This document shows, in pieces, positions 1-64,000 of a DNA stretch of 64,000 nt. Within the stretch, counting starts at the first letter, position 1; the number at the start of each line of letters is the position of its first letter. The notes beneath the pieces were generated by a model. The model searched no databases. It had not been told where the DNA came from and saw only the letters and a program-made list of their open reading frames with translations. Position numbers and translations under genes: made by a program. This DNA comes from Lytechinus pictus (lineage: Eukaryota). Where the stretch lies: contig NC_087259.1 of the NCBI RefSeq assembly GCF_037042905.1, positions 15,872,001 through 15,936,000 of the forward strand, in the 5' to 3' direction.

Positions 1-1252
1 GAAAGGATACAAGAGAGAAAAAGATAATCCATCAAGCATGTTTATAGATTGTGATCCTGATCTTGAAAAATTCCAACCATCATTTTGTGATGCAGGTTCA
101 CAACAAAGACTATTCACACAAACACAAGAAATGTGTGGGGAAAAAAAGAATATCAAACTAGCATAACACTGAAATTTTCATCAAAATTAGACATATTAAA
201 GTAAGTTTTTAAAAGTATTGCTAAATTTCAGAAAGCATTGCGCATCCTGATCAATATAAAAGTGAGTGAACTAATGACATGACCCACTTTTTCTTTTTTT
301 GAAATATTTCAATTTATCCTCATCATAATATGAAACAAAATTTTATTTCTCCATGAACAAGTGGCATTGCTGTCATTGAAACATATTGTGATTTGATGAG
401 TACAGTAGTCGCATATCGTCATATCTGTAAAAATATGAAATATTATGATTAAGACAGTAGATTAAAAAAGAAATAGAGAGCAAGACTGGAAGTGACATCA
501 TTGACTCCCATCTGCATATCACTGTATCATGCATATAAATGTTTTGTGAAAATAAGCAAAAAATGAGATGCCCTTACTTTCTTTTGCATGGAGGGGGGGG
601 GGTGCTGCCCCCAAGATCCCCTCCCCCTCCCCATTAATTTTTTGTAGGACAGTGCTGTTTGATAATGATAATAAGAGTGTACAAGTTGTATCTATGTCAT
701 GACTATGCACAAAAGGGCAAGATTCTCATGAAGAATCCACTTCAAGAAGACGGGGCTAAAGAAGATTCTAGAATTATATACTATATTCTCATTAGAGCTG
801 GGTATGAAAATGCAACTTCATTGTCTTTTGAATTATAAAACAAATTTTGCCAACTGTTTGTGCTCCCTTATCTCTGTATATATTGCAAGTCATTTGTTCT
901 ACATTGTACATTTTATTTCAGTTTTAGGACTTTGGACCAATAGTATTGGATTTTGTTTTGTGTACATCAGCCTAGAATGTGTTGACAAGCATGTGTCAGC
1001 AGATATATTTGGTTGGGACTACAGTTGCTGAAATCTCAGAACAGATGCCTATTTAAGCTCTCTCTATTTTGGTGGAACCCATTGATAAATTCAGCCCGTT
1101 TGTCCTGATAGGACATTTTACCCCCTGAAGAAGTTTGGAACAAAACTTGAATGCTTGACTCAAGATCTCCATTCGTTTGAGCTCGACACTTTTCTTAAGG
1201 GTTCTCCTGATATGTATTTTCTCTGTTTGTATTTCCATGTCGCAGACTCACA

Positions 1253-2098
1253 ATGAATGAAGATAAGCCACCATTCCATGTGGCCCTGGCTGCTGGGGCG
1301 ATAGCTGGTGTTTCTGTTGATGCCTCCCTCTTCCCAATAGACACGGTCAAGACGCGTCTTCAAAGCTCGCAAGGTTTCTGGAAAACAGGAGGATTTCGTG
1401 GGATTTACTCTGGTATCTTGCCTGCCTTTTTAGGCTCGGCCCCGTCCGCTGCTCTGTTCTTTACCACATATGAGGCAGCAAAGTCTGTCGGAAACACGTA
1501 CGTCCCGCAGCAGTATGATCCCTTGGTGCACATGGCTGCAGCGTCGTGCGGTGAGGTCATGGCGTGTTTGATACGAGTACCGACCGAGGTTGTCAAGCAG
1601 CGAGCTCAGGCCACTCGGCAGGCGAGTAGCGGTATCTTCCTCCACGCACTCCAGGGTGAGGGCGTGACTGGACTCTACAGGGGCTACTTTGTGACCTTGC
1701 TACGGGAGATCCCCTTCTCCCTAATCCAGTTCCCCTTGTGGGAGTTTACCAAGAAGATGTGGGGCGGTCATCGAGGCCGTCCTGTGGATGCCTGGCAGTC
1801 GGCTGTCTGTGGATCCTTTGCGGGAGGCATTGCCGCTGCTGTGACCACTCCTCTCGATGTCATGAAGACCAGGATCATGCTTGCATCGAAAGACAGCAGT
1901 CTAGGTAGAGGAGTGGTTTCTAAGGTTGCTGGGAACATCATCAGGGAGAAAGGATTAAGAGGACTCTTTGCTGGTGTTGTACCTCGGGTTATGTGGATTT
2001 CAATAGGAGGGTTTGTGTTCCTAGGCATGTATGAAAAGTCAAAGATAGTAATGCTACGCTTTCAAAATCAAAGACTAACATATTCTAAAGAAACATAA
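1253..2098 (+). CDS. SLC25A26: S-adenosylmethionine mitochondrial carrier (SLC25A26/SAMC-like), copy 1, intronless CDS, 281 aa
   Basis: Three carrier signature motifs (PIDTVKTRLQ, PTEVVKQRAQ, PLDVMKTRIM) plus SAMC-typical segments GFWKTGGFRGIYSG, REIPFSLIQFPLWE and WQSAVCG. Pyrimidine tract and CAG acceptor at 1243-1245, 7 nt before the ATG. AATAAA at 2379-2384. Confidence 0.95.
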   Translation: MNEDKPPFHVALAAGAIAGVSVDASLFPIDTVKTRLQSSQGFWKTGGFRGIYSGILPAFLGSAPSAALFFTTYEAAKSVGNTYVPQQYDPLVHMAAASCGEVMACLIRVPTEVVKQRAQATRQASSGIFLHALQGEGVTGLYRGYFVTLLREIPFSLIQFPLWEFTKKMWGGHRGRPVDAWQSAVCGSFAGGIAAAVTTPLDVMKTRIMLASKDSSLGRGVVSKVAGNIIREKGLRGLFAGVVPRVMWISIGGFVFLGMYEKSKIVMLRFQNQRLTYSKET

Positions 2099-4344
2099 GA
2101 CAGATCTGTGGTTTCAGCAACTATAAGTTTACCAGCAAGCAATGGAGCATTGAATGCTTACAATGTATGTCATTACAGAAGTCTACAACACAAATTTTTG
2201 TTTGGATCTATACTTCAGAATTGGGGTGAAGTTTGACATACAGTTTGCATATGTTTCTGTTGAATATAACTTCTGAAGGTTTCTATGGTGAAGATGAAGA
2301 GTGTACTGGTTTCACAGTACACCATGTATTTTGTCGTGGGCATATGTTGTTCCTGGAACCACTACACTTCTTCTGTTGAATAAAGCGCCAAAATGTCTTG
2401 TGAACACAATCCCCTGTCTGTGTCTATATAGTTAAGAAAAGCATTATCAGAATAGTTTATAAACAAAAGTGTATCACACCAGTTACCATTTGCTCCTTAC
2501 AAATTGCCTGACATAGCAATACTCCATTCATAGAAACACAACTGTCAACATCAAGCCTCCTTGATTACCATCAGTGTGTGTGAAAAGCAAATAACTCATA
2601 TCTCATTTCCTGGAGCAAATATGTGATGGCATGTATTTGATGATCTGTACCAGTCTCTTGATCAGTCATATGTCTGCAGAAAAGTGCAGGCACAGACCCG
2701 GATGGAAACTTTGACTAACAAGTGAGTCTTCACACAAGACTAGCACATACAGTACACATATACATGTAAAACTTGTTGCAAAGTAATTGTAGACTGCACA
2801 TTCAGACCCCTTAACTGGAGTGAAGGGTTTGCACAGCAGACTGTTCAATTATGGTGCTTTCAAGTCAGAGACCTGTACAGTATGTATAAATTCCAAAGGA
2901 AATCATGAAACATCTGTTTAGTGTTTACTACTCCGAGTGCAGGATATTACTTCTTCATGTTTTAAAACATGTACATGTATCTGTCATATTTCAGTTATAG
3001 CCTCTGACGTACCATACTTGTAAATACAAACTTGTTTATTTGGTTTGAAAAATACTCAAACCTGTGTTCTACTGCATAATTTAGACATCATTTCATTTGG
3101 TCCTTCCGCATACTTTGTCTAATAAGCCATCTAATAGTGTTTTTTTTGGTCTGAATACCCTATAAAGGTCATTCCGCGAACATTCCTGTGGTAAAATGAG
3201 TCATAAATTTTCATTTTCAAACAACAAAATTCAATTTTAAACATTGAAACATTGATTTTACATTATCAAAGTTACTGACAGTCATGTGAATAATTGATTC
3301 ATGCCCATCATCACATGGCTGTGATTTGGAGCCAATGTTGCCCTAAATCTTACCCGAGTGATTGCATTTAATTAGAAAAAAAGTTTTTTTTCTTGTTTTT
3401 CTGAATCTCAAGATAAATGCATATACATGTATACTGTAGTTCGAAATCAGGTTCTTCGTGACACACATTGTGATTTTCACTGTTTTCTTTGTCTCTTTGC
3501 AAATCAAATTCAATGATTTAAACTTAGCTGTACATGACAATAGTCACTGACTATTTGCTTCATGTCCAAAAGTTACAGACTAATCATGAAGTTTGCATCT
3601 TGTTTCAGTGAGAGAATTCAAATTAAAAAGGTTGATTGTTTAATTGTTCAGTTCTTTGTAGATTGACAAAAAATATCCTTCCACTTTCAGGTGTATTCAG
3701 TTACAAAAGCAAATGTTTAATAACTGGATTTGACAAAGCTTTAAGAGATACATGTAACCGGGGGGGGGGGGGGGGGGCTATTTCTAAGTTACAAATGACT
3801 TTCCTCACGACTGGTGACCCTTTCTTTTGGTTACAAGTGATATATACACCAAATTTGCAATGGTGTTGATTTAGCTCCCAAGAAGGGATCAGTTCGTAAA
3901 GTCATTTGTAAATTCTATATCTAACTTTTGAGAAGAATTGACATAGAACCATCATCAGTAGTTATGATTTACATGTATTTTGTATTGTATAGAAATATGT
4001 ACATGTAAGATGTACTGTATTTTTACATTCTGCAATGAAAATTATCATCATGTTTTTATGATTCTTTATGTTGAAATTTTATCAAGTCCTGAAGTGACAA
4101 AGATAAAAATTACATGCATATTTACTTACCGGTATAAGCTTTTTTGATAACATGTTTCATGTACTGAATGTATGAAATTAAATATATTGAAATTTATTAT
4201 TTCTTGTGTATTTTTAGTATTACTTTTTTGTTATGTCTTGTACTTTGCTTTGAATTTGTACAAAATATTACAAACATTGTATGTGTACGTGATGATGCGT
4301 TTTAGGTTATATTATTAGGAGATTTGCCGATATATACAACACCA

Positions 4345-4504
4345 GGGCCCTGTTGCATGAACGTTGCCCATTATGGTAACTTTGCTATCAAATGGTAACT
4401 TGCATGGAATCCTTGATTTTGATTGGCTGTTGATCAGCATTACCATGGTAGTTACCATTGGATGGCAAAGTGACCATAATAGTAAATTTTATGCAACAGG
4501 TCCC
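4345..4504. mobile_element. Palindromic MITE (Harbinger-like termini)
   Basis: gggccctgttgcat...atgcaacaggtccc with internal inverted symmetry. A related element lies at about 17503-17630. Confidence 0.75.
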
Positions 4505-5310
4505 CAGGTGTAGTAAAATAGGTATCCGATAGGCAGGAATTCTATTCCTGGTCTCAAACTATGAATTGAAAATTTTAACTTTAAAACATGATTCTACTTG
4601 CAGTCTTATGTTTTAGTACATATTCTTGTTTAGTTTAATAACGGACAGAACTTATATGTATTGGTTCTGAGGAAGGCTATGTCTACACATTTAATCGTTG
4701 AAAAAACATGAGCCCCTATCAGATTTGCACGAAAGTGTTATAAGTAATAGCCAAATGGTTATTTGAAAAAATAATCTCTGAATGAAATGTTGAATCTTCA
4801 TGCATGTCTTCAAGGTAAAGTAAAAACAAGAAAATCCATATTTAGCATCCTGCCAGTATCCTTCATGTGGCCACCTATTTTATTCTTGAAATGAAAAACA
4901 CAAACACCTTTTTTGTAGATGGAGTTTATCTAGGCTGGTTTGTTATGCTACTTGTAAATAATTAATACTAAATAGAAAGGAAATAATGCAGTCTGTTTTA
5001 CCCCATAACCCTATGTTGCTTCTACTTTAGCAATCCATGTTTTTGTCTCTGAAATTTGAGTTTGTATGGACCATCTATAAAAAAAAAAAATTGTGAGGAC
5101 TTGTTATCTTGAAAACTAATGAGATCCAGGGAATCTATATTTTCACTTCTTACGTCAAAGCTGTAACCATTAAAAATATGATTAAAAATATGTGTAGGGG
5201 GTCATTTGAAATGAAGGATAATATTCAATAATTTTTTTTTCAAATTTAAATGGCAGGGTGCTAAACATGAGTTTTTCTCCTTACTTTGCCTCAGATATGA
5301 CTTGTGAAGA

Positions 5311-6126
5311 ATGAGTGATCAGATCCCATCTCTTCCTGCGGCACTCCTGGCTGGAGGCGTGACAGGAACTATCGTAGACTGTACCCTCCATCCCATCGAC
5401 ACCATCAAGACCAGACTACAGACTCCTGGTGGCTTGTGGAAAGCCGGTGGGTTCCGAGGTTCTTTTGCCGGTATCTTGCCTGTTCTCATAGTAACGGCTC
5501 CCAACTCGGCCATATTCTTTGGCATCTATGAGACTGCAAAGGCACTTGGTGAGGCGCATCTCCCGGCGAAGTACGAGCCATGGATCATGATGTCCGGTGC
5601 AACGGCCGGGGAAGTGTCTTCGTTGTTGATACGGGTTCCTGCGGAAGTCGTCAAACAACGTGCCCAGGCCACTAGGAAACCCAGCCTCGCCATCCTACGG
5701 GATGTTCTGAAGCAAGACGGATACCGTGGCCTTTACAGAGGATTTGCCAGTACGGTCTTAAGGGACGCACCGTATGCCTTTGTTCAGTATCCGCTGTGGG
5801 AACTCTGCAAGAGGATCTGGGCAAGGCAGCAGGGATATCCGGTGACGGTGTGGCAGTCGGGTATATGTGGTGCTATAGCGGGTGGTTTTGCGGGAATCGT
5901 CACGACACCCTGCGATGTGGTGAAGACAAGAGTCATGCTTGGAGGACAAGGATCCAAGGGCCACATTGATCGTATTCCAGATATCCTCAGAACTCTACTC
6001 AAGGAGAAGGGGGTTAGGGGATTGTTCTATGGAGTTGTGCCTCGTTTCATTTGGATGTCTGTTGGTGGGGCATACTTCCTTGGGCTCTATGAAAAGTGCA
6101 AAATTCAATTTATGCAGTATGTGTAA
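5311..6126 (+). CDS. SAM mitochondrial carrier-like paralog, copy 2, intronless CDS, 271 aa
   Basis: Aligns to copy 1 without gaps (hand count about 133/271 identical). Motifs PIDTIKTRLQ, PAEVVKQRAQ, PCDVVKTRVM. Acceptor tttttctccttactttgcctcAG ends at 5294. Candidate AATAAA at 7718-7723. Confidence 0.92.
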   Translation: MSDQIPSLPAALLAGGVTGTIVDCTLHPIDTIKTRLQTPGGLWKAGGFRGSFAGILPVLIVTAPNSAIFFGIYETAKALGEAHLPAKYEPWIMMSGATAGEVSSLLIRVPAEVVKQRAQATRKPSLAILRDVLKQDGYRGLYRGFASTVLRDAPYAFVQYPLWELCKRIWARQQGYPVTVWQSGICGAIAGGFAGIVTTPCDVVKTRVMLGGQGSKGHIDRIPDILRTLLKEKGVRGLFYGVVPRFIWMSVGGAYFLGLYEKCKIQFMQYV

Positions 6127-6696
6127 ATTACTAAGTAATCAGCTAAAAAAAGATAATAATTATTCCTCTACCCCAAAAAGATGCCGGTGATGTACATGTA
6201 TATTTTCTGTGTTGTCTGTTCATCCAGATAGTAAAAACTTGTTTTGTGGATGAAACAGCGATGCACTTCAAGAGGATCTCATTGCTAACTTCACATCCTG
6301 CAGCTGTGTCCTTGTGAAATGTTGACTTTCTCAAGGAACTTAATGGCATGGTACTATTTGATATAATTCTGTTCCCTGTAAAAAAAAAATTGTAACTGAA
6401 TAATAATAATATCGGCATATTTACCCAGGGTAGCCACTTCAGTTCCGAAAACTGTTCTCCCAGCGGGCCCTGCTATCATTATACAATTGATTGAATATAC
6501 AATTGATTGTAATTTGAAGTCTATGGAAAATCACATTAAAAAAAATTACAATCGCTTTGAAATATTGTATATTTTTTACACTGGGCCTTGGGCCCTTTGT
6601 AGAATGTGTTGCATTTTAAATGCAGTAAAAAAATTAATAATCATACCCAATTCACTAATGCATGCTCCTGATTGGTCAGAAATCAAGTTGCGTTTG

Positions 6697-7634
6697 TTGT
6701 CTCACCTGCATAGCAGAGTGAGACTATAGGCGCCGCTTTTCCGACGGCGACGGCGGCGGCGGCGTCAACACCAAATCTTAACCTGAGGTTAAGTTTTTGA
6801 AATGACAGCATAACTTAGAAAGTATATGGACCTAGTTCATGAAACTTGGCCATAAGGTTAATCAAGTATTACTGAACATCCTGCCTGAGTTTCATGTCAC
6901 ATGACCAAGGTCAAAGGTCATTTAGGGTCAATGAACTTAGACCATGTTGGGGGAATCAACATCAAAATCTTAACCTAAGGTTAAGTTTTTGAAATGTCAT
7001 CATAACTTAGAAAATATATGGACCTAGTTCATGAAACTTATACATAAGGTTAATCAAGTATCACTGAACATCCTGCATGAGTTTCACGTCACATGACCAA
7101 GGTCAAAGGTCATTTAGGGTCAATGAACTTTGGCCGAATTGGGGGTATCTGTTGAATTACCATCATAACTTTGAAAGTTTATGGATCTGATTCATGAAAC
7201 TTGGACATAATAGTAATCAAGTATTACTGAACATCCTGCGCAAGTTTCAGGTCACATGATCAAGGTCAAAGGTCATTTAGGGTCAATGAACTTTGGCCAA
7301 ATTGGGGTATTTGTTGAATTACAGCCATAAATTTGAAAGTGTGTTGGTCTAGTTCATAAAACTTGGACATAAGAGTAATCAAGTATCACTGAACATCCTG
7401 TGCGAGTTTCAGGTCACATGATCAAGGTCAAAGAACTTTGGCCACGTTGGGGGTATTTGTTGAATTGCCATCATATCTCTATAAGTGTATTGGTCTAGTT
7501 CATAAAACGTGGAAATACGAGTAACCAAGTATCACTGAACATCTTGTGCGAGTTATAGTAGTTTTCAAAATCAGCACTGCTGCTATATTGAATCGCGTGA
7601 TGCAGGTGAGACGGCCAGAGGCATTCCACTTGTT
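6697..7634 (+). mobile_element. Helentron/HINE-like non-autonomous element with internal tandem repeats
   Basis: Subterminal inverted repeat gtctcacctgcat (6699-6711) / atgcaggtgagac (7600-7612), a (ggc)n microsatellite near the 5' end, about 5 internal units of about 150-190 bp (gaaacttgg...caaggtcaaaggtca), and an end running into a T-run. A degenerate 3' copy lies at about 19290-19730. Confidence 0.65.
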
Positions 7635-8863
7635 TTTTATTACAACTCTTTTTGAAGCATGCTCTTGATCTGGCAGGGGTAGAGGCTTAATACAGTAATG
7701 ATGTGCATATATTTGAGAATAAATTTATTTCAATTGATAAATTGTGACTTATATTTTAATCAACTTATCATGCAATGGATGTAATTCTGTACTTTTACAT
7801 TCCAGAACGACACACAATCTTGATACACGATAAATTTAGTTCATTGAAAAAAAAAAGTTTAATAGGCAGCTTTATATTTGTGACATAACATCTGTGATAA
7901 GTACTGTCAAAAGCTTGAATAGTGTACTTGTACTTCTGTTCTTGTAGTTCGTAAAGTTTCATTGAAATAATACATGTAATTTTAAATAACATTTTAAAAA
8001 AAGATTGCATATTCCCGAAATATTTTGGATTAGTTTATGAAAATCCCGGATGAAAGTCAGTTTCCTTGAATTTTTCTCACTGCTCCCTTTTTTATTACCT
8101 TTTGTTAGAAATTGAGGTCTCATTAAATCCTGATATATTGAACCCATGTATGACACTGAATGATGTTTTTATGTGTGCTTTTGATATGGTCATGCATTGT
8201 TATCACCTTCGGTATTATTAACTGAACATTCACATCCTAGATAGTAGATACATTACTTCCACATATTTTACTGTAGAACTTTTCTTCATTTCCCAGGGGA
8301 ACTTTTTGAAGATGAAAACTAAGGCTGAGGCACAACCCCTTTTATTTGATATAGTTGTTGTATTGCAATTAGGCATATTCAGACCGACTTAATCACCAGA
8401 GTACATGTTCAATTATGAGAACTTTTTCAGGCTAAAAAATACCTGTTAATTATTCCTGCATTCACACCGCCCAGAAACATACCCTTCGGGATACATGTAA
8501 GTTCCTGAAGTAACAAGCATGTGCGATATGGTCTGATAAGCAAGCAAGGCGCAAGATTCAAAATCACTTGCTCAGCAGCCACCCACGGCGCCCGCACCCA
8601 ACTACACGCTAGGCTAAAAGTTCCCTTTATTTGCTTTCACACTGCCAAAATACCTGCGACCCTAGAACCCCCCCCCCCCCCCCCCCCCCGGTGAAAGTTC
8701 TCTTAATTTTCACAAGTACCTACATGTACTATTTAGTGGTTATTTTCTTTCAGGGAGATTACGCGTAATTTGCTTTCACACTGCCAAAATACCTGGAACT
8801 GACGAACTTCAAGGTGGTCTGAAACCACCTTATGTGATATTCAGATATCCCCAAATTTCCTTT

Positions 8864-11800
8864 TAGTCAGATCCAGATTTAAGAAAAGTAGACTACCTTA
8901 GGCAAATCGTGTTAATGCTGAATTGAGAATTGTTTTAGCATAATTTGAGGGCGCCGAGTCCAAATTTGCTGTTTGCCAACCTTGATTTTGATGTTAAAAT
9001 CCTCAAATTGGCAAAAACAATATGGCCGCCATTCTACACCCTTTTTTGCTCTATTCTGACCCCCAAAACTTGTAACTAAAATGTTTGTCAACGATTTTTT
9101 TTACTATTTGATCTCAGAAATAACATTCTAAAAATCCACCAAAATCTGGATCCGGGAAAGTGGTTATTTTCAAGATGGCACCTAAGATGGCCGCCATCAA
9201 CTGAAAATTAAAATAACCGGCACTTTATCTACCCTAGACACCTTTTTCGGTGCATACATGTATTCAATGGTGTAGGAGGTAAAAGGAATGAGTGAATATA
9301 GGCACTCCAGTGTACCTGAAAATCCAAGATTGCGTAAAAATGGCTGCCATGGCCTAAAAATTCACAATTCATCTATTACATATTTTAGTGTCTTTTATTT
9401 GGGTTTTATTTATTGGTGATGTTCAAGGGTCAAGAAGTAGACCGACATAAGTTACAAGGACAGTCAATGGTCCACTATGTCCAAAAATCCAAGATGGCTT
9501 TCAAAATTGGAGTCTAAAATAGCTGTTGTTATCTGAAAAACCCTAAAACCCGACATAGTTTGTTTAATATCTGCCTTGGGGATATGATGATGGTGTCTAA
9601 CCCGTGGTTTAATGGGTCAAGAAATACGTTGGGACAAGTAACAAAGACAGTCTATGGTCTTCCATGTCCAAAAATCCAAGATGGTTTGCAAAAATGGAGT
9701 ATAAAATGTCTGTCGTTAATTACAAACCGACATAGTTTGTTTAAAAACCGACTGGAGAATATGATTTTTTAGTATAACGCGTGTTTAAAGGGTCAAGTAC
9801 TAGATTGGGACAAGTTACAAGGACATTTAGTGAATCCAGTAAGTCCAAAAATCCATAATGGCTTCCAAAAATGGTCAAATACATGTAAGCCGTTCTTACC
9901 GAAAAACTGACATAGTTTATTTAATATCAGCCTGGGGTATATGATTTTGGTGTTTAACCCATGGTTTAAAGGGTCAAGTAATAAATAAGGACAAGTTACA
10001 AGGACAGTCAGAGGTCCAGCATGTCCAAGAATCCAAAAAGGCTTCCAAAATTGGAGTCTAAAATGGCTATTGTTACCTAAAAACTGACATAGTTTGTTTA
10101 ATATCCGCCTGGGTTATATGATAATGTTGTCTATTCCTTGGTTTAAATGGTCAAGTCATACATAAGGATAAGTTACAAGAGCAATCAGTGGTCCTGTATG
10201 TCTAAAAATCCAAGATGGCTTTCAATTAAGGAGTGTAAAATAGCTGCTGATACTTAAAAATTGACATAATCTATATAGAATCCATCTGGGAGATATGATT
10301 TTGGTGTCTACACTATGGTTTCAAGAGTTAAATAATACTTTTGGATTAGTTAGAATGGTATGAAGCTGTCCATTTTGCCGATTATTTAAAGATGGCTTTC
10401 AAAATGAGTCTAAAAAGACTTCCATCACCTAAACATAGTCATAATTAGGTGAACAAAATCTACACTACTGTGGTTTGAAGGCTAAAATAATAAATCGGGA
10501 CAAATAAAAAGGATGGTCAGTTTTTCTTTTCGTCGTAAAAAGTCCAAAGTGACTTCTAAAATTGCGTAAAAATGACTGATGTGCCATAATCGTGAAACCA
10601 TGGGATAGTCCTAAGCACAAAATGACGTGTCTTGAAATACTTATCAGTGATTTATGGAACTTTTTAGGTGAAAGTGTACCTTAGTTTTTAAAGTTTGTTT
10701 TTCGGATGTTTACTTATTGTTGCACCACTATCTAATTATGTCACTAACTCTTGTAAAACATAATTTTCATGAGTCTTAAAAACAGAGACACCAAAATAGT
10801 GGCAATAGATGGGATATGAAGTATTGTCGTTTTTGTATCAATGGTGGCCAATTCGAATGTAATTTTTGGAGCGTTCTTCAATTTCTTTACAAAATGGACA
10901 ACGGTGTATCAATGTAATTCGTCTTAACCTATATTATCTGACCCTTGAAATCATGAGAAAGACACAAAAATGTTTCTAGGTAAATAGTATATGCACTTTG
11001 CAGCAAAATTTTTAAGAAATAACTATTTTTTAAGCCATCATCATTTTTTTTTGCCAAACTGCACCACTGATAAACCTTTACATTTTTCCGATGTAATTTT
11101 TCCCCTTTGGAACCATAATTTTTTATGTTTTATTTCATTCTCGGTAGACCCCAAAGTTATTTCTACCAGGTGGACATTATATGAATTTGGACCATTTCAA
11201 AGATACAACGTCCAGACGTCCATTATAGACGTCATTTTGGAAGGTCATCTTGGATTCTCTGACAAACTCACTGACTATCTTGTAAACATGTCCTGATTCA
11301 TTATTTGCCTTGAAAGCATTTTGATGATTTAGATTTTGATTTTGAGGATTTACTTTATTTTTGGAGTTGATGGTACAACGACTGCCGTTTTGGATGCTAT
11401 GTTGGATTTCCATGTAACCTTGACGACCTTTTGTAACTATAACCTGTCTAAATAGACTTTGTTTAATCCTAACATGCCTAAGTTTCATAAAATAGACATC
11501 TACTGTATACCCTAAAAGTAATTACATTTAAAAAACTCAGTTAATATTTGATGTTGACTTTACCGTCGCCATGGTCATCGCCGCCGTCGGAAAAGTGACG
11601 TCCATGTCTTGCTTCTGCTATGCAGGCAATGAAAAAATGGCGGACATGTTAAAGATATCACAATGTGAATATGCCAGCATCGCCCCAAAATGATTAATCA
11701 TTTGGCCATATTATTTATCAATCAGCAGCTGTGAATCATGGCAGCCATCTTGTAAATAAAGATGGCTGACGAATCAATCGGACACATTATGTTTGCAACC

Positions 11801-12064
11801 CTGGGTATCAAATATAACGCATATATCCCAATTTCTGAAATACAATCACCCATAAAAATCGTTTAATATGGGAAACTGCATTAAAAATGCCGCCATTTTG
11901 TTTTTTGCCGATTTGAGGATAAAAACGTCGGAATCAAGTTTGGCAAACAGCATTTTTGGATTCAGCACCCCTGAATTACCTTAAAACAATTGATAAATCA
12001 GCATTAACACAAAATGCCTAAAGCACTTTTTCTGAGCACATTTTTTAAAATCTGGACCTGACTA
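8864..12064. mobile_element. 3.2-kb non-autonomous DNA transposon with long imperfect TIRs and an internal ~180-bp tandem array
   Basis: Ends tagtcagatccagattt / aaatctggacctgacta, with complementarity continuing for about 170 bp. The unit motif ccaaaaatccaagatggct recurs near 9481, 9668, 9845, 10025, 10203 and 10385. No transposase ORF. Confidence 0.8.
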
Positions 12065-12471
12065 TTTGGGAAATCAAGGCCATTTGAAGGCTGTGATTAC
12101 TTTGTTGAATGGTCTTGGTGCCCCTCTTATATTGGTCTTGGAGATTTGTTGCACTTTTTTATTATCTTTTCTCATCTTTGCTGCAACATAAATATGTGCC
12201 CTAGTTTATAGAAAAATGGCCTTGCCCTCCTTGCCCTATAAATATTGAATTTTAAGACCTTGATTTGACAGGTCCATGATTTGACAATAGGTATTGATCA
12301 AGGATGAAAATTCAGGTCTCCCCAATCTGTGTGTGCAGCAAAATGACAGTCATATTATTTTATCATATGTTACTTGGTCTTTAATTGTAAAATTTGTCAT
12401 CTTGCTTTTCTGTATGAGTTCAGTGTTTTCAAAGTGTAATGCAGTTGTTTTATATTACGATATATTTAAAA

Positions 12472-12826
12472 GAGCCGTGGTGTAGTGGTTCTGACTTTGT
12501 AAACAGAGGGTCGTGTGCTCGAATCCCACCGCGGTCTAGCGTTCTTTGGCAAGGTATAAATCCACACTTTGCCACTCTCGACCCAGGTGCTAAATGGGTA
12601 CCCGGTACATGTAGGATGTGAAAGTCATTGTAGGTTGTCCAGTACTGTGTGCACTCCAACGGTAACTGACTGTAATACTCCCCAGGGAGTGGAGGATGTG
12701 CACACATTGTGTGCGGGAATGACTGATTGAATCCGATAACTGGGTAATAATCTGTAAAGCGCTTAGACATGTCGTTCGGATCGATGTATTAAGCGCTATA
12801 TAAAAGCGGAATATTATTGATATTAT
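12472..12826 (+). mobile_element. tRNA-derived SINE
   Basis: A-box (gtggtgtagtgg) and B-box-like (gctcgaatccc) head, conserved-core-like ctctcgacccaggtgctaaatgggtacc, and an L2-like 3' tail gcgctatataaaagcg followed by (att)-type repeats. Confidence 0.8.
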
Positions 12827-13001
12827 TCACTGGACACTCAGGTGTCTGAATTAAGGAAAGGTAGACAGTTACAGGATTATTTATGAAAAGTGCTCTGTAA
12901 TGCCTAGTCTACCTTCTTGGCCCACCTTATACTGTGCTGCATGTACAAGTACGGTAGTGGGATAAAGATTGTCAGTACCACATTCATACTTTGTGCAATC
13001 T

Positions 13002-13266
13002 GGGCCTCGTCTTTCAAATAGTTACGATTGATCCAATCAATCGTAACTATGAAAATCCATCAGTTTCATAATTTTTTCTGCAGGAAATTTGCACAATGTC
13101 CTTTGTAAACACAGGAGAAACACACCAAATTGTCAAAAAGTTAATGAATTTATGAATATACATCATATCTAGTAAAATTTTTGAACAAACATGCATTTTC
13201 TATGTTGACTCTGTTGGCTTTCCATAGTTGTGGTTAATTGGATCAATCGCAAGTCTGACAGGCCCC
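13002..13266 (+). mobile_element. ~275-bp MITE family A, copy 1 (degenerate)
   Basis: Homologous to the copies at 15488, 20677 and 28106; GG(G)CCC-type termini. Confidence 0.8.
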
Positions 13267-13379
13267 AGGTATACAACCTGCAGACAGTGTATGTAGATTA
13301 TCTGATAGCCATTATCTTAAAAAATTGCAAGGACTAGTATCAGATAATGAAGTTTTATTATTGTTGACTATTAGCACAA

Positions 13380-13890
13380 GTGGATGTTAAACCAAACGGC
13401 AAATAGACCAAAGTTATACACGTAGCCGTCATGGTGTTAAATGATCGAGCATAACCCAAACTGGTAGTAGACCATGCGCTGATTGGACCAAATTGACAGT
13501 AGACCAAATATTTTATTGGTAATGTAATGTACATGCAGTAATGGACAATATGTGAGTTAGACCAAAGGCTATTAGACTAAATGGTGATTGTACATGTACA
13601 TGTACCTAAGGGCAACGTGACCAACACCTGTATAGGTGTTATAACCAGGATGAAGTAGTAGACCAAGTGATAATTGGGCCAATTGGCTATTCTACTACAT
13701 TGAGAGTAAATCAATGGATTTAGTGATTGGGCTTTGTATCAATAGATGATCTGTGGAATAGGTATAGGCCAAGTGGTAATTGGACCCCAAAATTGGACCA
13801 AATTGCAATATGACCAACAGAGCTCTATATTAAGGGAGTACACTGTATGATCTGGAAGTAGACCAACTGAAAGTAGACCAAGTGGCTCTG
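13380..13890. repeat. Degenerate short-period repeat (agtagaccaa / ttggaccaa)
   Basis: The motif recurs many times. Related tracts lie at 19020-19210 and, inverted, at 18420-18600. Confidence 0.6.
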
Positions 13891-15487
13891 ATTATTTATC
13901 ATGAGGCCATCTACTTTTGCATAGATTTATAACATGGTGATTGCCTTTTGAACTTCATATTAATTTCTCACCGTATAATAGTCAAGTATACAAAAGGAAA
14001 TTACACATGGAACCCAAATGTGTACAGGCAAATGTTGGATGTGCATGTACATTTACTCGAATAGCAAAATTTTAACATTTTTCCCCATCTCATGCTTTTT
14101 TATCATGATGATAGTGGACCCTCGAAAACAATTGTATTCCCTTCCAGTATACATGAGATCTTTCAAGCAATGTATATTTTTATTGAGTTAATTAATGCTC
14201 AATTAATTAATTTTACTACAGAATAAAGCAGGCATTAGTAGAAATCTATAATAGACATGTTGTTACCTCAGCCACTCAAATTGCATTATCATTCGCTTGT
14301 AATCAGTATTTTGTAATGGACCATTTATTCTGATTATAGCTTATATTCAATACAAAAATATGCAGTATTAAGTAACAGAATGTTGTGGTAAATGTACAAC
14401 TTTTTGTATGTTTATCAGCTTGAAAATGGGTTATTATGAACAATAAAAAAAGTTGCTCCCCCCCTTTTTCAAAATACCATCATGTTTTAATGATATGAGT
14501 CATGAGGTCATAATGAAATATTCTGGGAGAGATGTCTTTGAAATCATTGATCAATTCCCGCGTGCAGATCAAATTAATCTGCCTACTCTTAATATACAAG
14601 AGGATGCATAAATGATGAAAATTGCATTTTTAAAATTCAAAAGGGTCATTTTGTAGAATTTGTCATTCCAAATGTTGACTACTCTCTTTTTGGTTTATGA
14701 TTGAAAAGCACAATTATTTATGCCCCCCCCTCTACTGGCACATGCTGAAGTTCAATGAGCTTAATTGAAAAAAATGCCAATCTTTCCTAAATTTTGAAAT
14801 TGTAAAATCCATTCAGTTGATCGCAGAAAAATGAAACTGGATATTTTTATCAGTAATCCTTTGTATCTAAAAAATTGTAGGGACATTAGACTGAGGTTAT
14901 AACACTTTCAAGGTTGATTCAAGCACACCTAATGCTTTGATTTTTGTAGTGTTATTTATTCCTTATCAAGGAATCCCTGTAACTCTGTGACAATTCTGCT
15001 GTTAATGCATTTTAATTCGGTGGATTAACAATATAGTGCACCTTCTATCGGTTGCAGCGAACAGGCAAAATTTCTAACTTTGGGGTCGACATCGCGCACA
15101 GGCCCATGCAGCGCGTAGTGCTAGTACTTCAAAAATGAAAACCAAATGCCACCATTTCACCAAAAACAGTCTAAATTTTGCAAAGAAATATGCGGGCAAT
15201 TTCTCTCCTACCTCCTGGACCCAAGTAAATAGCATGTCCGGTCGAGCCGCGTCGGCCAGCGCTGAATAATCGCATGTATGCATTCACTTTAGTACTAGCG
15301 TGCTTAACAGATAGATGGCGCACCGTATTGTGAAGCCACCAAATTCATGCATAAATGTAATGGATTACTGAGACTTTTACACAGAAGGTAGTCAGGGGGG
15401 GTGAGTGAGTCAGGCCTTTGACATTATAGCAACTGATCATGAGGCGGATTTATACAATTAATTGCATTGCTCATTGTATATGACCTC

Positions 15488-15765
15488 GGTCCCGTCTTAC
15501 AAAGAGTTACGATTGATCCGATCAATCTCAAGTACATGTATATAGGGAAATCCAGCGATGTCATAATTTTTTTCGTTAGGAAATTTGCTCAATGTCCTTT
15601 AAAAACAAATAAAGCACACTGAATTGTCAAGAAATCAGTAAATGTATGACTATACATCAAATCTTGAATGTATTTGAAGGAACATGTATTTTAGATGTTG
15701 ACGTTGCTGGCTATCCATAGTTGTGATTGATTGGATCAGTTATAACTCTTTGTAAGACGGGGCCC
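15488..15765 (+). mobile_element. MITE family A, copy 2
   Basis: TIR ccgtcttacaaagagtta / taactctttgtaagacgg. Confidence 0.88.
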
Positions 15766-17204
15766 AGTTGTAAAATCTGTGTCATGATCACTTGCTTACT
15801 AAGAGTTTTATGTTACATGGCACACAGGAACACAATACTACCACAATATATTCTAATCATTTTATTAAAAGCCTACATGTACGTGTAATGGTATTTTTGA
15901 AAGAGGGTTGACCTTTTATTGAACATTGTTTGAATTTTCATTCAATGTAGTATACATGTAAGTGGCAAAGTGGATGATATATATATTTTTCTATTGTGTA
16001 CACAATCATAGCAATCAGTGGAATGTGTGTGGAATATTGATATGGATATTAAACCACAGAGAAGACAGTGATGTTGTTTTTGTAATTACTGTTTTTTATT
16101 TGACCTATAAGTGTAGGACATATGCATGTATTGAGATACATGTACCATTGATATTGTTCAATTTTCTGGTGTAACGTAACGTTTGTAAATGACATACCTT
16201 TGTTCATGTAAGCTATTGGTAAAATGATCATACTAACATGTCATGGCATACATAAGGTTCTGTTGGAATGAGAGAGAGAGAAAGAGACAGACAGACAGAG
16301 GGCAATCAGGGAGAGAGAGGGGGAGAGAGAGAGAGGTTTGCGTGGAAGAGGGGGTAGATAAATACAAATTCAAAATAAAGAGCTATAAGAAAAAGAAAGG
16401 AAAAGAAAGAAGGAAAGGAAATAAACATTTGAAAGTTATGAATAATATGAGAAAAAAGGAACGGCAAGAAAGATAAGGAAACAGAGGAAGGATGATAGAA
16501 AGAGAAAGAAAAGAAAGTGGTGATGGATAAGAGAAAGAAAGGAAAATGGAAGTATTGTAGAAATGTAACAAAAATGAAGGAAAGATGGATATAAAAGAAA
16601 GAAAAAACTAATTACAAGAAAGAATGAATGAAGGAAAGAGTAATTTGTTTTAACTCCCTTTTCATGGTGATTGATTTTGCCACAAGTTGAACATATCTCA
16701 TGAACTCTATCATGAGTGTAAGGAGGGGCAATAATCATTAACCCCTGCCCCTAAAAAAAGCAAATTAAATTTTGAAACCATATTCTACCCTCCTTCATTA
16801 AAATATTTAATCTGAAGCTGCCATTTTCCAAGATTTATCAGATATTAAGATTTTTATGGGGATTCAGTTGATTTGTCTCGCATTAGAAAATTCCTATTGC
16901 TGATTACGATAACAAATAAGCAAATTTCAACATATCACAAAGGGATTACAAGTAGAGGCAATACTAGTAGTCGACCCTTATTAAAAAATATCCTAGATTA
17001 AAAGTTGTATTTGAACCCCTACCTTGCCCAACCCCACCCCATCAAAAAAGAAAATAGGTAAATAAAATTTATTTGAAAAATATGCATGTAACCAAACACT
17101 AGTTAAACTCAACTTACAGTGAACTTGCTGAATATATTTCTGTTACAAAAACACATGATGAATACGTTTATGTTTATTCATCTCTCTCTTTTCTTGCTTT
17201 CTAG

Positions 17205-20200
17205 TCGGTGACACTCCACACAGATGTTGGTGATATCAAGATAGAGTTATTTTGTGATCAGGTGCCCAGGACTTGTGAGAACTTCTTAGCATTGTGTGCC
17301 AGCGATTACTACAATGACTGTCTCTTTCACAGGTAAAGTACCTACATGTATGTGGTCTTGATATTTCAGAAAAGTTAAAGCAGTCCTTCGCTTTTCAATT
17401 TTAAAGCCTGTTTTTTAGTTTTGGGAAATGCCCAAGTAGTTCATGTGCCATTATTCCAGTCAATTATGATATATATGAATGGGCATGCCCTAAAACAGAT
17501 CTGGCGCCTGTTGCATAAAAGAAAAACTCTGGCAATTTTTTTTTGCCAGAGTTTTTCAATGTGATATTGTCAATGGCACAATTTTGTCTGCCAGAGTTTT
17601 TTATGGCACAAGTTTTATGCAACAGGACCCTGATAAGGAGGTTTGATCTAATAAAATGTTTTACTGCTTAAATTTTGCGATATTACATTAATATAGTACA
17701 TGAATATTTTGAATGGGTGCCATTCAAAAGGCTTGTACCGCCGAGTTGGATGAAATCACGTTGAGTTATGGGGAGCCCACCCTTTTGTCCAAAGCCTCCC
17801 CCCCACCCTGGTTTTGCCGAAATGGTGCATTGGGACTTTCTTTGAGATTCTGATTAGTTTCACTGAGTTTTTTTATTTATATAATTTTCAATCAGCCATT
17901 TCAAATAGGGCATCATCCGGATCAGCTTATTACCACTTGGTCTACAGCCAGTTAGTCTAATAGACAGTTGGTCTAACATTTTTATTATTATTATCATCAT
18001 TACTATTATCATTATTATTATTGGATTATTATAGTAGATTGCGAGACAAATGAATACCCTCTAGCGATTATTTCAGTCCGCAATAATGAACCTATTTAGT
18101 ATTATTATTATTATTGTTATTAGTAAAAGTATTATTATTAAAATTGTTGTCATTGTTGTTGTTATGAGGAAAATCAATTTTCAATGTCATACCATCCTCT
18201 CACTATTGCAAAAGCGAACTAACCAAGCAAGAGCACTTCTTGATATTTATTTTGCTATTTGTTTTCTTTTTTTCCTAGAAATATCCCAGGCTTCATGGTA
18301 CAGACGGGGGATCCAACAGGAACCGGGAAGGGTGGAACTAGCTGCTGGGGAAAGAAACTTGAAGATGAACTCGATGATGATTTAAAGGTTAGTTAATAGC
18401 CAAACAGAGAACATTTGCTATATTGCCACTTGGTCATCACCCACTTAGTCTACTTTCAGTTCGGTCCCATCCTACGTGGTCTAATCTCAGTTCCTCTACA
18501 ACCAATTTGTCTACTAGAACCATTTGGTGTAATTGCCATTTCGCCCATTTACCATTTTGTCTAATTCCAGTATTACTATATCTATCTTATCCCCAATCAC
18601 CTGGTATACCACAAATTTGTGTATATAGGCTGTGATGCACCAGCCCGAGTTTGCTCAATCTCGAGATTTTAGCACGATCAGCCCTCTTCGCGATTAATCT
18701 CGAGATTCAAGAAACCTCATCTCCTCCAGTGCAAGAAGAGCAATTCGTGCTCAAGCGAGGCATCGATGCATTGTAGTCTGACGCCGTGAATGACTAATCT
18801 CGAATGTGTCTGCACCTGTGAATTAGCGGGATAATTTGAAAATAGCACGCTATTTTGAAAATAATCCCAAGTTGACTGAGGATTGCAATCTTGAGATTAA
18901 TCCAGCGAACTATCACGATGATCGCATCTCCATTACAAATAATCTCGAGACTGGATAATTTGCCGGATCAGAAATAGCGTGATTATTTGAAAACTCGGGC
19001 TGGTGCAGACTGCCCTCATGATTAGCTAAACTGTTTATGAACCAAATTTTCATTTGACAAAGTGAAAAATAATAAGCAGACTAAGTGGACTTTAGATCAT
19101 TTGGGCTTTAGACATGATGATAATTAGACTATAAGTAGGCATTAGGCCAAGTGTAGTGTCAACTGAACAGCAATTGGACCAAACTGGTAGTAGACCAAAT
19201 GGGTCTTGCCCATGTGGTATCTTGATTGTTGATCCTTTTTTGACAATTTCTTCCAAAATTTAATCTGTACCAGAATTTATTTTTTATAAAATTTGGATGT
19301 AAAGATCAATCAACAGATTTCAGAAATTTAATAGATGAGTATAATTTCAGGTTACTTGGTGAAGGTCAAAGGTCATTTCAGATCAATTAACTCTGATTGA
19401 TATTTTATTCATTATTTAAAAAATACTTAAGAATGCTAAAATAATAAAAAACATTAACACATTTTAAAAATACTAATCAAACTACATGAAACACAGATAT
19501 TGTTATTTGATATGAAAAATAGTATAACATGAATAACAAGTTTGTCAGTCAAGGTACATGTGAAAGGTCATTGAGGTCCACAAACTTAGTATTTCATTAT
19601 CCAAATTAATGTTATTTTCTCCCCTTTCTTAAGAATAAAAATAATCATCTTAGTTGCTGTCAAAGTCAGCACTGCTGCTATGTTGAATCGTGTAATGCAG
19701 ACGAGCCTGCCAGAGGCATTCCATTTGTTTCGTATTATCTCTCCATGTCCCTTGTTTTTATCTTCCAGCATAATATACGAGGGGTCGTTTCCATGGCGAA
19801 CAATGGACCAAATACCATTGGGTCACAATTCTTCATCACGTATGGAAAGCAGCCTCATCTTGACATGAAATACACCATCATTGGAAAGTAAGAAAATCTT
19901 AATGATTTTTTGTTTTCATTTTATTTATTTGTTTTTCATAATCTTTTGGACCTGATATTACCATCGTGATATGATGAATAGTGACCCATATTTATCAAAT
20001 TACAAAGCATTATTGAAATAAATATAGAAGAAAGTTCTCACAACTAATTAAATATGAAGTAATACATTTCTTAAATCTATCCATGTTGGGAGCTAAAGGA
20101 AATATGTTGGGAGAAGTGAGTTTGAATCATCTACAGTATGTCGATTGATGCAGATATATTTTCAATATTTCTTATATGTATATACTTGAATGTTAAATAT

Positions 20201-20448
20201 CTAATTTATACACTAATAATATGAACATTTCCAATATTCATCACCCCTTTCATTTTGTATCAAAGTCATATGTAATAATGATTCTTTCTTTGTCTGTAAT
20301 TCTATTTGTCAGAGTCATTGATGGCCTAGAGACTTTGGACGAGCTTGAGAAGTTAAGAATCAACGAGAAAAACTTCCGACCTCTGACAGAATGTAGAATC
20401 AAGACAGTTACAATACATGCCAACCCCATAGCTGATGACGCATCATAG
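17205..20448 (+). CDS. PPIL3: Peptidyl-prolyl cis-trans isomerase-like 3 (cyclophilin); start-codon exon not found in window
   Basis: GT-AG exons 17205-17332, 18279-18387, 19769-19887 and 20313-20448 join in phase: (M)[62 protein letters not shown]...[54 protein letters not shown]...[11 protein letters not shown] (164 aa with Met), matching PPIL3. AATAAA at 20539-20544. Confidence 0.95.
18628..19014. mobile_element. MITE in PPIL3 intron
   Basis: TIR tgcaccagcccgagttt / aaactcgggctggtgca; internal atctcgagat repeats. Confidence 0.8.
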
Positions 20449-20676
20449 CGTCTCATTCTGTAGTGTTAAAAGGTATTGGATAAAATTCTTAAGGTATTAT
20501 TTTGAAAAAGTGTTGTATTTACTGTTGTTCATATAAAAAATAAAAAAAAACAACAACCAGGAAGATTCAGACACTTTAAAGATATCTGTGACTGAATAAT
20601 CATCATTTTATTAATCCCCTGTGGAGACTAATGTACCACATATCAGTATATGGAATAAAGTTTGGATGGTGTTTCA

Positions 20677-20956
20677 GGGTACCGTCTTACAAAGAGTTAG
20701 GATTAATCCAATCAACCTCAACTATATGGAAATTCATCTGTGTCAATTTTTTTCTACAGGAAATTTGCACAATGTCCTATGTAAACAAAGAGGAGCACAC
20801 TGAATTTTCAAGAAAATGATGGATGTATGAATATACATCATATTTAGAAAATATTTAAACAAACATCATGAAACATGTATTTTAGATGTTAACGTAGCTG
20901 GCTTTCCATAGTTGTGGTCGATTGTAACAATTGCAACTATTTGTAAGACAAGGCCC
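20677..20956 (+). mobile_element. MITE family A, copy 3 (just 3' of PPIL3)
   Basis: Same TIR and internal sequence (ggaaatttgcacaatgtcc). Confidence 0.85.
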
Positions 20957-20960
20957 TTGT

Positions 20961-21212
20961 CACTGGTCGTGTGGTTAGAGCATTGGACTCATAATCGCAA
21001 GGTTGTGAGTTCCAATCCCGACTCTATCATTGTCTCCACTTTCATAAAAAGACAGAGAGTAATATCTGTCGTCTATAACGTCAGCCACTATGACTGATTA
21101 ACCTAGACGTAAAATGTTTCCTAGGTAATTGGTTATATACCAGCTTGGCATTTACCAGCAATTAAAGCTGCCCTGCGGAGTTCCTACGGGAGTTACCATC
21201 AACAGAAACTTT
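20961..21212 (+). mobile_element. tRNA-derived SINE (tRNA-Met-like head)
   Basis: gtggttagagcattggactcataatcgcaaggttgtgagttccaatccc contains D-arm, CAT anticodon loop and T-arm remnants but no paired acceptor stem, and continues into a non-tRNA body. Confidence 0.65.
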
Positions 21213-21806
21213 ATTTTCACCTTTTTGAAGCACTAAATAATGATTTTCAGGTGCAATTTTCGCAGGGCTTCACTTTTACAACATATCACAGACACAGGTG
21301 ATAAGTTAGTACTTGCAGCTCATGCTTTTAAGAATCAAATCAATCTTAACTGATGCCTTTAATGAATATTACATTTTTATTTTAGATGTCTAAAATACGG
21401 CGAGAACCTGTGAAATGTGTATAAAGACAATCTCAAAGGTACTAGAAAAGTGGCCTTTTATTCACAGAAACATTACTTTCAGATTAGCAGTTTTTATTCG
21501 GGAACGGCACTGCATTTTTGTTTTTCACTTACATATCATGCTCCTTGTATAATCGCAGGGATCCCAGCTAATCAGGGAAGTCTGTGAAAATTATTTTACC
21601 ATTTTTTCCAGTCATGGAAAAGTGAGGGAATTTGGTAAAAATGACTCGAATTAGGGAAAAGTCTGGGGATTTTGATCCTCTTCAAAAGTGTAGAACAAGC
21701 TTGTAGACAGAATGTGGAAACAAGACCATGAGTGGGACAAGATAATGAAAAGAAAGTGTCTCCTAAAGATTGGTCTAATTGTGAGTTGTTTGGTTTACTT
21801 TTTCAT

Positions 21807-22981
21807 CAGGGTTGTTTGATTTAAATCATGTCGATTTAAATCATGATTTAAATCGCGATTTAAATCACTTGATTTTTTTCAAAAAAATCACTGATTTAAA
21901 TCAACTTTTATGAAAAAAATTATTTTTCTCTATTTTCTCTTCTTCTTAACAGATACTTTAAATGTAATCATTTTCATTTCTGTTCCACATGCTTTAGAGA
22001 TACTTTAAAAGAATGATACACCCTCATGGAGTCTGATTTAACACCACTGTTTTATTTTCAAATTGTAAAACAAGCAAAACTGATGAAAACAACAAGTTTC
22101 TAACGAAGTAATGATAAATAACTCTCTGTATGTACACCAAACTGTTAAATCTTCAATAAAATAATATATAAAATCTACAAAGGTGCTCAAAGTCCACAAC
22201 TTGGATACTTTTACAAAACAGCTGAACTACTTATATGTACCTCCTTCTTGTTACTATTAATACCCATTCTTTCAATTACTTAAGTTGAAGGCATATGTGT
22301 ACATTTGATAAGAATTACATGTATTTTTGCATGCTTGTGTATTTTCTTTTCTTATACATTCAATTACACAATTTCAAAGTACACATGTATACTTAATAAG
22401 TAAGAATTTAAAAATGGGAAAGTTGCTGGGCAAGTGTTACTGTATGCAGCAATACAACTGCTGTGCTTGCTTGTTCATGTAATAGTTTGAAAAAACAGCA
22501 CATCAATGATGTGGTGGACAGTGGTGCTTATCCTACAGGCCTTTAATAATGTCAATTTTGTTAGAAATTCTCAAGTTCTTTGAGTACTTCATGCATTGGA
22601 GTAACACTTCTGATGTTTTGAACTGACTGATATAAAAATTTCAAGAGTTTAAATGTATACATAATACATAACATTACTTGGGCTTCCATAAAATGTACCT
22701 CTCTATAATGCAAATAAATAAAAAATAAATAAAAAAAATTACCTGTATATAAGTGGATTATTGTGTCAAATAGTACAATACACAATGTTCAAAAGACTAC
22801 TTGACCACTATTATTGGTGTAAAACAGTGTAAATATAGTTTAAAACTTGTTAAGTGTGACCATTTTTTTTCTTTGGAAAAAAATAAAAAAAATCTGATTT
22901 AAATCATAAAAATCCGATTTAAATCAAAATAATCCGATTTTTTTGATTTTTTTTAAAAAATCCAAAAAATCAACAACCCTG
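21807..22981. mobile_element. hAT-like non-autonomous element
   Basis: TIR cagggttgtt / aacaaccctg, exact 8-bp TSD tttttcat (21799-21806 and 22982-22989), and subterminal gatttaaatc repeats. Confidence 0.88.
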
Positions 22982-23566
22982 TTTTTCATGTAAAGACACA
23001 AAGAGCATTGAATTCAGTTGGGTAAGAAAGACAAAGTAGAAAAATTGTGGTATTCAATTCACATTTATTTCATTTTCAATTTTCAAAATAATATAATATA
23101 GATGAGATGAGGGTTATTAATAAATGGCAAGTAGCTCAAATTGGTACATGCCTCAGTGGTAGGGGACCACACTATAATCGAAGAAGGCTCATTAAATTTC
23201 TTCATTCTAGTTTGAGCGAAATTTATGAGAGCCTTCTTCAACTTTTCTTTGAATATATTTTGTAGTATTTTCTTTCCTTGATGGAAAACATATAAGTGTT
23301 TTAGCCACATATGTGATGGGTACAGCATCATATCAATCATTAGAGTGACTTTTCTTTAATTAGTTTGTTTATTATTTTCTTGTCTTGATGGAAAACATAT
23401 AATGTAAAGTGTTTTGGCCATGTATTTGATGCATGCAACATCATATAAATCATTACTGTGACAGATGAATAATGTATCAATTACCAATCTTTGTAATCTT
23501 AGACACTGAATAATTGAAACTCTTTAGCACCAGTCCCCATTGGGATTAACAACTATGACATCACAT

Positions 23567-23795
23567 TGGGTGATTTCAAGTTCGGTGTTGGTGTTGGAGG
23601 CGCATTTTGGATTGCGTTTCCTAGCTCCAAATCCTATTCTGAGTTAAAACAATCCAGATCACAATATTGACAGCTCAACACCTAGTGAGTGACTTTTCAG
23701 GACCATCTTCATTTTATGTTTGGTGTTATTCTCACAATGTAAAAATTGACCAAACACCAACACCAAGAGGTCAACACTGAACTTGAAATCACCCA
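23567..23795. mobile_element. MITE
   Basis: TIR tgggtgatttcaagttc / gaacttgaaatcaccca. Confidence 0.75.
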
Positions 23796-25575
23796 TTATC
23801 ATTCTATATATTCTCCAGTGTATTGATTTCATTCCTTTTACAGAGAAGTCTGTAACTGTGTATAGTGTACAATGTAAATAGAATGTAAATAAAGTTTTGT
23901 AGAAAGAATTGTTTTGTGTCTTTTGACGATTTGACCTGAAGATGACTATTTAACATGAGGTTACCTAGAAAAGCATAGAATAGCCATCGTTTTTCAACTT
24001 CAGTTAATTGTGCTTTGTTTACAAAAATAATTCTTGAAATAAAAATGCAAAAAGGATATTGAAAAGAAAAAAATGTGTGGAAGCTAGAATGAATGTGATT
24101 AAGGCTTAGAAGAGAAGGGAAAAGAGAGATAGAAAGAGAGAGGGGGGAGAGAATGGGAAGGTGATGTAGAAAGATTGAATGTGATTTGATTAAGCATAGA
24201 AGAAGAGTGAAAGAGAGACAGAGGAGAAAGAGAGAGATGGGAGGGGGTATACACAAATGAATGTAGAGAGAAGAGAAAAATAGTCGGGGAGAGACAAGAG
24301 GGAATCGGTGGTTGAGGGAGAATAAGTTTGAGAGAGAAACCGAGAGAGAAGGGGGAAAAGGGCGGATGTTCGCGAATGAAGTCGGAGGGAAGAGAGAGAG
24401 AAAAGCCAGAGACAGACGAGGAAACCAATTATTGAAGAGAGAAGGGGGGGTTCTTATATAATGCACAGGGAAGAGAAAAAAATGCCAGAGACAGAAAATA
24501 GGAAACGAATGGTTGAAAAGGGGAGAAAGGGGATGTTCGCAAATGAATGCTGATTGAAGAGAAAAAAATAGCTAGAGACAGAGGAGGGAACCAATTGTTG
24601 AAGAGAGGAGAAAAAGAGAGGGAAAATGGGTTTGAGAAAAGGAGAGGGAGCGGGAGAGAGAGATGGAGGGAGAGCGAAAGCTGGTTGTTGGTTGTTCTGC
24701 CAAATAAAAGAGCAGAGCTTTGTTACAAAGAGGAAGCGAAAGTGACAGATGAAGTACGAGAGAATGTCAAGATAAATCAATTGAAAGATGCAAGGGATTA
24801 GAATAAGAATGGCAGATATGAGAGATTGTGAGACTTTTTTTCTATATCATCATATTTATTTCGAAATTTCTCTCGACCATATAATAAAACATAACATAAA
24901 GTACTACTAGTATATACATAACATAAATAATACAACAAATTTATCAATTTACTTTCAAATGATACAAATTTATTACTTTTCACACAGATGTAATGTTCAA
25001 CAGAACGGTAATAATTGTGAGGGTTGTCGATAGAAAGATGAATACAGAGAGATAGATACGCAAAATGTAGTATTTATAAATGATAACATAACAGCACTGT
25101 ATTTTTCTTAGTGTAAAGATGTTTTTATACAACGAATTGAAATTTTATGTTATATTTTCAAGTTCGATCAATAACTTCTTTTAGATGTTAGAAAGTCAAA
25201 AAGTGGCCTGAGCTTTCGATCCTAGCAGAATCATAATCATACATGACAAACAAAAAATACAATGGTTACAAATTATCATATGTCAGAGTACTGGTTATGG
25301 CAATGTTTAATGAAGTGTAGAAAGGGCCGGGTGTTTCCAGTGAAGTATAAATGAGGCCGAAGACATTAGACAGAGTTGGTGCAATATAGCAGCATTTGAT
25401 GAATGATGGTATTGGAATACTAGATTATATCAAACAAAAAATATCTGTCTTTGGTATTCAGCCAATGTATACCATTTCCGACATATTTCAGTTTGTCTAT
25501 CAGTTCCGGATGATGGTCAGGAATAAAATTCGAAAATGTGAAACTCGGTCATCACCCTAACTCGGAGCCTTTTCC

Positions 25576-28500
25576 TCACTTGCTAGATGGACATATATAT
25601 GACAAAAGATGATCCGCCAGATTCTGCGAATGCATCCCGACCGGATGGGTCCGGTGTGGAAAGAGCTGTGCGTTCGTCATGTCCCACGAATCTAGGAACC
25701 CAACGCGATCGTACCCAGACAGCACACGTCTTAAGATCTCATTAAGGTACCTAACGTACCAGTCACTACTGTACACAATACTCTCCAAAGTGTCCATGTT
25801 TCCTGTATTAGGACTGTTAAAGACCACAAGCGTTCTCGGGCTACGCTCGTGCAATCTCTTTACCGCTTCCACTACGGTTTTGATACGTTCTTCGTAAAAC
25901 GAAGCGTTGTGCGGAGTGAAATATCTCCACATCGATATGATGACGGCGCTGTCGTCTCCGGCTTGCATGTCGTCGATGGTGTTCGCAAGATACTGGATAT
26001 TCTGGGTGTCGTATATGGAATCGTCCGCGATGGGGTACCCGTGCGTACGGAATATGAGGTTGGTCTGATGTTTCTTGTCCACGGCTAGAATCGGAGAATT
26101 CTTCCCCGTGAAGAATAACTTCCGGTCGTTGAAGATCTCGAAGTTTCCTTCCAGACGATCCAGGAAGTAATTGAAAAGATGTTTCACAGTCGTATCCCCC
26201 ATGAAGAAGATGGTTTTCTCGCGCAAACATTCGACAGTGGCGCCGCGAGACGAGGAAAAACGCATTATATGGCAGTATGGCGATCTCCAGTCATCGTGTG
26301 CGTAATATCCCGAGAAGGCCGAGCTGTTGCCATGGACACCAGGTTTGCACGGAGGTAAGAATTGCCTCCTGTGCTGTCGATCGGGTTTCACTGTGAAAAA
26401 TAGGATTTAGAAGAATAAAGTTACCTAACAAAAAAAATATTGAGGCAAAATAGGTTTCGTTAAACCGTAAGGCATAGCCTTTATATCTAGCCATTAAGAT
26501 AAATACAAGAACTTTTAAGATTAATACAACCATTTGTTTTTACAAGTAACCGTTCTCTTAATCACATCATAATCAGTGATATGATGGGATTGGAAAAAAT
26601 GTATATCCAGAGTCTCCAATCTTCAGTCCAGTGATCAAGAAACACGGATGTACAGACCACCACAGGCAGCAAACTTTGTGACTTATCAATTGGCTGGAGA
26701 AAGTCCACAGGAGTGGACGAATGCTCGCCCCCAATAATCATTAAAGTTGGTTGAAGCTTAAAAATTATCTAAATTTATCATCTGATAAAAGTTGTCTGTA
26801 TTACCTTGGATTGTATAGTCCACTGAATGTAGTTGATTCAACGTATTCGCCGAATACCTGTGACGTGAGCAATATAGTGTTCCAAAGGAGTTTAATATTG
26901 GTTATGTCGGTGGTCCGATGATTATTAACGGATTTTCGCAATCATTACCCATCCTCTTTCTACAAGGCATCAATTCATTTGAAAATGTAAGTCAAACCAC
27001 AATGGACAACTGATAAGTTTTTGTCGAAAGTTGGTGGACCGGGACAGCAGATCGTCCGAAGATTTAAAAAAATTGCAAATATGTCGTTTGTCCAGAGTCC
27101 AGGATGACACTGCTGTTTTGATTCACCGATTTTTGATAGGGCTGCTTTGTCATTGAAGGCCTTTGAAAAAAAAAAGATTCTCTGCGTAGTGATTGCAAAA
27201 ATTCCTTATTATTCAGACATCAGGGACCCATTTTATAAAACTTAGTATGAGAACAAATTTGGAATAACAGTTTAAAGCGACTGAAATCGTTCAATTTGAT
27301 TGGCCGGTGGTAAAATTGATATAGAAAATGTGCGTCTGGTGTTATAACAAGTCTTTACGAAATGGACCCAGGTACATAAGCAGACTAACTACAATGGCTC
27401 TACATTTTTCGGAAAATCGAAACAGATTTCACAATGAATTCGAAAATCATGAGTAATCATTTTCTTTACAAGTACTGCGTATATTAGTAAACGCTTCCGA
27501 ACCAAAGTGGACTATTAAATCAAAATCAAATGAGATAATTAATCATTTTATTTAATTAATGTTTATCCTTGAACCCCATTCATCATTGCTGAAAATAATA
27601 AACGGTTCTCTAAATTATATCATTTATTGACCATGTTGAAGTATAATAAATTGCGTAGTATCATGTAAAAAATAATCATTTTAAGCTCTAACAAATGATA
27701 TATGTTGTACCATTCTTTTTATGTATTTATTAATTCCAGGGATTGATATCATGATATGATATATGATAATTTTTAAGGAAAATATTACCATTCGAAACTC
27801 ACATCTGTAATACTTTTTTCTCCCTTTCTGTAAATGACGTCATCATATGTACATTCGCTGAGCGAGAGTCGCTCCTGTATCGACACCAATGCGAGCAGTC
27901 CAGGCCCTCTATGGTGGGATGGTGACAGTACCAAGAGAGTCGCGTCCGACGGTCAGTGAATTTGCATATATGTTTGGTCTTTAAAAGGGAGAGAAGCACA
28001 AACGTAATTAAAACAATATATTAGAAGAATCTGTGAATTCACGAAAGATAAAAATGAATCGAATCCAACATTTTCAATGGATAAACCTCCAGGAAGCTAC
28101 TCCTTGGCCCCGTCTTACAAAGAGTTACGATTGATCCGATCAACCTCAAGTATATGGAAATCCATCAATGTCATAATTTTTTTTAAAAGGAAATTTGCAC
28201 AATGTCATTTGAAAACAAAGAGAAGCATCCTGAATTGTCAAGAAAACAATGAATGTATGAATATACATCATGTCTAGAAAGTATTTTGAAGAGACATGTA
28301 TTTTAGATGTTGACGTTGCTGGCTTTCCATAGTTGTGATTGATTGGATCAATCGTGACTCTTTGTAAGACGGGGGCCCCTGGACCGTGTTACATAACGCC
28401 TAGCAATTGATTGGGAGATACTTTTTACGATTGATTACATTAATTATTGTGTATGGTCATACGTAGAAATCAGCCCCTTGATCAATTATTTTGCTTTATG

Positions 28501-31500
28501 TCAGGGGGGGGGGCAGCGAAATAGAAAGGAATTCTTTAATAAAATAGACACAAGTATATCGTCCTATCATAGAAATAGTTGATAATGTAAAAAAAACCGT
28601 TTATAATGCGACATCGAACTTGTGAGACGTTCTTTTGAATCAAGAGATCATTCGTTTGAAAGAATTTAGGATACATCAGCAATTTCTCGTGAAACACATA
28701 CTCTTCTCTCAAAACAAATAGATACATCGTCAACATTTCTCCAGATAGATAGATCGTCAACATCACACCAAAAAGATACATCGTCAACATCATATCAAAT
28801 AGATTCATTGTCACCATCACATCAAATAGAAGATACATCGTCATCATCACACCAAACAGATACATCGTCAACATCACACTAGATAAATACATCGTCATCA
28901 TCACACCAAACAGATACATCGTCATCATCACACCAAACAGATACATCGTCAACATCACACCAAACAGATACATCGTCATCATCACACCAAATAGATACAT
29001 CGTCATCATCACACCAAACAGATACATCGTCAACATCACACCAAACAGATACATCGTCAACGTCACACCAAATAGATACATCGTCATCATCATACCAAAC
29101 AGATACATCGTCAACATCACACCAAATAGATACATCGTCATCATCACACCAAACAGATGCATCGTCATCATCATACCAAACAGATACATCGTCAACATCA
29201 CACCAAATAGATACATCGTCAACATCACACCAAACAGATACATCGTCATCATAACACCATACAGACACATCGCCATCATCACACCAAACAAATACATCGT
29301 CAACATCACACCAAACAGATACATCGTCAACATCACACCAAATAGATACATCGTCATCATCACACCAAACAGATACATCGTCAACATCACACCAAACAGA
29401 TACATCGTCATCATCACACCAAATAGATACATCGTCATCATCACACCAAACAGATGCATCGTCAACATCACACCAAACAGATACATCGTCAACATCACAC
29501 CAAACAGATACATCGTCATCATCACACCAAACAGATACATCGTCATCATCACACCAAACAGATACATTGTCATCATCATACCAAACAGATACAGCGTCAC
29601 CATTACACCAAACAGATACATCGTCATCATCACACCTAACAGATACATTGTCATCATCACACCAAACAGATACATCGTCAACATCACACCAAACAGATGC
29701 ACCGTCATCATCACACCAAACAGATACATTGTCATCATCATACCAAACAGATACATCGTCACCATCACACCAAACAGATACATCGTCATCATCACACCAA
29801 ACAGATACATCGTCACCATTACACCAAACAGATACATCGTCACCATTACACCAAACAGATACATCGTCATCATCACACCAAACAGATACATCGTCAGCAT
29901 CATACCAAATATATACATCGTCAGCATCAATCCAAATAAAAAACATTGGTGTGATAGTGTAGTAGGTTTCATGGAACACCATGTATCTTTCTTGGGCTTG
30001 GGCAAGTGTTAGTCCTGAAAAGAACCACACAATTTCCCTTGCCCAAGAAAGATACATGGTGTACCGTGAAACCTACTACACTACTTCTTCGCCATGGAAA
30101 CCTTCAGAAGGTACATCGGTTTGATGTTTAAAATGTATCTATTTTGTGTAATAGAGACGAAGTATCTTCTCTTTGGTGTGATATTGACGATGTATCTTCT
30201 ATTTGTTACGATGTTGACCATGTATCTTCTATTTGGTATGATGTTGACGATGTATCTTCCATTTGGTGTGATGTTGAACATGTATCTTTTATTTGGTATT
30301 ACGTTGACGATGTATCTTCTATTCAGTGTAATTTTGACCATGTATCTTCTATTTAGTATGATGTTGAAGATGTATCTTCTATTTGTTACGATATTGACGA
30401 TGTATTTCTATTGGGTATGATGTTAACGATGTATCTTCTATTTGGTGTGATGTTGAACATGTATCTTTTATTTGGTATTACGTTGACGATGTATCTTCTA
30501 TTCAGTGTAATGTTGACGATGTATCTTCTATTAGGTATGATGTTGACCATGTATCTTTTATTCGGTATGATGTTGACGATGTATCTTCTATTAGGTATGA
30601 TGTTGACCATGTATCTTCTATTCGGTATGATGTTGACCATGTATCTTCTATTTGGTATAATGTTGACGATGTATCTTCTATTTTGTATGATGTTGACGAT
30701 GTATCTTCTATTTGGTGTATTGTTGACGATGTATCGTGTATTTGGAGTGCTGTTGACGATGTACCTTCTAATTGGTCTAATGTTGACGATGTTCCTTCTA
30801 TTTTGGTGTGATGTTGACGATGTATCTAGCACTTGGTGTGATTTTGACGATGTATCTTTTAATTGATGTAATGTTGACGACGTATCTTCTATTTGGTGTA
30901 ATGTTGACGATGTACCTTCTGTTTGGTGTATTGTTGAAGATGTATCTTCTATTTGGTGTAATGTTGACGGTGTATCTGCTATTTGGTATGATGTTCACGA
31001 CGTATCTTCTATTCGGTATGATGTTGACGATGTATCTTCTATTCAGTGTAACTTTGACCATGTATCTTCTATTTAGCATGATGTTGACGATGTATCTTTT
31101 ATGTGGTATGATGTTGACGGTGCATCTTTTATTTGGTATGATGTTGACGATGTATCTTCTATTTGGTATGATGTTGACGATGTATCTTCTATTTGGTATG
31201 ATGTTGACCATGTATCTTCTATTTGGTATAATATTGACCATTTATATTCTATTTGGTATGATGTTGACCATGTATCTTCTATTTGGTGTAATGTTGACGA
31301 TTTATCTTTTATTTGGTGTAATGTTGACGATGTACCTTCTATTTGGTATGGTGTTGACGATGTATCTTCCAGTTGGTATGATATTGACGATGTATCTTCT
31401 ATTTGGTATGATGTTGACGATGTACCTTCTATTTAGTATGATGTTGACGATACATCTGCTATTTGGTATGATGTTGACGATGTATCTTCTATTAAGTATG

Positions 31501-34500
31501 ATGTTGACGATACGTCTTCTATTTGGAGTGATGTTGACGATGTATCTTCTATTTGGTAAGATGTTGACGATAAATCTTCTATTCGGTATGATGTTGACGA
31601 TGTATCTTCTATTTGGAGTGATGTTGACGATGTATCTTCTATTTGGTATGATGTTGACAATGTATCTTCTATTTGGTATGATGTTTACGATAAATCTTCT
31701 ATTCGGTATGATGTTGACCATGTATCTTCTATTTGGTGTAATGTTGACGATTTATCTTCTATTTGGTATGATGTTGACGATGTATCTGCTATTTTGTATG
31801 ATGTTGACGATGTATCTTCTATTTGGAGTGATGTTGACGATGTATCTTCTATTTGGTATGATGTTGACAATGTATCTTCTATTTGGTATGATGTTCACGA
31901 TAAATCTTCTATTCGGTATGATGTTGACGATGTATCTTCTATTTGGTGTAATGTTGACGATTTATCTTCTATTTGGTATGATGTTGACGATGTATCTGCT
32001 ATTTTGTATGATGTTGACGATGTATCTTCTATTTGGTATGATGTTCACGATGTATCGTGCATTTGGAATGATGTTGACGATGTACCTTCTAATTGGTCTA
32101 ATGTTGACGATGTTCCTTCTATTTTGGTGTGATGTTGACGATGTATCTAGCATTTGGTGTGATTTTGACGATGTATCTTTTAATTGGTAAAATGTTGACG
32201 ACGAATCTTCCAGTTGGTATGATATTGACGATGTATCTTCTATTTGGTATGATGTTGACGATGTACCTTCTATTTAGTATGATGTTGACGATGTATCTTC
32301 TATTTGGTATGATGTTGACGATGTATCTTCTATTAAGTATGATGTTGACGATACGTCTTCTATTTGGAGTGATGTTGACGATGTATCTTCTATTTGGTAA
32401 GATGTTGACGATAAATCTTCTATTCGGTATGATGTTGACGATGTATCTTCTATTTGGAGTGATGTTGACGATGTATCTTCTATTTGGTATGATGTTGACA
32501 ATGTATCTTCTATTTGGTATGATGTTCACGATAAATCTTCTATTCGGTATGATGTTGACCATGTATCTTCTATTTGGTGTAATGTTGACGATTTATCTTC
32601 TATTTGGTATGATGTTGACGATGTATCTGCTATTTTGTATGATGTTGACGATGTATCTTCTATTTGGTATGATGTTCACGATGTATCGTGCATTTGGAAT
32701 GATGTTGACGATGTACCTTCTAATTGGTCTAATGTTGACGATGTTCCTTCTATTTTGGTGTGATGTTGACGACGAATCTTCTATTCGGTATGATGTTGAC
32801 GATGTATCGTCTATTTGGTATGATGTTAACGATGTATCTTCCATTTGGTATGATGTTGACGATGTATCTTCTATTTGGTATGATGTTCACGATGTATCGT
32901 GCATTTGGAGTGATGTTGACGATGTACCTTCTAATTGGTCTAATGTTGACAATGTATCTTCTATTTAGTATGATGTTGACAATACATCTTCTATTTGGAG
33001 TGATGTTGACGATGTATCTTCTATTTAATAAGATGTTGACGATGAATCTTCTATTCGGTATGATGTTGACGATGTATCTTCTATTTAGTATGATGTTGAC
33101 GATGTTTCTTCCATTTGGTATGATGTTGACGATGTATCTTCTATTTCGTGGGATATTGACGATGTTTCTTCTATTTGGTATGATGTTGACGATGTATCTT
33201 CTATTTTGTATGATGTTGACGACGTATCTTCTATTTGGTGTAATGTTGACGATGTACCTTCTGTTTGGTATGATGTTGACGATGTATCTATCTGATGTGA
33301 TGTTGATGATGTATCTATTAGTTTTGGGAGAAGATCACGTGTTTCACGTAAAAATGCTGATGTATCCTAAGTTCTTTCAAACTTATAATCTTGGCTCAAA
33401 ATATCTCACAAGTTTGATGTCGCATTTAAAACTAAAAAAAAGAACTATTTCTATGATAGGACCATATGCTTGTGTATAGTATATACATTGTCAACACCAT
33501 ACCAAATAAAAGATGCACCGTCAACATCATACTAAAAAGAAGAAACATTGTCAAAATTTACAAATGTGTTTATTACCAATTGAATAAGGCATCGAGAAGA
33601 GACTGGAGGGATAGATGGGGCAGAAAATGTCAAAGGGTAACGGTTTTTAGAACAAGCAGATGGAGGAAATAATTGTGCACAAAAAAAGAAGAAGTAAAAA
33701 AAAACAGCAGAGGAAGAGAGGTCCAGTGAGCAAGGGTATGCCATAGGGTGGAGGAAGGGGAAATCCTCTTCTATTATTTTTCAATTTTACAATAGGGAGA
33801 GGGAAAGGAAGAGTAAAGAAAGAGAAATATAAATCGAGAGGTCTTGGTCGTGTATAATAACGTCACATATTGGCATATTTGCTCTCCCTCGCCATTAAAA
33901 TAACACTGCTCCTTCCAGTGAGTTTGGGCTATCTGAGAAAAAACGAATAATTAGAGATGAAGAACGATATAAATGAATGACCCCGTGGTAGAGTGTAAGA
34001 AAAATAAATTGGTTAACAGGTAACTGATTTGTGACACTGGAGACCCAATACATCCTATCATGGTGCATTTATTCCGTACAAAATAATATTTTGTTTGTCA
34101 TTATGATGTATAAAGAACTCTTTTTTCCTTCATATTTTCATCACTTACAAAATGCTCAAAATATGCTTCAAAGTCTTTCTCCGCAAACGGGATCTCGATA
34201 GTTAAAGCCACTTGTTTGTGGGTTGCCATGTATATAAACCATAATTCCGACTTACCGCTTGAGACAAAAAGACATTACATTCCCTCTCTTCTTGGACCAC
34301 CCCTTTATCAGAGCAGAATATTCCTTTGTAGGAATACCTCGCTCGCTGAGACTGGCTTTGCTTTTGGAGAACTGACACTGCTTCGCTTGGGTGCACCAGA
34401 TAGATTCGTATCACCATCTGCAATTATTTCAGAGATGTGATATCAAATGCTTGTTGGGGGGAGTTTAATTATGTTAATACATTTCTGGCTAGAACCAGCA

Positions 34501-37441
34501 AATTCTATCGCATGTTTGTTCGATCTTAACTGTACAGTTATAAATTTTTTTTTGAACCATGGGGTTTGAACCTCTCATCTATTGAGTACCGGTCAGCGAC
34601 TGTACCACCATACCGTCACTATTCTATGGCACTATTCTATGAAATAGGAACAAACTAATTTTATCCTGACAATGGTATGGAATGCTAAAGGCTTATTGCG
34701 GAAGTTTAATCATATAAATTCATTTCTGGCCGGCACCCAGTGTATGGTATTGCATATTCGATCTGAAAAAGATTCAGAGTTATGTCATAGTTTTATGAAT
34801 AATAATAGTTTTTATCCAGCAACGACTATTTAGGTTTATTCGATTCCAAGCCGCATAATTAAATCTAATAGAACCAGAAAGTGTCAATGAGGAACAGGTA
34901 TAGTTTGAAATAGGGGTATTATTTCAATTAACATTCTGAGGTCTCTACAAATGTTGTGACTCTCAGACTCTTTCAAATTAAATTTGATTTGGATAGGCCA
35001 CTCGTGTTTTGGATTCTAGAAACATGATGTTGTGTACTTGTGATGATCTTAGACTTAGGGGTGGTGTATGGGCCCGTTTCACAAAACTTCTTACAATAAC
35101 AAATTTGTGATAAGAGTTTAAAGCTACCGAAAGCATTCAATTCATTTGGCTGATAAACTTGTTATAGGAATTGTGCATTTTTTATTAGAACTAAATGTTC
35201 TTTGTGATACGGGACCATTGTGATGTATTCGAAAGTAGTTCATCACTTGAAATATTTTGATTCAATGAAGTAAAAATTAAAATATTTGGAAAGGAAAATC
35301 GAAGAGTTTTGAATCTTTGAATAATAACACTTAATAATCGGGATTGGGAATCCATTAAGGATTGAATTCAATAACTGATATTAGATTAGATGTTTAATCG
35401 TGTATCATTTATATTATTTTTTATTTTCCTTCATAGTGACAATATCATACCTCTCCTGGCCACTTTAAACTGAACGTTGCCGTGTACGTTCCATCACCGT
35501 GGTCGTCGATCTCGCCATCGGACATCGACGACTTCGTATTTCCTTTGTGATCGTTGGTAATAATCCGTGCGCGGAAGTAATCCCCGCCATATTTCTTTTG
35601 TTCGTTCCGGCCGTTCCTTGCGGTTATCTTGACCTGAATACGATCACAAACGTGGTAGAATTTCTTTTTATCGATGACTTCAAACGTTGAGTTTACCCGA
35701 CTGGTGATATCCGACTCGAGAGTCCAGTCGAACGGTTTTATCAGAGGAAGCCTTTGTTTCACTTCCGATGTCGGTTCGATCCGACAAAACCGCATGGTTG
35801 TGTTCATGAGGCGGATGAAATCTTCTTTGTTTTGAAGTGACAAAGGACTGGGTTTTGTTACATCATGCTAGAGATATAATAGGAGTTATAAAAAATGATA
35901 AGGGTACATTTTACCGATTCAGATTCGGAATAAAATTTATTAAATGTCACACATTCCACTTTCAAAACTGCAATTTAATGTTCCAATAACTTATCCCTGT
36001 TTGACATCATCAACGATTCCAATACGCAATAAATGATTATTTTCGGCAATGTGTTAAACCATAAATAGTAATCATTACAAACAATACACCACTACACATA
36101 TCACATCACGTCACAAATTACTTTCGATTAGCTTATTGGCAATACCTTTATTGCGTAATCCTCTATGGTGAAACATCAAACAAAATATATTAATCAAATT
36201 TTGATTGTAAGGTATACTGTTGTATCGATTGCAAGTATCAATATGATTGCTGAAATGCTCATATTATTATCCGGAAGAGTGTCCAAGCAAGTCAAACACT
36301 GCACGAGATTTCCTGTTCCTGTTGCTTGTTTGTAAAATGTTCTATCAAACATAAATACGATTGTAAACGCAAAAAAAAAAAAAAAAAAAAAAAACAATAC
36401 ACCACTAACTACATGTTATTACTCCATCCGCATTTTCAACAGGGTTATTTCATCAACAAAAGTACATAAGCATACTAATTATGGGCATCATCTGACCATT
36501 CTTAATTTCTGTTTTATCCGTCTTTGGCATTGGGGGTTATAGTTCGATTATCATTGCAAAGACAGGAATGGATTTAAAAAATCAAAATTACTGAAAGGAA
36601 ATCGACAAGAAAAGAAAGGAAACAATGTTATTGACTACATATAAATTATCTGTGTTGCCATTCTCTTCCAATCTCCCTAAACTACTTCCCAATTAAATAT
36701 TCAATTTGCTCATTATTCATCCAATTAATGGCGAAAGGGAGCATTGCATGAATTTTCCTCTTCATGTTATCTGCAATTCCCTGCACGTAGTGGCGACACC
36801 AGCGGAGCAAATTGGCGTTTTTCATTGAATATGTTATAAGCTACTGAAATCGTCGCATCTGATCGGCTCAGAGCAAATCTGACAGTGAAAATTACTGACA
36901 GGATACTTCATGAAACGCCTCATATGGTTTTAAAAGTACGCGGGTGCTAGTGGAGGGCAAATGAAAATGTCGGGGGTAGTGGTAAAGTTCGCGTTACAGC
37001 GAAATACGAGCGCAAAGCTATATGCGAGCATCAGTGGCGGGAGTAGGAGCTACTTTTGGCCCGTGGTGTCCGATGGGCCTGCAATTAGGCAAAGCCACAT
37101 CAACATTAATAGATATATATACCTTATTACAGAGGTAAACTTGGCATTCTGAATAAGTAACATCTAATAAGATTGCGTAATCAGGTACAACAAGAATGGG
37201 GTTTGTGAAACCCCTAATACCACACAGAGGCAATAAAAAAAATTAAAATGAAATACATATATGCATAATAATTTCTCACCCTTCCCTTGACGACATCGAG
37301 CTTATCTTTCCCAGGCTGGAATACCTTGGTGGTATCATTATCACCTCTCGACCACATCAATATGACGAGGACAACGACCACGCCGACTGCCCAAGCAACA
37401 ATTCGATGCGACCGAACACGAACCATTACTTCGTTTAACAT
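25576..37441 (-). CDS. NXPE family member (neurexophilin/PC-esterase domain, NXPE3-like), about 579 aa
   Basis: Six phase-compatible GT-AG exons: 37441-37325 (type II TM anchor), 35867-35451 (KKYGGDYFRARI, IDDHGDGTYTATFSLKWPG), 34417-34256 (LVHPSEAV), 27978-27803 (WYCHHP...LDC), 26857-26805, and 26390-25576 (CKPG...SGYY, CLREKTIFFMGDTT, FRTHGYP, FLDSWDMT...HP, LSYICP). Confidence 0.92.
28106..28378 (+). mobile_element. MITE family A, copy 4 (NXPE intron 3)
   Basis: TIR cccgtcttacaaagagt...actctttgtaagacggg. Confidence 0.88.
28717..29935 (-). repeat. 27-bp tandem array, about 45 copies (consensus + strand agatacatcgtcatcatcacaccaaac)
   Basis: Directly visible periodicity; it produces the long repetitive ORFs (MMTMYLFGV)n and (DDVSVWCDD)n. 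Confidence 0.97.
29955..30083. repeat. Central hairpin with 43-bp arms (41/43 complementary)
   Basis: tagtgtagtaggtttcatggaacaccatgtatctttcttgggc (29955-29997) vs gcccaagaaagatacatggtgtaccgtgaaacctactacacta (30041-30083). Confidence 0.93.
30120..33320 (+). repeat. 30-bp tandem array, about 105 copies (consensus atgttgacgatgtatcttctatttggtatg), with higher-order blocks
   Basis: Directly visible periodicity. The reverse complement of the 27-mer differs mainly by a 3-nt insertion. Confidence 0.97.
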
Positions 37442-38203
37442 CCCTGGTACGACCTCGATGAATAGTAGAAAGATTGGGAGACTAAGGATGTCATAAACGA
37501 GTATATAATAATGCGATACGATTACATTTTCACAAACTGAATAACAATCTTTACACATGTCGTTTCATTGCGCATTTCTTCAAACTTTATCTTATATATG
37601 ATATAGATGCTACATCTCTATAGTGCTTGGAAATATTCCAGAATCAACTCTATTTGAATAAATTGATGTATTTTATTTCTTAATTTCATTCTTCATATAG
37701 ATACTTTTATTTGGATATGTTTAACCAAAGACCAAGAGCTCTGTTGTCATCTATTCTCTTTTACGTAAATATATAGACATTGTGGTAGATTTGTACTGGT
37801 CAAGTTATCAAATAATTGGCGATTCGTACGTGTCGTACAGGACATTTCGATGAAAAATTATAGTATCATAGCTGATTGCTTGAGCAATAAAATCTTATTT
37901 TTCGTCAATGATAAAGTTATAGTGGGTAGTAATGTGAAAATCTGATAACCAACAAAAAATATGTGATTACGGGTGAATTAAAGGTGAAAATGTTGAGTGT
38001 CGTATGGGACTCAGAAATGTCCTGTACGACACGCAACATTTTCACCTCTAATTTCCTCATGGACAACATATATCTCTTGGTTGTCAAACATGATTACCCA
38101 ATAGTACTTAATTGTTACCACAAAACAAATTGAAGTTCCTTGTTTGTTTGGACAGCAGGTTGAAAAATGTTGTGAAAAAGGCAGATTACCACCACCACCA
38201 CCA

Positions 38204-38357
38204 NNNNNNNNNNNNNNNNNNNNNNNNNNNNNNNNNNNNNNNNNNNNNNNNNNNNNNNNNNNNNNNNNNNNNNNNNNNNNNNNNNNNNNNNNNNNNNNNN
38301 NNNNNNNNNNNNNNNNNNNNNNNNNNNNNNNNNNNNNNNNNNNNNNNNNNNNNNNNN
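38204..38357. other. Assembly gap (154 N) inside a (CCA)n/(TAC)n microsatellite
   Basis: Run of N flanked by accaccacc and tactactac. Confidence 0.99.
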
Positions 38358-40496
38358 TACTACTACTAAAACTTACTTTCGCACACCGATGTGATTATGA
38401 TCATTAGGCTTTCCTACTCGAAACTGACGTCATCTTTTACCGCATGCAGATATAAAAGAATAATAATCCGTATACTCCATATAAACCAACATAAATGGCA
38501 CATGAAATCACTTCACGGAGGTCTATATTTAAGAATTAAGAATAGCTTTTTGAACATGGAGGTTTCCTTATGTTAAAACCGGAGGCAGAAGCATAGGTTC
38601 TAGTCTTACCTTTAACCTTCCAGTATTTACATTGTCTAGTATACATTGTGTACTCAGTTATTAATCATTAACCAGACTCAAGACACCTGCGTTCACATCA
38701 GAGCGGATTAATGCTTCAGAATGATTGATCAAACATGAAGTAATATTGAACGTGACATTACTGTTAATTACATATAATATACTAGCTACTCCGTAAACAA
38801 AATTATTTAGATATTACAAGCGAGTGTAGGGAGCGAGGAGAAATATGTAGGCCTACTACTATTCGTGGTAGTAGTCTCATTTCATAATCAATTTACATGT
38901 ACGGCCGATTCATACCAAAGACTTATAAAAATGGGACCTTCTGCCTTCCTGCTAGGCTATTGGCATTTAGATTGGAGAAGGGTAATGAAAACATATTATG
39001 CACGGTCCTCTGGTAGAGCATTTTCCTAACTGAGGTGGCTACCCTCGGTAAATAAAACGTTATTATTATTATTATTATTATCATTATTATCTTTTTTCGG
39101 TAGACCATGAGCTACTTAAAAATCACTTACACTCAGTCTTCAAACAAGCAAATTTGGTTTTTCCTTTATTTCCACCTCTGATCCTAAACTTCTTCATCAT
39201 TCTCTTTATCATGTCATTCAATAAAACTCTCTCTGTCAATAGAAAAGCTATATGCGATTAGAATATGATTGATAAAATAAGGTCGATAATCTATAAATTA
39301 CATTGTTCACAAGGGGTCCGGATCCCTTTGATGGGATGTTTATTATTTACATGTCATAATATATATGAATTCTTTGCAATTGCAACCGGGAAGGACACTG
39401 CAACGTGGTGAATCTATTGGAAATGCAAGTCAAATCAGAATGGACAGATTAGTATAGAGGTCATTGTCGAATGTTGGTGGACCAGTATTCGGACCGGACA
39501 AATAATGGCAAATATGTCGTTTTTCCACCGTCCAAGACGACACTGCTGTTTTGATTCACCTTTTTTGACAAAGACTGCTTTGTCATGAAAGGCTTTTGAC
39601 AATAGATTCTCTACGTTCCAGAAAGCGTTGTGGTTGAGAAAACTCCCCCTATGGCCTATTTGGTCGAAACGTTTATGGTTTCAAGTTTGGTTTATTTCTC
39701 CTCAAGAGATCAGATAAAATACATAAAACAGACAATGAATAGCAATGTACATCAAATAAGTTAAAGAAAATAAGGAGGGAAATGGCCAAAAAAGTGATTA
39801 GACCAACCCATTACAAAAAAAGAACTGAAACACAAAATCATGGTTACAGCCCCCCCCCCTCCCAAGAAAAAAAAAATAACCTACTCCAAAAACGAAACCG
39901 GATGGGATGGAAAGAGAGAGCCAGAAAGAAATCTATGAATTTGATAATAAAAGTGTTTTGTATTTTCTTTTTTACAACAGATACCGAAGGGTTAAATTGA
40001 ATATGAACGTTTATGGTGCTGTCGGTTTCGTTGATATGGCTAATGCAGAAAACCGATCTATTCCCGCCGGTGTCAAAGTCTATCTATGACAATCTCACTT
40101 TTATTTCTTTGTTCATGCATTTATTGATGAATACAAATACAAATTTACAAATCCAAAGAAACAAACACATAGCATACAATCACAACAGTGGTGTAATGAG
40201 CCCAAATTTTGAAGAGGCCAGATATGGCGTATCGGGCAAAATTTTTTGACATTTTTATTACAAAAATCTAATTTTGTGATAAATTTTGACATAATATTCA
40301 GAAAATAATATCATATTTCACCATTCTCTCTTTCCTTTACCCTTTTTTTTCCCTTGGTCGTGATTTTTTTTGGGGGGGAAGGGGGCAAGCGCCTCAAAGC
40401 TCCCCCATCTGTACGCTACTGGCATGTACGTATCATATGAATTCATGTACGTGTGAGTAAAAAAAATATTTTCTCTCGTAATACAATAACTTTCAG

Positions 40497-40620
40497 CAAT
40501 AATGATAATAATAATTATACTACTACTACAACAACAACAACTATACTACTACTATTATTACTACTACTACTACTACTACTAATACTAATACTAATACTGC
40601 TACTAATACTAATAATAATA
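40497..40620. repeat. (AAT)/(ACT)/(ACA) compound microsatellite
   Basis: Directly visible. Confidence 0.9.
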
Positions 40621-41227
40621 GCACAGATTTTGTATACAGCGCATATCACATTAGATGCAACCCTTAGATATAACGTCCCTATGCGCTTGCAAATTAAAGG
40701 ACTTGGGTATTATTACACTGGCTTTAGCACCGCAGTATTTATTTTTTTCGTGACACAATTCTATTAAGCAATGATTATCTTACACAGTCAGTTTTCAATT
40801 CTATTTTTTAAATACTTTTTTGGATAAAATTGAACATAATTTCTAATCATAAAATACAAAAAGAAAAATGGGGATATCACATCATCAGCTTGCTCATTGC
40901 ATAATGACGATATGCATATAACTATAATCTCTGTCTGTTCATATTACATAATCTTCAGCCCGGACTAACCCCTTTAATAAAGTATTGTTAAATTCTTGGC
41001 CCTGATGCTAGGGAGTTGCACCGACATTGACTTTACTCAATGTTGATTAATATATAAGTGTTATAGCCATTAATTGGGGTTGTTGTTGGTAATGGTGGTT
41101 TTTCTGATTGCCAAGAAAGCGTGGATACTTCTCAGTATTAATATCGACTAGAGGACCAACTGCTTCAAAACATCTCCAAGGGACTCAAGAAGATGAATGC
41201 CCTCGTGCACTGATTTGGCCTCAAACC

Positions 41228-41424
41228 CGGTGGGTGTTTCACAAAGCCGTTCGAAAGTTACGAGCCACTTTACGAACGCCGACTGCTGATCCTTTTTTGT
41301 GGTAACTGATCAACACCAGATTTTTATTGGTGTTGATGTATTTTTTTACATATATATTTTTTTAGAAAGGATCACCAGTCGTTCGTTAAGTCGCTCGTAA
41401 CTTACGAACAGCTTTAGGAAACAC
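41228..41424. mobile_element. Palindromic MITE just downstream of the lyase stop codon
   Basis: gtgtttcacaaagccgttcgaaagttacgagc / gctcgtaacttacgaacagctttaggaaacac. A related degenerate copy lies at about 3770-3930. Confidence 0.7.
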
Positions 41425-41532
41425 TGTCCACGTCGAGAGACCACTTCTCTACAAGAGTGATCACACACAAAAAAATTCCACTAAAAGTAACGAACATGAC
41501 ATCTATATATCAAGAATCTATATATCAAGAAT

Positions 41533-44500
41533 CTATATATCAAGAATATCACTAATTGCATCACGCAGTGCGTGATATTCCTCTTTGTAGTTATATACTT
41601 GAGCGCTGATACGTAGGTATGTGTTTTTGCCATCGCCGGTTATAGCAATAACAATGCCATGCTGTTTCAAAACCTCATAAGCCAGTTCTCGATGGGTCTT
41701 AAAAGTTAATAGTTTCTTAGTTTGCGGGAGAACAATGAGCCGCATGAAGGGCGCCCTCAGGTTTTCCTCGAGTTCAATCCAGGTTGTGCCCCAAGCTTTG
41801 GACAACATTTCAGCTGCCCATTGGACAAGCTCAGAATTGTAGGCCGTCACCCGTTCCTAATGTAGATGAGGATGAAATGGGATAGAAAGAAAATGATTAA
41901 TGAGGTCAAAGGGAAGAGAGAGTTGGCTGGGATCACATTCTAAAAAATGAAATGTTAAATCAAGATTTGAAAGGTTGGAGTTGGAGGATTAATGCTATAT
42001 CAATTTTTGCATAAAGCTGAATCCAACAATTTAAGTGTCGGGTCGAACAATTTAATGTGGTAAAGGCAAGATTAAGAAAAGGTTGTCACTCTTATCTGAT
42101 TTAGATTTTCGTTTTTAGAGTGGAGATTTAGAGGAGAGATTAAAAAAAAGAAGAAGAGAGGGAGGTGCCGGGAGATAAGAAGAAGAAGTAGTAGAAGAAG
42201 AAGAAGAAGGAGGAGAAGAGGAGGAAGAAGAAGATCGGAGAAAAGGATCGAAAAAGAAGAAGTTCGAAGAAGAAGATCGAAGAAGAAGAAGTAGAAGAAG
42301 AGGTAGAAGATGAAAATCGAAGAAGTTTAAAGAAGAAGATCAAGGAAGAAGAATAAAGATGTTATAAAAAAAAATTCTTCTTTTTTAATATCATATTTTG
42401 CCATTCTCAGATACATATATTATGTTCATTCTAAAAACTTTGATAATTTGACTACATGGCGAGATCAAATGTGTTCGTTTTTGTACCCCAATAAACCATT
42501 TTGAATTTTCATGAAATTACTAAAACAAGAGTTCTAATATCGACTAAAAACACAATTAAAAAGTGAACTTACCAAGCCGCCAAGGTAATTCAGGAAGTTG
42601 ATGCAATGTTTAACAGTGTAGTAAGGGATCGAATCCCTGGTTCCGTTGTCCTGGAAGCGTTCTTGAAGATTCTCCTCTAGCGTGTTGTAAGAGGAGACAG
42701 GGGTCCGGATCCAACGCTGATGTTTGGGATGGACGTAGAGCAAGGCACATCCGCGAGGTGAAAAAAGCCATTTGTGCAGGTTGCCTGGGAAAGTTAAGTC
42801 GGAATGCCAACATTTACAATTGATTGCATAGACAACAATGTACAATTAATCGCGAAAATCAAGCAGCAAGATCAATCGCTAATTTTTGTGTAGACCCAGG
42901 TGACCGTATCTCGTATATCATCATGTCTACATCTTTTTGAAGAGACGATCAGATGACAAGATCTTGGATCCGGAATCTCATCATCTAATCATCTCTTTTA
43001 AAAGATTTAGACATGATGAGATCCAAGTCTTGGTCGTCTGATCATCTCTTATTCAGGGTGTAGGCATGACAAGATCTGATCTTTCGTCATCTGACCATCT
43101 CTTCTAAATGATGAAGACATAACGAGACCACATGTCATCTGATCATCTCTTCTAAGGATGAAGACCCGATATCTTGTCATTTGGGGAGCATTTCATCAAC
43201 ATTTTTGTCCGACAAGCTGTCAGCTCTGTTACTAGGGTAATTGTCGGATAAAACAAATCCTTTCATAATCGCTCCCCAGACAATCTCTTCTAAAAGTGGT
43301 AGACATGACGAGATCCGTGAACTTATCACCTCGTCTTCTATAAAGAATGATGAGATCAAAGATAATCTGATCATCTCTTCTAATTGATGAACTTTAAGAC
43401 ATACGAGATCAGAGGTCCGTAACACAAAGGTTTGCGATTAATCGCTAATTTGAAAGAACAATTCTGATTGGTTCCTAGTCAGTATACTGAGCAAAATGTG
43501 CACAAAACGATAGTCTTGATAGTCTTAACGGGACCAATCTCCAAAGGGATGTCTTCATGATGAGATCAAAGATCTCGTCATCTGATCTTTCGCTCAGATG
43601 TCGACGTCCCAAGACAATTTTAGGGTCTATCTTAACATTTGGGGCCCGCGCCGTAGAACGTTTTTCTACGATTGATTACATTGACTACAATGTACAACTA
43701 ATCGTAAAAAAGCGTACGGTTAATCGCTAACATTTGTGTTACAGGACCCCTGTGGCACTTTTCAGCTTCCATGACGTACCGTAGTAAAAGTCAGCCCCGA
43801 TGTCTTCTAACCGAAGCGGGATCTGTCCTGGCGCATGCGCACCATCGATTGCAACTATCACTCCATGGCTGTGGCACAGGTCAACCAGTTCCTTGATCGG
43901 CATCACAATCGCTGAGAAAGATGTGATGTGGTCAATCATAGCTACCTTGATACCGGGGTTCTCATCGAGGGCACGGGAATAGAGTTCGATGATCTCCTTG
44001 GCTGTCGTCTGCACTGGAATCTTGATAGGCACAATGCTGATATCTGACATGGGAAGCGTTTCATGAAGTGTCTTTTCAGTGGTATTCAAAGATAGAAGTT
44101 TCTATCGGCCAATCGGATACAAGGATGTCACTTATTATTAAGGAGATATCACTGATAAGATGCTTCATGAAACTGGGTCCAAATGGAATTGTGACAGAAT
44201 TATTGAAATATGACATCCCACTTTTCTCGTTGAACGGTCAAAAGAATAAGAAATGAGGCTTTGCGAAAAGGTCTTTCTCATCAAACTTCCCCGATTCCAA
44301 CATGTCTATAAAAGTAATATAAAAACAATATAATTTCGCAAAGCATATGTTATACCTTAAGTCTTCAAAGCACAGCTATTCCCTTTTTTGAAATTTACTG
44401 AGATTAATTAGAAGGTAATCAAATTATGATGGAAATATAACTATTTTTTACTTCTTACTCTTGACTTTCCTATTTTTAGGATTCTGAATGAAATCATATC

Positions 44501-46750
44501 GTGTGAAGCGAGGGAAGGGTTGGCACTTATTCCCACATTATGGAAAAATCATATATGACTATACCTCGGCCAAGTTGATTGAGAGTGGTAACCCAGTAGT
44601 CCAGTGTCGTCAACACAGCCCTAAATGTATGATTCGTCACTAAGATCTGGTCACCAGCTCTGAACCTGAAAGATTTTACGATGGCGTTTGTTGCTGACAA
44701 AATGACATAAAAACAGACTAAAATTAAGTACGAGAAAATCGGTTTCTTTTAGTAGCAATCAGGTCACTTTAAATGAATTCGCGTTATATTTTGTTTAAAG
44801 AACGAATATATCTTGCGTTTGATCAGTGTTTTAAAATTATTGTATGTCATTTCTGGGGCGGCGCCAGGGTATTTTGAGCAGGCGGGGCATTTTTACCATT
44901 CTTCATTAGGGGTACGACATACCTGTCTTCTCTTGTGTCTTTCTAGTTTCTATATTTATTTTCTTCTCCCCCTATTCACACTGAAAGTGGTCGCCTTATC
45001 TCTTCATGTAGCGCGACGCCTGGGCCACTTTAATTTTAACTTCTTTTTATGAACACATTGAGAACAAACAAAATGTTTTCTTATTTAGATTTTGCCAAGG
45101 TATAACAAAATAAATTCAACTGTTCGTCAACGAAGAACAGTGAACATTTCCTCAAGAATGTCGATAAGGACTTGAACAGGCGTAGGCTAACACACCTAAT
45201 CATGGAAGCTTGAAATTGCCTCCGAGATGTTCGGATAATCTTCTCGTCATGTCTGCATCTTGTAAAAGGAATGATCAGATTGTCGGATCCAGGATTTTCC
45301 AAGGTTGGCTTGTTGTTCAGAAAGTTTGACACGGAAACAGGGAATCTTCACTTGCATAAGCCCGATATTTTCCACTATAAATATTTCTAAATGGCTCTCA
45401 AAGGGAGGGAGGCATGGGCTGGATGTGCCCCGCCTAAATCCGCCAGCGGTGTATATAGGCATACCCCCAAAATTTATCTTATTTTGTAGATTTTCTCTCT
45501 CAAATGGTTTTGTAGATTTTCACTCTCACGTGGTGCTGTGCACCAAAGAAACAAATAATTACGGGATGCTTCAGCAAGTCGAGTCTCTGGCCCTGTCTTG
45601 GGTGCCATCATATCGGTCTCGGTCTCTGATTCAACCGAGACTGTCTCAGACCCATTATTCTCAAATACTTACCAGTTGTAATATTTTCAACCAATACCAG
45701 GTTTTCAGGTTTTGCTCCCACGAACTCTGCAACATTCTTGACGGCATCTTTGTACATAGCTGGACTGAGATAACGGTACCACATTTCAGGATTGGTCTCT
45801 CGTTCATCCATCAGTCTGGAATTAAGACAAGGTTCAATATTCATGAATTTTTTTAACGGGACATCCTAAGCCTATGCACATTTTGTAATCTTGAAGAGCC
45901 TGGGGTGGGTGTCTTCTTCCTAAATAAATGATGCGGGTTGATTTCATTTTTTAATTCCAATCTTAGAACTGGATATTTCAAGCACGTTTTTTTATATAAA
46001 GAAAGTGCTGTTTATTAAAATGAACAATTATACGAGCGCGAAGTGCGAGTTTATTTTTTAAAGGTATAAATGACCCAAACTGGAAACTTTTAAACACTAA
46101 TTAACACGGAGGAAAATTGCGGACTGGATTGGGATCTCACTAAAATTATGCAAGCGCGACGCGTGATTTGAAATATTTTAGCTATATCTTTGTATTCAGC
46201 ATTTTTTTGCAATGAACAGGATGCGTATCTCGCTAAAACAAAATAATAAAAACTCGAATCACGAATAAAATAATTTGTGCATATTGATTTGAAATTGGGG
46301 TATTAGCCTCATTTTTCCTCTTGAAAAGATCATTATCTCCCTCAACAGGTAATGCCAGCGCAAAGCGCTAGCAATTTTTTTACATGACCTGAATTTGTAT
46401 CTATTTTTTCTACTGAAAAGTCAATGACCTCCATATTCTTGAGCAATCCCTGTGTCATATGGTACCACAAACCTTTTTTGCTTACGGAGAACTCTCTGCG
46501 GGACGCAGCCATACGCGCCATTATTCACTGTATGTGTACCAGCGGGGAAGGAATATTCTCGAGCTCGCAGGCTTTCTCCAAATTCCGGCAAAGCACCGCT
46601 GCCATGGACGGCATCATCGACCTTCTCCTGCTCATCTGGCGTCGTCCACCATGATACCCATGACGCAACTCGTCTCAAGATCTCATAGATGCATATGGAT
46701 CCAGAGGCCATGATGACAGCTTGGCTTAAGGTCAGGTTCCTCTCAGGCAT
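41533..46750 (-). CDS. PLP-dependent class-V C-S lyase (hercynylcysteine sulfoxide lyase Egt2 / L-cysteine desulfhydrase / isopenicillin N epimerase-like), about 449 aa
   Basis: Six phase-compatible GT-AG exons: 46750-46473, 45815-45673, 44693-44565, 44043-43780, 42784-42573 and 41856-41533. Family motifs: NNGAYG (canonical NHGS[FY]G), VENITTA, DHITS, IDGAHAPGQ, GNLHKW (PLP lysine), GTRD, YLRISAQVYN. Confidence 0.9.
42905..43620. repeat. Degenerate tandem repeat (gatcatctct...agacatgatgagatc) in lyase intron 4
   Basis: Recurrent tctgatcatctct and gacatga.gagatc motifs. Confidence 0.65.
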
Positions 46751-47207
46751 GCTCGAATTCAAATATTTGAAGATAATTGAAAGTAAATCAAATCTTCATT
46801 ATTCAACTTCGCATGCACATTTTCTAATTTGCATGTCACTGAATTGTGCATAGAACTGTTTTGTGAAAAATAAGCGAAATTAAAAATGCCATAACTTTCT
46901 TATTTTGTATCCGATTTTGATGAAATTGTTAGTGTTATGCTTGTTTGATTTTTCTCTATTGATTCAAGTCAACATTTTCTGGGATGGACTTGACCACATT
47001 CTTATGTTGAGTGTTAAAACGCATTATCATTATTATCATTATTATTTTAGATTACATTTACGTTGTTCGTAAGAACGCTTCACAACCGGAGATACGCTCG
47101 GCGCATTCTTGAACGACTTCTTTATTAAATTTGAAAATAATGACCGTTGGGTGACCGTTGCCCGTCATCACTCCCGATTACCATGATCATTAAAAAACAA
47201 TAATATC

Positions 47208-47542
47208 AGGAAGGAGAAGAAGAAGGAGGAGGAGACAGAGGAGGAGGAGGAGATGAAGAATAATAAGAAGGAGAAGAAGAAGAAGAAGAAGAAAAAAAAA
47301 GAAGAAGCCAAAGAAGAAGAAGACGGGGAGGAAGAGGAAGAATTAGGAGGAGGATCGAGGCAGAAGAAGATGAAGAAGAAGCAGAAAAAGAAGAAGGAGG
47401 AGGAGAAGAAGAAGAAGAAGAAGAAGAAAAAGAAGAAAAAGAAGCAGAATAAGAAGACGAAGAGAAAGAGGAGAGGAAGAAGAATAGGAGGAATAGGAGG
47501 AGGAGGAAGAAGAAGATGATGATGATGAAGAAGAAGAAGAAG
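47208..47542. repeat. (GAA/GGA)n compound microsatellite
   Basis: Directly visible; a similar tract lies at 42140-42355. Confidence 0.9.
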
Positions 47543-47956
47543 AGCACCACCTATTCTAGTCATATATGGTTAGATAAACTGTTTGTGAATCAAATTTCCA
47601 TTTTAACAAAGTAAAACAGACTGAGACAGATGGAAAATCAGACCAACTAAGCATTATACTTGTATAAGACCTAGCGTAGTGTTAGACGAAACGGCAATTA
47701 GACCCAAATCGCTGGGCTATTACTGGAAGCATGGACTAGCTATTACAGTGTATTAGAGATGGACAACGCTATAATTTCTTTGATCGAAAATGTAGTAGGT
47801 CCATGATCGAACGAATTCCGCCGCCTAGTGATAATCTTATAATCTTGAAAAGAACATTCAGATCAGGCGTATTCTGATCATTCACAAAGGCACAGCTTTC
47901 CTGGTTTTGATTTGTTGGCTGATATGCCCTGTGTTAGAAAATGCTTTTCAAACATG

Positions 47957-48413
47957 CCCGGGGGGGGGGGGGGCAGTCAAATATTTAGCTGTACACACGC
48001 GTGATAAAACGCGTTTAAATGGGTGTTTTTTTTCTTCAGTTTTGGACGCGGTCCGCGCGTGCACTCGTTAAGGGTATAAAAAACACAGATTTTCAAGAAA
48101 AAGGGTGGTTTTGAAAGACTGGTCAATGGTCAATCGCGGGGTCAAACGTATTTAGGGTATGTTTTTTTTCTCCAAAGCTTTTTTTAAGACTAGCCAAACG
48201 TGTTTAGGGTATTTTTTTCCCCAAGCTTTTTCCCCGAGGTCATATTTTGGCGACATCTTGTTCAGGGGCCAAAATGTTTAAATAAAGCCCGCGAAAAACT
48301 TGTTTAGGGGGTTATTTTGCACACAGAGAAAAACTCGTTTAGGGGGTGTTTGGAAATTTCTTGGTCACGCGTGTGTGTACAGCAATATATTTGACTGCCC
48401 CCCCCCCCCCGGG
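47957..48413. mobile_element. Non-autonomous DNA transposon with G-run TIRs
   Basis: cccggg(g)n-cagtcaaatat / atatttgactg-(c)n-ggg, flanked by direct repeat aaacatg(c). A second partial copy lies at about 62910-63278. Confidence 0.82.
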
Positions 48414-48544
48414 AAACATGCTTTAGATTTGAAGCGGCAAAATTGAGAAGCAGACGATTTTGTGATATAAAATGTGTTATCATTACTGATCTGCACGCAC
48501 ATAATAACCTCAATAACATGAAGAGATGATCGCTCTCTACACGA

Positions 48545-49615
48545 TATGAGCCATGTAAACTTCCTCAAATTAAATGTTTCTAAAACTGAATTAACTGTAC
48601 TATGTCGGAAAACCAATTAAATGAAAATCTATCCAACGTAAAACTCAATGTATGTGATAATGAAATTGCACTATCCTCTAAAGTTAAGAATCTTGGCATA
48701 TGTATTGACTCGTGCTTTACACTCTCATCTCATGTCAGTAATACTGTACGTACCTGTAATCTGTGGCGCATTAGAAGATTCATCAATGAAAAAACTTGCC
48801 ATCATGCAGTTAGGGCACTTATACTTTCTCGACTTGACTATTCTAATAGTCTCTTTTCAGTTCTTTGTGTTAAAGATCAGAAAAAACTTCAGTGTTCAAA
48901 ATCGTGCCGCACGTTTAGTGTTTTCAGTTGGTCGCAATGTACATACGTCTCCTTTGATTAGGGAACTCCATTGGCTCCCTTTTTCTTAACGTGTCATGTT
49001 CAAACTTTGTCTGTACATGGGCTGTACATTTATAAATTGGTTAACAGTACCGGTCCTTCATATCTTGTAAACACAACTGCTCATTACACACCTGCTCGTA
49101 ATCTACGTTCCCTGAATGATACCACCAAACTTGTTATTCCGAGAACAAACCTCTCCATAGCAGAAAAAATGTTTTAGTATAGCTGGATCTAGACTTTGAA
49201 ATACACTCCCCTCTATACCATCCGAACAACACGTACCGACCATATCATCTTTCAAACGACAACTCAAGTCATATCTTTGTATTTGTTTTGATGATTTTTG
49301 CTATCACTGTTTGGTTTGACTTGGCTAACCCATCTGGGGCCTGGTGGCCTCAAGTGCTATACTAGAGCTTCTGTGAATGATGTGCTGACCGGGCTTGTCC
49401 CTTAAATTGTTGGTGAACGAAGCAGCAAGCAAAGGGCCACCAGGCCTCATCTGGCGTAGTTGAGAACACCTGTAGCTGATGCAATTTAATGTATACAATT
49501 CTATACTTTTTTGTGACTTAAGATTTATATTTTATTTCTGACAATTGTAAGCGCTGTGATACTTTTTGTGTATAGCGCATATAAATAACCCATATTATCA
49601 TTATTATTATTATTA
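48545..49615 (+). mobile_element. 5'-truncated, frameshifted L2/CR1-type LINE (RT C-terminal region and 3' tail)
   Basis: VKNLGICIDS..., LWRIRRFI...ALILSRLDYSNSLF, then in another frame VQNRAARLVF...SPLIRELHWLP; (att)n tail at about 49593-49615. Confidence 0.88.
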
Positions 49616-51097
49616 TGTATCTTTGAGGAAAATTGGAAACATGGGATTACATATGTATGCATACATTTTCGCAAGTAAAACACATGGAACTATAGGTAAA
49701 CCAGAACTGCACATCGATTATCAGCTTCTGCTCTTATTTGTGCAATATCAATTTCTATAGTCACGAACCGCGCCTTTTAACTCCTGGCCTAATTTGACGG
49801 CGGAACCGGGGGCGGAACACGATGAAAGTAAACAATAATTATGAAGCGAATGTTATTCAGATCCCATTGACGGTCACATGTTAGTAAATTCATTAATTAT
49901 TCGATGAGTGTCCATGTGTAATACATAAATTATGTAGGTCCATATGCTGGACCCCAAGATTGGAGACGGTGGATATACATTGTCTCCGATCTTCAGTCCA
50001 GACTTGATCAAGAAGCACGGAGGTACAGCTAGACCACTAGCGGTTCCAAGCGGGGGGGGGGGGGGGGTGGCACAGCTGGCCCGTGCCCCCCCTTTGAGAA
50101 GCCAAATTAAAATTTGTAATGTAAAAATGGCATTAAAAGAGACGTGTGCCCCCCTTTTGATCGTGAAGACCTTTTTTCTTCTTTTTTTTTGCTTGTCAAA
50201 TTTCTCTTCGGAAAAATTTGCCCCGGCCCCCCCCCCTTTGGAAAATCCTGGATCCGGCGCCCCCGGTACAGACCGTGCACAGGCAGCAAACTTTGCGACT
50301 GATCAATTCGCTTGAGAGACGAAGCTACAGGAGTGGACGAAAGTTGCATGGCGCCCCCATAAATAAAAAAGTTTATGTTAGCAAATTCATTAACTATTCG
50401 ATGAGTATATCCACCTGTAATAGGTCCATGCTGGAATAATAACAAAACTACAGTGTGTGTGTCACGGTGTGTTCACAGTGTGGAACACAATGTGAAATCA
50501 CCTTCACACTTAAATCTGAGCATTTCAACCGTGAATCATAGTCGCGAACATGCTGTGAACAGTCACACTGTCGAGCTATAGTGTCCAGTGTGAAATTATA
50601 TTTACACTTTTGAATTCGCGAGCATGTTAACAGTACGTAAATAATATTTCACACAGGCCTATATAGCTAGTCCATTATGTGAACACACTGTGATCACTTG
50701 TGTGACCATGTGTCATTTCCAGCAGCCTTATGTGTATTAGACTATCCTGCATGATAAGGAGACCAAATCATTGAAGACTCAAGTAAATTTAAACCACATA
50801 CTTCACCAAAAATGTGTCCAATTCCAGCAATGGTGTCGATCCGCAACAATTGTTCTATATACGCCCATATGCATGAATTCCAGCATAGTTTATAAATCTG
50901 CAACCCAACAAGAGAATCAAGTAAAGCATACCCGAAGTCAAATCATGACCCGACTCTCGTCGACCTGCATACGTACCAAGCCTAAACAATAAGTTTTTAT
51001 GGGTAAATGCACAATACCTTGCTCGGGACCTTGCTCGCCTACACGATTTCAGACGTGAGGGAACAGGAAACAAAGAACCCACCATTATTCTTAAAGG

Positions 51098-51217
51098 CAG
51101 TGGCGGATCCAGTGAGGACTTTTTTTTTCTTTTTGCTTGTCAAACCCCCCTTTTTTTCCTTGTCAAATTCTCATCGGCAGAATGTGCCCCCTTTTGAAAA
51201 TCCTGGATCCGCCCCTG
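51098..51217. mobile_element. Short hAT-like MITE
   Basis: TIR cagtggcggatccag / ctggatccgcccctg with exact 8-bp TSD cttaaagg. Confidence 0.85.
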
Positions 51218-52214
51218 CTTAAAGGTTAATACTCATGCCGATAAAGATGTGTCAATATAATCATGGACCTACTAGGAGGTCCATGGTATTGTAAGGGTTG
51301 AATTTTGCCATGTTTAATCTAATTGTTTATTTTACACTTTGCTTTCCATATAGTGCTCTTCACTTCCCATTTCTATACCATTGTTACACACCTGTTTCTC
51401 CCATTCCTTACTTTCTACATCACATCATTCCATTGCCATCCCAACTCCATACAGCTCCACATATTTTTTTTGGTCCTTTTTCATTCTTATTCAGAACATT
51501 GTTCCTCATTCATATCATCCTATCTCATCCTCATTGGTTCACCTTTCACCCTTGGTTCTTCCACTTTTCTGGGTTCTTCCATTCTTTCTTTCTCTATTGG
51601 TTGAATTTATCATGTGACACTATTTTTGAATATATTATTTGTAAAGGCAATGCCTAGTGAAGTCTGGATTTCAGGCCAATAAATCAGAGCATCACTGGAC
51701 TTCATTTTGTCGACATCTTTATTTTGAGTTTAGTTCAGCTACAATTATATTTTAGGTTCTTATTTGGTGCTACTGGCTGTTTGATATGATTTGAGTTTGC
51801 TTGTTTACGACTGAATTTGTGAGGTGTATCTTTGAACATTCGGCCACTCTACAGTGTAATGGATCAGATGCATGCATAAAAAGTAGCAATTGTTTTTGCT
51901 AGACTTTTGCTTGATTCCGTACGCATAAAAATTATGTTTTCTAGGAAAATCACTCCACTAGTGTCAAATCAAGGATTTTTCAAATGAGATGGAGCAACAG
52001 CAATCAAAATCCCTTTGAACCACGTTTGAAGCCGCCAGCAGAAAGTATGTCATACATGCACTTCTTCCTTTTTTTAAATTGCATATGGAAGATTTTGCAT
52101 GTACCTATATAAGTCATGTGAATGGAATTATGTAGTCGATCTGGCAGTCCCATATGCACCAACCTAGAAATATTTTTTCCGATGAAGTTTTGTTATTGAT
52201 TCGTGTTCCTATGG

Positions 52215-54245
52215 CATAGGCGGATCCAGGGGGGGGGGGGCGAGGGGCCCGCCCCCCCCCCTATTGGCGGAGCAAAAAAAAAAAAGGAAAGAAAGAAAGA
52301 AAAAAAAAGGAAAAAGGAGGGAAAAGAGAGGAGAAAAAAGAAGAGGAGGAAGACGAGTGAATAAAATAAGATGAGGGGAAGAGTTGAAAAATAAAAAGAA
52401 TCTTTCATGTCACTATATAAAATTTTCGCTCGCGCTTCGCGCTCGCATTGCCTGTTAGCTGATTTTCATATCTTGTTCAATATGAAGTTTAAATATCAAG
52501 TTTGGATTATTATTTTCGTGTATTCCATAAAGTTTTCATAATATCCCTTTTCATGTCTGATTGTCAAAACATATCAGCTAGCGCTGCACGCTCGCATTTT
52601 GATTGGCGAGCTATGTATGTCTCATTGATTATACAACAAACTACTTTAAATCCCTTTTCATGACAGTTTATCAAAAATTTTGGCTCGCGATTTGCGCTCG
52701 CATTAATGGTTAAAATATATTAACTGATGCATCCTATTTATAATTAAAAAAGTGCTTGAAATGTCAAATTTTCAGGCCATAATATCAGATTTCGCGCCCT
52801 CATTAGGCATTAATGAATAAGATATTAATTTAATAATTGAATTGTCCCTTTTGTTTCACTAGCGCTTAGCAAGAGGAATAGGAAGATAGTCATTTATTTT
52901 CATATGATGACATGTCCTAAGGATGTCCCGGTCCTATGTTAAAACTCAAAGTAATAATAATGGAAAATATCGGCTCTTTACTAAGTGCAATCCATATCCA
53001 CCTCACAATTTTCCTACAAAGTGCTTGAAATATAGAGCTGAAATTGATTCTTTTTTCAGATCGGAATATTAAATAGTTTACGCTCGCGCCTAGCGCTCGC
53101 TTTGATTGTCATGATAAAATATGTATTTAGAATGCCTAGATTCTAGGTCTAAATATGAAACACGCGCGTGCATATTTATTCAGATACTAAACTTGTTCTC
53201 TTTTTAAATCATTATCCAGTTTCATATCACAATATCGAAAATTGTCTGCTCACGCTTTGTGCTCGCATTATCAATGTAGCAAGATCCCCTATTACTCATT
53301 CTTTTCATGATTTACATGATAGTGTCCCGTTTTTAAGTCTAAATCTCGATTTTTTTTTCCGCTCGCGCTCGCATCAATTGGTTAGTTATATAGCTATCCT
53401 TTTCACGATTACACAAATTGATTGAAATTTTACATTCTTTATGTAGAAATGTCAAAAATTTTCAGCTCGCGCTTCGCGCTCGCATTATTTGATTGTTGAC
53501 GTCTTCATGACTAAGTGCAAGTAGTCCTTAACAGGTACCTTTTCGATCAGTTCAAAACGTAAATAAAAATGTTCTGCTCGCGCTCTGCGCGCGCATTATT
53601 AATGTAAGGATTAAGATCCCCAATTACTCATCCTTTTCACGATTTACAAAACATGAATAGAGTGTCTCGTCCATTAGGTCTAAATCTCGAAATTTTCCGC
53701 TCGCGCTTCGCGCTCGCATCAATTGTTAAGTTATATACCTATTCTGTTTAAGTTTTTAAGTTAAAGTTAAAATGCTTAAAATTTCCATTCTTTCGGTAAA
53801 AATGTCAAAAAATTTCAGCTCGCGCTTCGCGCTCGCATTATTTGATTTTTAAAATATGCAACGTCTTCATGGCTAACTGCAAGCAGTCTTTAACAGGTAC
53901 CTTTTCCATCAGTTCATTTCTGCTCGCGCTTCGTGTTTGTAGTAATTAATTTATTCATTTGCATAAACATTTGTTTCAGGATAACAAACATTGCCCAGAA
54001 TGTTCAAAATTTTAGGAGAAAATACATAAGATTTCCCCAAAAAAAATAGCTCGCGCTTCGCGCTCGCATTATACAAATAGGATAATGATATTATATAGTA
54101 AGGTTAATCATAAGAATGAAGCTAAGAAGTGACTTAAGACTACCCCTTCAAAGAAACCAAAATTCATCTTCGAGCGGCCGATCGGGGAAAATATGGCTAA
54201 AAAAATTCCGCCCCCCCCTATTGGCGAAGGCTGGATCCGCCCCTG
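52215..54245. mobile_element. 2-kb non-autonomous DNA transposon with internal gctcgcgcttcgcgctcgc repeats
   Basis: TIR cataggcggatccag / ctggatccgcccctg; 6-bp direct flank ctatgg (52209-52214 and 54246-54251). Confidence 0.85.
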
Positions 54246-55809
54246 CTATGGGGTCCTAGTAGAACAAATTCAGCTTGGTTGCCCGAACGGCAACTTTGCT
54301 AATTTGCATAAATCCAAAATGTCCGCCATTTTAAAAACTTAACTTTTGAACCCCTAATTACCCCCAGAACGATGAGGAATATTTCCTTTTTGGGTCTTGG
54401 GGTGTGTAGAATCCATTTATTTTGTCATTTTTGCAATATAAGGTCATCTTCAGGTCAAAATCCAAGATGGCCGCCAGACGTACATATCTTGAAAATGAAA
54501 TTTGATCCCATTGCCCCAGAATGGTGACCTCTTTATAGGGGTTTTGGGGTGTGTAGAATCAATCAAAATCTATTTTGCAAAATAAGGTCGTACAGCCCAT
54601 GCAGATGACGCCATCTTGACAAAAATAACTTTTTAACCCTTTGCCCCAGAATCATGATTGACACCTTTTTTATGAGTTATTTGGTAAGTTGATTCCATTT
54701 TTGTTATTAATTTTGCATTATAGGATCATCTTCAGATCAAATCCAAGATGGCCGCCATCTTGAAAAGCCTATAGCTACTTACGTGTAGGAGTCACGGAAA
54801 TAAGCCACCGTTTAAAAAGAATATAAACAGGTAATGCGCGCTGAAATTTTCGATATACTGTATGACCCGAAATTAAAACTTATAAGCAGAATAATTTGAG
54901 CATATTGACTTGAAAACTGGTTATTTTAATCCCAATGCTTTCCTCTTGAGCAGATTAATCTAAATTAAAATTTTGCCTTACTGCCAGTCTATTATCTATG
55001 TTTATACAGAACATGACATATTTTTTCCAATTAGACATACAAAAGTTATAGCTTGTCTATACATTATATTCTACTTTTTATATTGTATATGTGTATGTGT
55101 GCATGTCCGTATGTATGTGTGTGTGTATGGGTGCGTGTGTATGTGTGTATATGTATGTATATATATATATATATGTGTGTATATATATGTACATGTGTAT
55201 GTATGTGTAAACATAATATATATGCAGCAGATTAGATTAGCTTTGCATCCCTCTCCCTATCTCTATTTTTCTTTCTATATTCTAGGCAGTTGTCATCGTA
55301 CTATTGTCCACCCTCATGTACCGTCCTGTGTTGTGTTGTGTTGTGTCGTGTTATTGTCTTTTGTCTCTGAATTTCACAATCCTGTATATAAGATTTGTTT
55401 GCTCCTTTCGTTATCTTCATGTATTCCTTTACATATATTTCAATATTTTTTCTATCCTAACTTTTTGAGGGGTTCACATTTTACAAGCTTTGCTTTTCAG
55501 TGGACCCCTCCATTCTTCTCATGATATATGATTATATTGATTTAATTATATTTAATTATATTGATTATATTGATTTAAATATATTTGAATCACTTATTGA
55601 ATATGTATATTATTTATTCAATGTTGAATTTTGTTCATGCTTTTATTTGAATTGAATTGATTTATCATGTAATTATTTGTATTATGTTGAAGAATGAAAA
55701 TAAATTGAATTGAATTGAATTGAATTGAATTGAATCTCACTCATAATAGGCAATGCGAGCGCGAAGCCTGCGAGAGCGAAATTTTTGGTTTCATAAAATA
55801 ACCTGAAAA

Positions 55810-56233
55810 CATGGGTGTCGATCAGTATTCTTGGTTGGGGGGGATGATGACACAAAAGTTCTTGTGGATGGGGATCTTTCAACATTACCCCCACTAAAAT
55901 CACAAGTTAGGACATTTGGGAGTGATTGATATGCATGGTGTTCTTGGAAATTCCTTCATTGTTGTAGTGTACTGTACTTATATAATTTTTTTTTAAATTC
56001 AATTTGTGTTACAAGTAAGCCTATTCTAAACTCATACGAAAGAAAAAATGACAAAAATCATCTGGAACATGTACATAGTGATCTGTTGATTGAGCATGAT
56101 GTATACACAGGGGCATCGATCAATTTTTCAGATGGGGGGGGGGGGCAAAATCATGAATCAACGTTCCAAAGACGCTCGATCATATAAAACGAACAAACTC
56201 ACCCACACACCCCTACACCCCCACACATAGGCC

Positions 56234-56284
<51 letters not shown>

Positions 56285-57458
56285 TCATGAGAAAGAGACA
56301 CATATCTCAACCTCACCAACAATGCGAGCGCGAAGCGCGAGCTGAAAATTTTTAGTATGACATGAAAACAGGAAAAATGTACCTGTTTAGGTTTGCTTGT
56401 ATTAACTCATGAGGAGCATAGATACATGTATCTCACTAGAGAGCGAGCTAAAATTTCTTTATATTCTGACGTGAAAGCTTGATATTCTAAGCACTTTTGG
56501 TACCAATGATTAAGATGGGTATCTAGAAGAACAATAGATGCGAGCGCAAAGCGTCAGCTGAAAATTTTAATATTTCGATCTGGACAAAAAGACAATTTAA
56601 TGGACGCTTTTAATAAAGAACAAGATATATATCCAACAAAAGATTATTGCAAATCGAAGCGGGAGTTCTTTTGAGGTATAGAACTGAAAACGGGACATTC
56701 TATTCACCTATTTAATCATGAAAAGTATGGGGTTTTGGTACAGAAATGATGCGAGCGCGAAGCGCGAGCTGAAAAATTTTATATTCCGATCTGAAAAGCA
56801 GACATTTTGGGCACGATTTTAGATCAAAATCGAGTTGGTTTCTTAATCTCGCTTGCTGGTTTCAGTGTAGCATTACAATCTTATTTTATTTTTAGTTGCA
56901 CATGCGGAATTATTGGGAGGGGGGCAAAACGATATGTTCCCCCCAAATATTTTCATTGGTGGGGCTATTACCCGGTACTCTAATAGCTATATTGTCATTC
57001 CTTAGACGATTTATCTTGCCACCCTTTTACTCCCGTTTGTTTTTCCACCCTTTTGAATTAATTGATTTATTAAAATTAATTCATTCACCACTGGTGGGAT
57101 GGAACACCCTAACAACAAAAGTTGTTTTTCGTTGGGGTCCTTTTATGTCATGTGTTAAAAAATATCATATACATAAACATTTCAAACTTTTTCATCTTGA
57201 ACTTCCACCCATCTGTTTAATAGTCCTGAAAAAGAATGTTTTCATTTAATAACAATATACACAAATTGCGAGGGAAACAAACTGATTGATGGCATACTAT
57301 AATCATCATGATCAAACTTTTCATTTTTTCATCATCATTATTATAATTTTTCTACCCTAAATTATTGGGGGGGGGGGGATGATAATACAGGCCATCCCCC
57401 CCACTTGAAATATTGGGGGGGATATATCCCCCCATCCCCCCCGTGATCGACACCCATG
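55810..57458. mobile_element. hAT-like element containing nested repeats
   Basis: Perfect 14-bp TIR catgggtgtcgatc / gatcgacacccatg; exact 8-bp TSD cctgaaaa. Confidence 0.85.
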
Positions 57459-57647
57459 CCTGAAAATGTTTTACTTTCCAATTATTCCCCTTGCCGTTTC
57501 ATTTCCCCTTTCCCCTCTCTCATCTGTATTCTTTTTTTTTGGGGGGGGGCCTCTCCCTCCTTTTTCTTTTCCTTTTCAAGCGTCGCCCATAGGGCCCCCT
57601 AGATCCGCCAATGCTACAACCGATAATCGCGGTCCGATTGCTGGGCC

Positions 57648-58094
57648 CAGCGTGGCCAGTGAAAAAAAAAAATTATGCCAGAGGAGCAGCGAAATTATGC
57701 TAAATCGCGAAAAATTATGCCAAACCGTTATGGACCCTAGGATTTTCCACAGGGAGGGGACAAAACCGTCCGCCAAAAAAATTTGACAAGCAAAAAAAAA
57801 AAAAAAAAAAAAGGTCTTCAATCACAAATAAAGGAGTTCGTACCAGAAAAAAAATTGACAAGCAAAAAAAAAAAAAAAAAAAAAAAAAAGGGCTTCAATC
57901 TTCAAATAGATCAAAATTATGCTAAATATGCTATTATTATGCCAGATTCTTTGCTTTAAAAAGTCTAATTATGCACCAAATTATGCTGAAAGGGTCGAAA
58001 TTATGCCAGAAAAAAAGTCTAATTATGCCAGAATTATGCCGGCATAATGAATTATGCTGAAAGGGTCGAAATTATGCCAGTTCTGGCAACGTTG
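57648..58094. mobile_element. hAT-like MITE with aattatgc subterminal repeats and a nested insertion
   Basis: TIR cagcgtggccag / ctggcaacgttg; 8-bp TSD gctgggcc. Confidence 0.8.
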
Positions 58095-59199
58095 GCTGGG
58101 CCCCCGCAACACATTGGTTAGCGATTAATCGCTAACCTATCAAGATCATCGTTGCATGCGCATTTTGCTCAGGAGACTGACTACGAACCAATCAGAATTG
58201 TTCTTTCAAATTAGCAATCAATCGCTAATCGTTGTGTAACACAAATTTACATAAAAGAAAAATTCTGATTAGTTCCTGGTCAGTATTTTGAAGTAAATGC
58301 GCTTGTAACATTGATCTTAAATTGGTCAGTCCATTTAGCAAATGATCGCTAATCTTTATGTTACAGGGCCCAGAAGCATAATGAGCAAAAATTATTTAGG
58401 GGGCTTATAGGGCAACATTTGTAAAAAGATGAGAGCGAACAAAGCGAGCTAGCAAAAAATACCCTTTTAATGCAAAAATCTAGTTTGATGATAGAATTTG
58501 ATATACTATTTAAAAATTAATTTCATATTTTACCCTTTTTCCTTTCCTTTTTTTGTAATGCTGAAATTTTTTGGGCAATGATCATGCCCCATGCCCCCCC
58601 CCCATTCGTCCAATCTGTACGCCTGTGACTGTGACCAGGAACCTTTTTTTGGGGGGGGGGTATTTTATCCTTTTCTCTATTGTTCCATTAAAAAAAAATA
58701 TATATAAGTTGTTTCTTTTTAATATTTGAAAAGTGCTATTTTGATAGTCAATCACGATAGAATTAATTTATACCGGATTTATTAAAAAAAAAAAGATTGG
58801 GAGGGGGATTTGGGAGTGTACGCCCCTATACAGCGCCATTTATCTGTTAAAAAAAATGCAAAAAATCAATATTTTAGACCCCTACCCATCCAAGAAAAGG
58901 GAGAAATCACAATCTATGAAGAAAAAAAACCAAGACTATGATGCAGACTCATAGAGATGTATACTAATAACTATACATCTCTATGTGCAGACTCGACTTC
59001 AGGCAAAACTGCACTTTTTGTTATAGCGCCATCTTTTGATCAAACATTGACAGAAAACATTGCGAGATGTCATCTAACAAAGTTACGGCTGTGGCTGGCT
59101 AGCGAAATGGAAGAGACATCAAAAACAGAGGAAAGATAGACAGTATTAGATGCGGCAGTGTGCAGTACAGTACCATATTATATTAGGTAAGACAAAGAG

Positions 59200-59700
59200 T
59201 TTGGTATATTAGCAAAAACAGATACATAGCTCAGATCTGGCCTCTGCTCTGACTCTGCACTTGCTCAGCCTCGGTCGCCAAACAACTGCCCAGGGCCAGG
59301 CAGTGGCAGTGCAGTGCAGTGGCCAGGACTGGAGCCTGACGTGTGCGTCATGCATCAGCAAATATAATCGCAAGATACCGGTATCCTTTAATCCACAGAG
59401 CATAGCCATAGATCTAGATAACATAGAAGGTTGGGGGGAGGGGGAGGAGGGGAGTATGATGTGTAGACATTTAATCAAACCATGCAAACATCGGCACTTG
59501 ATTTGGATTTGGTCATGTTGGTAGATAGACCAAAAGCTTCGGTCTCTGTTATGTTGGTTGTTCAGCTGAACTCCGTTGGCTTCACTCACCAAATACAGAG
59601 ACCGAAGTTCTAGCGCGATCTGTACAGGGGACTCAATGGCCATATGTTTATGTACTTAAGATCGGATAAAACGGGGAAGTGAATTTGCGCGACAGCCGAG
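59200..59700 (+). other. Probable non-coding 5' exon of the ABCA gene (5' boundary uncertain)
   Basis: GC-richer unique sequence ending at a consensus donor GAG|gtaagt (59700/59701). The next acceptor (tcttgcag, 61364) opens the ATG-containing exon. Confidence 0.55.
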
Positions 59701-60246
59701 GTAAGTCACTGTTTTTGTTCCTTTTAACTTGATTTTTCTCAGTTTTTTGGCAATTAATGCCAAGAGGGAATATTAATTTGCATTTTGGTCGCGTTAATTT
59801 TCAAAATTTTTATTCATTAAAGACAAAAATTGAAGAGCCCCGACGGGGGAATTTTGCATTGCAAGTCCCCTAATGGTGGCTGCACGCTAGCGAGCCGTCT
59901 GTGTACGAGGAGAAAAAAAAAAAAAAAAAAAAAAGTTAAAAAACTCCTCGAAACAGACGGCTGCCAGCTGTCTAGTTGGTAGAGTTCTACCTCGAGCGAT
60001 GTTCGTGCATGCTCCACTGCACATCACTACCGCTACACTACGCTCCACCTGCCCGAACATCGGGACGGTGAACCAGTTCGGATATACCGTGTGGCAAAGG
60101 TGGGATCAAATGGTGGTTTATTGTAAAAATTATAGAAAAAAATATAACGAGAAAGAAATATAGTTTTATTTCTTACTCTTCACCCTTATTTCACTCCGTG
60201 TCCATCCTCCGGTTATCCTCAAAATTGGTGATTTTGGGCCAGTATA

Positions 60247-60537
60247 TAATTCCTCACACGTAATTATTCACGGCTGATTTCAAAACATCGCATGAGAGGG
60301 TCACTGGTCAAACAGCATGAATATTTATATTATATTGGATCGCTCAGAAAATACCAGAAATATTCCAAGAGTTTGGGAAAATATGGGAAAATATTCCACT
60401 GATTCGTAAGATATTATCCCAAACTCTTGGAATATTTCTGGTATTTTCTGGGCCACCCAATATAATATAAATATTCATGCTGTTTGACCAGCAACGCAAT
60501 GTTTTGAAATCGGCCGTGAATAACGTGTGAGGAATTA
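60247..60537. mobile_element. Near-fully palindromic MITE in ABCA intron 1
   Basis: taattcctcacacg...cgtgtgaggaatta with long complementary arms (e.g. cagaaaataccagaaatattccaagagtttggg / cccaaactcttggaatatttctggtattttctg). Confidence 0.85.
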
Positions 60538-60705
60538 GATATTTTGCAAATATTTATACAAGTTTGAGTTTACTTCAAAAATTCAACCCTTTTCCCTTTG
60601 TAGCATTCTGTGTTTGTGTTTTATTAAAAAAAAACTTTATCATGATAAATACAAATTCACTTGAATTCAAACATTGGATTGAATGTAATGTCTTATTGTC
60701 TGTAA

Positions 60706-61277
60706 AGGACAAGTCCACCCCAACAGAATGTTTTTTTGAATAAAAAGAGAAAAAACCAACAAGCATAACGCTGATAATTTCATCAAAATTCGATGTAAAA
60801 TAAAAAAAGTTATGATATTTTAGAATTTCACTTAAGTTTACAAAACAGTTATATGCACATCCTGGTCGGTATGCAAATGAAAGAACTGATGACATCACAC
60901 ACTATTTCTTTTGTATTTTATTGTATGAAATATGAAATATTTTAATTTTCTCCTCGATATCATGTGTATCAAAGTTTTTTTTCCTCCCTGACATGTGGAA
61001 TTACTATTGTTATAATATTTTGTGGTTCAGTCAAGTTGGTCATTGTTGTCAAATCTGTAAAAATTGAAAAATGGTTTAATTCAAATGATAAAAAACAAAA
61101 GAAATAGCGAGTGAGGGACATCATCGACTCTCATTTGCATATCACTTAGTTGTGCATATAACTGTTTGGTGAAAAATAAGCGAAACTTTAATATATAAAC
61201 TTTGAAATTTTCAGCGTTATATTTGTTAGATTTTTCGATATTGATTTGAATCAACATTTTTCATGTGGACTTGACCT
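60706..61277. mobile_element. Kolobok-like non-autonomous element
   Basis: TIR aggacaagtccac / gtggacttgacct with (g/t)taa flanks. Related fragments at about 120-575, 40790-40975 and 46800-46995. Confidence 0.7.
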
Positions 61278-61449
61278 TTAAAGGTTGTGCTTCAAGGGGG
61301 AATAAGAATTGATTGAACGCATAAAGCCAGGCCCATTCATACCTTTGATTATCTTGTCTTGCAGGTCTGTAGCCAAGTGAGTTTCTCTAGACTGGTACCA
61401 GGTTTTCAGGTATACCGGAGCCACCTTCCTATACCCCATTAGAACCATA

Positions 61450-62352
61450 ATGGGGTTTATGCACCAGCTCCTTATTCTTCTCTGGAAGAATTGGACTTTG
61501 AAAAGGAGAAGTCCTGTAAGTATTGATTTAACTTCGTTTTTTTTCTCACTTTAATAGGCCCTTCAGCATAAAAGATAAAAATAGATTTTACAATTAATTA
61601 TGATTTGTAAAGCAAACTTCATTACAAAAATCTTCAATTTGTGATTATTATGCCACAAGGGCCCCACAAGTCCAATGATTTTTATATGATTTGATATACT
61701 TCATACTTTATGTACATGTAAAGGTTATTGCAAAAATGCATATTCTAGCATTTTTGCTGCGATACATGTTTTTTTTCTTCACAAACCATAATTGAATTGA
61801 ATTGTTATCCCTGGAATATATTAAAGCCCAAATTTAAGTTACGGTGATGGATTAGTAATATGAATTACGCTTTACAGTATTAAAAGAAATATGGTTGTTG
61901 AATGTTTTTTCAGTTGTCCTCTCTCGGTAATGTTTTTTTTTTTTAATTCAAAATATCCTTTCAGCAGTTACTTTAAGCTACAAAAAGAGACCATATCCTG
62001 AAATTTGCAGCCTTCTTCATGCTTGAGAAGGGGTTCTAAATTTGCAAGACAAAAAATATACAGATCTTATTTAATTTGGGAGCTAATTGAAATAAATTTT
62101 GAAATAAATATTTCAAATCATTCATTGAAATACATTTTACACAAATAGAATCTAAAAATAGATGTACTAAAACTGAAGATTGTTCTTAAACTACATGTAT
62201 TGGTATTATTGTGCTTGATGGATTTATATTTTTAATCTCTTTCTATTTTCTCTACCAGTTTGTTCTTCTGTTGGAGATCTTGATTCCACTCACATTATTC
62301 TTCATCTTAGTATCTCTCAGACACCATAAACCATCCATTCCAGAAAGCCAGA
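61450..62352 (+). CDS. ABCA2: ABC transporter subfamily A (ABCA2-like), first two coding exons; gene continues beyond the window
   Basis: Exon 61365-61515 (CDS from ATG 61450: MGFMHQLLILLWKNWTLKRRSP, 66 nt) and exon 62259-62352 (FVLLLEILIPLTLFFILVSLRHHKP..., 94 nt), both followed by gtaagt donors. The N-terminus closely matches ABCA2 (MGFLHQLQLLLWKN.TLKRRSP). Confidence 0.85.
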
Positions 62353-64000
62353 GTAAGTCTTAAAGTAAAAGTCTGTTTTAATTTATCTTTTGTCAGTCTT
62401 GGAGTTTGTTCTTTATGTATAATGTTTTGCCCGTTTTACTTTTTGGTTCGTAATATGTATTCATTTTATATTTTTGTTTTTTTTATGTTGTTTTTACATC
62501 AATCTATTGTAAATATTGTGATTCTTAATGATTTATTATTAAAAACATAGATCTGTAAAAGAAAGTCTGTTTAATAAATATTGGCATCCTGAAGATTAAT
62601 TTCATGTCAAAGCGTCAGTTTGTTTGATTTTAAACAATGTATGTAGGCCTGTCTATTGTATTGTCAAGCATATAACATAATGGCAAATTGTTTGATATCA
62701 TTGGTTGTTTAAAGATTTGAAAGTAGTAGGTTTTGTCACTGATTTCATGAAAAAGTCTGTAAACTCAAGGGCATTTGTAACTAGATCATTGTAGATCTGG
62801 ATCTGGTACAGTTTTGTGAAATGAAATCTAATCTAAAAAACCAATCATGTTGAAGATCGCCTGCACAGATAAGCACATGTGAGACAGTGTGGGTTTAAAG
62901 GTTTTTTTCAGTTATGGACGAGGGCCGTGCATGCACTCGTTAAAGGGTATCAAAAACACAGATTAAAAAAAAAGGGTGGTTTTGAAAGACTGGTCAATGG
63001 TCAATCGCAGGGTCAAACGTATTTAGGGTATGTTTTTTTTTCCAAAGCTTTTTTTTTTCTAAGACTAGCCAAACGTTTTTAGGGTATGTTTCTTCCCCCA
63101 AGCTTTTTCCCTGGGGTCATATTCAGGCGACAACTTGTTTAGCGGCCAAAATGTGGAAATAAAGCCTGCGAAAAAACTTGTTTAGGGGGTTATTTTGCAC
63201 ATGGAGAAAAACAAGTTTAGGGGGTGTTTGGAAATAATTTGTGTACAACAATACATTTGACTACCCCCCCCCCCCCGGTAACCCCCCCACATTTGATGGA
63301 ATTCTGTGCTTTTATTACACATTTTTTTTTCCTGAGTCGTTTGCCACATATTTTTTCATTATGCATACTAACACTTGGGTGGCCATTTTATTGGTTTTTG
63401 TTCGAACTAATTTTGAGATCATTACCACAACCGGCATTTATGTATCTTTGATTTTCATGTCAAAGTGATATGTTTGGTTAGATTTTTAAATGCATGTGTT
63501 TAAAAACACCTGTCCATGTGGTCAAACATATTACATAAAGGCAAAATGTTACGGTTGTTTTAATGACAATGATTATTAGAACTCTGCCCTTATTTCGATT
63601 TTTTTTATAATGCTCTTGATTTATTTGGGTAAAAATTGAATAGGGTCTTTTAGTGTTAAGTCTACTTAATCGTGTCCTTGTATGATTGTTCTTATTACTT
63701 TTCTTTTAAATTTAATTTATATTCAAGAATCAGGATGACTCTTGTAATGTGGGTCATAATAAGGATAACAGTTGGGTGGAAGTATACATGTACACAAAAT
63801 TATAGGTCAAGTGTTGCTGAGCATCAGTGATAAGAGAGACCGCATACAATGATATCTTTACTTGTAATTGGTCTATATGATAATGCTTGTTTGTACAGAC
63901 ACTGATAGGTTCTTCTCTGTACAATATTGTGAAGAGCCTCAATATATAAACATTGCATTAAAGCGATAGACAGAATTTGTGTGCACAACACAGTGTAATC

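Follow-up and report, generated by a model that had tools for sequence, protein, structure and literature searches.

The Lytechinus pictus genomic DNA analysed here (contig NC_087259.1, positions 15,872,001 to 15,936,000; 64,000 nt, hereafter the window, to which all positions refer) probably belongs to a compound locus whose single promoter and first exon serve two SAM-carrier genes (carrier 1, c1, and carrier 2, c2) and the cyclophilin gene PPIL3. A first-pass annotation, made from the letters alone, had proposed that one upstream exon is spliced alternatively to c1, c2, or PPIL3, and this proposal is supported. The sharing of an exon by c1 and c2 is derived from a fork in an RNA assembly graph of k=31, and the link to PPIL3 from the NCBI isoform numbering in six relatives; we infer that, in L. 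pictus too, PPIL3 exon 1 is the exon in question.

In the proposed locus, PPIL3 exon 1 would end with the start codon ATG and be followed by a ~25.5-kb intron holding two tandem carrier ORFs, each with its own 3' splice site and 3' end. The primary transcript would be processed by one of three mutually exclusive routes, exon 1 being joined to the c1 terminal exon with polyadenylation, to the c2 terminal exon with polyadenylation, or to PPIL3 exons 2–5.

The carrier genes

Two SAM-carrier ORFs without introns, recognised already in the first-pass annotation, lie upstream of PPIL3 exon 2 and, like all other features given here, on the forward strand: c1 at 1253–2098 (281 aa) and c2 at 5311–6126 (271 aa). 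In a Pfam profile search, each was found to include three Mito_carr (PF00153) repeats (E ~1e-53), and the PX[DE]XX[KR] signatures PIDTVK/PTEVVK/PLDVMK in c1 and PIDTIK/PAEVVK/PCDVVK in c2 were read in the translations. The two proteins are 49% identical. c1 shares 55–64% identity with named SAMCs from non-echinoid animals of several phyla and retains 87 of the 88 invariant SAMC columns; 12 of the 88 are substituted in all four c2 orthologues. In the tree, the carriers of echinoderms group as a single clade, within which only echinoids show the c1/c2 split. As judged by these sequence comparisons, c1 is the conserved SLC25A26/SAMC orthologue and c2 is a diverged SAMC paralogue specific to echinoids, the substrate or kinetics of which may have changed. 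Purifying selection acts on both ORFs (dN/dS of 0.11 for c1 and 0.06 for c2). A genome search revealed c1 and c2 as the only SAMC-like loci, and an exact-protein search of public contigs with c1 and c2 gave no match.

Each carrier ATG is preceded by a pyrimidine tract and an AG, 7 nt ahead in c1 and 16 nt ahead in c2, as had been described. The c1 3' splice site (1205–1245), assigned from sequence, conservation and a contig of the probable RNA run X1, includes a branch-like CTGAT at 1207–1211, the pyrimidine tract, and AG at 1244–1245, and is followed by the 7-nt leader of the terminal exon (1246–1252; sequence and X1 contig). The c2 3' splice site (5260–5294), assigned on the same three grounds, includes a pyrimidine tract and AG at 5293–5294. 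The 16-nt c2 leader (5295–5310), read from the sequence, contains a small internal uORF, the TGA of which overlaps the carrier ATG. In strongylocentrotid contigs, the c1 3' splice site is conserved and that of c2 is near-identical, the 16-nt leader being identical in contigs L019–L028, and the acceptor regions of both carriers are better conserved than the flanking sequence.

The c1 3' UTR (2099–3761) was delimited by RNA depth, X1 contigs and a signal scan, which showed AATAAA at 2379. Raw RNA depth drops near 2400 and X1 contigs extend to 3761, which suggests alternative polyadenylation. The c2 3' UTR (6127–6400) was assigned from RNA coverage through 6400, the end of the mapped stretch. An AATAAA had been claimed downstream of each carrier; this holds for c1 and not for c2, downstream of which a poly(A)-like signal first occurs as ATTAAA at 6535.

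The PPIL3 gene and its start exon

PPIL3 exon 2 (17205–17332) includes codons 2–44. It opens in phase 0 at codon 2 (ag|TCGGTG), as noted in the first-pass annotation, and ends with CACAG|gtaaag; its 3' splice site (17170–17204), seen in the sequence, is a long pyrimidine tract ending with tag. Exon 3 (18279–18387), exon 4 (19769–19887), and the coding part of the last exon (20313–20448, with the stop codon TAG at 20446–20448) lie further downstream, and an AATAAA/ATTAAA-type signal follows the stop codon at 20539. Exons 2–5 together with a supplied M give a protein of 164 aa, the length of all echinoderm PPIL3 proteins, which is ~81–83% identical to vertebrate PPIL3 over 120 residues. Exon 2 matches Pro_isomerase (PF00160) from profile position 2.

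Positions 1–17204 were assigned to the in-window part of PPIL3 intron 1, given that exon 2 starts at codon 2, that no usable ATG donor is present, and that the CDS of relatives starts upstream of the carrier. When scored with a rough donor matrix, ATG|GT sites in 1–17204 reach at best ≤2.5, as compared with 4.0–5.7 for the real PPIL3 exon-1 donors of echinoderms, which agrees with the earlier statement that no strong ATG|GT donor is found in this region. An exon ending with ATG|GT had been suggested to lie upstream of the window, and the site ATG|GTGAGT was found there at L004:1744-1746 (window position −8256). Its donor score of 6.4 is the highest among 60 ATG|GT sites in 47 kb. The putative exon sits in unique sequence. 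Two of its six sampled words were present in two probable RNA runs, and the word search as a whole gave 2–3 of 6, which is a weak signal. This site is the best candidate for the PPIL3 ATG exon, 8.26 kb upstream of the window, and the whole of intron 1, starting 8.25 kb upstream, would then span ~25.5 kb. A Pfam search gave no match for ORFs upstream of the window. NIF3L1, the head-to-head neighbour of PPIL3 in human, is located on another chromosome here and gives no anchor for PPIL3 exon 1.

Conservation of the nesting in echinoderms

The first-pass annotation had raised the question of whether the nesting is conserved in relatives. It is: in Diadema, Patiria, Anneissia and Apostichopus, an intronless carrier of the same orientation lies within the annotated PPIL3 range. 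In the annotations of the last three, the PPIL3 ATG is upstream of the carrier, exon 1 ending with ATG|GTAAGA, ATG|GTAAGT and ATG|GTGAGA, respectively. The distance from the PPIL3 donor to the carrier acceptor in Patiria is 717 nt.

Carrier(s) and PPIL3 are numbered as X1/X2(/X3) by NCBI in L. variegatus (c1 as X1, c2 as X2 and PPIL3 as X3), S. purpuratus, Patiria, Acanthaster, Anneissia and Amphiura, the latter with the consecutive accessions XP_072014525.1 and XP_072014526.1. The isoform numbers here follow protein length. The grouping of models as isoforms by the NCBI pipeline would imply a shared splice structure, and the shared numbering indicates that carrier(s) and PPIL3 are apparently annotated as one gene in these six echinoderms. 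In the Diadema annotation, PPIL3 and the carrier are separate genes that bear no isoform labels.

RNA at the carrier acceptors and alternative interpretations

The RNA kind of run X1 is the guess of the tool rather than a matter of record, and the exon-like depth profile fits RNA. In stranded RNA reads and contigs, depth is zero at 600–1181 and, with repeats read on both strands set aside, near zero at 3898–5255. Plus-strand coverage begins in the bins that contain the acceptors 1246 and 5295, and no expressed plus-strand exon was revealed by RNA depth in the 650 nt upstream of c1. The uncovered flanks upstream of both acceptors are consistent with the earlier observation that neither carrier has an evident private first exon or promoter in the window.

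X1 contig 1 (1249 nt) aligns to 1245–2465 from letter 29 on, and X1 contig 8 (1048 nt) aligns to 5294–6313 with 28 letters left over. The 28 unmatched letters at the acceptor end of each contig match nothing in the 64-kb stretch. Both carrier acceptors (1245/1246 and 5294/5295) are used in splicing. Inspection of RNA at 1246 and 5295 had been recommended in search of a common donor, and the contigs beginning exactly there, with an overhang of 28 letters each, fit one shared donor exon. Adjoining X1 contigs overlap by exactly 30 letters, hence the assembly graph has k=31. As the c1 exon starts with AC and that of c2 with AT, the 30-mer at the fork (...G|AC versus ...G|AT) is made up of the 28 letters, G and A, and c1 and c2 would thus share an upstream exon that ends with G.

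The shared exon could be other than PPIL3 exon 1. A private non-coding first exon of the two carriers, under a promoter of its own or using another donor and situated after the PPIL3 ATG exon and before window position 600, would leave the carriers nested but independent of PPIL3 exon 1. This interpretation, which we consider unlikely, is favoured by the 28-nt overhang being known by length and not by letters and by the separate annotation of the genes in Diadema, and it would spare the carrier mRNAs an upstream ATG. However, isoform numbers link the carriers to PPIL3, apparently as one gene, in six echinoderms, among them L. variegatus, only 717 nt lie between the PPIL3 donor and the carrier acceptor in Patiria, and the 650 nt upstream of c1 include no expressed plus-strand exon.

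It is very improbable that each carrier is an ordinary single-exon gene driven by a promoter immediately upstream, with the AGs present by chance. In favour of this, Logan contigs from a related urchin follow the genome without a break through the AG, but these contigs (L010 and L018–L028) are probably DNA, gave no spliced 5' ends, and were discarded. Independent promoters were rejected, since the RNA contigs end their match to the genome exactly at 1245/1246 and 5294/5295, with 28 foreign letters beyond, no RNA depth is seen immediately ahead of either acceptor, and conservation is higher at the acceptors than in the flanking sequence. An operon resolved by trans-splicing of a spliced leader that provides the PPIL3 ATG would explain three genes on one strand that each start at an acceptor and the equal overhang on both carrier contigs, but it was rejected as barely conceivable because cis genomic exons ending with ATG|GT are present upstream in Patiria, Anneissia and Apostichopus, and because a leader common to many genes would cause the graph to fork later and give an overhang of <28 letters; to our knowledge, trans-splicing is not known in echinoderms.

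Origin of the nested carriers

The nesting is absent from Ptychodera (hemichordate), Branchiostoma (amphioxus) and Haliotis (abalone), in which there is no PPIL3 around the carrier. Carrier matches in these genomes are in 3 to 6 separate pieces across 3–21 kb; the echinoderm carrier CDSs are single ORFs, as compared with multi-exon genes in the outgroups. The retroposed origin of the carrier CDSs, put forward as probable in the first-pass annotation, fits these data, as all CDS introns of the ancestral gene are gone and the outgroups hold a multi-exon carrier gene elsewhere.

In the stem lineage of echinoderms, a SAMC mRNA would have been retroposed into intron 1 of PPIL3, in the sense orientation, and a 3' splice site would have arisen in front of the copy. 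The parent gene, with its several exons, would have been lost, which amounts to retrogene replacement, and the retrocopy would have been duplicated in tandem in echinoids. An echinoderm-wide nesting would by our estimate be ~500 million years old, and a poly(A) remnant and target-site duplications are expected to have been eroded after this time.

Translation of the carrier mRNAs

An ATG that closes the shared exon is an upstream start codon and a burden on the carrier mRNAs, and it counts against the model of a single first exon. If PPIL3 exon 1 is used by all three genes, as we favour, its ATG would open a uORF of only 2–5 codons in the carrier mRNAs, ending ~10 nt or less from the carrier ATG, and ribosomes would then reach the carrier ATG by leaky scanning or reinitiation.

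The spacers in Patiria (2), Anneissia (5), Diadema c1 (8), strongylocentrotid c1 (5/20) and Apostichopus (5, tentative) are all 2 mod 3, and the stop codon TGA of the uORF, here of 2–8 codons, would overlap the carrier AUG (AUGA) in those species. The spacers of Lytechinus c1 (n=7) and of c2 (n=16, or 12 in Diadema) deviate from this. The pattern is no more than suggestive, and it may be due to inheritance of n=5 by most species. There is some possibility, which we rate as low, that carrier synthesis depends on termination-reinitiation at the stop-start overlap, such that the same AUG serves as the PPIL3 initiator or as a translational gate for the import of SAM into mitochondria, which is required there for methylation and for the synthesis of cofactors.

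Comparison with known loci

The locus would be a further case of the known kind of arrangement represented by ChAT/VAChT and AK6/TAF9. In the cholinergic locus, VAChT/SLC18A3 is a single-exon ORF in ChAT intron 1, and 5' exons are shared by alternative splicing (PMC3053374). Common to both loci are a one-exon transporter ORF in the first intron of the host, the same strand, and conservation over a long evolutionary distance. However, ChAT and VAChT serve a single pathway and VAChT has additional promoters of its own, whereas the products here are functionally unrelated, the shared exon would carry the host start codon, and the nested gene has the look of a retrogene that took the place of its parent and was duplicated in echinoids.

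Retrocopies in host introns that are spliced from upstream host exons, such as Taf9 in Ak6, number 13 in human and 14 in mouse (PMC4772013). The carriers resemble Ak6/Taf9 in being probable retrocopies in a host intron that would be expressed via upstream exons of the host, and differ from it in that the arrangement is echinoderm-wide, the nested genes are the sole SAM-carrier genes of the genome, and a tandem duplicate makes the choice three-way. Amphioxus SYCP1 is reported to be a single-exon retrogene that replaces a lost multi-exon parent (PMC5803294); the replacement would be similar here, but the retrogene is nested and apparently dependent on the first exon of the host. As in alternative last exons with intronic polyadenylation, an intronic terminal exon would compete with downstream splicing; unlike the usual ones, which give truncated host isoforms, those of this locus encode complete, unrelated proteins. 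No article linking PPIL3 with SLC25A26 in echinoderms was found in the literature.

The sole SAM-carrier genes of echinoderms have apparently lacked their own promoter for, by our dating, some 500 million years and seem to rely on a first exon that belongs to a housekeeping gene for a cyclophilin, to which they are unrelated. The locus would be a natural example, uncommonly old and clean, of retrogene replacement combined with host-gene capture and a three-way choice of terminal exons, and it is directly testable in sea urchin embryos, e.g. by blocking single splice sites. It is also relevant to annotation, as c1 and c2 were merged into a single protein of ~550 aa in older gene models.

PPIL3 and the carrier ORFs

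The window includes two intronless SLC25A26-like (SAMC, mitochondrial SAM carrier) ORFs on the forward strand, c1 at 1253–2098 (281 aa) and c2 at 5311–6126 (271 aa), each encoding three Mito_carr repeats. The two products are 49% identical, and that of c1 shares 99% identity with a protein of Lytechinus pictus. No further SAMC-like locus was found by a six-frame search of the whole 812-Mb genome. As described in the first-pass annotation, a pyrimidine tract and an AG precede each ATG, by 7 nt in c1 and 16 nt in c2. The AATAAA reported downstream of both ORFs is present for c1 (position 2379), and c2 has ATTAAA at 6535 instead.

The PPIL3 coding exons lie on the same strand at 17205–17332 (exon 2), 18279–18387, 19769–19887 and 20313–20448, and with a supplied initiator Met they give a 164-aa protein. 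Exon 2 indeed opens with codon 2 right after an AG at 17205, and donor scoring revealed no strong ATG/GT donor in 1–17204. The presence of the carrier ORFs and their acceptors upstream of PPIL3 exon 2 is thus confirmed.

The search for exon 1 was extended 30 kb upstream of the window, and 60 ATG/GT sites between -30000 and 17204 were scored. Using a rough donor matrix, which serves as a guide only, the highest score (6.4) was obtained for ATG/GTGAGT at -8256 (1744–1746 of the upstream sequence L004), as compared with 4.2 for the runner-up and 4.0–5.7 for known echinoderm PPIL3 exon-1 donors. This site is a candidate for the proposed upstream exon ending in ATG/GT. It sits in unique sequence, matches the exon-1 end of Apostichopus at 13 letters around the ATG, and has weak RNA support (2 of 6 sampled words present in two probable RNA runs). 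If this is exon 1, intron 1 of PPIL3 would be ~25.5 kb long. An 80-nt repeat (L004:1460–1540) lies ~200 nt upstream of the candidate; copies ~90–94% identical occur on many chromosomes, one of them in the window near 63001–63086.

RNA at the carrier acceptors

Three stranded raw RNA runs and one run of assembled contigs (run X1, probably RNA), all of the same species, were mapped on 600–6400. Depth was zero at 600–1181 and, excepting repeats read on both strands, near zero at 3898–5255. Forward-strand coverage began in the bins holding 1246 (1–3x) and 5295 (1.4–9x), the two predicted acceptors, and the contigs break there. Contig 1 (1249 nt) matches 1245–2465 from its letter 29 on, and contig 8 (1048 nt) matches 5294–6313, with 28 letters beyond 5294 that have no match.

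Neighbouring contigs share exactly 30 letters (2436–2465, 2609–2638, 2890–2919 and 3579–3608), which indicates a graph with k=31 whose contig ends are forks. A contig leaving a fork keeps the 30 letters preceding the divergence, in this case 28 unmatched letters, G and A; hence the fork falls at the second exon letter. The c1 exon starts with AC and the c2 exon with AT. Two private upstream exons would not produce this pattern. From the letter counts we infer that it is as expected if the c1 and c2 exons join one upstream exon ending in G.

The data thus support the earlier reading, in which one upstream exon would be shared. A single primary transcript would have exon 1 spliced to c1, c2 or PPIL3 exon 2, each carrier exon finishing in a poly(A) region of its own. 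Coverage of c1 in the raw runs (X19–X21) drops or stops near 2400, close to the AATAAA at 2379; run X1 contigs extend through 2099–3761 at a depth equal to that of the c1 CDS. This suggests that c1 has alternative 3' ends and that its long 3' UTR depends on the sample.

Should ATG close the shared exon, the c1 mRNA would have a uORF, MTHNE*, that stops 8 nt inside the carrier ORF; the c2 mRNA would have MI* and then an internal uORF with a TGA that overlaps the start codon of the carrier. For five other cases (Apostichopus tentatively), the uORF is predicted to stop at a TGA that overlaps this codon, an arrangement that may be inherited rather than selected. Hypothetically, the carriers could be translated by reinitiation.

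Nesting in other species

Public annotated contigs showed a same-strand carrier within PPIL3 in four other echinoderms, so that the nesting is conserved. In Diadema (L011), the PPIL3 range covers the whole 20.8-kb locus, with c1 at 10001–10816 and the c2 orthologue at 18546–19358. The carrier CDS lies at 10001–10849 in Patiria (L012; PPIL3 9278–15129), 10001–10837 in Anneissia (L016; PPIL3 7759–14593) and 10001–10819 in Apostichopus (L017; PPIL3 from 6289). PPIL3 exon 1 ends in ATG/GTAAGA, ATG/GTAAGT and ATG/GTGAGA in the latter three, respectively, and an AG is located 2 to 20 nt before the carrier ATG, tentatively in Apostichopus, where a clear pyrimidine tract is lacking. A partial copy of the carrier C-terminal part directly follows the Apostichopus ORF (L017:10900–11049). 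Ptychodera, Branchiostoma and Haliotis have a multi-exon carrier gene (3–21 kb) with no PPIL3 around it.

The NCBI pipeline merges models with a common splice structure into one gene. Isoform numbers follow length across proteins of different names: in L. variegatus c1, c2 (consecutive accessions) and PPIL3 are X1, X2 and X3; in S. purpuratus the carriers are X1 and X2 and PPIL3 X3; and in Patiria, Acanthaster, Anneissia and Amphiura (XP_072014525.1 and XP_072014526.1) the carrier is X1 and PPIL3 X2. If the merging rule holds, independent RNA-supported models link carriers to PPIL3 in six species, which is the most telling evidence among relatives. Diadema is the exception, its carriers and PPIL3 having no isoform labels; hemichordate PPIL3s have none.

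An S. purpuratus model (P0127, 554 aa) is a head-to-tail fusion of c1 and c2 via a four-residue linker from the c2 leader, and the length of a Diadema antillarum model (P0137, 551 aa) suggests the same fusion; both are probably annotation artefacts. The accession of the 551-aa model is consecutive with that of a 188-aa PPIL3, which hints at a second locus copy on the same Diadema contig.

Origin of the carriers

In the tree, echinoderm carriers form one clade, with c1 and c2 as sister groups whose split predates the Diadema/camarodont divergence, c2 being on a long stem branch. The dN/dS values against strongylocentrotid contigs (0.11 for c1 and 0.06 for c2) indicate purifying selection on both. 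Of 88 columns invariant in other SAMCs, c1 retains 87, and 12 are substituted in all four c2 orthologues. In the simplest history, retroposition in the echinoderm stem would have placed a copy of a SAMC mRNA in intron 1 of PPIL3, the copy would have acquired an acceptor, the parent gene would have been lost, and a tandem duplication in echinoids would have been followed by divergence of c2.

The layout resembles the cholinergic locus, where the single-exon VAChT ORF lies inside ChAT intron 1 (PMC3053374), and retrocopies expressed with upstream host exons, such as Taf9 in Ak6 (PMC4772013). It appears to combine a host-exon layout with retrogene replacement of the kind outlined in PMC5803294. 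A literature search found no papers connecting PPIL3 with SLC25A26 in echinoderms; the structure is already implicit in RefSeq models.

Other features of the window

Non-coding blocks at 925–1010, which precede the c1 acceptor by 250–330 nt, show conservation with strongylocentrotid contigs (L010 and L018); they have zero RNA coverage and may act as regulatory elements within the intron. At 4339–4511 lies a short palindromic MITE-like repeat (thousands of candidate genome copies, 88–93% identical), which contains the ATG/GTAAC sites at 4373 and 4392 and over which RNA depth is very high on both strands (100–200x, raw runs). Another interspersed repeat (>3000 candidate copies, ~69% identity) occupies 141–583, and 38204–38357 is a stretch of 154 N.
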